Assembly: GCF_006345805.1 (NCBI RefSeq)
Contig: NC_042998.1
Span: 197,098,001-197,162,000 of the forward strand
Origin: Octopus sinensis
Taxonomy: Eukaryota
Direction of reading: 5' to 3'
DNA: 64,000 bases
Shown: in pieces, positions 1 through 64,000 of the stretch
Layout: each line of letters starts with the position of its first letter
How positions within the stretch are numbered: the first letter of the stretch is position 1
Notes under the pieces: generated by a model
What the model saw: only the letters and a program-made list of their open reading frames with translations
Told to the model about the DNA's origin: nothing
Databases searched by the model: none
Translations under genes and position numbers: made by a program

Positions 1-91
1 CGCCGTGGTTTGGGTGTAAGGTTATTATGGATTAGGCTAAGCAGCTTGACATAGGAACAGGAACAACAGTCGCAAACATTTTATGATATAA

Positions 92-495
92 GTAGCAGTA
101 TCGCCCGGCGTTTCTCGGGTTTGTAAGGGAAATAACTATATATAAGCATTTTTAGAGATTTATAGCAAAAAAATAGCAAAAAAAATGCATTAAAAATGGA
201 AAAAAAATGATGGTAAATTTTTTTTTAAATCGTTGACTCATCGTAGACATTTTAGAGAGTTACTTCCCTTATATAATAGCGAAAAATATGCATTAAAATG
301 GAAAAAAGTTATGGTAAATTTTTTTTTAAATCGTAGACTCATCGTAGACGCGCGCTAATACCCAGAAGGGCTCGATATGAATCACGACTATAAGATACCC
401 GGTTTTGGTTAAACTGCACCGCAAAATGTGGGAGTAGTTAGGAATCTAAATCGTAGGAGAGAGACAACACACAACCTCTCTTTTATATATAAAGA
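92..495 (-). mobile_element. Non-autonomous Helitron-like element, family A
   Basis: On the minus strand starts TCTTTATATATAAAA and ends with a GC hairpin plus CTAC (CTAG in other copies); homologous to 37666-38067 and 58536-58936. Confidence 0.7.
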
Positions 496-1858
496 TATTT
501 CCTATTATGATATAATAGGAAAGGTTTTACACACACCCACACATTCAGATAACCACAGCAGAGACTTAGAACATAAGGATCGACTTTCATAGTGTTTAAA
601 TTCTACGGTCATGAATGACTTACCCAAGGGACAGGAATGAATTGGCTTTGAATGAAAATTGAAACGTAAGTTCATCCAAAATTACTCAAGGCCCTGCCAT
701 TGATTTGTATGGCGAGAGGGGAGAAAACTGAACTGAGTTTATGGTGCTTACATACAGAAGTGCATTAGAAACAAGTGATTCTTTATAACACAGTTGTGCA
801 GGTACCAAGAATCATGTGTTGCTCTCTGGTGAGTCTCTCAACCTTTGCGATAGTCGTGGATGGCTTGACAATAGGTAGGGTGCGTGTTCTTCGGTTGATC
901 TTCGCGGGTTTTGCTTATTACTAGGGAAAAGCGGGCGAATCTTAAGGACATTCACTTTTGTTCTAAATTTTCTGCGCCTTGTATATTTCTGTTATTGGCG
1001 ATCATTCGGCACTAGTAACATAAATGTCAACTAGAAACCCACGTGGGTTTATTTACATTTCTGAAGAAAAAAGATACCCTTCCCCCCAGCCCTAACCCTA
1101 ACCCCACAAATATAAAAAAATAAAAACTTTACGGAAAGTGACAATCTTCTTCTTCTTCAAATGTAAACAAATACACATGACGTAGATGGGACTCGTATCG
1201 AAAGAATGTCCTGTTATTGAATGTGATGGTTGGTTTACTTAATGTTCTTGAATTTGCTTGTAATAGGGGAGGACGAAGGTAAAGGATACACCCACCACCC
1301 GTTTTCGGCGGTCAGTTTTAGGTTTAGGGCTACGCCGAAAACGGGTGGTCAACGTATTCTTTACCTCCACCATAAGGGAGACAGGATTTAGTGGATGTTA
1401 CGTTAAGTTTGTTGGGAACAGGACAACATCCATTACAATATTGTACCGTTTTGAATCCAGTTCCCATGGAAGGATCTGGCATCAGCTTTGTTTGCCATCA
1501 TCCCTGACAGTTACGTTGCAGTATTGGAGAATATCCGGAAGATATGAGTGTGATGTTATGTTTGCATGAAGTTGTCTACGTGGGAAGGTCGCGAAGGGAT
1601 TGGTGTAAAAAGAGTGGGTGAGAGAATAGAGCCTTGTTGTTGTTGTTGGACATGATTCTGTAGCAGTTGTTGTTGTTGGTAAACCAATGTTATTGTTGTT
1701 ACTGTTGATTGTTGTTGCAGTGTGTATTATTAGGCAATAAACAAACACTCGTGTGTCAAGCCATAAAAAAACTGTTATTCAAATTTAACACCGGACATTG
1801 TAAAAAAGCAAAAATACTTAGATTCTACAGCCATAAACGCTATTATTGTTATCAGGAT

Positions 1859-2337
1859 TGCACACACACGCACACACACACGCACGTACGCACACACACA
1901 CGCACGTACGCACACACACACGCACGTACGCACACACACACGCACGTACGCACACACACACGCACGTACGCACACACACACGCACACACACACACACGCA
2001 CACACACATACACACACACACATACACACACGCACATACACACACGCACATACGCACGCACACAGACACGCACATACGCACGCACACATACACGCACACA
2101 CACATACACACACACACACACATCTAAAAAATGTGTCTGCTCAATCCATACCATCATAGAAAATGAATGTAGAATCCTGATTACATATATACACAAGCTC
2201 GCGCGCGTGTGTGTGTGTGCGTGTGTTTGTGTGTGTGTTTGTGTGTGTTTGTGTGTGCGTGTGTGTTTGTGTGTGTGTGTGTGTGTGTGTTTGTGCGTGT
2301 GTGTTTGTGTGTGTGTTGTGTGTGTTTGTGTGTGCGT

Positions 2338-2369
<32 letters not shown>

Positions 2370-2489
2370 TTGTGCGTGTGTGTTTGTGTGTGTGTTTGTG
2401 TGTGTGTGTGCCTACACACATGCAATTCTATTTCTGTCTATACATTTATATTCTCATACGTGTATGTATGTGTTCGGGTATATGTTTGG

Positions 2490-2560
<71 letters not shown>
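1859..2560. repeat. Compound (CA)n/CACGTACG tract followed by compound (TG)n tract
   Basis: Directly visible; source of the H/T- and V/C-rich ORFs. Confidence 0.95.
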
Positions 2561-2562
<2 letters not shown>

Positions 2563-2755
2563 GTTCTTTGAACACTATTTATGGTTCTGTCATTGAAATG
2601 TTAAATTTCCTCTTGTTGAACCAAATCCTAAATACTCACCATTCTCCGCCGCCAATCATTGACTCCTTCTTTCACGTGCACCACTCACCATTCTTTCTTT
2701 GGAAGGCGAAATAAAGAACTTTTAAATGAGATTGGGTTAACGTCTACCACCATCG

Positions 2756-2756
2756 T

Positions 2757-2825
<69 letters not shown>

Positions 2826-2903
2826 CGTTACTACTACTACTGTCGCCACCACTGCTGCTGCTGCTACTACTACTACTGTCGCCATCGCTACTACTACTAC
2901 TAC
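2756..2903. repeat. (ACT/ACC/GCT)n trinucleotide microsatellite
   Basis: Directly visible. Confidence 0.95.
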
Positions 2904-3101
2904 GTTTGTTGTAATGGTATAATGGCCTTGTAATTAAGAAGTTTGGTTTGCAATCACAAAGCACCGTGCTGGATGCGACTACGCACCAACTTTGGCTTAT
3001 GCCTTGTCCCATAAGATACCGTAGGCACATGCCTTTGTCCGAACCCTTGTGACCGAAAGTGGATAAACGGAGACTGGAAATGATTCACCAGAATTGTATC
3101 T

Positions 3102-3276
3102 GTGCCGTTACGTTCTGAGTTCAAATTCCGTCAAGGTTGACTTTGCCTTTCATCCTTTCGGGGTCGATTAAATAAGTACCAGTTACGCACTGGGGTCGAT
3201 GTAATCGACTTAATACCTATGTCTGTCCTTGTTTAGTCCCCTCTATGTTTAGCCCCTTGTGGGCAATAAAGAAATA
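3102..3276 (+). mobile_element. 5'-truncated SINE, family M (contains gtcgactttgcctttcatcctttcggggtcgat, MetaSINE-domain-like)
   Basis: Matches other family M copies; flanked by 11-bp direct repeat agaattgtatc. Confidence 0.8.
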
Positions 3277-3454
3277 AGAATTGTATCCATTCTTAAGTGA
3301 TAGACGCAATCCGCCATCTGGTTTAACACCACTTCATGGACATTGGGTTCCTTTAGTAGAATTCACACCGTTGCAAGGACACTGGAGCAAAGTCCGAAGT
3401 TAATTCATTATCATGATACATAAATATTCTCAATCAAAATCAAAATAAAATTCG

Positions 3455-3988
3455 ATGACTGGCATCTGTGCTAGCGGGGTGCATGGAGCACCATACGAGT
3501 GTGATCATTGACAGAGCGGCTAACCGGCTTCAGTGCCAGTGGCACTTGAAAGGCACCATTCGAGCGTGGTCGTTACCAGCATCGCCTTACTGGCACTCGA
3601 ACCCCATGCTAGTAGGGTGCCTAGAGCACCATCCGAGTGTGATCGTTGCCAGAGCAGCCAACTGGCCTCCGTGCCGGCGGCACGTAAAAGACACCATTCG
3701 AGTGTGATCGTTACCAGCATCACCTTACTGGCACCTGTGCTGGTAGCATGTGTAAAAGATTTGAGTGAGATCATTGCCAGTACCACCTGACTGGCCCTGT
3801 GCCAGTGGCACCTAAAAGCACCCGCTACACTCTTGGAGTGGTTGGCGTTAGGAAGGGCATCCAGCTGTAGAAACTCTGCCAGATCAAGATTAAAGCCTGG
3901 TGCAGCCATCTGGTTCGCCAGCCCTCAGTCATTCATCCAACCCATGCTAGCATGGAAAGCGGATGTTAAACGATGATGATGATGATGA
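3455..3988 (+). mobile_element. SINE-like element, family R (RTE-type 3' tail ending in (GAT)n)
   Basis: ggttggcgttaggaagggcatccagctgtagaaa...gttaaacgatgatgat tail shared by more than 20 copies in the window. Confidence 0.85.
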
Positions 3989-4049
3989 ATTTAATATGTG
4001 GAAAGGCGGCGAGCTGACATATGAGTATAGGACAGCATGGTTGCTTCAG

Positions 4050-5921
4050 TCAGGGCTTGTTTTTGAACCATCTTTTGACAGTGCCTTGTATAGGGATCTC
4101 ACCACTCTTGCTACAGAAAGGATGAAGCGATGGTAAAAGTTTATCATGCCCAGAAATTGGTGTAGAACTTTGCTTGTGGTGAGGCTTAGAAAGGATAAGA
4201 TAGCTTTCATTTTTACTGGCAGAGATGTAGCACCAGCATCTGTGATTCGATGTCCCAGGAAGTCGATTTCGGTAACACCAAAAACTCACTTGGCGGGGTT
4301 GATTACTAGACCATACTGTTTCAGTCTATCAAAGAGTCACTGGGTGCTTCTTGTGTAGCTTCGCATTTTGGCTTGCAATAAAGATAACATCTAAGTATGT
4401 AAAGACAAAATCAAGACAGTACATGGTGTCCATAAAACGTTGGAAGGATTGTGCTACGTTTTCCAGGCCAAAGGGTATACGTAGGAATTCATACATTCTG
4501 AACAGATTGATCACAGCGGTTTTCGGTACATCGTCGTCTTGTACTAGTATTTGGTAATAACCTCGGATGAGGTCGACCTTCAAGAAAACCAAGCACCTGG
4601 CTAGCTAGGCAGAGAAGTCCTGTATGTTCGAAATAGGTAGCGGTGTGTCATATCTGCGTTGAGACGGCTGTAATCTCTACAAGGCTACCAACCTTCGCTG
4701 GGTTTCGGTGCCACATGCAGGGATGACAACCAGAGACTGCTTGATCGGCGAACTACACCCAACGCTTCCATATTGTCAAACTCTGTCATTGCAATAGCAA
4801 GTTTGTCTGTTGATAGACAACGTGCACGGCTGTACACTAGGGGTGGGATGTAGTGTGTCACTCTGTGGTGGGCTGTAGGTTTGAAGAATGTCGGGGTACC
4901 GAGATTGGGACAACTCACAAGGAGATTCGAGAATTTGTTCTCGGTCTGAGAGGCGGTTGCCAGAGATACGGATGCTTATGTGTTGCTGTTGATGAGTCAT
5001 CTCCCCTGCAAATCAACCAGCATTAAGTGTGCTTAAAGAAAGTCTGCCGCGATGGTGAATGCCCATATGTATTTTTGTGAGCCGATGTTGAGAGAAAGGA
5101 TGTGGCGACTGTACGTCTCGATTGTGGAGCCGTTGGCAGCTGTTAAAGGTTGGCCCCACTTTCCGCAATGGAAGTCCCTTGCCGACGCTGGGATCACGTT
5201 GACTTTTGCGGACATAGAGAAGCAGTTGGTCATGTCTGCTGGTCACCATATTATTCAATGGCGGTCAGCTCTGGAGTTTCAAGGGGTCTTGAAGCTGCAT
5301 GGTTGTTTGCACTTTGTAGCCTTTTCCCCAAACTTTGTGTGGTAGAAGCATAGGTCGTCTTACTTGACTCTACCATGTCTCGAGACTGACTCTATGGCTT
5401 TGATCATAACACCACAGGTCCTTGATGTCAGTTTGAGTTATGAAGGCCTTGACCTAGGGTGGGAACTTGTGGAGGAATATTTCTCGAAACAAAAGGGAAG
5501 GTGACTTGTTGGGGGGAACTAATGCCAACATCTTGTCCATCAACTGAAGGCTTGGTATCACCTAATTCTTCCTCCAGGATCTTGGCTGCCACTTCCCAGT
5601 TGCTCCACCAGAATGTATCTACCAGCCTGTCTTTTAACGCGGTGTATTTGTGCATTGCTGTAGATTGGATTAAAATGTCCAGCCCCCTCGTTGATGTGTC
5701 TTCATCTAGTGCCGCTACTACATACGACTATTTCGTTAGGTCTGAAATAATTTTGTGTACCTTAAATTGTACTTCCACCTACGCGAACCATAGCTCAGCC
5801 CTCTTTGACCAGAATTGTAGTAGCTTTGGTGCTGTTGTGTGATCATTTGCCATGTTTCTTTGATTTTCTGTTTACTTCAATATGCAAAGCAAAAGCTATT
5901 GTTCTTCCGTGGGGGTCACCA
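4050..5921 (-). mobile_element. Degenerate Ty3/Gypsy LTR retrotransposon internal region (CsRn1-like): PBS, gag, protease, RT
   Basis: RT KVDLIRGYYQI...YEFLRIPFGL...YLDV (4329-4592); protease LTAANGSTIETY (5033-5233); gag KYTALKDRL...LGDTKPS (5428-5655); PBS TGGTGACCCCC at 5911-5921; many stops and frameshifts. Confidence 0.85.
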
Positions 5922-5970
5922 GTCATAGCTTTTGTTAAGCTATACACAAAAATTTAACGGAGACCCAGAA

Positions 5971-6285
5971 TCATCATCATCATTTGACGTCAACTTTCCT
6001 TGCTAGCATGGGTTGGAGAATTTGACTGAGGGCTGGCGAACCAGATGGCTGCACCAGGCTCCAATCTTGATCTGGCAGAGTTTCTACAGCTGGATGCCCT
6101 TCCTAACACCAACCACTCCGTGAGTGTAGTGGGTGCTCTTACGTGCCACCGACACGAGGGCCAGTCTGGTGGTACAGGCAACGGCCACGCCTAAATGGTG
6201 CTTTTTACGTGCCACCTGCACAGGAGCCAGTCCAGCGGCACTGGCGACGACCTCGCTCGAATGTTTCACGTGCCACCAGCACAAG
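5971..6285 (-). mobile_element. Family R SINE
   Basis: (CAT)n then reverse RTE-type tail. Confidence 0.85.
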
Positions 6286-6712
6286 TTCTAGTAATGTGTA
6301 AGTGAAAGATTTATTCAGTTGAATACATGAGGGTAACAACTGCCAGTTAGCTCCTACTTAGTCGGAAGCCCGTTTAATCAGAAGTCAACATTGCCACTGA
6401 CCAGCTCCCTAGCTAGCCAGCAGTGAAGTTCCCGTCTACAGTTCATCTGTCATAAATCCTTGGGCAGTGCCCTACAATAGTCTATTTAGGGATTATTTAA
6501 CTGGACTCCTTATATAAAAATATTTTGTAATAAAATTGGGAAAATTTTCAGTATTGGAAATGTGCTATGATAGAGATGAAGTGGGGGGGGACTTACTGTA
6601 GTGGAATAGATCTACTTGGTCTATTTTATATTTTTATACTTTATTTATTAAACTTTTGTATACTTGTTGAAAATACAAAATCATTATATATATGTGTATA
6701 TATATATATATG

Positions 6713-6926
6713 TTGCCAGCCTCACCTGGCACCTGTGCAGGTGGCACGTAAAAAGCACCCACTACACTCATGGAGTGGTTGGCGTTAGGAAGGGCATTCA
6801 GCTGTAGAAACATTGCCAGATTAGACTGGAGCCTGGTGCAGCCTTCTGGCTTCCCAGATCCCCGGTCGAACCGTCCAACCCATGCTAGCATGGAGAACGG
6901 ACGTTAAACAATGATGATGATGATGA
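6713..6926 (+). mobile_element. Family R SINE, 5'-truncated
   Basis: RTE-type tail plus (GAT)n. Confidence 0.85.
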
Positions 6927-7289
6927 TATAAAACTCATTCAAACATTTCAATACTCTTGAAAGGGGTTTTGTTATTATGTAATGTATTTGTCCAGCAGCA
7001 CATTCGAGCGAGGTCATTACCAGCAATATTTTACCATTTTGAATCCAGTTCCCATGGAAGGACCTGGCATCAGCTTTGTTTGCCATCATCCCTGAAATGT
7101 CCTGGGCCCGGTGGTGCTAGATGTATCAAATTGCTATTTTGATGAAATTTAATAATTTTCTAATTTTGTCCTTTCCATTCAATTAGGTACTTTCTACCTG
7201 ATTAGTTGAAACTAACCAGTCAATTTACCAAGCTGTCTAGCACTCAGATAATCAAGTTACTAAGTCATTAAGCTACTCAACAGTCCACC

Positions 7290-7338
7290 ATGTACTCTTT
7301 ATTCAGAAGGAGTACCCTTATTAAAAAAGGGTTTCAAT
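7290..7338 (+). CDS. Candidate first coding exon (exon 1) of the + strand gene; MYSLFRRSTLIKKGFQ
   Basis: CCACCATG context at 7285-7292 with an in-frame TAA just upstream; donor GTAAGT at 7339; ends phase 1, matching exon 12099. Could instead be an internal exon (AG at 7282-7283 or 7305-7306). Confidence 0.5.
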
Positions 7339-7565
7339 GTAAGTATCTGTTTCTTGTTCACAACATTTGAATGTGTTCAGCAGTAAATATTTACATCTCA
7401 TCATCGTCATACTTGTTCTCATTTTGCCCCTAATGAAAGATCCAGTTTGAAATATAAAAATGTCCTTCTTATGGACTTCAATCTCTGATTGTTATTGACA
7501 AATGTGATTTGTTTTTCTAGGACTCCCACTGAACTTTGTTTTATGTTGTTCAGTGTTTGTTAGTA

Positions 7566-7981
7566 TACTCTTTACTCTTTTACTCTTTTACTTGTTTCAG
7601 TCATTTGACTGTGGCCATGCTGGAGCACCGCCTTTAGTCGAGCAACTCGACCCTGGGACTTATTCTTTGTAAGCCCAGTACTTATTCTATCGGTCTCTTT
7701 TGCCAAACCGTTAAGTGACGGGGACGTAAACACACCAGCATCGGTTGTCAAGCAATGCTAGGGGAACAAACACAGACACACAAACACACACGCACATATA
7801 TATATATATATATACATATATACGACAGGCTTCTTTCAGTTTCCGTCTACCAAATCCACTCACAAGGCTTTGGTCGGCCCGGGGCTATAGTAGAAGACAC
7901 TTGCCCAAGATGCCACGCAGTGGGACTGAACCCGGAACCATGTGGTTGGTAAGCAAGCTACTTACCACACAGCCACTCCTG
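7566..7981 (-). mobile_element. tRNA-derived SINE, family O (head ggcgcaggagtggctgtgtggtaag, tail gactgaaacaagtaaaagag)
   Basis: B-box-like ggttcagtccc, CORE-like ccttgggcaagtg, central (TA/TG) linker; about a dozen near-full copies in the window. Confidence 0.85.
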
Positions 7982-8444
7982 TGGCAAGATACATTGATTT
8001 CTGACTGGATATGACACATACCTTTTCTATGAATGGATATCATGTATATTGGTTTTTGATTGGATATGACACACACATATTGATTTCTAATTGGATATGA
8101 CTCTTATATGCATAGATCAATAAATGATCAGCCCCATTGCTGTTTGCAAAGAAGAGCAAATGCTTTCTAGTTTCAATCCCCATCACATCATCCGCATCAG
8201 CAACATTAAACAACAATGACAACATTAACATCAGGAACAATAACAGCAGCAGATACAAACATTGACAATAGCTATTATAACAAGTACAATAGCTGTATGT
8301 ATTTATATATATATATATATATATATCTATATATATATATATATATATAACAAGTAGAAAGGTAAATTATATTCAATGCGTAAATACTGAACAGTATATA
8401 TCTACAGGATAAAATCCTTTTTAAAAGCAGAAAAATTTGCCAGC

Positions 8445-8673
8445 AAATTTATATATATATATAAATTAAGTACCAGTTGCATATTGGGGGCCAATGTAAT
8501 CAACTGGCCCCCTCCCTTGAAATTTTGGGCTTTGCACCTAGAGTAGAAAGTATATATATATATATATATACTTTCTACTCTAGGTGCAAAGCCCAAAATT
8601 TCAAGGGAGGGGGCCAGTTGATTACATTGGCCCCCAATATGCAACTGGTACTTAATTTATATATATATAAATT

Positions 8674-8674
<1 letters not shown>
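8445..8674. repeat. Near-perfect 230-bp palindrome centred on (TA)10
   Basis: 8464-8550 is the exact reverse complement of 8571-8657; the ORF track shows the same peptide on both strands. Confidence 0.95.
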
Positions 8675-8706
<32 letters not shown>

Positions 8707-9169
8707 AATTTAGAGATAGTAGGCCCCTACATCTCACCATATAAAAAGAATTTTAATTTTTATTTTAAATACCTACTGTTTAATTACTTGGCAACACGTG
8801 TTTCATGAGGTACATCCTTCGGTTCCTAAACCACTCTGTGTTTTCCTGGAACCCTTCTTAAAATGTAACTCCAATCATCAGGCCCTTATATCACTTTATC
8901 AACGTTCAATACAATAAACTACATTTTAATTTTTTAAAGCCCTTAAGTATGTGTAAAATAGGTGTGTTTAAATTAGTTTCACTGGACTCTAGAGTACAAG
9001 CCATAATTCAGATCAAAATTCAAATAAAGATAAAAAGTTACAAAAACAAAATAAAATAAAGTAAGGAATAAAAAAGCTAAAAAAATTATGCAGAAATTTA
9101 TAAAAACTATGTTAGTAATATATAGTGTTCCAAATAAAATCAAATTTACAAAAACTATTTTCTATTTTT

Positions 9170-9559
9170 CTATTTTACTTGTTTCAGTCATTTGACTGTG
9201 GCCATGCTGGAGCACCGCCTTTAGTCGAGCAAATCGACCCCGGGACTTATTCTTTTGTAAGCCCAGTACTATCGGTCTCTTTTGCCAAACCGCTAAGTGA
9301 CGAGGACGTAAACACACCAGCATCGGATGTCAAGCAATGCTAGGGGGACAAACACAGACACACGAACACACACACACACACACATACATACATACATATA
9401 TACATATATACGACAGGCTTCTTTCAGTTTCCGTCTACCAAATCCACTCACAAGGCATTGGTTGGCCCGGGGCTATAGCAGAAGACACTTGCCCAAGATG
9501 CCACACAGTGGGACTGAACCCGGAACCATGTGGTTGGTTAGCAAGCTACTTACCACACA
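9170..9559 (-). mobile_element. Family O SINE
   Basis: Same tail and body as 7566-7981, head clipped. Confidence 0.85.
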
Positions 9560-9945
9560 ATGTTAATAAATATATAAAAAATATAAAAAATGTGAATAAT
9601 CACATTTTTTGACTGCCAGAATTGTGTTGCTGTCGAGTTTTATAGCATTGTGGACACCAAGAACCATGGATTTTTTCTTTTTTTTGGCATTAGTCTTCTG
9701 TTCAAGCTTTAGAATTACAGACATAGCTAACCAAATCACTCATATTGAGTACTACTTTGTATGGCTTTGAGAGCTGGGTCCCAATAAAAAACTGATGAGT
9801 GCCTATCAAATATGTTTGAACTATGGCTTTGGTGAAGGGTTCTGTGTATCAACTAATTTAACTCATAGAACTAATAAATGAATTCATGAAAAGATCAAAA
9901 TACCAATGGAGAAAATTTTGTTTGGCTATATGAAGAAGAAGAAGC

Positions 9946-10175
9946 GATGAGCTGGCAGACACGTTAGCGCGCTGGGTGAAATACTTAGCGGTATTTCGTC
10001 TGTCGTTACGTTCTGAGTTCAAATTCCGCCGAGGTCGACTTTGCCTTTCATCCTTTCAGGGTCGATAAATAAAAGTACCAGTTTCGCACTGGGGTCGATG
10101 TAATCGACTTAATCCCTTTGTCTGTCCTTGTTTGTCCTCTCTATGTTTAGCCCCCTGTGGGCAATAAAGAAATAT
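9946..10175 (+). mobile_element. Family M SINE with target-site duplication
   Basis: Flanked by tatatgaagaagaagaag on both sides. Confidence 0.85.
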
Positions 10176-10421
10176 ATATGAAGAAGAAGAAGATATCAAG
10201 GTATAGCTGTTAGAAAGGAAGGAACCACCAGTTGATGAGGATAACCATTGTAGGAGAATCTGAAGGATGATGATGCTGCCCTGGTAGAAAGAGAATGAAT
10301 TGAATGGATAACACCATTCATTGGATTCAGAATGATTTCACAGTTGCACACATGAATACTTATGGAAAATATCAATGATCCTTGATGTTTACAACACACT
10401 GGATTGATAAATTTGTGACAA

Positions 10422-10662
10422 AGCTCTATCTGCGATGATTTCATCTCAATCGAAGGAGAGGGGCTTTCTCCGTCCGGGTTGCGGATCCGTGGAATAAGCT
10501 GCCGGACGAGATAGTGAAGATGCCGACGACCGCTCGGTTCAAAGTCTCCATTGACCAGAAATGGCCTGAACTCTTTGCATGAACACCCTCCCTGTACATA
10601 ACTCCATGTTCCCCTACATGGCCTTACTTTTTGCTTTTTGAACCAAAAAATTAACTTAACTT
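10422..10662 (+). mobile_element. CR1-clade LINE 3' end
   Basis: FSVRVADPWNKLPDEIV motif and (TAAC)-like tail; homologous to 42220-42464. Confidence 0.85.
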
Positions 10663-12098
10663 ATGTCATTACTGCAATCATGTATCATGTGACACATCTT
10701 CTTCCATATTTAGACATGTCTTCACTATATACCGTTTGTAATTTAAACTGTTTCATTGTAATTTTAAAATAATAAATGGTTTAATGAGAAAATAACTAAG
10801 TAAAATAGGGTTAATTAGTTAGTTGCCCTTCATGCATTTAAAGCATAAACAGGGGCCTATGACAGGTTCTTTTTTGCTATTTGCCTCCTTTTTTTTCTAA
10901 TTTGATAGATTTCCTTTGAATTAATATATTAACTGCAACTTTCATCATGTAGTGTTTGTTTTAAGCTGGCATGAGGATGGTTTGACAGGGTCCAATGAGC
11001 TGCAGGGCTGTGTTGGGCTCCAGTGTCACCTTTTGTATGATTTCTATGCTGAATTCTCTTCCTAATAATAACCGTAATATAGTGTGTAGTGGGTGCTTTT
11101 TTAATGGCAGTAGTACTAGTGAATTCATCGAGACAAGGAAAATAAAGCTCCCTTGACTAAATGGAAGTGTATTTGGAAGGAGGTAGTTTTATTCTAGCAT
11201 TGAGAGGCTAAAGTATGATAGAGGGGTAAGCACAGCTGTCTTGCAATAGAGGAAATTTATGGCTGTTGCATTATATAAGGGTAGGTGGAAGTAACTGGAA
11301 AGAAGATAATGATGGTGGTGATGGAGTACCAGAGTGAACTTTAGTAGTACAAGAAGGCAAGGAAGAATATGGACAATGGTTCAGGGAGTAGGAGAGGGTG
11401 GGTAATTTCATAAATGTGTGAGAGCAGTGACAGATGGGGGGGGTCAGAGGTGGCGGTGTGGTTGATGGTAAATATCAATGTGGCAGGGAGTTGGATGAGA
11501 GAGATAGAAATGACCAAAGAAGGGGACATGTGGTAGAATAGGAAGGTGAGGAGAGCAGCAGTATTATAAACCTGTAGATAGAGACTAAGGGACTGATACA
11601 GGGTGTAAGGGGTGGGGGAGGGAGGTGTAAAAGCAATGAAAGCCATTGTTGGAAAAAAAAGATATTGATGAATTTACATGTGAACAAAAGAAAGAAGGCT
11701 TGACTGAGGATGGTATAAACATGGACCAGTTCGTCATTGATAATTTAATCAAATCCAGGCTTAATTGACTGAAAGCTATGACATTAGCTAAAGGAGAGCC
11801 TTCAAAATTTTTTATGAAGTTGGTACAAGTCAAATAAATGTTGTTTTATTACCTTGACTATAAAGTAATTCTAGGCTACTGTACCTAAGTGTTGACTTAA
11901 CGAAGTAAATCTCAATTTCAATTACCAGATTTATTCCTACCACTTCATGCCACCATTTATAATTAATCTGAAGTTGCCTCGTTTATCTTTTTTTTTTTTT
12001 TAATCAGTATCATTAAGGTAAATAATTTTATTTTTACCTCTACTAGTGTAATTTTAGTAAAGCATTTAAATTTTGCTAATTTTCTGTTACCTAAACAG

Positions 12099-12158
12099 CG
12101 ACCGAAATAAAGCATGAAGTCATTTTTAATTCCTATGAAGAACTGGAAGAGAAACCGT
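12099..12158 (+). CDS. Exon 2 (TEIKHEVIFNSYEELEEKP)
   Basis: Acceptor tttctgttacctaaacAG, donor GTAAGT, 60 nt, phase 1 to 1, open. Confidence 0.75.
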
Positions 12159-12306
12159 GTAAGTCTCTCTTTGCTTTTATATATCCATCTTTTATGCTTG
12201 TTTATCTTACGTAACTTTTTATTTATTCTTCTTTTTCTTTGTTAAATTTTTGAGAAAGTTGACAAAAGATACAGTGTGCTGCAGTTTAGCCCCAAGTCAA
12301 AATTGA

Positions 12307-13722
12307 TCATCACCACCATCTTCATCATCATTTAGCATCTGTTGTCCATGCTGGCATAGGTTGGATGGTTTTACCAGGGCTGGTAAGCTGAAGGGCTGCA
12401 CCAAACTCCAGTCTGATTTGGCGTGGTTTCTATGGCTAGATGCCCTTCCTAATGCCAACCACTCTGAGAGTGTAATGGGTGCTTTTTACATGCCACTAGC
12501 ACATGTGCTCGGTTTGCGTGACACCAGTCTCTGCCATGACTATGATTTCTCATGGCTTGATGGGTCTTCTTCTCAAGCATGACATAATGCCAAAGGTCTC
12601 AGTCATTTGTCATTGCCTTTGTGAGGCCCAACACTCGAAAGGTGCTTTTTATGTGCCACCGGCATGGGTGCCAGTTATGTGACACCACCATTGGCCACAT
12701 TGCCTCTGCGAGGCCCAATGCTTACAAGGTGTATTTTATGTGCCACCGGCATGGGTGCCAGTTATGTGACACTACCATTGGCCACATTGCCTCTGCGAGG
12801 CCCAATGCTTACAAGGTGTATTTTATGTGCCACCGGCATGGGTGCCAGTTATGTGACACCACCATTGGCCACATTGCCTCTGCGAGGCCCAATGCTTACA
12901 AGGTGTATTTTATGTGCCACCGGCATGGGTGCCAGTTATGTGACACCACCATTGGCCACATTGCCTCTGCGAGGCCCAATGCTTACAAGGTGTATTTTAT
13001 GTGCCACCGGCATGGGTGCCAGTTATGTGACACCACCATTGGCCACATTGCCTCTGCGAGGCCCAATGCTTACAAGGTGTATTTTATGTGCCACCGGCAT
13101 GGGTGCCAGTTATGTGACACCACCATTGGCCACATTGCCTCTGCGAGGCCAATGCTTACAAGGTGTATTTTATGTGCCACCGGCATGGGTGCCAGTTATG
13201 TGACACTACCATTGGCCACATTGCCTCTGCGAGGCCCAATGCTTACAAGGTGTATTTTATGTGCCACCGGCATGGGTGCCAGTTATGTGACACTACCATT
13301 GGCCACATTGCCTCTGCGAGGCCCAATGCTTACAAGGTGTATTTTATGTGCCACCGGCATGGGTGCCAGTTATGTGACACCACCATTGGCCACATTGCCT
13401 CTGCGAGGCCCAATGCTTACAAGGTGTATTTTATGTGCCACCGGCATGGGTGCCAGTTATGTGACACCACCATTGGCCACATTGCCTCTGCGAGGCCCAA
13501 TGCTTACAAGGTGTATTTTATGTGCCACCGGCATGGGTGCCAGTTATGTGACACCACCATTGGCCACATTGCCTCTGCGAGGCCCAATGCTTGCAAGGTG
13601 TATTTTATGTTCCACCGGCATGGGTGCCAGTTATGTGACACTGGCAACAGCCACAACTATGATTTCATTTGGCTTGCTGAGTTTTCTCAAGCACAACATA
13701 TCACCAAAAGTCTCAGTCACTA
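12307..13722 (-). mobile_element. Family R element carrying an internal 87-bp array
   Basis: Reverse RTE-type tail at 12330-12500; family head fragments at 12520-12620 and 13640-13722. Confidence 0.75.
12650..13640. repeat. Tandem array, ~11 x 87 bp
   Basis: gaggccc recurs at 12710, 12797, ...; one unit has a 1-bp deletion near 13148. Confidence 0.95.
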
Positions 13723-13848
13723 GTTAGCCAAAGGACTTGGTTACTAGTATCTTTGCACACACACACACACACACACACAAATGATGAGCAATATCTGTTT
13801 ACCAAATTTCATATAAAGGGATTTAGCTCAAACTAAATTACACACACA

Positions 13849-14945
13849 CAGTACTGTGCAAAAGTCTTCAGCCACTTTAAACTATTGTAAATTTCTACTA
13901 ATTGCCAACTTATAAGTGGATTTTTCGTATTGCTTTTTTTTACACATGAAATATTGGCCCTGTTGGAATCATTTCCGTACCTAATCATTATATTTTGAGG
14001 TAGGGGTTCTGAATGAGAGGGGAAGATATAAGATTACCATAAAAAATAATCATGCAAAAGTTTTCAGCCACTTCACGTAAACCAATCCAGATAGTGTTTT
14101 AAAGCAGAAAAATGTCTATAAAGAAAATTTATTACATAATGCTCACTCCAAGGAGTACTGTACATCATCATCATCATCATTGTTTAACGTCCGTTTTCCA
14201 TGCTAGCATGGGTTGGACGGTTTGACTGGGGTCTGGGAAGCAAGGAGGCTGCACCAGGCTCCAATCTGATCTGGCAGTGTTTCTACAGCTGGATGCCCTT
14301 CCTAATGCCAACCACTCCGTGAGTGTAGTGGCTGCTTTTTATGTGCCACCAGCACAGGTGCCAGGCAAGGCTGGCAACAGCCACGATTGGTTGGTGCTTT
14401 TTACGTGTCACCAGCACGGAAGCCAGTCAAGGCAGTGCTGGCAACGGCCACATTCGGATGGCGCTTTTTACGTGCCACTGGCACAGGGATCATTATTTTT
14501 CTGTGTGGCTTTCCTTAGCTTAAATAATTGCTGCAATGCACCTGAGAAGAGATGCATACAAATCTTTTACCATCTTCACAGGTATGAGATGCCATTCTCT
14601 GTGGCTGAACACACACAACTCATCAAGATCGCATGGATTCTTCTGACGAACTCTTCTCGTTAGCTCTGTCCACATTTGCTTGATGATATTTAAGCCAGGG
14701 ATCTGAGCTGGTTAGTCTTTCAATACAGTAACACCTTCATCAGCCAGCCTCTGTTGTGTTGCATGCAACAGAATTTGACAGAAGGCCCCCAGAAAAGTGA
14801 AATGACTCACATTACACAATGAAAACAGTGAAGTTTGGGGGTAAGAATCTGATGCTTTGGGGATACATAAAAAGTGATGGTTCAAGAAAGTTGGTTAAAA
14901 TTGATAGTAACTTGAATAGTGCCAAATACATCCAGTTGCTGATAT
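13849..14945 (+). mobile_element. Tc1/mariner remnant, interrupted by a family R SINE
   Basis: TIR-like cagtactgtgcaaaagt at 13849, inner repeat at ~14051, DDE-region fragment TVKFGGKNLMLWGYIKSDGSRKLVKIDSNLNSAKYIQLL at ~14815-14940. Confidence 0.75.
14163..14490 (-). mobile_element. Family R SINE
   Basis: (CAT)n plus reverse RTE-type tail. Confidence 0.85.
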
Positions 14946-15034
14946 TTATAGTTTATTGTTATTGATGATGTTATGTATATTAATTGATAGTTTAAACATT
15001 TTCAAATACTGCCTCTATTATATTCCAATCACAG

Positions 15035-15151
15035 CTCTTTTGGAAGGCGATCATGAAGATATGAGTAACAAGCTGTACAGTTTCCACAATGGATTGGTTT
15101 ACTTGAAGCAGGTTGACTGTCCTTCTCGGACGCATGCTGTGGCCCCGGATG
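15035..15151 (+). CDS. Exon 3 (LLEGDHEDMSNKLYSFHNGLVYLKQVDCPSRTHAVAPD)
   Basis: Acceptor tattccaatcacAG, donor GTGAGA, 117 nt, phase 1 to 1; inside ORF 14956-15258. Confidence 0.8.
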
Positions 15152-15324
15152 GTGAGAGGATTTTCAGATACTTTGTTGTTTATCTAAGCTCATTATCTCC
15201 CCCAAAAAAAGAATGTTCCATAGTTTATTTCAGTTTGTATAAATATAGATTTAATTAATTAATTAATGGTACATTAAACTGATTTAGTTAATTAATGGTG
15301 CATTACATAGCATATACTGGATCA

Positions 15325-16485
15325 AAAGGTGGCAAGCTGGCAGAAACGTTAGCACGTCGGACGAAATGCTTAGCGGTATTTCGTCTGCCGCTACGTTCTG
15401 AGTTCAAATTCCGCTGAGGTCGACTTTGCCTTTCATCCATTTGGGGTTGATTAAATAAGTACCAGTTACGCACTGGAGTTGATATAATCGAATTAATCCG
15501 TTTGTCTGTCCTTGTTTGTCCTCTCTGTGTTTAGCCCCTTGTGGGTAGTAAAGAAATAGGTATTTCGTCTGTCTTTATATTCTGAGTTCAAATTCCGCCG
15601 AGGTTGACTTTGCCTTTCATCCTTTCAGGGTCGATTAAATAAGTACCAGTTACCCACTGGGGTCGATATAATCGACTTAATCCCTTTGTCTGTCCTTGTT
15701 TGTCCCCTCTGTGTTTAGCCCCTTGTGGGTAGTAAAGAAATAGGTATTTCGTCTGTCTTTATATTCTGAGTTCAAATTCCGCCGAGGTCGACTTTGCCTT
15801 TCATCCTTTCGGGGTCGATAAATTAAGTAGCAGTTACGCACTGGAGTCGATGTAATCGACTTAATCCATTTGTCTGTCCTTGTTTGTCCCCTCTGTGTTT
15901 AACCCCTTGTGGGTAGTAAAGAAATAGGTATTTCGTCTGCCGCTACGTTCTGAGTTCAAATTCCGCTGAGGTCGACTTTGCCTTTCATCCTTTCGGGGTC
16001 GATTAAATAAGTACTAGTTACGCACTGGGGTCGATGTAATCGACTTAATCCGTTTGTCTGTCCTTGTTTGTCCCCTCTGTGTTTAGCCCCTTGTGGTAGT
16101 AAGAAGAAGTAAGAAATAGGTATTTCGTCTGCCGCTACGTTCTGAGTTCAAATTCCGCTGAGGTCGACTTTGCCTTTCATCCTTTCGGGGTCGATTAAAT
16201 AAGTACCAGTTACACACTGGGGTCGATATAATCGACTTAATCCATTTGTCTGTCCTTGTTTGTCCTCTCTGTGTTTAGCCCCTTGTGGGTAGTAAAGAAA
16301 TAGGTATTTCGTCTGTCTTTATATTCTGAGTTCAAATTCCGCTGAGGTCGACTTTGCCTTTCATCCTTTCAGGGTCGATTAAATAAGTACCAGTTACGCA
16401 CTGGGGTCGATATAATCGACTTAATCTGTTTGTCTGTCCTTGTTTGTCCCCTCTGTGTTTAGCCCTTTGTGGGTTGTAAACAAAT
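15325..16485 (+). repeat. Family M SINE concatemer: one headed copy plus five ~184-bp headless copies
   Basis: Unit starts at 15560, 15744, 15928, 16120, 16304; bounded by 13-bp TSD atatactggatca (15312-15324, 16486-16498). Confidence 0.9.
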
Positions 16486-16697
16486 ATATACTGGATCATC
16501 TGAAACAAATGCTTTTTAATAACACAAAACAATTTTAGCCTGATTACGACTTCTAAGCAAATGTTAAAAAACATATAACTGTTACATTTGTTCTGTATTA
16601 TTGTTTGTCTTACTCCATCAGTCTATTTGCCTCTTTCTTTCATTCACATTGTATGTCTGTCTGTTCTTCTCTTGTGTGTCGAACATAGAAACGCACA

Positions 16698-16869
16698 GGC
16701 GTAGGAGTGGCTGTGTGGTAAGTAGCTTGCTAACCAACCACATGGTTCCGGGTTCAGTCCCACTGCGTGGCACCTTGGGCAAGTGTCTTCTGCTATAGCC
16801 CCGGGGCCGACCAATGCCTTGTGAGTGGATTTGGTAGATGGAAACTGAAAGAAGTGTCGTATATATGTA
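16698..16869 (+). mobile_element. Family O SINE, 5' half (3' half at 25446-25652)
   Basis: Head through gtcgtatatatgta, then an abrupt switch to satellite. Confidence 0.85.
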
Positions 16870-19800
16870 CTTAAAAAACGCAGCCCCAAACTTCTGCTCT
16901 TTCATCCATTCATTCATCTAGCAGATAAGTTGAATGCTTATTTATTTATTTATTTTCACTTCCCCATCAATCACACATGCTTTCTTATCTATCTAACTAT
17001 TTTTAACTAATTTCTATATCTATCTAATTATTTTAACTAATTATCCATTACCCATCTCGCCTCCCGTGTATTCATCAACCATCGTGTATTCGCGCCTTCT
17101 TCTCCGGACAATCTTTACTTAAAAAACGCAGCCCCAAACTTCTGCTCTTTCATCCATTCATTCATCTAGCAGATAAGTTGAATGCTTATTTATTTATTTA
17201 TTTTCACTTCCCCATCAATCACACATGCTTTCTTATCTATCTAACTATTTTTAACTAATTTCTATATCTATCTAATTATTTTAACTAATTTATCCATTAC
17301 CCATCTCGCCTCCCGTGTATTCATCAACCATCGTGTATTCGCGCCTTCTTCCTCCGGACAATCTTTACTTAAAAAATGCAGCCCCAAACTTCTGCTCTTT
17401 CATCCATTCATTCATCTAGCAGATAAGTTGAATGCTTATTTATTTATTTATTTTCACTTCCCCATCAATCACACATGCTTTCTTATCTATCTAACTATTT
17501 TTAACTAATTTCTATATCTATCTAATTATTTTAACTAATTTATCCATTACCCATCTCGCCTCCCGTGTATTCATCAACCATCGTGTATTCGCGCCTTCTT
17601 CTCCGGACAATCTTTACTTAAAAAACGCAGCCCCAAACTTCTGCTCTTTCATCCATTCATTCATCTAGCAGATAAGTTGAATGCTTATTTATTTATTGAT
17701 TTTCACTTCCCCATCAATCACACATGCTTTCTTATCTATCTAACTATTTTTAACTAATTTCTATATCTATCTAATTATTTTAACTAATTTATCCATTACC
17801 CATCTCGCCTCCCGTGTATTCATCAACCATCGTGTATTCGCGCCTTCTTCCTCCGGACAATCTTTACTTAAAAAATGCAGCCCCAAACTTCTGCTCTTTC
17901 ATCCATTCATTCATCTAGCAGATAAGTTGAATGCTTATTTATTTATTTATTTTCACTTCCCCATCAATCACACATGCTTTCTTATCTATCTAACTATTTT
18001 TAACTAATTTCTATATCTATCTAATTATTTTAACTAATTTATCCATTACCCATCTCGCCTCTCGTGTATTCGCGCCTTCTTCCTCCGGACAATCTTTACT
18101 TAAAAAACGCAGCCCCAAACTTCTGCTCTTTCATCCATTCATTCATCTAGCAGATAAGTTGAATGCTTATTTATTTATTTATTTTCACTTCCCCATCAAT
18201 CACACATGCTTTCTTATCTATCTAACTATTTTAAACTAATTTCTATATCTATCTAATTATTTTAACTAATTTATCCATTACCCATCTCGCCTCCCGTGTA
18301 TTCATCAACCATCGTGTATTCGCGCCTTCTTTCTCTGGACAATCTTTACTTAAAAAATGCAGCCCCAAACTTCTGCTCTTTCATCCATTCATTCATCTAG
18401 CAGATAAGTTGAATGCTTATTTATTTATTTATTTTCACTTCCCCATCAATCACACATGCTTTCTTATCTATCTAACTATTTTTAACTAATTTCTATATCT
18501 ATCTAATTATTTTAACTAATTTATCCATTACCCATCTCGCCTCTCTGTATTCGCGCCTTCTTCCTCGGACAATCTTTACTTAAAAAATGCAGCCCAAACT
18601 TCTGCTCTTTCATCCATTCATTCATCTAGCAGATAAGTTGAATGCTTATTTATTTATTTATTTCACACTTCCCCATCAATCACACATGCTTTCTTATCTA
18701 TCTAACTATTTTAAACTAATTTCTATATCTATCTAATTATTTTAACTAATTTATCATCATTACCCATCTCGCCTCCCGTGTATTCATCAACCATCGTGTA
18801 TTCGCTTCCTTCTTTCTCTGGACAATCTTTACTTAAAAAATGCAGCCCCAAACTTCTGCTCTTCATCCATTCATTCATCTAGCAGATAAGTTGAATGCTT
18901 ATTTATTATTTATTGATTTTCACTTCCCCATCAATCACACATGCTTTCTTATCTATCTAACTATTTTTAACTAATTTCTATATCTATCTAATTATTTTAA
19001 CTAATTTATCCATTACCCATCTCGCCTCCCGTGTATTCATCAACCATCGTGTATTCGCGCCTTCTTTCTCTGGACAATCTTTACTTAAAAAATGCAGCCC
19101 AAACTTCTGCTCTTTCATCCATTCATTCATCTAGCAGATAAGTTGAATGCTTATTTATTTATTTATTTTCACTTCCCATCAATCACACATGCTTTCTTAT
19201 CTATCTAACTATTTTTAACTAATTTCTATATCTATCTAATTATTTTAACTAATTTATCCATTACCCATCTCGCCTCCCGTGTATTCATCAACCATCGTGT
19301 ATTCGCGCCTTCTTTCTCTGGACAATCTTTACTTAAAAAATGCAGCCCCAAACTTCTGCTCTTTCATCCATTCATTCATCTAGCAGATAAGTTGAATGCT
19401 TATTTATTTATTGATTTTCACTTCCCACTCCCCATCAATCACACATGCTTTCTTATCTATCTAACTATTTTTAACTAATTTCTATATCTATCTACTAATT
19501 ATTTTAACTAATTTATCCATTACCCATCTCGCCTCCCGTGTATTCATCAACCATCGTGTATTCGCGCCTTCTTTCTCTCTTATCTCTTTACAATTTAAAA
19601 AATGCAGCCCCAAACTTCTGCTCTTTCATTCCATTCATTCATCATTCGCAGCATATAGATAAGTTAATGCTTATTTATTTATTTATTTATTTTCACTTCC
19701 CCATCAATCACACATGCTTTCTTATCTATCTAACTATTTTTAACTAATTTCTATATCTATCTAATTATTTTAACTAATTTATCCATTACCCATCTCGCCT

Positions 19801-22800
19801 CCCGTGTATTCATCAACCATCGTGTATTCGCGCCTTCTTTCTCTGGACAATCTTTACTTAAAAAATGCAGCCCCAAACTTCTCTCTTTCATCCATTCATT
19901 CATCTAGCAGATAAGTTGAATGCTTATTTATTTATTTATTTTCACTTCCCCATCAATCACACATGCTTTCTTATCTATCTAACTATTTTTAACTAATTCT
20001 ATATCTATCTAATTATTTTAACTAATTTATCCATTACCATCTCGCCTCCCGTGTATTCATCAACCATCGTGTATTCGCGCCTTCTTTCTCTGGACAATCT
20101 TTACTTAAAAAATGCAGCCCCAAACTTCTGCTCTTTCATCCATTCATTCATCTAGCAGATAAGTTGAATGCTTATTTATTTATTTATTTTCACTTCCCCA
20201 TCAATCACACATGCTTTCTTATCTATCTAACTATTTTTAACTAATTTCTATATCTATCTAATTATTTTAACTAATTTATCCATTACCCATCTCGCCTCCC
20301 GTGTATTCATCAACCATCGTGTATTCGCGCCTTCTTTCTCTGGACAATCTTTACTTAAAAAATGCAGCCCCAAACTTCTGCTCTTTCATCCATTCATTCA
20401 TCTAGCAGATAAGTTGAATGCTTATTTATTTATTTATTTTCACTTCCCCATCAATCACACATGCTTTCTTATCTATCTAACTATTTTTAACTAATTTCTA
20501 TATCTATCTAATTATTTTAACTAATTTATCCATTACCCATCTCGCCTCTCGTGTATTCGCGCCTTCTTCCTCCGGACAATCTTTACTTAAAAAATGCAGC
20601 CCCAAACTTCTGCTCTTTCATCCATTCATTCATCTAGCAGATAAGTTGAATGCTTATTTATTTATTTATTTTCACTTCCCCATCAATCACACATGCTTTC
20701 TTATCTATCTAACTATTTTTAACTAATTTCTATATCTATCTAATTATTTTAACTAATTTATCCATTACCCATCTCGCCTCCCGTGTATTCATCAACCATC
20801 GTGTATTCGCGCCTTCTTCCTCCGGACAATCTTTACTTAAAAAACGCAGCCCCAAACTTCTGCTCTTTCATCCATTCATTCATCTAGCAGATAAGTTGAA
20901 TGCTTATTTATTTATATTTCACTTCCCCATCAATCACACATGCTTTCTTATCTATCTAACTATTTTTAACTAATTTCTATATCTATCTAATTATTTTAAC
21001 TAATTTATCCATTACCCATCTCGCCTCGTGTATTCATCAACCATCGTGTATTCGCGCCTTCTTCTCCGGACAATCTTTACTTAAAAAATGCAGCCCCAAA
21101 CTTCTGCTCTTTCATCCATTCATTCATCTAGCAGATAAGTTGAATGCTTATTTATTTATTTATTTTCACTTCCCCATCAATCACACATGCTTTCTTATCT
21201 ATCTAACTATTTTTAACTAATTTCTATATCTATCTAATTATTTTAACTAATTTATCCATTACCCATCTCGCCTCCCGTGTATTCATCAACCATCGTGTAT
21301 TCGCGCCTTCTTTCTCTGGACAATCTTTACTTAAAAAATGCAGCCCCAAACTTCTGCTCTTTCATCCATTCATTCATCTAGCAGATAAGTTGAATGCTTA
21401 TTTATTTATTTATTTTCACTTCCCCATCAATCACACATGCTTTCTTATCTATCTAACTATTTTAAACTAATTTCTATATCTATCTAATTATTTAACTAAT
21501 TTATCCATTACCCATCTCGCCTCCCGTGTATTCATCAACCATCGTGTATTCGCGCCTTCTTCTCCGGACAATCTTTACTTAAAAAATGCAGCCCCAAACT
21601 TCTGCTCTTTCATCCATTCATTCATCTAGCAGATAAGTTGAATGCTTATTTATTTATTGATTTTCACTTCCCCATCAATCACACATGCTTTCTTATCTAT
21701 CTAACTATTTTTAACTAATTTCTATATCTATCTAATTATTTTAACTAATTTATCCATTACCATCTCGCCTCCCGTGTATTCATCAACCATCGTGTATTCG
21801 CGCCTCTTTCTCTGGACAATCTTTACTTAAAAAATGCAGCCCCAAACTTCTGCTCTTTCATCCATTCATTCATCTAGCAGATAAGTTGAATGCTTATTTA
21901 TTTATTTATTTTCACTTCCCCATCAATCACACATGCTTTCTTATCTATAAACTATTTTTAACTAATTTCTATATCTATCTAATTATTTTAACTAATTTAT
22001 CCATTACCCATCTCGCCTCCCGTGTATTCATCAACCATCGTGTATTCGCGCCTTCTTTCTCTGGACAATCTTTACTAAAAAATGCAGCCCCAAACTTCTG
22101 CTCTTTCATCCATTCATTCATCTAGCAGATAAGTTGAATGCTTATTTATTTATTATTTTCACTTCCCCATCAATCACACATGCTTCTTATCTATCTAACT
22201 ATTTTAACTAATTTCTATATCTATCTAATTATTTTAACTAATTTATCCATTACCCATCTCGCCTCTCGTGTATTCGCGCCTTCTTCCTCCGGACAATCTT
22301 TACTTAAAAAATGCAGCCCCAAACTTCTGCTCTTTCATCCATTCATTCATCTAGCAGATAAGTTGAATGCTTATTTATTTATTTATTTTCACTTCCCCAT
22401 CAATCACACATGCTTTCTTATCTATCTAACTATTTTTAACTAATTTCTATATCTATCTAATTATTTTAACTAATTTATCCATTACCCATCTCGCCTCTCG
22501 TGTATTCGCGCCTTCTTCCTCCGGACAATCTTTACTTAAAAAACGCAGCCCCAAACTTCTGCTCTTTCATCCATTCATTCATCTAGCAGATAAGTTGAAT
22601 GCTTATTTATTTATTTATTTTCACTTCCCCATCAATCACACATGCTTTCTTATCTATCTAACTATTTTTAACTAATTTCTATATCTATCTAATTATTTTA
22701 ACTAATTATCCATTACCCATCTCGCCTCCGTGTATTCATCAACATCGTGTATTCGCGCCTTCTTCCTCCGGACAATCTTTACTAAAAAATGCAGCCCCAA

Positions 22801-24950
22801 ACTTCTGCTCTTTCATCCATTCATTCATCTAGCAGATAAGTTGAATGCTTATTTATTTATTTATTTTCACTTCCCCATCAATCACACATGCTTTCTTATC
22901 TATCTAACTATTTTTAACTAATTTCTATATCTATCTAATTATTTTAACTAATTTATCCATTACCCATCTCGCCTCTCGTGTATTCATCAACCATCGTGTA
23001 TTCGCGCCTTCTTCTCCGGACAATCTTTACTTAAAAAATGCAGCCCCAAACTTCTGCTCTTTCATCCATTCATTCATCTAGCAGATAAGTTGAATGCTTA
23101 TTTATTTATATTTCACTTCCCCATCAATCACACATGCTTTCTTATCTATCTAACTATTTTTAACTAATTTCTATATCTATCTAATTATTTTAACTAATTT
23201 ATCCATTACCCATCTCGCCTCCGTGTATTCATCAACCATCGTGTATTCGCGCCTTCTTTCTCGGACAATCTTTACTTAAAAAATGCAGCCCCAAACTTCT
23301 GCTCTTTCATCCATTCATTCATCTAGCAGATAAGTTGAATGCTTATTTATTTATTTATTTTCACTTCCCCATCAATCACACATGCTTCTTATCTATCTAA
23401 CTATTTTTAACTAATTTCTATATCTATCTAATTATTTTAACTAATTTATCCATTACCCATCTCGCCTCCCGTGTATTCATCAACCATCGTGTATTCGCGC
23501 CTCTTTCTCTGGACAATCTTTACTTAAAAAATGCAGCCCCAAACTTCTGCTCTTTCATCCATTCATTCATCTAGCAGATAAGTTGAATGCTTATTTATTT
23601 ATATTTTCACTTCCCCATCAATCACACATGCTTTCTTATCTATCTAACTATTTTTAACTAATTTCTATATCTATCTAATTATTTTAACTAATTTATCCAT
23701 TACCCATCTCGCCTCTCGTGTATTCGCGCCTTCTTCCTCCGGACAATCTTTACTTAAAAAAGCAGCCCCAAACTTCTGCTCTTTCATCCATTCATTCATC
23801 TAGCAGATAAGTTGAATGCTTATTTATTTATTTATTTTCACTTCCCCATCAATCACACATGCTTTCTTATCTATCTAACTATTTTTAACTAATTCTATAT
23901 CTATCTAATTATTTAACTAATTTATCCATTACCCATCTCGCCTCTCGTGTATTCGCGCCTTCTTCTCCGGACAATCTTTACTTAAAAAACGCAGCCCCAA
24001 ACTTCTGCTCTTTCATCCATCATTCATCTAGCAGATAAGTTGAATGCTTATTTATTTATTTATTTTCACTTCCCCATCAATCACACATGCTTTCTTATCT
24101 ATCTAACTATTTTTAACTAATTTCTATATCTATCTAATTATTTTAACTAATTATCCATTACCCATCTCGCCTCCGTGTATTCATCAACCATCGTGTATTC
24201 GCGCCTTCTTCCTCCGGACAATCTTTACTTAAAAAATGCAGCCCCAAACTTCTGCTCTTTCATCCATTCATTCATCTAGCAGATAAGTTGAATGCTTATT
24301 TATTTATTTATTTTCACTTCCCCATCAATCACACATGCTTTCTTATCTATCTAACTATTTTTAACTAATTTCTATATCTATCTAATTATTTTAACTAATT
24401 TATCCATTACCCATCTCGCCTCTCGTGTATTCATCAACCATCGTGTATTCGCGCCTTCTTTCTCTGGACAATCTTCACTTAAAAAATGCAGCCCCAAACT
24501 TCTGCTCTTTCATCCATTCATTCATCTAGCAGATAAGTTGAATGCTTATTTATTTATTTATTTTCACTTCCCCATCAATCACACATGCTTTCTTATCTAT
24601 CTAACTATTTTTAACTAATTTCTATATCTATCTAATTATTTTAACTAATTTATCCATTACCCATCTCGCCTCCCGTGTATTCATCACCACGTGTATTCGC
24701 GCCTTCTTCTCTGGACAATCTTTACTTAAAAAATGCAGCCCCAAACTTCTGCTCTTTCATCCATTCATTCATCTAGCAGATAAGTTGAATGCTTATTTAT
24801 TTATTTATTTTCACTTCCCCATCAATCACACATGCTTTCTTATCTATCTAACTATTTTTAACTAATTTCTATATCTATCTAATTATTTTAACTAATTTAT
24901 CCATTACCCATCTCGCCTCTCGTGTATTCATCAACCATCGTGTATTCGCG
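16870..24950. repeat. Intronic satellite, ~33 monomers of ~249 bp (short variant ~231 bp)
   Basis: cttaaaaaa(c/t)gcagcccc recurs at 16870, 17118, 17368, 17617, 17867...; short variant lacks catcaaccatcgtgtatt. Confidence 0.95.
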
Positions 24951-25445
24951 GTGCACCCGCCCTACCCACCCCCACCACCAATACTGGATATCTCTATATT
25001 TTTGCTCCATCCATACCGGATGTCGCTTCTCCCACTACCATAATAGGTGTCTACTCTTCGAACCCCACTCTTCAATACGCTATTTCACCATGCATTACCC
25101 CTCTCTTGATATCCTACGTTCTACTTGCCTAGAACCTGTCATCATTTCTCTGAACCACCCCTCCCCACTGGTGCTCTCCTATATTTCTGCACCCCCCCCA
25201 CATAAAAAAAGCACCATCCGAACGTGGCCGATGCCAGACCCCTCTGGCACCTGTGCAGGTGGCACGTAAAAAACACCCACTACACTCGCGGAGTGGTTGG
25301 CGTTAGGAAGGGCATTCAGCTCTAGAAACTCTGCCAGACTAGACTGGAGCCTGGGGCAGTCCCTAGCTCCCCAGACCCCGGTTGAAACCGTCCAACCCGT
25401 GCTAGCGCGGAAAACGGACGTTAAACGATGATGATGATGATGATG
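24951..25445 (+). mobile_element. Family R element: pyrimidine-rich body plus RTE-type tail and (GAT)n
   Basis: Directly continuous with the last satellite monomer; standard tail at 25200-25445. Confidence 0.8.
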
Positions 25446-25652
25446 ATGTATGTGTGTGTCTGTGTTTGTCCCCCTAGCATTGCTTGACAACCGATGCTGG
25501 TGTGTTTACGTCCCCGTCACTTAGCTGTTCGGCAAAAGAGACCGATAGAATAAGTACTGGGCTTACAAAGAATAAGTCCCGGGGTCGATTTGCTCGACTA
25601 AAGGCGGTGCTCCAGCATGGCCGCAATCAAATGACTGAAACAAATAAAAGAG
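25446..25652 (+). mobile_element. Family O SINE, 3' half
   Basis: atgtatgtgtgtgtctgtgtttgtccccc...gactgaaacaaataaaagag; lacks its head locally. Confidence 0.85.
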
Positions 25653-26038
25653 AAAAAAAGTGTAAAGAGATAGACAGACATATATGAAAACATGAATACA
25701 CATGCATGTATAGTAAACATCAGACTATCAACTTATAATAACGAGCCATTGCAGTACATTACAATGATAAGTGGATCCTCATATTCTACCTCCCCTCAGA
25801 TACTTTCAACTCATGGGTTTCTCATGACTTATCACCAAACTGCTGTTCTACTCCCAGTCCTTCCTTCCCCAAATCTCTGAATTTCTTCCCCCATCTCTGC
25901 ATATGTTTTCCTTGTAGTGAGATCAATGTGGTTAAAACTCCAAGAGGAGTCTCAACCACATTGATTCCACTAGTTGAGGAGGGTCTGTGGACATGGTTAC
26001 GATATTTTTTTCCATGCTGCCCCAAATGGTAGCAAAAC

Positions 26039-26295
26039 ATCATCATCATCGTTTAACGTCCTCTTTCCATGCTAGCTTGGGTTGGACAGTTCGACTGGGG
26101 TCTGGGAAGCCAGGAGGCTGCACCAGGCCCAGTCTGATCTGGCAGTGTTTCTACAGCTGGATGCCCTTCCTAATGCCAACCACTCCGTGAGTGTAGTGAG
26201 TGCTTTTTACATGCCACCGGCACTGGTGCCAGGGGAGGCTGGCAGCGGCCACGATCGGTTGGTGCTTTTTACATGTCACCGGCACGGAAGCCAGT
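26039..26295 (-). mobile_element. Family R SINE
   Basis: Reverse RTE-type tail. Confidence 0.85.
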
Positions 26296-26715
26296 TAACA
26301 CTGGTCCAAAAATACAACCAAGCTCTACAAAGTTCCATAAAAATTAGCCATGAAAGCTTGGTTTATAAGGAAATGCAAACTAAAAAATAACCCCCAGAAA
26401 CGACATCTGAGCAATAAACTATGAAAAGTTGCTGAAGGTAACTTGGAAATAACGGTTAGGAATTTAACTCCAGTGATGTTGATTTTATCAGTAACATCAT
26501 TACTGCCAACTATTAAAAAAAATATTGTTATATTTCGGAATGGTCATATTGCCAGTTTAGCCAATAAATCTTGCACAACAAATATTTAAACGTATTAAAA
26601 AAAATTTTAATTGGAAACATCACTGATAACTGCTTCCTCCATATCAGACAGTCTAAACACATTAATGGACTTAGAAATGTTACTGTCCCAAACCAAATGC
26701 AAAAAAAGCTAATAA

Positions 26716-27117
26716 GGCACAGTAGTGGCTGTGTGGTAAGTAGCTTGTTTACCAACCACATGGTTCCGGGTTCAGTCCCACAGCGTGGCACCTTGGGCAA
26801 GTGTCTTCTACTATAGCCTCGGGCCGACCAAAGCCTTGTGAGTGGATTTGGTAGACGGAAACTGAAAGGAGCCTGTCGTATATATGTATATATATGTATG
26901 TGTTTGTGTGTCTGTGTTTGTCCCCCTAGCATTGCTTGACAACCGATGCTGGTGTGTTTATGTCCCTGTCACTTAGCGGTTCGGCAAAAAGAGACCGATA
27001 GAATAAGTACTGGGCTTACAAAGAATAAGTCCCGGGGTCGATTTGCTCAACTAAAGGCGGTGCTCCAGCATGGCTGCAGTCAACTGACTGAAACAAGTAA
27101 AAGAGTAAAGAGTAAGG
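26716..27117 (+). mobile_element. Family O SINE, full length
   Basis: Head, linker and tail all present. Confidence 0.85.
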
Positions 27118-27968
27118 AATACAAAGCAATAATAAAATATCATTAATACCTAAGTTCAAACATTCTGAAAGAAAAACTATTATTCTTGGTGGTCTCAAGA
27201 TTTCAAGAAAGATGGTTCTGCAATTTCACTTTCTGAATAACCAGCACAAATGATTCGTTTATAGTGATCAAATGTTTGTGCTGTATATAAGCCCACGCTC
27301 TCCTTCGAATCTACATTGCCTACACAAAGGCACGGTGTACCACACACCAAAAATCAAAGTGATCACTCAAGAACACAACACACTGCCCAGTCTGGGAATT
27401 GAAATCACGATCTCACAATTGTGAGTGCAACACCCTAACTACTTGGTTATGTTCCCTCACAAAAAAAAAAAAATGCTGTTATGTATAACAGGAAGGTTTA
27501 CGAAAATAAACAAGACGAAGGCAGGTGGAGTACAAACAAACAAATGTATTAGTATGGCGCTCAGGAATAGAAATAAAACAAGTCTTTTACGTTTTGAGCT
27601 TACGCTCTTCAACAGAAAGATACACAGAAAAGAAACAAGGAGAGAGGTTTATCATCCTTACATTGCTACCCATCTGTTTTCTTTACTGCTGCTGTGCTCT
27701 CATCTATTTTGCCTTAATTAGATACAACGATTAGGTCTCTTTGTCTATAATATCGACTCCCACTAAACCTGAATGTCAGGCAGCTACAGCCCTCTCTGAG
27801 GATCTCCCCTGGCAAATGTACTTCCTCAACTATGCAAATACTGGCCTTCCCCTTCAAGGCTGATTTTTGTCTATGTATGCTCCCTTACCTTGTTTTTATG
27901 TCTAACTGACTGTCTGGCAGGAAGTAAATACTGACAACACACACAACGTACAATGAATTTCTCTTCAG

Positions 27969-28036
27969 GTGAGATTCCTAATTCAGTGGTTCGCAGAAAG
28001 AAGATTGTCGAAGAGGTTGTTGAAGAGAAACCTAAG
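27969..28036 (+). CDS. Exon 4 (GEIPNSVVRRKKIVEEVVEEKPK)
   Basis: Acceptor atttctcttcAG, donor GTAAGC, 68 nt, phase 1 to 0; supplies the phase change needed between exons 3 and 5. Confidence 0.8.
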
Positions 28037-28100
28037 GTAAGCTAACGAGTTGATGTAATCAACTAACACCCTCCCTCTGAAACCATTATTATTAGTGTGA

Positions 28101-28329
28101 TTAACCCTTTTCGTTAGCAACCTGGCTGAAACCAGCTCTGGCTCTGAGTACAAATGTCTTGTTTTCGTAAGTTTTGAATTAAAATCTTCCGCCAAACCTT
28201 AGTCACAATTTATGTTCCTAACACTAGCTTAATGATAGCTAAGTTATTTTACTAAATTCTTTGTTATATTTAAAGTAATTGAAAGAAATACAGAGCATCT
28301 CAATAGAAATATGGTAACGAAAGGGTTAA
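28101..28329. mobile_element. piggyBac-like MITE
   Basis: TTAA-CCCTTT...AAAGGG-TTAA termini with ~15-bp imperfect TIRs. Confidence 0.7.
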
Positions 28330-28352
28330 AATATATAATAGAGAAACAATTC

Positions 28353-28480
28353 TTAACCCTTTTGATACCAACCTGGCTGAAATTGCCTCTGGCTTTGAGT
28401 ACAAATGCCTTGTTTTCATAAGTTCTGAATTGAAAGAAACACAGAGCTTCTCAACAGAAATATGGTAACAAAAGGGTTAA
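28353..28480. mobile_element. Internally deleted copy of the same MITE
   Basis: Same termini and shared internal blocks as 28101-28329. Confidence 0.7.
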
Positions 28481-28891
28481 GGCTGTGAACTGGAAAGAAT
28501 CATTAGCACATCAAGCCCCATGCTTGGCATCCTTTTGTCCGTCTTTGCATTTCTGAATTCAAATGCTGCTGAGGTCAACTTTGCCTTTCATCCTTTTAGG
28601 GTCAATAAAATAAATATCAGTTGAGCACTGGGGTCAATGTAATTTGCTGGCCTTGTGCCAAAATTTGAAATATCATTATTATTATTATTATTATGGTTTG
28701 GCTCAGGTTCGGTCTTATTCCTGGTACGATTTATGTGGGTAGTGGGTTACTTCCTGTAATGTTAGGTATCTGCAAGTTTTCATCTGTCTTTCAAGTGCTT
28801 AAAACCCACCTTATAATCCTTCCTGTCCCTAAGAGAAAATCTTTCGGTTGAAGCTCATAAAGAGCCCCCTATTATTATTATTATTATTATT

Positions 28892-29448
28892 GAATGAGAG
28901 AGCAGTGCATGCCATCAAAGTGACACTGGGGTAAAATATACGAAGCCCAGTATACCCATCATGACTACTCATCTGATAAGGGTACACCAGGCACATGCAT
29001 CACAACCATATGTGTGCGACATGGTGATCTCATATCAAGATAAACAGCACATGACCTTGCAAGTGGGGCCCAGTTAGAATTTTCTTCTGGTCGAGTAACC
29101 CATCCTGCTCAAAAGGTCCCTGAATAAGGGTTGTTTAAGGATGTTGAGCAAAACACCAAAGGTTCCAGAGGTGAATTATCCAAACCTCTAAGAATTTCTC
29201 TCAACACATGGTTATGATGCTCCCCTACTATTTCTCCTTGGGATCAGAGACGCACATATCGTCAGCCACTAAGGGACATGCTCAACTGGTTATGGTCAAA
29301 CAACTGACAAGTAAATCTGTGGTATTGAGCAGAATATTTTCTGTAGCCCATCTTTTATACCAAGACAAAACAATGTACATGATAACACTTCCAATCAGTT
29401 AAGATCAGCAGCCATGAGAGCCACTGCCTGGTACTGCATCGGGGCATT
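28892..29448 (-). mobile_element. ~560-bp element embedded in (TAA)n, family T
   Basis: (ATT)n on both flanks; homologous to 59541-60090 and, inverted, to 29651-29892. Confidence 0.7.
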
Positions 29449-29650
29449 TAATATTATTATTATTATTATTATTACTATTATTATTCAGTAGCCCATATAC
29501 TACGGAAAGCACTCTCCATCTAAAATGGAATAAATGTGGTGATAATTTTAGCATGCATAGCAAAACAAAAATACCTTTGCTACTCTTGGTAACTGAAATA
29601 AAGTTATAATGTAAAGAAACCATAAATGATAATAATAATAATAATAATAA

Positions 29651-29892
29651 TAGATGCCCAGACAGTGGCTCTCGTGGCTTCTGATCTTAACTGATTGGAA
29701 GCGTTATCATGTACATTGTTTTGTCTTGGTATAAAAGATGGGCTACAGCAAATATTCTGCTCAATACCACAGATTTGCTTGTCAGTTGTTTGACCGTAAC
29801 CAGTTGAGCATGTCCCTTAGTGGCTGACGATATGTGCATCTCTGATCACGAGCAAAAGTAGGGTGGGTAGCATTCACTGCTCTCTCACTCAA
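29651..29892 (+). mobile_element. Family T deletion derivative retaining both ends
   Basis: agatgccc... start and ...cactgctctctcactca end, flanked by (AAT)n. Confidence 0.7.
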
Positions 29893-29907
29893 TGATAATA
29901 ATAATAA

Positions 29908-31385
29908 GACAGACAAAGGTAGCGTACCAGTTTAGAGATAGTAAAAGAAAAATTAACCATTTGCTCTACATGGATGATCTGAAGCTTTTTTTTAGTAAGA
30001 AGAAAAAAAAGTTACATTCCTTAATATAAACTGTAACACTCTGCAGCAAGGATAAGTGTGCAATGTCTGTCATAAAAAAGGGACAAATAGTCAGCAGTAA
30101 AGGCATTCAGTTACCAGAAGGCTTGACATTAAAATCACTGAAAGAAGGACAGAGTTATAAGTATCTTGGAGTATTAGAATCCGACAGAGTACTAACAATA
30201 GGAATGAAAGTGAAAATTGAGAAGGAGTACATCAGAAGGAAGAGGAAGCTAATGAAGTCAAAGCTAAATGGTTCAAATCTAGGGAAGGCTGTAAATACTT
30301 GGGCAATATTGTTACTTAGATATTCAGCAGCTTTTGTAGACTGGACAAAATCTGAATTAGTAAATCTAGACAAGAAGAACTAGGAAGGAATTCAATATGA
30401 ATGGAGGACTTCACCCAAGAGCAGGAGTAGCAAGATTATATTTAATTAGAAAGGAAAGTGGAAGAGGGTTAATGTCAGTAGAAGACTGCATGGGGTTAAC
30501 TAGAGAAGATACAGCCGCCTATGTGGGTAATAAGGAAAAAAGTTTAAGTGCTGCTAGAGTAACAATAGGAAATAGGGTAACTAAAAAACTGAATGAAGTT
30601 AAAAATTAGAGAAAAAGGAAGATTATCTGGCTTTTTATGGTAGATTCCCAAAGATAGTTCCAAATCATGAGACATGGTTATGTTGCAGAAAGGAAGGCTG
30701 GAAAGGGAGTTATAAAGTTTGTTAGTAGCAGCACAAGATCAAGTATTGAGGAATAATTGGGTAAAAGCCAAGATAGATAAAAACCAGGTAGATTCCAAAT
30801 GTAGGTTGTATAAATCAAAAGAGGAAAGTGTTACTCATATATAGTAAGTGAATGTAGCAGAAAGAATACAAGAAAAGTCATAACAATCTAGGGAGGATAA
30901 TCCACTGGGAGATATGTAGAAAACTAGGATTTCACCATACTGCTGAATGGTTTGAACATAAACCTAGCAAAGTGTTAGAAAGTATGAAGTATAAGATGTT
31001 GTGGGATCTTAACATTCAGACTGACAGAGTAGTAGAAGCTAGAAAGCCTGATTTAGTAGTAGTAGTAGTAGTAGTAGTAGCAGCAGCAGTAGTAGTAGTA
31101 GTAGACAAAGAGAATAGAAAGTGCCAGGTAATTGGCTTTACAGTCCCAAATGAGAAGAAAGTCAACACGAGAGGTTTGTAGAAAATAGCAAAATGCCAGA
31201 ACCTAGTCATTGAGTTGCAAAGGCTGTGGGAAGTTTGACATAAAATTCAGTTTAGTGCAGCTCTAGAAAATTGTGTTATTAGGGACAACTAGGATACTTA
31301 GGAAAGGTTCTTTGCATCTAAGGTTACCTATTGTAGCCCGATGTTAGGAATCCTTCTTTTCCAACAGTTGAATCTGTTGTGCATA
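29908..31385 (+). mobile_element. 5'-truncated, degenerate R4/Dong-like non-LTR retrotransposon (RT plus restriction-like endonuclease)
   Basis: INHLLYMDDLKLF (YMDD 29967-29978), YKYLGVLE, HPRAGVARLY...GGRGL-like motif, KCRL...ESVTHIVSEC zinc knuckle remnant, RKPDL endonuclease motif; frameshifts and stops. Confidence 0.9.
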
Positions 31386-31387
31386 TA

Positions 31388-31618
31388 CGAAGGCGGTGAG
31401 CTGGCAGTAACGTTAGCACGCTGGGCGAAATGCTTAGCAGTATTTTCTCTGTCGTTACGTTCTGAGTTCAAATTCTACCGGGGTCGACTTAGCCTTTCAT
31501 CCTTTCAGGGTCGATAAAGTACCAGTTTTACACTGGGGTCGATGTAATCGACTTAATTCCTTTGTCTGCCCTTGTTTGTCCCCTCTGTGTTTAGCCCCTT
31601 GTGGGTAGTGAAGAAATA
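31388..31618 (+). mobile_element. Family M SINE
   Basis: Head aaggcggtgagctggcag, tail gtgggtagtgaagaaat. Confidence 0.85.
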
Positions 31619-31698
31619 TATATGAAATAATAGTGATAATTTTGGATAAAATGTTTTAATGAGAATTTAAAGGAAATTTTTTTTTTTTTTTGTAATAG

Positions 31699-31758
31699 GA
31701 TAAGCTAATATCCGGAGTCTGGAAAATAGATAGACCGATTGATATTGATGCTGCTCAG
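31699..31758 (+). CDS. Exon 5 (DKLISGVWKIDRPIDIDAAQ)
   Basis: Poly-T tract then gtaatAG, donor GTAAGT, 60 nt, only phase 0 is open. Confidence 0.8.
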
Positions 31759-32039
31759 GTAAGTGTGTTATATCTTGTGTAATGATACAAGGACATATTT
31801 TGTATAACATCTAAGGATGTTATATGTTTATATTTCTGACATGATATGAATGCAAGTGAAGTTGTCTTGATTAAAATGTTCATGTCATCATTTTAGTGTT
31901 TCTTGGCACCAAAAGCATAGATTGTAGAAAAATCTTTGAGGGTATATAACATTCCCAGCTTCTCTAATATTTATTGTTGTAAGAGTTGATAGTATCTTCC
32001 TGTGATGTGTTGCACAATTTGAGAGTTGATGAAAGGAAA

Positions 32040-32331
32040 ACTAGTGAGGTCATCGCCAGTGTCGCTGGACTGGCTCCTGTGCAGGTGGCACATAAAAAGC
32101 ACAATTTGGGCATGGCCGTTGCCAGTACCACCAAACTGGCCCTCGTGCTGGTGGCATGTAAAAGCACCCACTACACTCTCGGAGTGGTTGGTGTTAGGAA
32201 GGGCATCCAGCTGTAGAAACTCTGTCAGATCAGATTGGAGCCTGGTGCAGCCATTTGGTTCGCCAGTCCTCAGTCAAATCGTCCAACCCATGCCAGCATG
32301 GAAAGCAGAGTTAAATGATGATGATGATGGC
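32040..32331 (+). mobile_element. Family R SINE
   Basis: RTE-type tail plus (GAT)n. Confidence 0.85.
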
Positions 32332-32861
32332 AGTGTCTTTAGTTGTCATATTGTTTACTCATTGCATACCAACAACATTTAGGAGTCGGTCTACAGTTGT
32401 GTCTTCAGATTCTAATCCAGCGTATACGTTGGATTTCCTTGAGTTCACTCATGGCACAAATAGCTGTGTGTGTAAAATATGGCATCAGAAGATGCCAACT
32501 GGAAAATATAGTGAATGAGTTTACTCACAACTAGTCTGCTGCTAACAATTACTAATACTTTACGAAACTGGTATCAAGAACCAAGTGGTCATGTTGACCC
32601 AAGCAATGGATTAAACCAACCTCTCATGAGTCTCAAGGCTACACAACATCAAGAACAACAGTAACAGTTTTCGGCTAGTCTTATAATAGCTCAGTTTTGC
32701 ATGATGAGGTGCCATAAAAAAGTCATGGGCTATGATCCTATGGTTTATCAAAAGTATTTTGGTGCTTTAGTTCCAAACACTGTACATCTTTGAAGAAACC
32801 ATTTTAAACACACTTACACCATACATATACCATTATATTCATTCTAATTTGATTTGGGGGG

Positions 32862-33100
32862 TGACAGGTCAGAAAACAACACAGCTCCCATGACTTTCGG
32901 AAACATTTTTTCACGCTCAGAGTTGCTGAAGCATGGAACAAACTGCCTGCGTCAGTTGTTGACTGCCATGACACTGCATCCTTTAAGACCCTCATGCTTT
33001 CCGAAATCCGCCGAAACTACACCTGATTATATATACACTTTAGATGAGTTGTAGTGCACCTGAGCACTGTACACAATGTTTTTATTATTATTATTATTAT
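32862..33100 (+). mobile_element. CR1-clade LINE 3' end (second family)
   Basis: FRKHFFTLRVAEAWNKLPASVV...stop, then 3' UTR and (ATT)n tail. Confidence 0.8.
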
Positions 33101-33739
33101 ATTGTAAAGTATCAACACATCTATGCCTTGGTCATCGACACAGTTCTACAACATCTCTAAATATGTTTTAAATATATAGGCACCGGCACAGCTGTGTGCT
33201 TAAGAAGTTTGCTTCATAACTTTGTAGTTTCGGGTTCAATCCCCTTGAACACCTTATGTCTTTCACTACAGCATTTGGCTGACCAAAGCCCTGCAAATAA
33301 AATTGACAACCAGTTCTTGGATGGGATACTTCATCTATTTCCTGATTTAACATCATCCCCTGAACATCCTTGAGTGCCTTTATTGGAGTTGACTCTGTTG
33401 GAAGCTTTTGGGTGAAGGCCTCTGGTCAGAAGATAACCTACTTCTGTTTACCAGTTTTAGGGGCTTTTTGGAAAGGGTTATGATCATTACTTTCTTGCCA
33501 TGACCAAGCAAAAATAATGAATAAGTAAATAAATAATCTTTTAAATATGATTTCACTCACTGAACCCTTGTAACCAAAGTGATGTTGGATTTAATCTCAT
33601 GTCATTGTTACTGACCAAATGGTTAAGATTATTAAGATGTCCTTTGTTTTTAAGATTATAGGCTGTGATTTGAAGGACATTTAACTGTTATTAAGTCTAC
33701 AGGAAGCTATGATGGTGGTGATGGTGGTAAAAAAAAATA

Positions 33740-34150
33740 GTTGTAGCCAGCGCCGACTCGACTGGCTTCTGTGCCGGTGGCACATAAAAAGCACCATCCA
33801 AATATGGCCGATGCCAGCGCCGCCCCGACTGGCTTCTGTGCCGGTGGCACATAAAAAGCACCATCCGAACGTTGCCAGCGCCGCCTTGGCTGGCTTCTGT
33901 GCCACTGGCACGTTAAAAGCTCCAACCGATCGCCGGCCAATGCCGGACGCCCCCCTGGCACCTGTGCAGGTGGCACGTAAAAAGCACCCACTACACTCGC
34001 GGAGTGGTTGGCGTTAGGAAGGGCATCCAGCCATAGAAACTCTGCCAGATCAGACTGGAGCCTGGAGCAGCCCCTGGCTTCCCAGACCCCGGTTGAACTG
34101 TCCAACCCGTGCTAGCGCGGAAAACGGACGTTAAACGATGATGATGATGA
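33740..34150 (+). mobile_element. Family R SINE with internal repeats
   Basis: Internal cacataaaaagcacc units plus tail. Confidence 0.85.
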
Positions 34151-34245
34151 AGTGGTGGTGTTATTTGGGGTGGTGGTAGTGGTGTTTTGTGGGTTTCATC
34201 TAAGCTATTGCCATTAGGTTCTAGTTACCATTACAATATTGCTGT

Positions 34246-34276
<31 letters not shown>

Positions 34277-34361
34277 GCAGGGGTTTGCTTTGTATGACTT
34301 CGCAACTGTTTTTAATGATGATGACTGTCACCTGATGCTCATTTTTTTCTCTTACATTCAG

Positions 34362-34440
34362 CTTGGAGAGTCTTTGGTCAGCGTAATTGATGCAAGCTTG
34401 ATAACCCAGTCCTTGGAAGAAATTAAAGCAATGAGCGAAG
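34362..34440 (+). CDS. Exon 6 (LGESLVSVIDASLITQSLEEIKAMSE)
   Basis: Acceptor tttttctcttacattcAG, donor GTTAGT, 79 nt, phase 0 to 1. Confidence 0.75.
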
Positions 34441-34580
34441 GTTAGTTATTGTTCCATATCTTATTATAAGCAAAAACCAAGATTGGGTGCCTGACATCTG
34501 GAATGCTGTTAGGCATTCATAGTTCTCTGCCAATTGGATATTGTGGCCAGTGGTATGCCCACCCTTGCATTTATAGAAGA

Positions 34581-35090
34581 CTAGCAGCTAAGCCCGGTTT
34601 CACCCGGTCTGTTTGGATGATGTGGCTGTGATCGTTTTTGTAAGTTCGGACCTGTACATGGTAGCTAGACCTGGTAGAAATAGCAGCCAAATTTCCCTCA
34701 AAACACCCTATTGTCTTAATCTGACAATTCTACTTATTATGTAGTTTGAATGAGAAACTGTAACTAAAGATTAAAATTTTTAACCCCACAAAGAGGTGAA
34801 AGAAGACAACAAAAGTTCTGCCTGACTGTCATCCTGTACTCCTCTTGTTGCTAGCGAAATGGTATATGCCAGCTGTGTGAGCAACTGGTTGTTTTAATGG
34901 TGGAACAAACAGGGGAATTCCATTAGAAAAAGGTTTAATCGATGTTCTCAGTAAGTATGAGGGCTAAGAAAAAAATAAAAACTGAATTCCAATCTATGCA
35001 CCCATCTCCATATGTGTGCCATTTTCACGTGAATCCACCCAGCTGTTTGGCTGTGAACCTCAAGACAAGAAAGAATACAACGATCACCCA
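34581..35090 (-). mobile_element. Helitron-like 3' end, family C (5' limit uncertain)
   Basis: Minus strand ends ccgggtgaaaccgggcttagctgCTAG followed by T. Confidence 0.5.
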
Positions 35091-35094
35091 TGTC

Positions 35095-35542
35095 CAGTGT
35101 CGGTGACACATAAGAAAACACCATCCGAGCGTGGCCGTCTGCCAGCCTCGTCTGGCACCTGTGTCGGTGGCACATAAAAAACACCATCCGAGCGTGGCCG
35201 TCTGCCAGCCTCGTCTGCACCTGTGTCGGTGGCACATAAAAAACACCATCCGAGCGTGGCCGTCTGCCAGCCTCGTCTGGCACCTGTGTCGGTGGCACAT
35301 AAAAAACACCATCCGAGCGTGGCCGTCTGCCAGCCTCGTCTGGCACCTGTGTCGGTGGCACATAAAATCACCACTACACTCTCGGAGTGTTGGCGTTAGG
35401 AAGGGCATCCAGCTGTAGAAACACTGCCACATCTGACTGGCCTGGTGCAGCCTTCGGGCTTCCCAGACCCCAGTTGAACCGTCCAACCCATGCTAGCATG
35501 GAAAGCGGACGTTAAACGATGATGATGATGATGATGATGATG
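35095..35542 (+). mobile_element. Family R SINE with ~4 x 62-63 bp internal repeats
   Basis: aaacaccatccgagcgtggccgtctgccagcctcgtctggcacctgtgtcggtggcacataa repeated. Confidence 0.9.
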
Positions 35543-35659
35543 ATTAGGAGTGGACAAGAGCAACTTCATTTTTGCAAAGAGTTTGAATGTTGACAAAGAT
35601 CAACGGAGTAAACTATTCCAAAGTTGTCCATAGCCTAGGGGATACAGAAAACCTCTAGA

Positions 35660-35880
35660 AACCTTTTGCTATTCTTCGGCCAGTATGGAAGTCCACTGCC
35701 ATCTTAACTCGAACTAAACTCCGCTTATTTAGTTCAAACATAAAATCTGTGCTTTTGTATGGCTCTGAAACATGGAGAGCCACCTGCAGCAACTACAAGA
35801 AGATCTAGACCGTCATCAACAAATGCCTACGGCAGATCCTCCATCTGAAGTGGTTTGACAGAGTGCCAAACACCAACCTG
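35660..35880 (+). mobile_element. RTE-clade LINE RT C-terminal fragment
   Basis: LRPVWKSTAILTRTKLRLFSSNIKSVLLYGSETW...CLRQILHLKWFDRV. Confidence 0.8.
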
Positions 35881-36009
35881 AAAGGATTTAAATTGCTTAT
35901 CTGAAATATTCTTAATTAAGTTGATTTCTTCAGTTACCTAAGCACTCCATTGGGCTAGTTCTTAACTATGATAGTTTTCTTAGGGGTTTTCTTTATAGGG
36001 CTTGGTTAC

Positions 36010-36292
36010 ATGCTAGCATGGGTTGGACGATTGACTGAGGGCTGGCGAACCAGATGGCTGCACCAAGCTCCAATCTGATCTGGCAGAGTTTCTACAGCTG
36101 GATGCCCTTCCTAATGCCAACCACTTCGAGAGTGTTGTGGGTGCACAGGGGCCAGTCAGGCAGTACTGGCAATGCCCTCATTCGAATCTTTCTACACATG
36201 CCACCGGCACAGGTGCCAGTAAGGCGACATTGATAACGATCACGCTCAAATGGTGCCCTTTTACATGCCACCGGCACGGAGCCAGTTAGCTG
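36010..36292 (-). mobile_element. Family R SINE
   Basis: Reverse RTE-type tail. Confidence 0.8.
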
Positions 36293-36441
36293 CTCTATAT
36301 GTTGCTGCCATTTCAAGTTTAGGGCCATTCATAACATTCTTGCGTAGCAGCCATCTAGCTCATTTGGTCATTTCTTTGTCAGTGTCCATGCTTCACTGCC
36401 ATATAAGAGCACTGGTTCAGCAGTTGCAATGAATAACTTAC

Positions 36442-36875
36442 CCTTTTACTCTTTTACTCTTTTACTTGTTTCAGTCATTTGACTGCGGCCATGCTGGAGC
36501 ACCACCTTTAGTCGAGCAAATCGACCCCGGGACTTATTCTTTGTAAGCCCAGTACTTATTCTATCGGTCTCTTTTGCCGAACCGCTAAGTGACGGGGACA
36601 TAAACACACCAGCATCGGTTGTCAAGCAATGCTAGGGGGACAAACACAGACACACACACATACACACACACACATATATAATATATATATATATATATAT
36701 ACACATATATATGACAGGCTTCTTTCAGTTTCCGTCTACCAAATCCACTCACAAGGCATTGGTTGGCCCGGGGCTATAGCAGAAGACACTTGCCCAAGAT
36801 GCCATGCAGTGGGACTGAACCTGGAACCATGTGGTTGGTAAGCAAGCTACTTACCACACAGCCACTCCTACGCCT
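36442..36875 (-). mobile_element. Family O SINE, full length
   Basis: Tail, linker and head all present. Confidence 0.85.
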
Positions 36876-37084
36876 ATGATTTTGTGATTACTAAAAGATT
36901 TGGAAAAGTTATTGATGGCAGCTTATCTAGTCAAAGCAGAAAGTTGTTTCTCTTCTTTACTATTATAGAAACCATAGTTAAAAACTAGCCCAACGGAGTG
37001 TTTAGATTGCTGAGGAAATTGACTTAATTAAGAATATTTCAAATAGGTAAATTAGATCCTTTCTGGTTTTTCACATTGTTGAAA

Positions 37085-37300
37085 TTTTAATACGGGTTTC
37101 AACCAGTGCTTGAAAGCCATCTGAGACCAAATCAAACTGGATTTAGACCAGAGAGAGAGCCACAACATCTCGGTTCATAGCTCTGAGGCATATCACTGAG
37201 GGAGTTGAATCAAGACAGCGAATGTATTTGACAGGATCTATTGTGACAAAATGATCCTTTGAGCATAGAGCATTCTAGAAGAACTAGTTTTTGCCATTGC
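37085..37300 (+). mobile_element. Degenerate non-LTR RT N-terminal fragment
   Basis: PVLESHLRPNQTGFRP motif resembles the LINE RT Q-x-GFR motif. Confidence 0.55.
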
Positions 37301-37610
37301 AAAGACTTAAAAGATGATCAGAACTCGTGTGTTGTCATCTGACAGAGCAACAGAATTATCTAGAATCAGTAGAGCAATGCCAGATAAAATATTTAATGGT
37401 TTTTAGACATATCCCTTTATCCTCAGAAACTCAAATTCTGCCAGGTTGAACTTTCCTTTCATCACTCCTAGTTAATAAGTACGTGTAAACAACTTGACTG
37501 TATCTCCATCTTCCTAAAAAGTGTGGCAATGGGATTAAGTTATAGATATTATGTGTTAATTGTAAGTAATTGTCTTCATACATAATAAACGGCAGTGATT
37601 ATCTTTTCAG

Positions 37611-37657
37611 ATCGATCAATGTCTGAACGTGAAAAGGCTGAGGACAAAGCAGAAATG
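37611..37657 (+). CDS. Exon 7 (DRSMSEREKAEDKAEM)
   Basis: Acceptor attatcttttcAG, weak donor GTGTGT, 47 nt, phase 1 to 0 bridging exons 6 and 8. Confidence 0.65.
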
Positions 37658-37665
37658 GTGTGTAA

Positions 37666-38067
37666 TCTTCTTTATATATAAAAGTAAGGTTGTGTGTCTG
37701 TCTACTCCAAATTAGATTCCTAACTACTCCCACATTTTGCGGTGCAGTGTAACCAAAACCGGGTATCTTATAGTCGTGATTCATATCGAGCCCTTCTCGG
37801 TATTAGCGCGCATCTACGATGAGTCTACGATTTAGAAAAAAATTTACCATCATTTTTTCCCATTTTTAATGCCTTTTTTGCTATTATATAAGGGAAGTAA
37901 CTCTCTAAAAATGTATTATTAAATCTCAGAACGTAAAAAGCTACAGTAACACCCCCCCCCCCTTTGTGGTTAGCCATATTGAGATGGCTATTATACTTTA
38001 CGTCTCTAAAAATGCTTATATAGTTATTTCCCTTACAAACCCGAGCAACGCCGGGCGATACTGCTAG
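37666..38067 (+). mobile_element. Helitron-like family A
   Basis: A|TC start; cccgagcaacgccggg hairpin then CTAG|T end. Confidence 0.8.
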
Positions 38068-38299
38068 TAAATTATATAAATTTACTTTATATATTGGCCT
38101 CCACCAACCACATGGACATATCTACTCCCACTACCACAGCACTTCACTGACTTATCTACCCACTTTAACTGACAACAGTACCTCACTACCAAAGCTACCC
38201 ATACTTCTACCCAGTAACATCTTGCTATGGCCACCTCCATCCACTAACACCTTATTTAACTATCCTGCTATACAATGTGCCATTGTGACCTTTTTGTCA

Positions 38300-38508
38300 T
38301 ATCATCATCATCATCATCGTTTAACGATTTTGACTGAGGGCTGGCAAACCAGATGGCCGCACCAGGCTCCAATCTTGATCTGGCAGAGTTCCTACAGCTG
38401 GATGCCCTTCCTAACGCCAACCACTCTGAGAGTGTAGTGAGTGCTTTTTACATGCCACCGACATGGGGGCCAGTCAGGCGATACTGGCAATGACCTCGCT
38501 CGAATCTT
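38300..38508 (-). mobile_element. Family R SINE
   Basis: Reverse RTE-type tail. Confidence 0.8.
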
Positions 38509-38579
38509 TTTATATATATATAAGGCAAAGATGATGTCAATTATACAGTCAAACTACAACAATCAGATATATCTTTTTC

Positions 38580-38978
38580 ATTACTCTTTACTCTTTTACT
38601 CTTTTACTTGTTTCAGTCATTTGACTGCAGCCATGCTGGAGCACCGCCTTTAGTCGAGCAAATCGACCCTGGGACTTATTCTTTGTAGGTCCAGTACTTA
38701 TGCTATCGGTCTCTTTTGCCGAACCGCTAAGTGACGGGACGTAAACACACCAGCATTGGTTGTCAAGCAATGCTAGGGGGACAAACACAGACACACAAAC
38801 ACACACACATACATATATACGACGGGCTTCTTTCAGTTTCCGTCTACCAAATCCACTCACAAGGCATTGGTCGGCCCGGGGCTATAGCAGAAGACACTTG
38901 CCCAAGATGCCACGCAGTGGGACTGAACCCGGAACCATGTGGTTGGTTAGCAAGCTACTTACCACACAGCCACTCCTA
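38580..38978 (-). mobile_element. Family O SINE, full length
   Basis: As other copies. Confidence 0.85.
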
Positions 38979-39319
38979 CTTTAATTGTGTGATATAACTT
39001 TAATTGTGTGAAGAAATACATTGCTATGAGCTGCTCAAAATTCCCATTAATTTAAAGTCAAATTTTCTCCTATTGAGGTACTCAGAAAATATTTCTTCTT
39101 GGCTTGGCCATAGTACTTACCTCTTTCTCTTAAATGTCTGGGAATGACAAATGTAAAACTAAATTTGTGATATTTATGCCTTTTGTAAGTTCATTAGTTA
39201 TGTAAGCAGAAAAGACTGCAACCTGGAATGAAATGCAGATTAAAAAACCTTGCTCACCAGAAGGTTTTCTCATATAAAAGGAGCTGGTGTGGGTGCATAA
39301 TATATATATATGTGTGTGT

Positions 39320-39550
39320 AAGGCGGCGAGCTGGCAGAAACGTTAGCACGCCGGGTGAAATGCTTAGCGGTATTTCATCTGCCGTTATGTTTTGAGTTCG
39401 AATTCCGCCGAGGTCGACTTTGCCTTTCATCCTTTCGGGGTTGATAAATTAAGTACCAGTTACGTACTGGGTCGATGTAATCGACTTAATCTGATTGTCT
39501 GTCCTCGTTTGTCCTCTCTGTGTTTAGCCCCTTGTGGGTAATAAAGAAAC
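39320..39550 (+). mobile_element. Family M SINE
   Basis: Full head and tail. Confidence 0.85.
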
Positions 39551-39565
39551 AAATATATATATATA

Positions 39566-39884
39566 CATGTGGCACATAAAAACACCATCCGAGCGTGGCC
39601 GTCTGCCAGCCTTGTCTGGCACCTGTGTCGGTGGCACATAAAAAACACCATCCGAGCGTGGCCGTTCGCCAGCCTCGTCTGGCACCTGTGTTGGTGGCAC
39701 ATAAAATCACCCACTACACTCTCGGAGTGGTTGGCGTTAGGAAGGGCATCCAGCTGTAGAAACACTGCCAGATCTGACTGGGCCTGGTGCAGCCTTCGGG
39801 CTCCCCAGACCCCAGTTGAACCGTCCAACCCATGCTAGCATGGAAAACGGACGCTAAATGATGATGATGATGATGATGATGATG
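39566..39884 (+). mobile_element. Family R SINE
   Basis: Two internal units plus tail. Confidence 0.85.
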
Positions 39885-39971
39885 TAACAGAAAATAAACA
39901 ATTTCTTGTTATAATTTATGACAAACTTTTTGTAAATGCTTTTTATAAAAATTCTATTCCATTTATTTCAG

Positions 39972-40168
39972 TTTCCAAATCTTGCACTTCCTGGATGGCA
40001 GAAATCAAAACTGTACAATATCTGTAAAAAATTATTCGAGGAACCAGCTTTTAAACTTCCTTTAGATGTAGATTGGAATGCTGTCTTTGAGCATTTAATT
40101 TCCATGCTAGATTCCAAAGAATTTCCACTTTTCTCAACAGCTTGCAAGTATATAGTTGAATTAAACAA
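39972..40168 (+). CDS. Exon 8 (FPNLALPGWQKSKLYNICKKLFEEP...ACKYIVELN)
   Basis: Acceptor atttatttcAG, donor GTAAGG, 197 nt, phase 0 to 2; inside ORF 39936-40172. Confidence 0.85.
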
Positions 40169-40178
40169 GTAAGGATTT

Positions 40179-40360
40179 GTTTCTTTATTATCCACAAGGG
40201 GCTAAACATAGAGGGGACAAACAAGGATAGACAAACAGATTAAGTCGATTACATCGACCCTAGTGCATAACTGGTACTTAATTTATCGACCCTGAAAGGA
40301 TGAAAGGCAAAGTCGACCTCAGCGGAATTTGAACTCAGAACGTAATGGCAGACGAAATAT
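40179..40360 (-). mobile_element. Family M SINE, headless, antisense
   Basis: Reverse complement of the family M body; begins 10 nt into the intron after exon 8. Confidence 0.85.
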
Positions 40361-40439
40361 GGCGTTAACTCTCTCATTACTTGTATTCCTGAACAGAATA
40401 TAGGATGCAATATTTGTTTTGACATAGCCTGCTTTACTA

Positions 40440-40864
40440 ACCTTGGATCATAGAGTGACCCGCTGTTCTTGAGGAGACCTGTTGAGTCAAGTACATCAAC
40501 ATCAAAATAAAAATTCAAATGGAAATTGTAGTTAAGACACCCGTGCTGGTGACACGTTAAAAGCACCGCTCAAACATAGCAGATGCCAGCGCCGCCTGAC
40601 TGGCGTCCGTGTTGGTGACACGTAAAAGCACCAACCAATCATAGCCGTTTGCCAGCCTCCTCTGGCCCCTGTGCCGGTGGCATGTAAAAAACACCCACTA
40701 CACTCATGGAGTGGTTGGTGTTAGGAAGGGCATCCAGCTGTAGAAACACTGCCAGATCAGACTGGAGCCTGGTGCAGCCTCCTGGCTTCCCAGACCCCGA
40801 TTGAACTGTCCAACCCGTGCTAGCACGGAAAACGGACATTAAATGACGATGATGATGATGATGA
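40440..40864 (+). mobile_element. Family R SINE including 5' region
   Basis: 5' block cttgaggagacct...gagtcaagt...aaatggaaattgtag shared with 61990-62648. Confidence 0.85.
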
Positions 40865-41184
40865 ATGGTTGCTACTGATAAATAGCTTTCTCATCCTTTT
40901 ATTCTTTTACTTATCCTCTACCTACATCTTCTGGGCTTATTCCATCTGCATCTATTCCTCTGTGGAGTGCTGCCTCTAAGTTTGCAGACTTTAATAGCTG
41001 ATGGTTACTCTGACATATACTGCAACCAAAAGCTATTTAATTGAACCTTCTTTCACTCATCCTCAACAGTTTCCCCCAGCCAACTCTTGTGGTTGGTTAG
41101 CAAGCTACTTATCACACAGCCACTCCTGTGTATAGTGCAACAAACTGGTAGAATTGTTACTGCACTGGACAAAATGCTTTTCGT

Positions 41185-41790
41185 TTGTGTTCTATTTGTG
41201 TCGGTCATTAGACTGTGACCATATTGGGGGTGCAGTCTTGAGGAATTTTAGTCAAACGAATCCACCCCAGCACTTAGTTATTTAAACCTGGTACTTTTTC
41301 TATCAGTCTTTTGCCAAACCGTTAAGTTATAGGGATATAAACAAACTAACAATTGTTGTCAAGCATTGGGGTGGGGACACACGCACGCACGCACGCACAT
41401 GCATGCATGCACGCACACACACACACACACACATACACACACTCACACACACACACACACACACTCACACTCACACTCACACTCACACTCACACTCACAC
41501 ACAGACACACACACACACACACACACATACACACACACAGACACACACACTCACATACACACACACTCACACACACACACACTCACACACACGCACTCAC
41601 ACACACACACTCACTCATACACACACACACAGCAAGCTTCTTTCGGGTTCTATCTACCAATCCAATCACAAGGCTTTGATTGGTTACAGTAAACACTTGC
41701 CCCTAAAGTGCCACACAGTGAGACTGAACCCAGAACCATGTAATTGGGGAGCAAACTTATTATCACATAGCCACACCCATGCCTACTGTA
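41185..41790 (-). mobile_element. Older family O-like SINE with linker expanded to ~250 bp of (CA/CT)n
   Basis: Diverged tail and head around the CA tract at 41378-41630. Confidence 0.7.
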
Positions 41791-41972
41791 ATCAACAGCA
41801 TTTCTTTTAGCTTTACATTCTGAGTTCAAATTCTGCCAAGGTCGATTGCCTTTCATCCTTTTGGAGTTGATAGAAAAAGTACCATTTTAGTATTGGGGTC
41901 AATGTAATTGACTAGCCCTTTCTCCCACAATTGCAGGTGTTGTACCTATAGTAGAATGGGTATAATTATAAC

Positions 41973-42464
41973 GGACGTTATACAGCATCTGAGACATACA
42001 GCATCTCGAAAGAGTCCAGAAGCTGGGTACCCGCATGGTTCTTGGTCTCAAGCATTTGTCTTATGAAGAAAGGCTGAAAACGCTCGACCTTTATTCTCTA
42101 GAAAAAACGACGACGCTGTGGTGATCTCATTCTTGCTCACAACATAGTAAGCGGAAAGTGTAACCTCTCGAAAGAGCTGTTCTTCACTCCTGCTCCAGAG
42201 CGTTGGCTGCGGGGTCACTCCGAAAAGCTCTATCTGCGACGATTTCATCTCAATCGAAGGAGAGAGGCTTTCTCCGTCCGGGTTGCAGATCTGTGGAATA
42301 AGCTGCCGGACGAGATAGTGAAGATGCCGACAACCACTCGGTTCAAAGTCTCCCTTGACCACAAGTGGCCTGAACTCTTTACATGAACACCACCCTCTAC
42401 ATAACTCCATGTCCCCCTACATGGCCTTGCTTTTTGCTTTTTGAGCCAAAAAATTAACTAACTA
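41973..42464 (+). mobile_element. CR1-clade LINE 3' fragment
   Basis: LERVQKLGTRMVLGLKHLSYEERLKTLDLYSLEKRR...WNKLPDEIV...KWPELFT stop; (TAAC)n tail. Confidence 0.9.
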
Positions 42465-43284
42465 ACTAGCTCTTTCTCCCACAATTGCAGGTGTTGTACC
42501 TATAGTAGAACAAATATAATTATAACTGCATAAAGTCCTCAGGTGTTCTAATAGGTAGAGTTATATTGTGTCACAAACAAAAGGCTATAATCATAGGTAA
42601 AGCCATTTTGCAGTAAATAACACCCACAGAGGGAAATAATCCAGCACTGCTAATAGAAGTGGCACAGAAAATTGATGAATGTTTCACTGGATTTTAGTTA
42701 GGAGTTCAAGCCCTAGTGTACACACTAACCATCATAAAAATACTAAAAAAGAAAAAGTAAAGCTATTTTTTTTTAAAACTCCATCACTATTTCTCCAGAG
42801 TGCATTACTAATGGAATTACTTGAATAACTTTCATTTTTGGATTTGGTTTGCAAGATTCTTTATATGAGTTCGTGTGTTGAAGCATATTCTGTTGTGTCT
42901 GGGGAGAGTCATTTTCTTTTTGTGCCTTTTAATTTAACATTCTCACTGGTAAAATTTCCACTTATTTCTTATTTCAATTTTCCTAAAATTTTCGTTGCGT
43001 CTTGCAACCTTTTCAATAGTTTTGACTCATTGCAAGATGCAATGAAAATTTTAGGACAATAAAAATAAGAAAAAAGTGGAAATTTTATGGGTAAGTGTGT
43101 TACATAATAAGGCACAAAAAGAAAATGACTCTCCCCAGACATAATTGTATAATTTTCTTTTTATCCAAAATGTTTTAACTTTACTCATATAATATTTTGT
43201 TTTATTCATATTTCTGTATTTTTCGAGGCCCCCTAAACAATTCTTCCAAAGATCTTCAATTAAACAATATGAATTTGTAGTTTG

Positions 43285-43614
43285 TGATACCAGTGCCGGT
43301 GGCACATAAGAGAACCGTCCGAACGTGGCCGTAGCCAGCACCACATTGACTGGCCTCCATGCTGGTGGCACGTAAAAAGCACCATCCGAGCGTGGCCGTT
43401 TGCCAGCCTCGTCTGGCACCTGTGTCGGTGGCACATAAAAAGCACCCACTACACTCACGGAGTGGTTGGCGTTAGGAAGGGCATCCAGCTATAGAAACAC
43501 CGCCAGATCTGACTGGCCTGGTGCAGCCTTCAGGCTTCCCAGACCCCAGTTAAACCGTCCAACCCATGCTAGCATGGAAAGCGGACGTTAAACGATGATG
43601 ATGATGATGATGAT
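43285..43614 (+). mobile_element. Family R SINE
   Basis: Internal units plus tail. Confidence 0.85.
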
Positions 43615-44262
43615 TAGAACATTCCTTTCCTGACTATAATGGGGGAGAATTTGTCAAAGAACATAATTATTAAAAAACTGTAAACTGTAAAACTGCAGAC
43701 AGATTTAGTACTGAAAGTCTGTTCTGTCTACCAGAATTAGGCTGTTCAGTAGCAACATAATTTTTCATACAAGGAATTTTGCAGTGTATCTACCGATTCT
43801 TCTCAGTGTAGTGTATTTGAAAACCTGGTGCTGCATAGAGTAAGACATCGCACTGCTCACAGACACACAGTGTTTCGATGCAGTCAGTACCACTTCCCCT
43901 CTGCAAGGAGTTAAACAATATTTACTGGGAAGGCGGCGAGCTGGCAGAAACCTTAGCATGCCGGGCGAAATGCGTAGCCGTATTTCGTCTGCCGTTCAGC
44001 TGTTCAGACTCCAATTGTCTGTTATAGCATGGTTTCTACTGCTGGATGCCCTTCCTAATGCCAACCACTTAAGAGTTTGCTGGGTGCGTTTTACATGCCA
44101 CTGGCATGGGTGCATTAGGATATATTTTTCTCAGGCATATAATTAGTTTGACACAAAAATCAACCCCTTTTTTTTTTTTTTTTTTTTGGAAAAGAAAAAA
44201 AAATATTATTTAATGTGAGAGAAAAATTAAAATTTTGTTTTTTCTTGTGTGTGCTTGTACAG

Positions 44263-44437
44263 TAGCCGCGCTGTTTCTGATGACCACAGGAAAGATATAG
44301 GCGTCAAACTTTACTCAAGGCTGAAACCAAGGGAAGATCCCAATATCAAGATTGCTTCGTTAAAAACTATTGGAGCTATGGATATAAGAAGAGAGCAAGA
44401 TTATGGCTTGATCAGAGAGAACATAGATTCTGATGAT
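44263..44437 (+). CDS. Exon 9 (SRAVSDDHRKDIGVKLYSRLKPREDPNIKIASLKTIGAM...ENIDSDD), HEAT-like
   Basis: Acceptor gtgcttgtacAG, donor GTAAGT, 175 nt, phase 2 to 0. Confidence 0.85.
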
Positions 44438-44486
44438 GTAAGTTGCAACTTCTATTCTTTAATATTGTCAGGGTAAACTTGAATAA

Positions 44487-44828
44487 TGAAGGCGCATGGC
44501 TCAGTGGTTAGAGCGTCGAGCTTACGATCGTGAGGTTGTGAGCTCGAATCCTGGACCGGGCTGCGTGTTGTGTTCTTGAGCAAGGCACTTTATTTCACGT
44601 TGCTCCAGTTCACTCAGCTGTAGAAATGAGTTGCGACGTCACTGGTGCCAAGCTGCATCGACCTTTGTCTTTCCCTTGGATAACACTGGTGGCGTGGAGA
44701 GGGGAGGCTGGTATGCATGGGCGACTACTGGTCTTCCATAAACAACCTTGCCCGGACTTGTGCCTGGGAGGATAACTTTCTAGGTGCAATCCCATGGTCA
44801 TTCATGACCGAAGGGGGTCTTTTTTTTT
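44487..44828 (+). mobile_element. Full-length tRNA-derived CORE-like SINE with poly-T tail
   Basis: A box tggctcagtggttagagcg, B box gctcgaatcc, cttgagcaaggcactt block; 13-bp TSD taaacttgaataa (44474-44486, 44829-44841). Confidence 0.85.
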
Positions 44829-45014
44829 TAAACTTGAATAAGAACTATGAGGTGTAAAATCTGAAAAACAGCTGAGAAATGGGTGAGTGTGAAAGACAGT
44901 GAGGCAACAGGGTATCTATATGACAGCAGGGGGGTAGGTAAACGGCTGGTATGAAGGGGAAACTATGTGAGAGCAAGGAGGTGGGTAATTCTGGGAAATA
45001 AATGAATAAATAGG

Positions 45015-45177
45015 GGCAGGAGCGGCTGTGTGGTAAGTAGCTTGCTAACCAACCACATGGTTCCGGGTTCAGTCCCACTGCGTGGCATCTTGGGCAAGTG
45101 TCTTCTGCTATAGCTCCGGGCCGACCAATGCCTTGTGAGTAGATTTGGTAGACGGAAACTGAAAGAAGCCTGTCGTA

Positions 45178-45209
<32 letters not shown>

Positions 45210-45380
45210 GGCGCAGGAGTGGCTGTGTGGTAAGTAGCTTGCTAACCAACCACATGGTTCCGGGTTCAGTCCCACTGCGTGGCATCTTGGGCAAGTGTCT
45301 TCTGCTATAGCTCCGGGCTGACCAATGCCTTGTGAGTGGATTTGGTAGACGGAAACTGAAAGAAGCCTGTCGTATATATG

Positions 45381-45417
<37 letters not shown>

Positions 45418-45625
45418 ATGTGTGTCTGTGTTTGTCCCCCTAGCATTGCTTGACAACCAATGCTGGTGTGTTTACGTCCCCGTCACTTAGCGGTTCGGCA
45501 AAAGAGACCGATAGAATAAGTACTGGGCTTACAAAGAATAAGTCCTGGGATCGATTTGGTCGACTAAAGGCGGCGGTGCTCCAGCATGGCCGCAGTCAAA
45601 TGACTGAAACAAGTAAAAGAGTAAA
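45015..45625 (+). mobile_element. Family O SINE: extra 5' half followed by a full copy
   Basis: Head region occurs twice (45015, ~45208), separated by (TA)n. Confidence 0.85.
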
Positions 45626-45669
45626 CCTTTAATGACAAAAGCCTGGGGTATAACAGGTGATATCTGTGC

Positions 45670-45875
45670 AGTGAAAGGTACAAATCTGAAGATGGTTGAT
45701 GACTTTACCTACCTGGGAAGTAACATTAGTTCAACAGATAAGAATGTCCAGGTAAGGAATGCAAAAGCATGAAATGTCCTTGACAAACACAGAATTATAT
45801 GGAAGTCCTCCCTCCCTGACAACATGAAGAATACTTTCTTCAAAGCAGTTGTTGAGACAATACTTCTATACAGTT
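45670..45875 (+). mobile_element. RTE-like LINE RT C-terminal fragment
   Basis: VDDFTYLGSNISS...IWKSSLPDNMKNTFFKAVVETILLY. Confidence 0.75.
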
Positions 45876-46009
45876 TCTTTGAAAAGAAATTTGGCAGCAC
45901 ATTTATGAGAAGGTTATATGCAGGAGAGTTTTATGTATTAAGACAACCATTATAAGACAATACATAAGTGAAAGATTAAAATTTTAATCCATTTTCGGAA
46001 TTGATTTTA

Positions 46010-46768
46010 TCTCTTCTATATAAAAGGCAGTTTGTTTGTCTGTGTGTCTGTCAGGTTGTACCCTTACCCTGACCATGGCTTTCAACCGATTCTGATGAAA
46101 CTTGACACATACATAGCCCAATGTCATAATTCAAAACTAACGCAGTGAAAATTTTGAAAAGTTCCCTCAGTTCTGAAAAACATCGATAAATTCGACATGG
46201 GGTCGAGAATCTAAGCTTATCATATGCAACACATTTTCCGTTGTAGTTTTCGCAACTTGCAATCGATTTTCACCAAACTCATGGTGAAGCTTAATGTTAC
46301 CCTAAGGAACTTAATTCTGACGTTAGTTTTCCATGCAATACCTTACCATCAGAAAAAATCGATAAAATCAGTCCATTTTGGGAAATCGCGTTCAAATTCA
46401 AGATGACATATTTTCGACAATATCTTTAACAAATTGGCAGGAAATTTTTTTGAAATTCACAGCGAGCATCATGTCTTCCCCAAGGAGCTATATGGCCCTT
46501 TTGATTCCAATAGGATACATTATTACTGGAAAAAATCGGTTAATTACATCATATATGGCACACATAGCAAACCGATTTTTCTGCGATATTTTTTGAAAGT
46601 TCACATAGATTTTCCCTACTTCTTCATGCATGCAAGGGAACGGTGCCTTTTAGGCTTCATTTTACAAAATAACGGTTCAATGAGTACAAAAAAGGGTAAA
46701 AAGGTAAAGGGCATTGCTTATCGACAAAGTTTCTTGCATACCCGGGCAACGCCGGGCTATGCTGCTAG
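46010..46768 (+). mobile_element. Non-autonomous Helitron-like element, family B
   Basis: A|TC...tatataaaag start; cccgggcaacgccggg hairpin then CTAG|T end. Confidence 0.75.
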
Positions 46769-46894
46769 TAAAGCTATAAATAGCAGCATGTAAATATTGG
46801 GCTGTAAAATATGATGGAAAAAATTGATGGCAGCCTTTGAGTTTTTCTATCCAAAAGGACTTCCGAACCCAATATTTACATTTATCAAATTCAA

Positions 46895-47428
46895 TGACTG
46901 GCATCCGTGCTAGCGGGGTGCAAAGAGCACCATACGAGGGTGATCGTTGACAGAGCGGATAACCAGCTTCCATTCCAGTGGCACATAAAAAGGCACCATT
47001 CGAATGTGATCGTTACCAGCACCACCTTACTGGCACTTGTGCCCGAGCTAGTAGGGTGCTAAGAGCACCATCCAAGTGTGATCATTGCCAGAGCAGCCAA
47101 CTGGCTTCCATGCCGGTGGCGCGTAAAAGGGCACCATTCGAGCATGATCGTTACCAACGTCGCCTTACTGGCACCTGTGCCAGTGGCATGCATAAAAAGA
47201 TTCGAGCGAGGTCGTTGCTAATACCGCCAGACTGACCCCCGTGCCAGTGGCATGTAAAAAGCACCCACTACACTCTCGGAGTGGTTGGCATTAGGAAGGG
47301 CATCCAGCTGTAGAAACTCTGCCAGATCAAGATTGGAGCCTGGAGTGGCCCTCTGGTTCGTCAGCCCTCAGTCAATCGTCCAACCCATGCTAGCATGGAA
47401 AGTGGACGTTAAACGATGATGATGATGA
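46895..47428 (+). mobile_element. Family R SINE
   Basis: Closely resembles 3455-3988. Confidence 0.85.
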
Positions 47429-47550
47429 TAGCTTCACATATACTTCGAAAACCAATTCCAAAAAATGGATTATTTCACATTCTCTTGAAAGTTTACACAT
47501 TTCTCATGTCAAAAAAAAATTTAATGTTTCTCTATTTTGTTTATTGGCAG

Positions 47551-47625
47551 ATTGATGTGTCTACGGCTGCAGTGGAGCTGAAGAAATTATTCAAAATTCC
47601 GGATGAAGTCAAAGAGGAACCAAAG
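47551..47625 (+). CDS. Exon 10 (IDVSTAAVELKKLFKIPDEVKEEPK)
   Basis: Acceptor tattttgtttattggcAG, donor GTAAAT, 75 nt, phase 0 to 0; joining to exon 9 gives LIRENIDSDDIDVSTAAVELKKL, a HEAT-like D-x-DV-x-x-AA pattern. Confidence 0.8.
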
Positions 47626-47684
47626 GTAAATAATAGTGTACAAGAGACAGATGTGTGGAATATGGAGAGAATAAGGATAGTATG

Positions 47685-48072
47685 GATGGAAACACTCCGT
47701 CGGTTACGACGACGAGGGTTCTGGTTGATCCGAATCAACGGAACAGCCTGCTCGTGAAATTAACGTGTAAGTGGCTGAGCACTCCACAGACACATGTACC
47801 CTTAACGTAGTTCTCGGGGATATTCAGCGTGACACAGAGAGTGACAAGGCCGGCCCTTTGAAATACAGGTACAACAGTTACAGGAAGTAAGAGTGAGAGA
47901 AAGTTGTGGTGAAAGAGTACAGCAGGGATCACCACCATCCCCTGCCGGAGCCTCGTGGAGCTTTTAGGTGTTTTCGCTCAATAAACACTCACAACGCTTG
48001 GTCTGGGAATCGAAACTGCGATCCAATGACCGCGAGTCCGCTGCCCTAACCACTGGGCCATTGCGCCTCCGC
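47685..48072 (-). mobile_element. Full-length tRNA-derived SINE (distinct family)
   Basis: Minus-strand head ggaggcgcaatggcccagtggttagggcagcg...gtttcgattccc; 12-bp TSD aaggatagtatg (47673-47684, 48073-48084). Confidence 0.85.
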
Positions 48073-49119
48073 AAGGATAGTATGACCTGTTGGTTGTGTG
48101 ATGATTTCTTATATGAGAGGCTGAACACAAGGGAGCTAAAAAAGCTGTGTTGGTGGTGGTGTTTCACCCTAATTAAGTGGTGTCAGCCCTAATTAAGAAG
48201 AATTATGATCAAAGGTTTTCCTGCTGCAAGCTTTCCTGTCCTTTTGTGTATCATACTTCACTTTCCAGTTTATCTTTTTTTATTTACAAGCATGGAGCGT
48301 TATTGTGGTGGTGATGGTGGTGAGATTTGGCTATTATTTCTAGCAGGCCAATCCACCTTCTCTTCTATATTACCAGTAACCACGGATTTTTTTTTACAGT
48401 AAGGAACCTCTTCAGTTCTAGCCTTTTCTCTCTTACTTTAACTCCCTATCTTGTTGCATAAAGTTACCTCTCTCTCTCTCTTCTCTAACCCCACTCAGTC
48501 AAAGGGATATTTGTCTTGCCGCCTGCCTGACAACCTCACTAGTGCTGGTGCTAGGAAGGGCATTCAGCCATAGACACCATGCCAAAGCAGGCACGGGAGC
48601 ATGATACAGTTCTTGGACTCATCGGATCTTGTCAAATTGTCTAAACCCATGCTAGCATGGTACCCAAAACCTCACAGTTTTGGGTTCAGGTTCCATTGTA
48701 TGGTACCTGGGCAAGTATCTTCTGCTGTAGCCCAGGGCTGACCAAAGCCTTGTGACTGGATTTGTTGGATGGAAATTGAAAAACACCCAGTGAGTGTGTG
48801 TGTGTGTTTGTGTGTGTGTGAGACCTTTGACATTGCTAAGTACAAATGGTGCCATTTATTTCCCATCTTCTGTAAAGACATATCTAATCATGGTGAAATA
48901 TTATCTTGCATGGAAACAGGTGATGGTTGGTGACTGGAAGAGCGTTTGGCTGTAGAAACTCTGCTTCTTTGAATTCCATCTGATTCAGGCAAATATGGAA
49001 AAGCAGATGTTAAAATGACGAAAGAACAAAAGTGGATTCAATGTAAACTTGGCTAACACTAAGCAGGAAAGAAGGATTTGTGTACCCTTGCTAAATGTGC
49101 AGAAAAGCAGGAGGGAGAT

Positions 49120-50080
49120 ATCTATATACTGTACCCAGTGTAAGCTATGGACACACAAGTGGGGTCGATTTACTTTCCACTTTTTTAAGGTGGCGAGCTG
49201 GCAGAACCGTTAGCACGCCGGGCGAAATGCATAGCCGTATTTCGTCTGCTGCTACGTTCTGAGTTCAAATTACGCCGAAGTCGACTTTGCCTTTCATCCT
49301 TTCGGAGTCGATAAAATTAAGTACCAGTTACGCACTGGGGTCGATGTAATCCGTATGTCTGTCCTTGTTTGTCCCCTCTATGTTTAGCCCCTTGTGGGCA
49401 GTAAAGAAATATATATACTGTACCCAGTGTAAGCTATGGACACACAAGTGGGGTCGATTTACTTTCCACTTTTTCAAGGCGGTGAGCTGGCAGAAACGTT
49501 AGCACGCCGGGTGAAATGCGTAGCCGTATTTCATTTGCCGTTACGTTCTGAGTTCAAATTCCGCCGAGGTCGACTTTGCCTTTCATCCTTTCGGGGTCGA
49601 TAAAGTAAGTACCAGTTACGCACTGGGGTCGATGTAATCGACTTAATCCGTTTGTCTGTCCTTGTTTGTCCTCTCTGTGTTTAGTCCCTTGTGGGTAATA
49701 AAGAAATAGGTATTTCGTCTGCTGCTACGTTCTGAGTTCAAATTCTGCCGAGGTTGACTTTGCCTTTCATCCTTTCGGGGTCGATAAAATTAAGTACCAG
49801 TTACGCACTGGGGTCGATGTAATCGACTTAATCCGTGTGTCTGTCCTTGTTTGTCCTCTCTGTGTTTAGCCCCTTGTGGGTAGTAAAGAAATAGGTATTT
49901 CGTCTGCTGCTACGTTCTGAGTTCAAATTCTGCCGAGGTTGACTTTGCCTTTCATCCTTTCGGGGTCGATAAAATTAAGTACCAATTACGCACTGGGGTC
50001 GATGTAATTGACTTAATCCGTGTGTCTGTCCTTGTTTGTCCACTCTATGTTTAGCCCCTTGTGGGTAGTAAAGAAACAAA
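49120..50080 (+). repeat. Family M SINE cluster: duplicated flank+SINE unit, then two ~185-bp headless tandem copies
   Basis: ~70-bp flank repeated at ~49120 and ~49410; tandem junctions at 49710 and 49895. Confidence 0.9.
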
Positions 50081-50721
50081 TATTAGAATCACGGACAGGA
50101 TAACAGAGAAAGCAGACACACTATATGCAGATACACGGAAGCAATAATCACTAAGTCCATGCCAGAAATAGATTTTATAAAGTGTTCAGTTGGTTCCCTA
50201 GAAGTATATGTTTGTCTCCTGCCAAACCTACATTTGCTGATACCCTTTGCTGACCCCTCCCATTACATATCTGTTGAATACCTTCCCTCTTACAATCATC
50301 TCTCCATCATTTCAGTCATCTCATCCTGCTATCCCCTTTCTCTCCTACCACCAATAAAATTTGTAGACTATGAATGGTTGTTCTGCATATCACCCTTGAT
50401 CACTCTGCCTCTTTCCATCCTTCACTGGACCCAGGTATGAGGGAATACACTTCTTCATCATCATTATGCTACCTGTGCCACCTGACTTTTCTCCATCCAT
50501 CTTCCCAGTCACCCTATCAATCATGATGCTTACTCGTGCACTCACTGCTGTCCATCACTACCGCTATTCTTTTTCTCTCAGCATCCCTTCTCTACAGCTT
50601 CTTTCACATCAACACCCCACTCCCTTGATCCCTACACTTTTCTTTCAATGACTCTCACTGAACTCTTGCCACCCTCATCTAGTTTCATTGTTTCATATTT
50701 CCTTCTCACACATCTTCCACC

Positions 50722-51123
50722 CTCTTTTACTCTTTTACTTGTTTCAGTCATTTGACTGCGGCCATGCTGGAGCACCGCCTTTAGTCGAGCAAATCGACCC
50801 CAGGACTTATTCTTTGTAAGCCCAGTACTTATTCTATCGGTCTCTTTTTGCCGAACCGCTAAGTGACGGGGACGTAAACACACCAGCATCGGTTGTCAAG
50901 CAATGCTAGAGGGACAAACACAGACACACAAACACACACACATACATATATATATACATATATACGACGGGCTTCTTTCAGTTTCCGTCTACCAAATCCA
51001 CTGACAAGGCATTGGTCGGCCCGGGGCTATAGCAGAAGACACTTGCCCAAGGTGCCACGCAGTGGGACTGAACCCGGAACCATGTGGTTGGTTAGCAAGC
51101 TACTTACCACACAGCCACTCCTG
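50722..51123 (-). mobile_element. Family O SINE, full length
   Basis: As other copies. Confidence 0.85.
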
Positions 51124-51800
51124 TCCTTCTTTTTCTCACAAACCACAGACCTTTATCCTTTCTCCCTTCCATGATAGTGACAACTCTGTTATTATCTCCA
51201 TTACCACCCCTTCATAACTATAAATTAGTTAATTTCATAATACATTTCTCATCACTTCAACTAAAATCACCACACTGTCTCTTACTACAACTCTCCTTCA
51301 GTTATAGCCCTCCTACACACATTTTGAGCCCTTAGCCTTCCAAGTTCAGGGTGACCTCCCTAATAGTGGTCCCATGTGAAAAGCACACTTTACTCTTTGT
51401 AAAGTGGCTGGCATTAGAAAGGACTTTCAGCTGTTGAAACCATACCAAAACAGACATTGGAGCATGATATGGTTCTTTGACTCAATGAATTCTGTTGAAC
51501 CATCCAACCCACGAAGCACAGGCAGTGGACATTAAATGATAATTGATATATTTCTGTATCTTTAACTTTGTTTTTTACCTTTCTCTGAATAGATGAGCTT
51601 CCTGGTGACCATGTTAATGGGTAGGCTTCTGTTGCAGTTGTGGAGAACTTGTTTCCTTTATAGATGTGTTATTTCATGGTTGACTTCTGCAATTTATTTG
51701 TTCCCATTTTAAGACAGGAGTTGATTTGGTCGAGATATTGCTAGCAGGACTCTTATAGAAAGCCCCAAAGTTAAATTCTTTGTTTTGATATTGTTTAGAC

Positions 51801-52019
51801 CAGTGCTTTTCAAACTTTTTGCTGAAGTGGAACCCCAAGGAAACATTCCACTGGCTCGAGGAACCCCTGTGCAATAATTTAGTAGTCTTATACACACATA
51901 TCTGCACAGGAGAATTAAAAATTACTGCCGATTTTAGCAGTTTTGTAACTTCTTGTGGAACCCCTGGACTGTACTGGCGGAACCCTAAGGTTCCGAGGAA
52001 CCCTGGTTGAAAACCACTG
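51801..52019. mobile_element. hAT-type MITE
   Basis: TIRs cagtgcttttcaaac / gttgaaaaccactg; 8-bp TSD gtttagac (51793-51800, 52020-52027). Confidence 0.85.
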
Positions 52020-52300
52020 GTTTAGACCAATCATCAATGAGGTTCCAACTATGATCATCCTGATATTTTCCTATTATTTTGTATTTGTAAAACTACGAAT
52101 GTAAGTGAGAGAACTGAAAGAGATTTTGTTTTTTTAACGTTTTGGTAACCGAATGAGTGACTTGTTAGAAGTATTCATAGTTAGTTACTATTTTGTCGAC
52201 TCATCTTGGTTTTAACTCTTACTAATCTCCTCACAATTTTGCTATGAATTAAAACAACAACAACAATAAAAGCCCAACAACTAATTGTTTATTTTAACAG

Positions 52301-52364
52301 TCGAAGTCAAGAGTGGAAGTTACAATGAGACAAAAGATGCCAAGGAAACTATTGTCCGGAGAAG
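52301..52364 (+). CDS. Exon 11 (SKSRVEVTMRQKMPRKLLSGE)
   Basis: Acceptor ttgtttattttaacAG, donor GTAATG, 64 nt, phase 0 to 1, joins exon 12 as GFDPRK. Confidence 0.7.
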
Positions 52365-52461
52365 GTAATGAAACTTTTATGTGTAATTTCTTTCTTAGCT
52401 TGAAATATTTGTTTTTGTTTATTTTAAAGGTTATTCTAGTGCATTATACATACTTGATATA

Positions 52462-52850
52462 CAGGCGCAGGAGTGGCTGTGTGGTAAGTAGCTTGCTAAC
52501 CAGCCACATGGTTCCGGGTTCAGTCCCACTGCGTGGCATCTTGGGCAAGTGTCTTCTGCTATAGCCCCGGGCCGACCAATGCCTTGTGAGTGGATTTGGT
52601 AGATGGAAACTGAAAGAAGCCTGTCGTATATATGTATGTGTGTGTATATGTTTGTGTGTCTGTGTTTGTTCCCCTAGCATTGCTTGACAACTAATGCTGG
52701 TGCGTTTACATCCCCGTCACTTAGCGGTTCGGCAAAAGAGAATGATAGAATAAGTACTGGGCTTACAAAGAATAAGTCCCGGGGTCGACTAAAGGCGGTG
52801 CTCCAGCATGGCCACAGTCAAATGACTGAAACTAGTAAAAAGAAAAAAAA
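52462..52850 (+). mobile_element. Family O SINE, full length
   Basis: As other copies. Confidence 0.85.
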
Positions 52851-54442
52851 AAAAAATGCGGCTGTTTTTGAAAAAAGTTGCTTTACAACTGTACGTATCT
52901 GAGTTTGATCCTATTGCAAGGGACCTTGTGTTTTCTATCATAGCCTTGTAAGTGAAATTTAGTAGATGAAAACCTTAGAAAAGCCTATTGAAAGGACTGT
53001 GCCAGTTCTTGGGTGGTAGATTTGGTCTATTGCCCAGTTAAACCCTACCGTCTCAATCTTGTGTGCCTTTAGAGAAGTATATTCTGTTGCAAGCATTCAG
53101 ACCAGATTGCCTATCTTACTACCATTATTCTCAGGGGCTCTGAAAAGAGTCGTGGGCATTGACCTTCCTTCTATGATTAAATGAGAACAGAAAATTATTC
53201 TCATAAGAAAGAATAAAGGGCAAAGTAAGCCTTGTTGCGAATTTGAGCTCAAAACACTAAAATGCACTGAACGAAATAGTATAAAACTTGAGAAAGATAT
53301 ATTTTTATCCTCATTCAAAAATTTATGTAGAGGTCACATAACGCGCTTATGCAGTCAAAGACGACCCTTTCAATGGCTAGTGACAAGGGGGACCTCTTCA
53401 TTGCAACCCCAATCTTCTGGATGAAGTTAAATTGACAGAAATTGTGTGCAAACCCCAGTGAGATGGATTGTACACGTTTTTTTTTGGGTGGTGGCTTTAA
53501 TATGCTATTGCCATTTATTTGACTTATGTGAAGTTCCATTATTAAGAATATTCAAACCAGGTTCATGTGTTGTAGTTCCTTCCTCTTTTGCATTTACTAG
53601 TCTTTGAGACCTGAAAAACTGAAGGAACTGTCTGGACTCCTGACTAAATCCTGTTAAATATAGAATCAACTAGAACCAAAGTGGTTGATGGATGATGTTC
53701 TTCTTGAGTTAACCTTTAAAAATATACAATAAAAGGGCATGGAACTTACTGAAACAACTCCAACTTGACAGAAATAGCTATTGTTGAGATTTTTCTTGGA
53801 CATGGCATAAAAAAATAACCAATGTCTCAAAGGAGTGAGTGTCGTAGAGTTTAGTTACATCCAACAAACACTAAAGTTTTTCCCAAAATCCAGGGTTTTT
53901 ATAACTGCTCGACTTGACTTTAAAGAATCGAAATCCATTACAAATATTCTTTAACTAATTTACAGAATCCCTATATGAGCAGTTATATTAACCAATGGGA
54001 AAACGACAATCATATTTCTTCGGCAATACGTCATATTGCCAGCTGTCACAAATTGGCGCTACACGCCTCACTATGTACATTTGATAATCATTATTTGAAG
54101 ATAAATCCTATGTTAGTAACCTCTCATTCAATAAATTTATGCATAATGAAATAAATTCATACGCCTTGGGATATAAATTTATTTTATTATGCAAATTTAT
54201 TTCAGTTGGATATTTTTGGAAGGATGATTCTTTAAGTATTTAATCAATTTGAAAACTAATTTGAATGCATTTGATTCGACTAAGTCACTCAAATCCTAGC
54301 CATTATGAAGTCCTCCTTCATCTTTTCTCGTCATTCCATTTGTGGTCTCCTGTCTTTCTCAACAGACCACAAAGTAGTATCAATCGGTAAATTTATGAAC
54401 ACTTTAATAACATTAATGGAATGAAACAAATGTTTCATATAT

Positions 54443-54918
54443 AGGCGCAGGAGTGGCTGTGTGGTAAGTAGCTTGCTTACCAATCACATGGTTCCGGGTT
54501 CAGTCCCACTACGTAGCACCTTGGGCAAGTGTCTTTTACTATAGCCTCGGACTGACCAAAGCCTTGTGAGTGGATTTGGTAGATGGAAACTGAAAGAAGC
54601 CTGTCGTATATATGTATATATATATATGTGTATGTGTGTGTGTGTGTGTGCGTGTCTGTGTTTGTCGTATATATGTATGTCATATGTCGTATATATGTAT
54701 GTGTGTCTGTGTTTGTCCCCCCAACATTGCTTGACAACCGATGCTGGTGTGTTTATGCTCCCGTAACTTAGCAGTTCGGCAAAAGAGACCGATAGAATAA
54801 GTACTAGGCTTACAAAGAATAAGTTCTGGGGTCAATTTGCTTGACTAAAGGTGGCGGTGCTCCAGCATGGCCACAGTCAAATGACTGAAACAAGTATAAG
54901 AGTAAAAGAGGGTAAAAG
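54443..54918 (+). mobile_element. Family O SINE with partly duplicated linker
   Basis: gtcgtatatatgtatgt repeated inside the linker. Confidence 0.85.
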
Positions 54919-55159
54919 AGTATATATAGAGAAGTGAAAAACTTGTGACATTCATGCCTTTCCCAAGAACATTAGCTGCTTATTGAAACCATGTTGCTCT
55001 CCTTTTACTCTGTGACTTACTCTCTAATAAATATTATAAATATACATAATCCCATTTTAATCCTCACTGCATTGCTTTCTATCACATTTTCAGCTGGCAG
55101 ATTACAGAAAATGTCAAGAGGTAAGTTTCTCAGTAACTTCTCAAAGTTGTTGAATAATT

Positions 55160-55387
55160 TTAACCCTTTAGTGTTCGCATTATTCTACCAAGATTAATAC
55201 TTTTTAATCCACATTGTTTTGAACTAATCATGCATTATCTTGTAACTATGAGAATTTGATGAGGCAGATGTTAATTTTTAAAACGATATTGTAGGATTGG
55301 TGTGAGAGACCAGATCTGGCCAGTTTGAACATAGAACAGGCAGAATACTTTTAGCGGATATGGCCGGTTTAAATGCTAAAGGGTTAA
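55160..55387. mobile_element. piggyBac-like MITE (second family)
   Basis: TTAA-CCCTTTAG...CTAAAGGG-TTAA. Confidence 0.7.
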
Positions 55388-55628
55388 TGGCATGTGTAAA
55401 AAGATTCGAGCGAGGTCATTGCCAGTACCGCCTGACTGTCCCCCGTGCCGGTGGCATGTAAAAAAACACCCACTACACTCTCGGAGTGGTTGGCGTTAGG
55501 AAGGGCATCCAGCTGTAGCAACCTTTCCAGATCAAGATTGGAGCCTGGTGCAGCCGTCTGGTTTGCCAGCCCTCAGTCAAAATCATCCAACCCATGCTAG
55601 CATAGAAAGCGGACGTTAAACAATGATT
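55388..55628 (+). mobile_element. Family R SINE
   Basis: RTE-type tail. Confidence 0.8.
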
Positions 55629-56078
55629 ATTTCTTAGAACTTTCAGTGTTATATGCCACACCCATCAGCATCTACTGGTTCGGTGAGTTCACCAGTGGTC
55701 AACCTATCAGTGCAGGTCCAGCAGGATGTACTTATGAACCGTGAAAAAATTACCACCATTTGCCACCAGGTGGAGCTCACTATTTTCACATGCTACTGTA
55801 ATGCTGTAATAGCTCTATGACACTATGTCTTTTGACATACTTCTAATTCAAGTACCATAAACCAATAAATAAAGTTCTTTAAGTATGTTATGCCAAACCA
55901 CTTAAATTCCTTCTGCAGCCTGTCTCTGCAGCGGCTGCTGCTCCACATACTCTCTCTGCAGAATACAGGTACAACATCAATTTTCTGGAATCTTTAGTTT
56001 CAAAACTTTTCTGGATTGCTGAATTTTTTGAACTGGAGTTGGTCACCTTGGTCAACACACTCTAAATTAAACAAATTT

Positions 56079-56480
56079 ATAGGCGCAGGAGTGGCTGTGT
56101 GGTAAGTAGCTTGCTTACCAGCCACATGGTTCCGGGTTCAGTCCCACTGCGTGGCACCTTGGGCAAGTGTCTTCTGCTATAGCCTTGGGCCGACCAATGC
56201 CCTGTGAGTGGATTTGGTAGATGGAAACTGAAAGAAGCCTGTCGTATATATGTATATATGTGTATATGTTTGTGTGTCTGTGTTTGTCCCCCTAGCATTG
56301 CTTGACAACCAATGCTGGTGTGTTTATGTCCCTGTCACTTAGCGGTTCGGCAAAAGAGACCGATAGAATAAGTACTGGGCTTACAAAGAATAAGTCCTGG
56401 GGTCGATTTGGTCGACTAAAGGCGGTGCTCCAGCATGGCCACAGTCAAATGACTGAAACAAGTAAAAGAGTAAAAGAGTA
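56079..56480 (+). mobile_element. Family O SINE, full length
   Basis: As other copies. Confidence 0.85.
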
Positions 56481-57405
56481 AAAACTATTAAATTTCCTTA
56501 AAGAATTAAATGAAATACAGACCCTGGACATTAGTGTAAATTAATGTGGATTATAAGAGGATTTGAAACATCAGTATCTTGCAAGTCAATGTTGTATCTA
56601 TACCATCTGTGGTGTGTGCGAGATAGTTGAAGGGTCTGATGATGTCGCTGGCGATCCTGATTTTCGTGGAACGCCGAAATAGCTTGTGGTGTGTGCAAGA
56701 TAGTTGATATATAAAGGCACCTACCTTCTCTTCGCTCCGATAGAGACCCTTCAGTGGTAACGGATCCTTCGTCACAACCCCAACCTGAATACTAAAGATA
56801 GCAGCTGCTTCACCCAACCTTAGCAACGTCTTCACACGTCTTAACACCTCGACGACCCACGTTGGAAAGGCCGAAATCCCCGCTGCCTGCGAACGCCTCA
56901 CTGCTGCCCCTTCCAGTTGCCCCAGCTTCCGGTCAACGCACCCAGCTGCTGACGTCATCCCACACCATCTTCCAAATAGTACCATTTATTCTCATCACAT
57001 ATCTAAACTATTGAAATCACTTCTTTCTGCCCTTCTGTCTCTCATACTATTCTTCTCATTCTCTAAACAAAATAAATGGTAGCTGGGTGAAGAATTATCT
57101 TTTTTCCCATGCAAGTCATTGTTCTTGAGCTCTGGTTGGCTCTGATCAAGTGAATCTATACTTGAAAACATTCCAGTCATGATCATCTTATCCTATTTTC
57201 AGGTATGGTGCATCGAAGACCATTTTATCTTCACATTTTTTTCTAAAAATGGTTGGATGTAATTTGAGAGAAATTTGACAGCTATTTTTAACAGAACAAA
57301 TGGCCATATTGAGACTTTCTGGTTTGTTTGTTGAGTGGTGTGTAGGAGGAATGTATTGTGACCTCTTCGTTGTTTACCTTTTACACATTTATATTTCTTA
57401 TTTAG

Positions 57406-58351
57406 GTTTTGACCCTCGAAAGCAAAAATCCATTTTGAAAGACAAGAACATAGCTGAAGACGGAGTTCCAGTGTCAAAGCCTGATCCAAAAGCTCCTTCT
57501 GCGGAAACTGTAACGGATGTTGACTCTGCTAAATTGAAAGAGCAAAAGACGGCAGAGGAAGAAAAGAAAGACAAGGAAGAAAAGAAAGACAAGGAAGACA
57601 AGGAAATGACAAAAGGGGACCAGAAACCAGTAAAAAAAGAAGTAAAATTAGCAATGGAAAGAGGAAAACAAAAAGAAAAAATAGAGGAAAAAGAAGGAGC
57701 ATCAACAGAAACAACAGAGAAAGGAGAAAAAGAAAGGGAAAGAGGAAAAGAAAGAGAAAAAGAAAGAGAAAGAATAAAAGCCAAAAGATTACCAATGGAT
57801 AAGGAAATATTAGAACAAGAGGAATCAAGAAAATCAATACTGGCAGAGATTGAACGTTTGCGTCGGAAAATGGAATCTGAAGGATTGACAGAAGAAGAGG
57901 CGGCAAGACTTGCAGAGCTTGAAGCAAAGAATTTGGAAGTTGAAAAGGCTTTAAAATTGAAGAAAAAAGAACGAAAGATGTTGGTAGCACAAGCAGCTGC
58001 TTTAGCATATGAAGAAGCTGAGAGTTTGACAATGGAAGAAGGTGAGAAGTTAAAGAGGAAAAAAGGTAAAAGGAGGCATGTAAAGGATGAAGGACAACTT
58101 TTGGGTGCGAAGGATGAAGGACAACTTTTGGGTGCGAAGGATGACGGACAACATTTAGGTGCGAAGGATGATGGACAAGTTTTAGGTGCGGAGGATGAAC
58201 AACAACTTTTGGCTGAGAGAGAAATATCTGAAAGATTGTCAACGGATGATGAAGAAGATGAAGAAGAAGAAGTAGAAGAGGAGACTGAAAGCGAAACCGA
58301 CAGTGAGGAAATGAGATTTCTGGAAGAACTTCTGGATTCAGGTGTAGACTG
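57406..58351 (+). CDS. Exon 12, large Glu/Lys-rich, probably coiled-coil exon (GFDPRKQKS...EELLDSGVDW)
   Basis: Acceptor atatttcttatttAG; 946 nt open frame inside ORF 57300-58355; ends at donor GTAAGA (58352) or reads through to TAA 58353-58355. Confidence 0.9.
58083..58217 (+). repeat. Coding tandem repeat, 5 x 27 bp (KDEGQLLGA-like nonamer)
   Basis: aaggatgaaggacaacttttgggtgcg repeated in frame; first two units identical, later ones diverged. Confidence 0.9.
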
Positions 58352-58535
58352 GTAAGATTTTTGGGATCTAGACAAAACATTAGCGTAAGAAGTTGTTCAA
58401 ATGCCACCAAGATCAGGTTTGCTTTTCATCCCTCCAGGTTTCACAAAATAGAATACCTGTCAAGTACTGGAATCAATGTAACTGACTAAATTTCCCCTCC
58501 TCGAATTTCAGGCCTTGTATCCATTTTAGAAATAA

Positions 58536-58936
58536 CTAGCAGTATCGCCCGGCGTTGCTTGGGTTTGTAAGGGAAATAACTATACAAGCATTTTTAGAGA
58601 TGTAAAGTATAATAGCCATCTCAATATGGCTAACCACAAAGGTGGGGGGTGTTACTGTAGATTTTTACGTTCTGAGATTTAATAATAAATTTTTAGAGAG
58701 TTACTTCCCTTATATAATAGCGAAAAAAATGCATTAAAATGGGAAAAATTGATGGTAAATTTTTTTTTAAATCGTAGACTCATCGTAGACGCGCACTAAT
58801 ACCCAGAAGGGCTCGATATGAATCACGACTATAAGATACCTGGTTTTGGTTAAACTGCACCGCAAAATGTGAGAGTAGTTAGGAATCTAAATCGTAGGAG
58901 ACAGACAGCACACAACCCCTCTTTTATATATAAAGA
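58536..58936 (-). mobile_element. Helitron-like family A
   Basis: CTAG at 58536-58539 and GA at 58935-58936; homologous to 92-495 and 37666-38067. Confidence 0.8.
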
Positions 58937-58962
58937 TTATTATTGCTGCTGTTACCCCTATT

Positions 58963-58997
<35 letters not shown>

Positions 58998-60086
58998 CCA
59001 AGGTGGTATGCTGGCAGAATTGTTAGCATGCCAGGCGAAATGCTTAGTGGTGTTTTGTCCCCCATCACGCTACTGGTTTCAAATTCCACTGAGGTTGACT
59101 TTGCGTTTCATCCTTTCGGGGTCAATAAATTAAGTACCAGCGAAACACTGGGGGGGGGGGCGATATAATCAACTCATCCCCTCCCTCCAAAATAGCTGCC
59201 CTTGTGACAAAATTTGAAACCATTATTATTATTATTATTATTATTATATTATTATTATTATTATCCAAGGTGGTGAGCTGGCAAAATCGTTAGTATGCCA
59301 GGTGAAATGCTTAGTGGTATTTTGTCTACTTTCACATTCTGAGTTCAAATACCACCAGGGTTGACTTTGCCTTTCAACCATTTGGAGTCGATAAATTAAG
59401 TACCAGTTACGTACTGGGGTTGATGTAATCGACTTAATCCCTTCCCCCAAATTTGAGGCCTTGTGCTTCCAGTAGAAAGGATTATTATCATTACCATCAT
59501 CCTCATCATTATAATTATTATTATTATTATTATTATTATTGAGTGAGAGAGCAGTGCATGCCATCAAAGTGATAATGGGGTAAAAAATACGAAGCCCAGT
59601 ATACCCGTCTGATAAGGGTACACAAGGCACATGCATCACAACCATATGTGCGCAACATGGTGATATCATATCAAGATAAACAGCGCATGACCTTGCAGGT
59701 GGGGCCCAGTTAGAATTTTCTTCTGGTCGAGTAGCCCATCCCGCTCAAAAGGTCCCTGAATAAGGGTTGTTTAAGGATGTTGAACGAACCACCCCTGTTT
59801 CCAAAGGTGAATTATCCAAACCTCTAAGAATCCCTCTCAACACATGGCTATGATGCTCACCCCAACAACTTCTGCTCATGATCAGAGATGCACTTATTGT
59901 CCAGCCACTAAGGGACATGCTCAACTGGTTAAGGTCAAACAACTGACAAGCAAATCTGTGGTATTGAGCAGAATATTTGCTGTAGCCCATCTTTTTATAC
60001 CAAGACAAAACAATGTACATGGTAACACTTCCAATCAGTTAAGATCAGGAGCCATGAGAGCCACTGCCTGGTACTGCATCAGGGAC

Positions 60087-60128
<42 letters not shown>

Positions 60129-61020
60129 GGTGGTGAGCTGGCAGAATTATTAGCATGCTGGATAAAATACTTATTTCACCTGTTGCTATATTCTGAGTTC
60201 AAATTCCACTGAGATTGATTTTACCTTTCATCCTTTTGGGGTCGATAAAATAAGTACCAGTCGATGATATTGACTCATCCCTTCCCCACATGTGGCAAAA
60301 TTTGAAAGCATTATTATTATTATTATTATTATTTTGCTGAAAACTCTCAGCTTAATTTTCTGGGTATAATGGATGGAAAGTGTAATCTGCTCACTGTCAG
60401 CAGATGAAGGTGGCTCAGCTGATGGAATTGTTAACAAGCTGAGCAAAATGCTTTGTGGCATTTCAACTGTTTTTACATTCAGAGTTCAAGCACCGCTGCC
60501 ATTGAGGTTGACTTTACTTTTCATTCTTGTGGAGTCGATAAAATAAGTACCAGTTGAGCACTGGGGTCAATGTAATCTGTTTCTTTATTGCCCACAAGGG
60601 GCTAAACATAGAGGGGACAAACAAGGACAGACAAACAGATTAAGTCGATTACATCAACCCCAGTGCATAACTGGTACTTAATTTATCGACCCCGAAAGGA
60701 TGAAAGGCAAAGTCGACCTCGGCGGAATTTGAACTCAGAACTCAACAACAGATGCAATACCGCTAAGCATTTCGCCCGGTGTGCTAACATTTCTGCCAGC
60801 TCGCCATCTGGGGTCAATGTAATCAACTAGCCCCTGCCTCTAAAATTGCTGACCTTGTGCCTATAGCAGAAAAGATTATTATTATTATTAAGGCAGTGAG
60901 CTGGCAGAAATGGTTAGTGGCATTTCATCTGTTCTGGTTTCAAATTCTGCCACGGTCAACTCGGTCCTTCATCCTTTTGGGGTTGATGAAATAAATCACA
61001 GTTGAATACTGAAGCTGATT
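58937..61020. repeat. Dense cluster of (ATT)n tracts interleaved with diverged family M-like SINEs and a family T element (59541-60090)
   Basis: At least five aaggtggtgagctggc-type heads, most starting directly after (ATT)n. Confidence 0.75.
60578..60807 (-). mobile_element. Young family M SINE nested antisense in an older M-like copy
   Basis: 17-bp TSD ctggggtcaatgtaatc (60561-60577, 60808-60824). Confidence 0.85.
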
Positions 61021-61031
61021 TTATTGACATC

Positions 61032-61432
61032 CTCATCATCATCATCATTGTTTAACGTCCGCTTTCCATGCTAGCATGGGTTGGACGATTTTGACTGAGG
61101 GCTGGCGAACCAGATGGCTCCAATCTTGATCTGGCAGAGTTTCTACAGCTGGATGCCCTTCCTAACGCCAACCGGTCCGAGAGTGTAGTGGGTGCTTTTT
61201 ATATGCCACTGACACAGGGCCAGTCAGGTGGTACTGGCAATGACCTCGCTCGAATCTTTTTACACATGTCACCGGCACAGGTGCCAGTAAGGTGACGTTG
61301 GTAACGATCACGCTCAAATGGTGCCCTTTTACGTGCCATCGGCATGGAAGCCAGCTGGCTGCTCTGACAATGATCACGCTTGGATGATGCTCTTGGCACC
61401 CTACTAACATGGGCACAAGTGCCAGTAAGGCG
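61032..61432 (-). mobile_element. Family R SINE
   Basis: (CAT)n plus reverse tail. Confidence 0.85.
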
Positions 61433-61989
61433 ACCCCTCCCCCAAAATTCCTGGCCTTGTGCCAAAATTTGAAACCATTATTATTATTAATACGAAGTGG
61501 GTAGATTTGCAGAAGAGTTAGTGCCAGAAAAAATACCTTGAAGTATTTCTTTTGGCTTTTTTTGTTCTGAGTTCGAATTCTGTCAAGACCGTCCAACCCA
61601 TGCTAGCATGGAAAATGGACGCTAAACGATGATGATGATGATGATGATCAAATTAGCCTTTCCTTGTTTTGGTGTTAATAAAATAAAGCGCTGGGTACAA
61701 TGGTATCAATTTAGTCCATCCTTCCTAAATTGCTGGCCTTGTGACTAAATTAGAAACTATTAGAATGGATTCTGCATTGGCTGAACCATTAAAGCCTTTG
61801 GAAAAATGCTTTCCAGTATTTCTTCTAGCTCCCTACATTCTGTGCTCAAATTCCCCTGGGGTTCACTCTTTGCCTTTAAAATTTGTCAAGGCAAATGAGA
61901 GACAGAAAGATCAGCAATAGAAGACAAAATAGTATCACTGGAAATATCACAAAGGTTAGCACAGACAGAAATTGCAATGTTGGTTAATT

Positions 61990-62648
61990 AACTCTGACAT
62001 GACCTGCTGTGCTTGAGGAAACCTATAGAGTCAAGTATATCAACATCAAAAATCAATGGAAATTGTAGATGGGATCCCTGTGCTGTTGGCACGTAAACAG
62101 CACCATCCAAATGTGGCCATTTGCCAGCCTCCCCTGGCACCTGTGCCGGTGGCACGTAAAAAGCGCCAACCGATCATGGCCGGTTGCCAGCCTCCCCTGG
62201 CACCTGTGCTGGTGGCACATAAAAAGCACCAACCGATCGTGGCTGTTTGCTAGCCTCCCCTGGCATCTGTGCTGGTGGCATGTAAAAAGTACCAACTGAT
62301 CGTGGCTGGTTGCCAGCCTCCCCTGGCACCTGTGCCGGTGGCACATAAAAAGCACCATCTGTACGTGGTCGATGCCAGCGCCACCTTGACTGGCTTCCAT
62401 GCTAGTGGCACGTAAAAAGCACCAACCGATCGTGGCCTTTGCCAGCCCTGCCTGGTACCTGTGCCGGTGGCACGTAAAAAGCACCCACTACATTCATGGA
62501 GTGGTTGGCATTAGGAAGGCATCCAGCTGTAGAAACACTGCCAGATCAGACTGGAGCCTGGTGCAGCCCCTGACTTCCCAGACCCCAGTCGAACCATCCA
62601 ACCCATGCTAGCATGGAAAACGGACGTTAAACGATGATGATGATGATG
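61990..62648 (+). mobile_element. Family R SINE, near full length, ~6 internal ~62-bp units
   Basis: 5' block, repeated gccagcctcccctggcacctgtgc units, tail and (GAT)n. Confidence 0.85.
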
Positions 62649-62799
62649 CCATGTTCATACTATAGCAGGAATAGGTTAAGCATCATTGCTGCCACATTCC
62701 TGGTAAAGCAGTAATGAATGACACACGTAGAAAAATAGAAGATGCAGCCGATTCCGTCCATTAGTTTGCCTGCAATCATTACTCTTAAACTAAATCTCT

Positions 62800-63200
62800 C
62801 TTTTACTCTTTTACTTGTTTCAGTCATTTGACTGCGGCCATGCTGGAGCACCGCCTTTAGTTGAGCAAATCGACCCCAGGACTTATTCTTTGTAAGCCCA
62901 GTACTTATTCTATCGGTCTCTTTTGCCGAACAGCTAAGTGACAGGGACGTAAACACACCAGCATCAGTTGTCAAGCAATGCTAGGGGGACAAACACAGAC
63001 GCGCACACACACACACATACACATATATATATATACATATATACAACAGGCTTCTTTCAGTTTCCGTCTACCAAATCCACTCACAAGGCATTGGTCGGCC
63101 CGAGGCTATAGTAGAAGACACTTGCCCAAGGTGCATGCAGTGGGACTGAACCCGGAACCATGTGGTTGGTTAGCAAGCTACTTACCACACAGCCACTCCT
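62800..63200 (-). mobile_element. Family O SINE, full length
   Basis: As other copies. Confidence 0.85.
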
Positions 63201-63534
63201 CCGCAATTATAATTATAACTTGCAATTATAATTTTTTTTTGCTCAGGGCCCAAATGGAGGAAAAAGTTAGACACAGTGGGCCAGGTCTGAGAGGGTTAAC
63301 TCCAGCTATGAAGTCAATTTAATACAATAAATATTCCCTTCCAATTTGTGGCCCTGTGCATAATAATAATAATAATAATAATAATGATAATTGTTTCAAT
63401 CTTTGGTACAAGGCCGTTACTTTTTGAGGATGGAATTTAGCTGATTACATTGACCCCCATATTTGACTGATATTTTATCTTATTGACATTGAAGGGCAAA
63501 GTTGATTTAAGCAGGATTTGAACTCAGAATGCCT

Positions 63535-63752
63535 ATTTCTTTACTACCCACAGAGAGGACAAACAAGGACAGACAAACGGATTAAGTCGATTACATCAAC
63601 CACAGTGCGTAACTGGTACTTGATTTATCGACCCCGAAAGGATGAAAGGCAAAGTCGACCTCGGCGGAATTTGAACTCAGAACGTAGCGGCAGACGAAAT
63701 ATGGCTACGCATTTCACCTGGCGTGCTAACGATTCTGCCAGCTCACCACCTT
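63535..63752 (-). mobile_element. Family M SINE
   Basis: Reverse complement of family M. Confidence 0.8.
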
Positions 63753-63849
63753 TTATATTGGACTCAGAATCCCATTAAGCATTTTGTTTGACTTGTTAAT
63801 GATCCAGCCGACTTTTTGAAATAATATAATAATAATAATAATTAATAAT

Positions 63850-64000
63850 AGGTGGTGATCTGGCAGAAACGTTAGTGTACCGGGCGAAATGCTTAGTGGT
63901 ATTTCGTCTGTCGTTACGTTCTGAGTTCAAATTCCGCTGAGGTTGACTTTGCCTTTCATCCTTTCAGGGTCGATAAACAAAGTACCAGTTTCGCACTGGG
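63850..64000 (+). mobile_element. Family M SINE, runs off the window end
   Basis: Head and body present. Confidence 0.8.

What the first reader, a model, noticed from the sequence alone, without database searches (positions are those of the whole stretch)
16698..25652. An 8.6-kb satellite-bearing insertion splits one SINE into two halves
Seen: a family O SINE head stops at its linker (...gtcgtatatatgta, 16869), and the matching 3' half resumes at 25446 (atgtatgtgtgtgtctgtg...). A possible 5-bp duplication ATGTA lies at both junctions. Between the halves are ~33 tandem ~249-bp monomers that run without a gap into a pyrimidine-rich body and a normal RTE-type tail with (GAT)n. The array starts about 23 bp into the natural unit and ends exactly where the unique body begins. 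Inference: the satellite is the amplified 5' or internal segment of an RTE-mobilised non-autonomous element, so it would be a satellite born inside a retroposon, nested in a SINE, inside an intron. If this is general, the family could seed satellite DNA across the genome.
Basis: partly seen in the sequence, partly recalled or inferred. Interest (0 to 1): 0.8.

Follow-up and report, generated by a model that had tools for sequence, protein, structure and literature searches.

The report
Satellite-carrying retroposon inserted in a SINE
One short mobile element (SINE) has been split by an 8.6-kb insert made of 33 tandem 250-bp repeats, a 250-bp unique stretch and the standard 3' end of an abundant retroposon family; it is a clear single-locus example of a known link between mobile elements and satellite DNA, not a new kind of system.

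Summary
A SINE 5' half (16698-16869) and its matching 3' half (25446/25451-25652) flank an 8.58-kb insert. Joined, the halves look like intact copies in the same window.

The insert has four parts:
- 33 near-identical ~250-bp monomers (16868-24950)
- a 247-bp unique stretch
- a 229-bp 3' module of the abundant "R" retroposon family, with a conserved hairpin
- (GAT)7 abutting the target

The most likely cause is a single target-primed reverse transcription event of a composite RNA. The insert already held at least ~1.9 monomers, because 21 bp exist only at monomer-monomer junctions. How many of the 33 arrived then, and how many arose later by unequal exchange, cannot be told.

- The monomer and the unique stretch resemble neither R nor the SINE, and neither recurs in the other 55 kb, which holds 17 more R tails.
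- The R module lacks the family's 5' leader, so the satellite may have been captured rather than born inside R.
- "RTE" and "intron" are untested.

One broader pattern is real: 9 of 12 long-period arrays in the window lie just 5' of an R tail. No eukaryotic genome could be searched, so generality is open.

The parts
16698..16869 (+). 5' half of the split SINE, ending in the (TA)n part of its linker
   Evidence: Full-length matches at 92-96.5% to 12 other SINE heads in the window. It differs from the window consensus at 2 of 171 sites.
16865..16869 (+). Left copy of the possible target-site duplication ATGTA. The last 2 bases, TA, also match the monomer (tTACTTAAAA), giving a 2-bp microhomology at the 5' junction.
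   Evidence: Read directly from the sequence. The evidence is weak because the site lies in a microsatellite context.
16870..24950 (+). Tandem array of 33 monomers of about 250 bp. Seven monomers carry an 18-bp deletion (226-232 bp long). The array is C+T-rich on this strand, and its first unit is 5'-truncated by 21-23 bp.
   Evidence: Tandem Repeats Finder gives 16868-24950, period 250, 32.9 copies. There is no higher-order periodicity. No copy occurs elsewhere in the window.
24951..25197 (+). Unique pyrimidine-rich stretch between the array and the R module
   Evidence: It has only a self-hit in the window. It shows no similarity to the monomer (global z = -0.16) or to the R 5' repeats.
25198..25426 (+). 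3' module of the R retroposon family: about 1.2 units of its 63-bp repeat, about 150 bp of unique sequence and a terminal hairpin. It lacks the family's 5' leader.
   Evidence: It is 80-91% identical to about 16 near-full tails in the window.
25389..25420 (+). Conserved terminal hairpin of the R tail, the presumed recognition site for the reverse transcriptase
   Evidence: RNAalifold on 18 copies predicts 9 pairs, 3 of them with compensatory changes. The same roughly 45-nt end also sits on a different SINE with a tRNA-like head (by eye) at 61480-61650.
25427..25447 (+). (GAT)7 terminal microsatellite directly abutting the target
   Evidence: Read from the sequence. All other R copies end in (GAT)n or (ATG)n.
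25446..25450 (+). Right copy of the possible target-site duplication ATGTA, overlapping the last AT of (GAT)n and the following G
   Evidence: Read from the sequence.
25451..25652 (+). 3' half of the split SINE, from the (TG)n part of the linker to its AAAAGAG end
   Evidence: Matches at 89-97.5% to 11 other SINE 3' halves in the window. It differs from the consensus at 6 of 207 sites.

Best explanation
A single retroposition event placed a 5'-truncated copy of a composite RNA into the (TA)n(TG)n linker of a fairly young SINE.

**The RNA (inferred).** It read [...250-bp monomers][247-bp unique stretch][R-family 3' module with hairpin](GAU)n.

**The steps (inferred).**
1. A LINE reverse transcriptase, RTE-like but not identified, recognises the terminal hairpin and microsatellite.
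2. It nicks the TA/TG-rich linker and primes on the (GAU)n.
3. It copies through the R module and the unique stretch into the array.
4. The cDNA end is joined inside a monomer at a 2-bp microhomology (TA), leaving a duplication of at most 5 bp.

**Polymerase.** The RNA cannot have been a Pol III product, because the sense strand has 95 runs of four or more T. It was probably a Pol II or read-through transcript.

**The array.** At least about 1.9 monomers arrived with the insert. Unequal exchange has since shuffled the array and probably lengthened it to its present 33 units.

**The composite.** Monomer and unique stretch are unrelated to R, and the R module is itself 5'-truncated. The composite therefore most likely arose when an R 3' module became joined to sequence that already bore the repeat. 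The join could have come from an R insertion next to that sequence followed by read-through, or from template switching. Amplification of R's own sequence is unlikely.
For: **Shown.**
- The two SINE halves are complementary, co-oriented and colinear with intact copies.
- The insert ends in the R family's conserved 3' hairpin and (GAT)7, flush with the target.
- The same hairpin plus (GAT)n ends 18 elements in the window and sits on at least two unrelated 5' bodies, so it behaves as a portable mobilisation module.
- The 5' end lies at an arbitrary monomer phase.
- The 21 bp CCTTCTTCTCCGGACAATCTT occur only between monomers. A single-copy segment duplicated in place cannot explain the array, so more than one monomer was inserted.
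- Two other R copies also sit directly after (TA)n tracts (6714, 39569). Three of 18 against a background of 1.5% gives P about 0.002, computed after the pattern was seen.
- The sense strand has no AATAAA or ATTAAA but 95 runs of T4 or longer.
- R-linked arrays can grow in place. An old R relative with a decayed (GAT)n tail holds 11.9 units of 87 bp at 98% identity. In all, 9 of 12 arrays of period 60 or more lie 68-400 bp 5' of an R hairpin.

**From the literature.** Octopus RTE LINEs are active and have microsatellite 3' UTRs (PMC9115989).
Against: - The site duplication has only 2-5 bp and lies in a microsatellite, so it proves little. The rejoined linker is the shortest in the window, so a small target deletion is as likely as a duplication.
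- A cDNA of 8.6 kb would be long for a LINE of about 4.5 kb (3.3-kb ORF plus two ~600-nt UTRs in PMC9115989), which is why I favour later growth. However, neighbouring monomers are no more alike than distant ones, and the variants are interspersed. That pattern looks like a mature array rather than a freshly expanded one.
- No second copy of the monomer, the unique stretch or their junctions could be found anywhere.
- The partner LINE is unidentified.
- No reads were available to check the assembly.
Confidence: 0.62

Rival explanations
1. The whole 8.1-kb array was reverse-transcribed in one go from a long satellite-containing transcript. The transcript could reflect 5' transduction from a source locus where an R copy lies just downstream of a satellite array, or template switching from an R RNA onto a satellite RNA. 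On this view little has changed since insertion.
For: - Variants are interspersed, with no neighbour effect and no higher-order repeat.
- Most monomers have no private change, and both edge monomers are as homogeneous as central ones, as expected of a very recent copy of a mature array.
- The R module is 5'-truncated and joined to unrelated sequence.
- The sense strand has no poly(A) signal.
Against: - An 8.6-kb cDNA is roughly twice the length reported for the octopus RTE LINE (PMC9115989).
- Growth in place of R-linked arrays is documented in the same window.
- No source locus or second copy could be looked for.
Confidence: 0.25
2. The 250-bp unit is a normal internal segment of a dispersed R-tailed (RTE-mobilised) family, amplified within the element, and the family seeds satellite arrays at many loci.
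For: - R-tailed elements here habitually carry tandem arrays of variable copy number just 5' of the tail: 63-67 bp x 2.2-6.4, 138 bp x 2, 87 bp x 11.9.
- The insert had more than one monomer on arrival.
Against: - None of the 17 other R 3' ends in the window has the monomer or the unique stretch, even in profile searches.
- Neither is similar to R sequence.
- R's own 5' leader is missing from this copy.
Confidence: 0.2
3. Two separate events took place. A short 5'-truncated R copy first inserted into the SINE linker. Later the array and unique stretch entered at its 5' junction at the DNA level, by break repair that captured satellite DNA or circular DNA, or by ectopic recombination.
For: - The SINE linker is a fragile TA/TG microsatellite that shows other rearrangements: a head-head-tail SINE at 45013-45621 and a duplicated linker in the copy at 54444.
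- The R module alone resembles other truncated R copies such as the one starting at 39569.
Against: - The second event would have to hit exactly the boundary between the SINE head and the R module, with no loss or gain on either side.
- The array and unique stretch are co-oriented and flush with R.
Confidence: 0.08
4. The structure is an assembly artefact. The array is misplaced, or its length is wrong.
For: - Many differences between monomers are single-base indels in homopolymers.
- One patch at the m11/m12 junction (about 19570-19680) is unusually noisy, which suggests long-read error.
- Array length is the least reliable feature of any assembly.
Against: A mis-join would not leave two exactly complementary halves of one SINE on either side, with a retroposon tail flush against the 3' half.
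Confidence: 0.05

Closest known systems
SVA and related composite retroposons of hominoids (SINE-R/VNTR/Alu; LAVA, PVA, FVA). This comparison rests on my own knowledge and was not tested here.
   Same: - A non-autonomous composite built from unrelated modules.
- An internal tandem-repeat region whose copy number varies and can reach kilobases.
- Mobilisation in trans through a 3' end that a LINE recognises.
- 5' truncation and 5' transduction occur.
   Different: - The 3' module here is a hairpin plus (GAT)n of a stringent-type tail, not poly(A) as with L1.
- The repeat unit is 250 bp rather than 35-50 bp.
- Only one copy of this composite is known, so family status is unproven.
Monomeric 5' UTRs of mouse L1 (tandem ~200-bp promoter monomers, then a non-monomeric tether). 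This comparison rests on my own knowledge.
   Same: - The architecture: tandem monomers, then a unique tether-like stretch, then the rest of the element.
- The 5' end falls inside a monomer.
- Monomer number varies between copies.
   Different: - No evidence here that the 250-bp unit is a promoter.
- The element is non-coding.
- Mouse L1 carries only a handful of monomers, far fewer than the 33 here.
SINE-derived satellites in squamate reptiles (Vassetzky et al. 2023, PMC10702118)
   Same: Tandem arrays physically and historically linked to non-autonomous retroposons, arising repeatedly. The 184-bp SINE-like arrays at 15375-16486 and 49526-50076 in this window are of this type.
   Different: The 250-bp monomer is not derived from the SINE or from R sequence. 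It is carried beside a retroposon module rather than made from it.
Mollusc satellite DNAs carried within Helitron or Helentron-type elements and tandem-repeat-bearing mobile elements (Satovic et al. 2016, PMC5139131)
   Same: - Short satellite arrays embedded in mobile elements of molluscs.
- Abrupt junctions between array and flank.
- These were proposed as a route for dispersing satellite repeats.
   Different: Those carriers are DNA (rolling-circle) transposons. Here the carrier marks are those of a non-LTR retroposon: 3' hairpin, microsatellite tail and 5' truncation.
L1 5' transduction and template-switch chimeric retrocopies such as U6-L1 chimeras. This comparison rests on my own knowledge.
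   Same: Foreign sequence is joined upstream of a retroelement's 3' part and inserted in one event.
   Different: - The foreign part here is a tandem array of kilobase length.
- No source locus is known.

Membership tests
LINE-mobilised non-autonomous retroposon insertion (target-primed reverse transcription) | 3' end shared with a dispersed family and ending in that family's terminal simple repeat, flush with the target | tested here: met
   25198-25447 matches about 20 other places in the window, and all full tails end in (GAT)n or (ATG)n.
LINE-mobilised non-autonomous retroposon insertion (target-primed reverse transcription) | Target-site duplication flanking the insert | tested here: inconclusive
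   ATGTA occurs on both sides, but its ATG overlaps (GAT)n and the site is a TA/TG microsatellite. A small target deletion is equally possible.
LINE-mobilised non-autonomous retroposon insertion (target-primed reverse transcription) | Variable or truncated 5' end | tested here: met
   The insert starts 21-23 bp into a monomer, with a 2-bp microhomology to the target.
LINE-mobilised non-autonomous retroposon insertion (target-primed reverse transcription) | A partner LINE with the same 3' end (here claimed to be of the RTE clade) | not testable with these tools
   The LINE fragments in the window (30063-30383; about 45626-45760) are not joined to an R tail. No eukaryotic repeat library or genome was available. 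The RTE assignment is inferred only from the microsatellite tail (PMC9115989).
   The insert has only about 1.2 units of the 63-bp repeat and the 3' region. The leader is absent and is replaced by unrelated sequence. The insert therefore contains an R module but is not a standard R element.
Dispersed composite family (monomers + unique stretch + R tail) | Several copies at different loci sharing the same internal junctions | tested here: not met
   There is no other copy in the remaining 55 kb, although 17 other R 3' ends were found there. A genome-wide test was not possible (searches gave nothing).
Satellite DNA | Head-to-tail monomers of uniform length in a long homogeneous array | tested here: met
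   32.9 copies, period 250, 8.1 kb, and most monomers have no private change.
Satellite DNA | High genomic abundance, multiple or megabase arrays, and a typical chromosomal location | not testable with these tools
   Only this one array can be seen. The external DNA and protein searches returned nothing.
tRNA-derived SINE (the host element) | Dispersed copies of about 400 bp with head, linker and 3' part | tested here: met
   There are 12-13 copies in the window at 89-97% identity.
tRNA-derived SINE (the host element) | Head recognisably derived from a tRNA | tested here: inconclusive
   ARAGORN and Rfam report nothing. Sequences resembling the A and B boxes are visible by eye only.

The most novel reading that the evidence does not exclude
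The 250-bp repeat, its unique tether and the R 3' module form a real, transcribed composite family of SVA or mouse-L1-monomer type. The LINE machinery that serves the R tail copies it. Kilobase-scale pieces of a satellite array are thereby moved by retroposition to new euchromatic sites, where they grow. That would be a direct RNA-mediated route for seeding satellite DNA in a cephalopod genome.
Probability: 0.2. Interest if true: 0.65.

Novelty: new member of a known kind. Interest (0 to 1): 0.38.

Why it matters
Links between mobile elements and satellite DNA are well documented. Most clear cases, though, involve DNA transposons or repeats made from the element's own sequence.

This locus is different. 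A foreign tandem repeat sits between retro-copy hallmarks: a 5' truncation inside a monomer and a LINE-recognised 3' hairpin with its microsatellite. The whole lies inside a datable young SINE.

If further copies or a source locus exist, the locus would let one test three things directly:
- whether satellite arrays can be dispersed through RNA;
- how long a cDNA this reverse transcriptase can make;
- how fast an array grows after landing.

Taken alone, it is one nested insertion in a very repeat-rich genome.

Tried and rejected
**External searches that found nothing.**
- ORFs of the unique stretch and of the monomer against the 5.8-billion-protein collection, hoping to reach other contigs.
- The 351-aa ORF at 57300-58352, to identify the host gene or organism.
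- Pfam on nine ORFs.
- Exact DNA patterns from the monomer and the unique stretch in metagenome and viral contigs.
- Full-text search of papers for five diagnostic sequence strings.
- Searches for cephalopod satellite DNA papers, which returned nothing relevant.

**RNA annotation.** Rfam at gathering and E-value thresholds and ARAGORN gave nothing meaningful.

**Ideas tested and rejected.**
- The 247-bp unique stretch is a diverged monomer of the same length. Rejected: global alignment z = -0.16.
- R homology extends into the unique stretch. Rejected: local scores are no better than shuffles, and homology starts at 25198 CACATAAAAA.
- The array has a higher-order repeat or a neighbour effect. 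Rejected: mean difference is flat across lags 1-16.
- A duplication flanking the whole SINE would prove the two halves are one element. Rejected: the best shared word is 5 bp, reached by 1223 of 2000 shuffles.

**An idea I dropped.** I first read a target ATG next to most R 5' ends as microhomology priming. I no longer rely on it. In three copies the ATG may belong to the element's own leader, and I had set the boundaries by eye.
Full report
**Setting.** The window is eukaryotic and packed with short retroposons. From memory, the SINE (GGCGCAGGAGTGGCTGTGTGGTAAGTAGC...GGTTCCGGGTTCAGTCCCACTGCG...) is the abundant SINE of Octopus genomes. No tool here could confirm the organism (searches gave nothing), so this is a lead and not a result.

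**Check of the observation.**
- The SINE head at 16698-16869 matches 12 other heads in the window over its whole 172 bp at 92-96.5%. The piece 25446-25652 matches 11 other 3' halves at 89-97.5%.
- Both pieces are on the + strand.
- The head stops in the (TA)n part of the family's (TA)n(TG)n linker, and the other piece starts in the (TG)n part. Joined, they read gtcgtatatatgta|tgtgtgtgtctgtgtttgtccccc, colinear with intact copies that have short linkers (38979-, 52464+).
- The two halves differ from the window consensus at 8 of 378 sites (2.1%), which places this SINE among the younger copies.
- Between the halves lie 8,576-8,581 bp.
- Tandem Repeats Finder reports one array, 16868-24950, period 250, 32.9 copies. 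I extracted 33 monomers.

**Anatomy of the insert.**
1. *The array.* Most monomers carry no private change. Variation is confined to a few shared variants:
   - C or T at position 11;
   - three versions of the 3' end CCTTCTT[C/T/-]CT[C/T]GGAC;
   - an 18-bp deletion between two copies of CGTGTATTC, present in seven monomers.

   These variants are interspersed with no block or higher-order structure, and mean difference is flat over lags 1-16. A noisy patch lies at the m11/m12 junction. The monomer has small internal sub-repeats (30 bp x 2.1) and is 67% C+T on this strand.
2. *The unique stretch, 24951-25197.* It has no other copy in the window under BLAST with 7-mers or nhmmer. It is not a diverged monomer and has no homology to R repeats.
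3. *The R module, 25198-25426.* It holds about 1.2 units of the family's 63-bp repeat, about 150 bp of unique sequence and a terminal hairpin (25389-25420).
4. *The microsatellite.* (GAT)7 at 25427-25447 lies flush against the SINE's 3' half.

**The R family in this window.**
- About 20 places match the tail, and 18 carry the terminal CCAACCCATGCTAGCATGG...GGACGTTAAAC + (GAT)n.
- The hairpin is conserved, with compensatory changes at 3 of 9 predicted pairs.
- Typical copies start with a short leader (aa[a/t]ttgtag...; copies 43374, 40624, 26270-, 33915). Tandem units of 63-67 or 138 bp follow, in variable number (1.9-6.4), and then the unique 3' region.
- One old relative with a decayed (GAT)n tail (13730-12311, minus strand) holds 11.9 units of 87 bp at 98% identity.
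- Of the 12 arrays of period 60 or more in the window, 9 end 68-400 bp upstream of an R hairpin in the sense direction. The other three are made of SINE units.
- The last ~45 nt plus (GAT)n also end a different element, whose head looks tRNA-like by eye, at 61480-61650.

I infer that this end is a portable module recognised by one LINE, and that R-tailed elements behave like elements with a variable-number tandem repeat region.

**What the junctions say.**
- *3' junction.* It is what target-primed reverse transcription leaves: the family's terminal repeat flush with the target.
- *5' junction.* It lies at an arbitrary phase of the monomer. The first unit lacks CCTTCTTCTCCGGACAATCTT(TA) and shares TA with the target, as in microhomology-joined 5'-truncated retro-copies (the comparison is from my own knowledge).
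- *Site duplication.* ATGTA is present on both sides, but its ATG is part of the (GAT)n run and the context is a microsatellite. I count it as 2-5 bp and weak. The rejoined linker is the shortest in the window, so a small target deletion is just as possible.
- *Target preference.* Two other R copies (6714, 39569) also follow (TA)n tracts. Three of 18 against a 1.5% background gives P about 0.002, computed after the pattern was seen.
- *A firm deduction.* The 21 bp between the array's end phase and its start phase exist only at monomer-monomer junctions. The array therefore cannot have started from a single-copy segment duplicated in place, and the inserted piece already held at least ~1.9 monomers.

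**How the array reached 33 units.** This cannot be settled here.
- *For later growth in place:*
  - An 8.6-kb cDNA is about twice the reported length of the octopus RTE LINE (PMC9115989).
  - The window shows a homogeneous array inside an old R relative.
- *For arrival as a long array:*
  - The variant pattern is interspersed, with no neighbour effect.
  - The edge monomers are as homogeneous as the central ones.

My view is that the insert arrived with at least two monomers and an unknown total, and has since been remodelled, and probably lengthened, by unequal exchange.

**Origin of the composite.** Monomer and unique stretch are unrelated to R and to the SINE, and the R module lacks the family's leader. 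Three origins remain possible, and only a genome-wide search can separate them:
- a rare composite family;
- read-through from a source locus where a truncated R copy lies just downstream of a repeat-bearing region (5' transduction);
- template switching from an R RNA onto another RNA.

Whatever the origin, the RNA was not a Pol III transcript, because the sense strand has 95 runs of T4 or longer. It has no AATAAA or ATTAAA, against 89 AATAAA on the other strand. That is permissive for a long Pol II transcript, although it also follows from the base composition.

**What could not be tested.** No eukaryotic genome, read set or repeat library was available. The protein-collection route to other contigs failed, as did the DNA pattern scans. 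The RTE assignment of the partner LINE rests on two things only: the microsatellite tail, and the statement in PMC9115989 that octopus RTE-2_OV has a 3' UTR made mostly of a microsatellite. The LINE fragments in the window are not joined to an R tail. The intron claim is untested.

**Comparison with what is known.**
- In function the insert resembles SVA-type composites and, in layout, the monomer-tether 5' ends of mouse L1 (both from my own knowledge).
- The wider theme, satellites linked to mobile elements, is established. Examples are SINE-derived satellites in squamates (PMC10702118) and mollusc satellites within Helitron-type elements (PMC5139131).
- I found no paper on cephalopod satellite DNA.
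- The insert is not a standard R element, because the leader is absent, and its status as a dispersed family is unproven.

**Verdict.** The structure is real and cleanly delimited, and a single retroposition of a composite RNA explains it best. It is a new example of a known kind, of moderate interest, and the interest depends on whether other copies or a source locus exist.

Noticed in passing
window 12311-13730 (minus strand): An old relative of the R family, with a decayed (GAT)n tail, contains 11.9 tandem units of 87 bp at 98% identity. The units carry the R motif CCGGTGGCACATAAAA. The array is flanked by an older duplication, about 75% alike by eye. The array therefore looks much younger than the element, which suggests growth in place.
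   Followed up: partly
window 15375-16486 and 49526-50076: Tandem arrays (184 bp x 6 and 185 bp x 3) are built from units of a second SINE-like family (GAGTTCAAATTCCGC...). The first ends only about 210 bp upstream of the split SINE. These are satellite-like arrays derived from a SINE.
   Followed up: no
window 45013-45621: Two SINE heads lie in tandem, joined at a (TA)n linker and followed by a single 3' half. This is another rearrangement or nested insertion at the same linker. The copy at 54444-54902 has a duplicated linker segment. The TA/TG linker looks like a hot spot.
   Followed up: no
window 61480-61650: A short element whose head looks tRNA-like by eye (...GTTCTGAGTTCGAATTC...) is joined directly to the last ~45 nt of the R tail plus (GAT)7. 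The same 3' recognition module thus sits on an unrelated body.
   Followed up: partly
window 6690-6713, 39580-39601 and 16855-16869: Three R-tailed insertions sit directly after (TA)n-rich tracts. This may reflect a target preference of the partner endonuclease. The P value of about 0.002 was computed after the pattern was seen.
   Followed up: partly
window 19570-19680: A patch of clustered substitutions and indels lies at the junction of monomers 11 and 12, in an otherwise near-identical array. It may be a local assembly or read error, or a real mutated patch.
   Followed up: no
window 57300-58355 (+): A 351-aa open reading frame rich in E and K contains a 27-bp repeat (KDEGQLLGA x 4-5). It has no homologue in the protein collection and no Pfam match. 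It could be a fast-evolving exon or may not be coding at all.
   Followed up: partly
window 30063-30383 and 45626-45760: Two short fragments look like the reverse-transcriptase region of LINEs (...YKYLGV......FTYLGSNI...). The first is followed by (TAG)17 at 31054-31104. Neither is connected to an R tail, and Pfam found no match for the first (the second was not scanned).
   Followed up: partly
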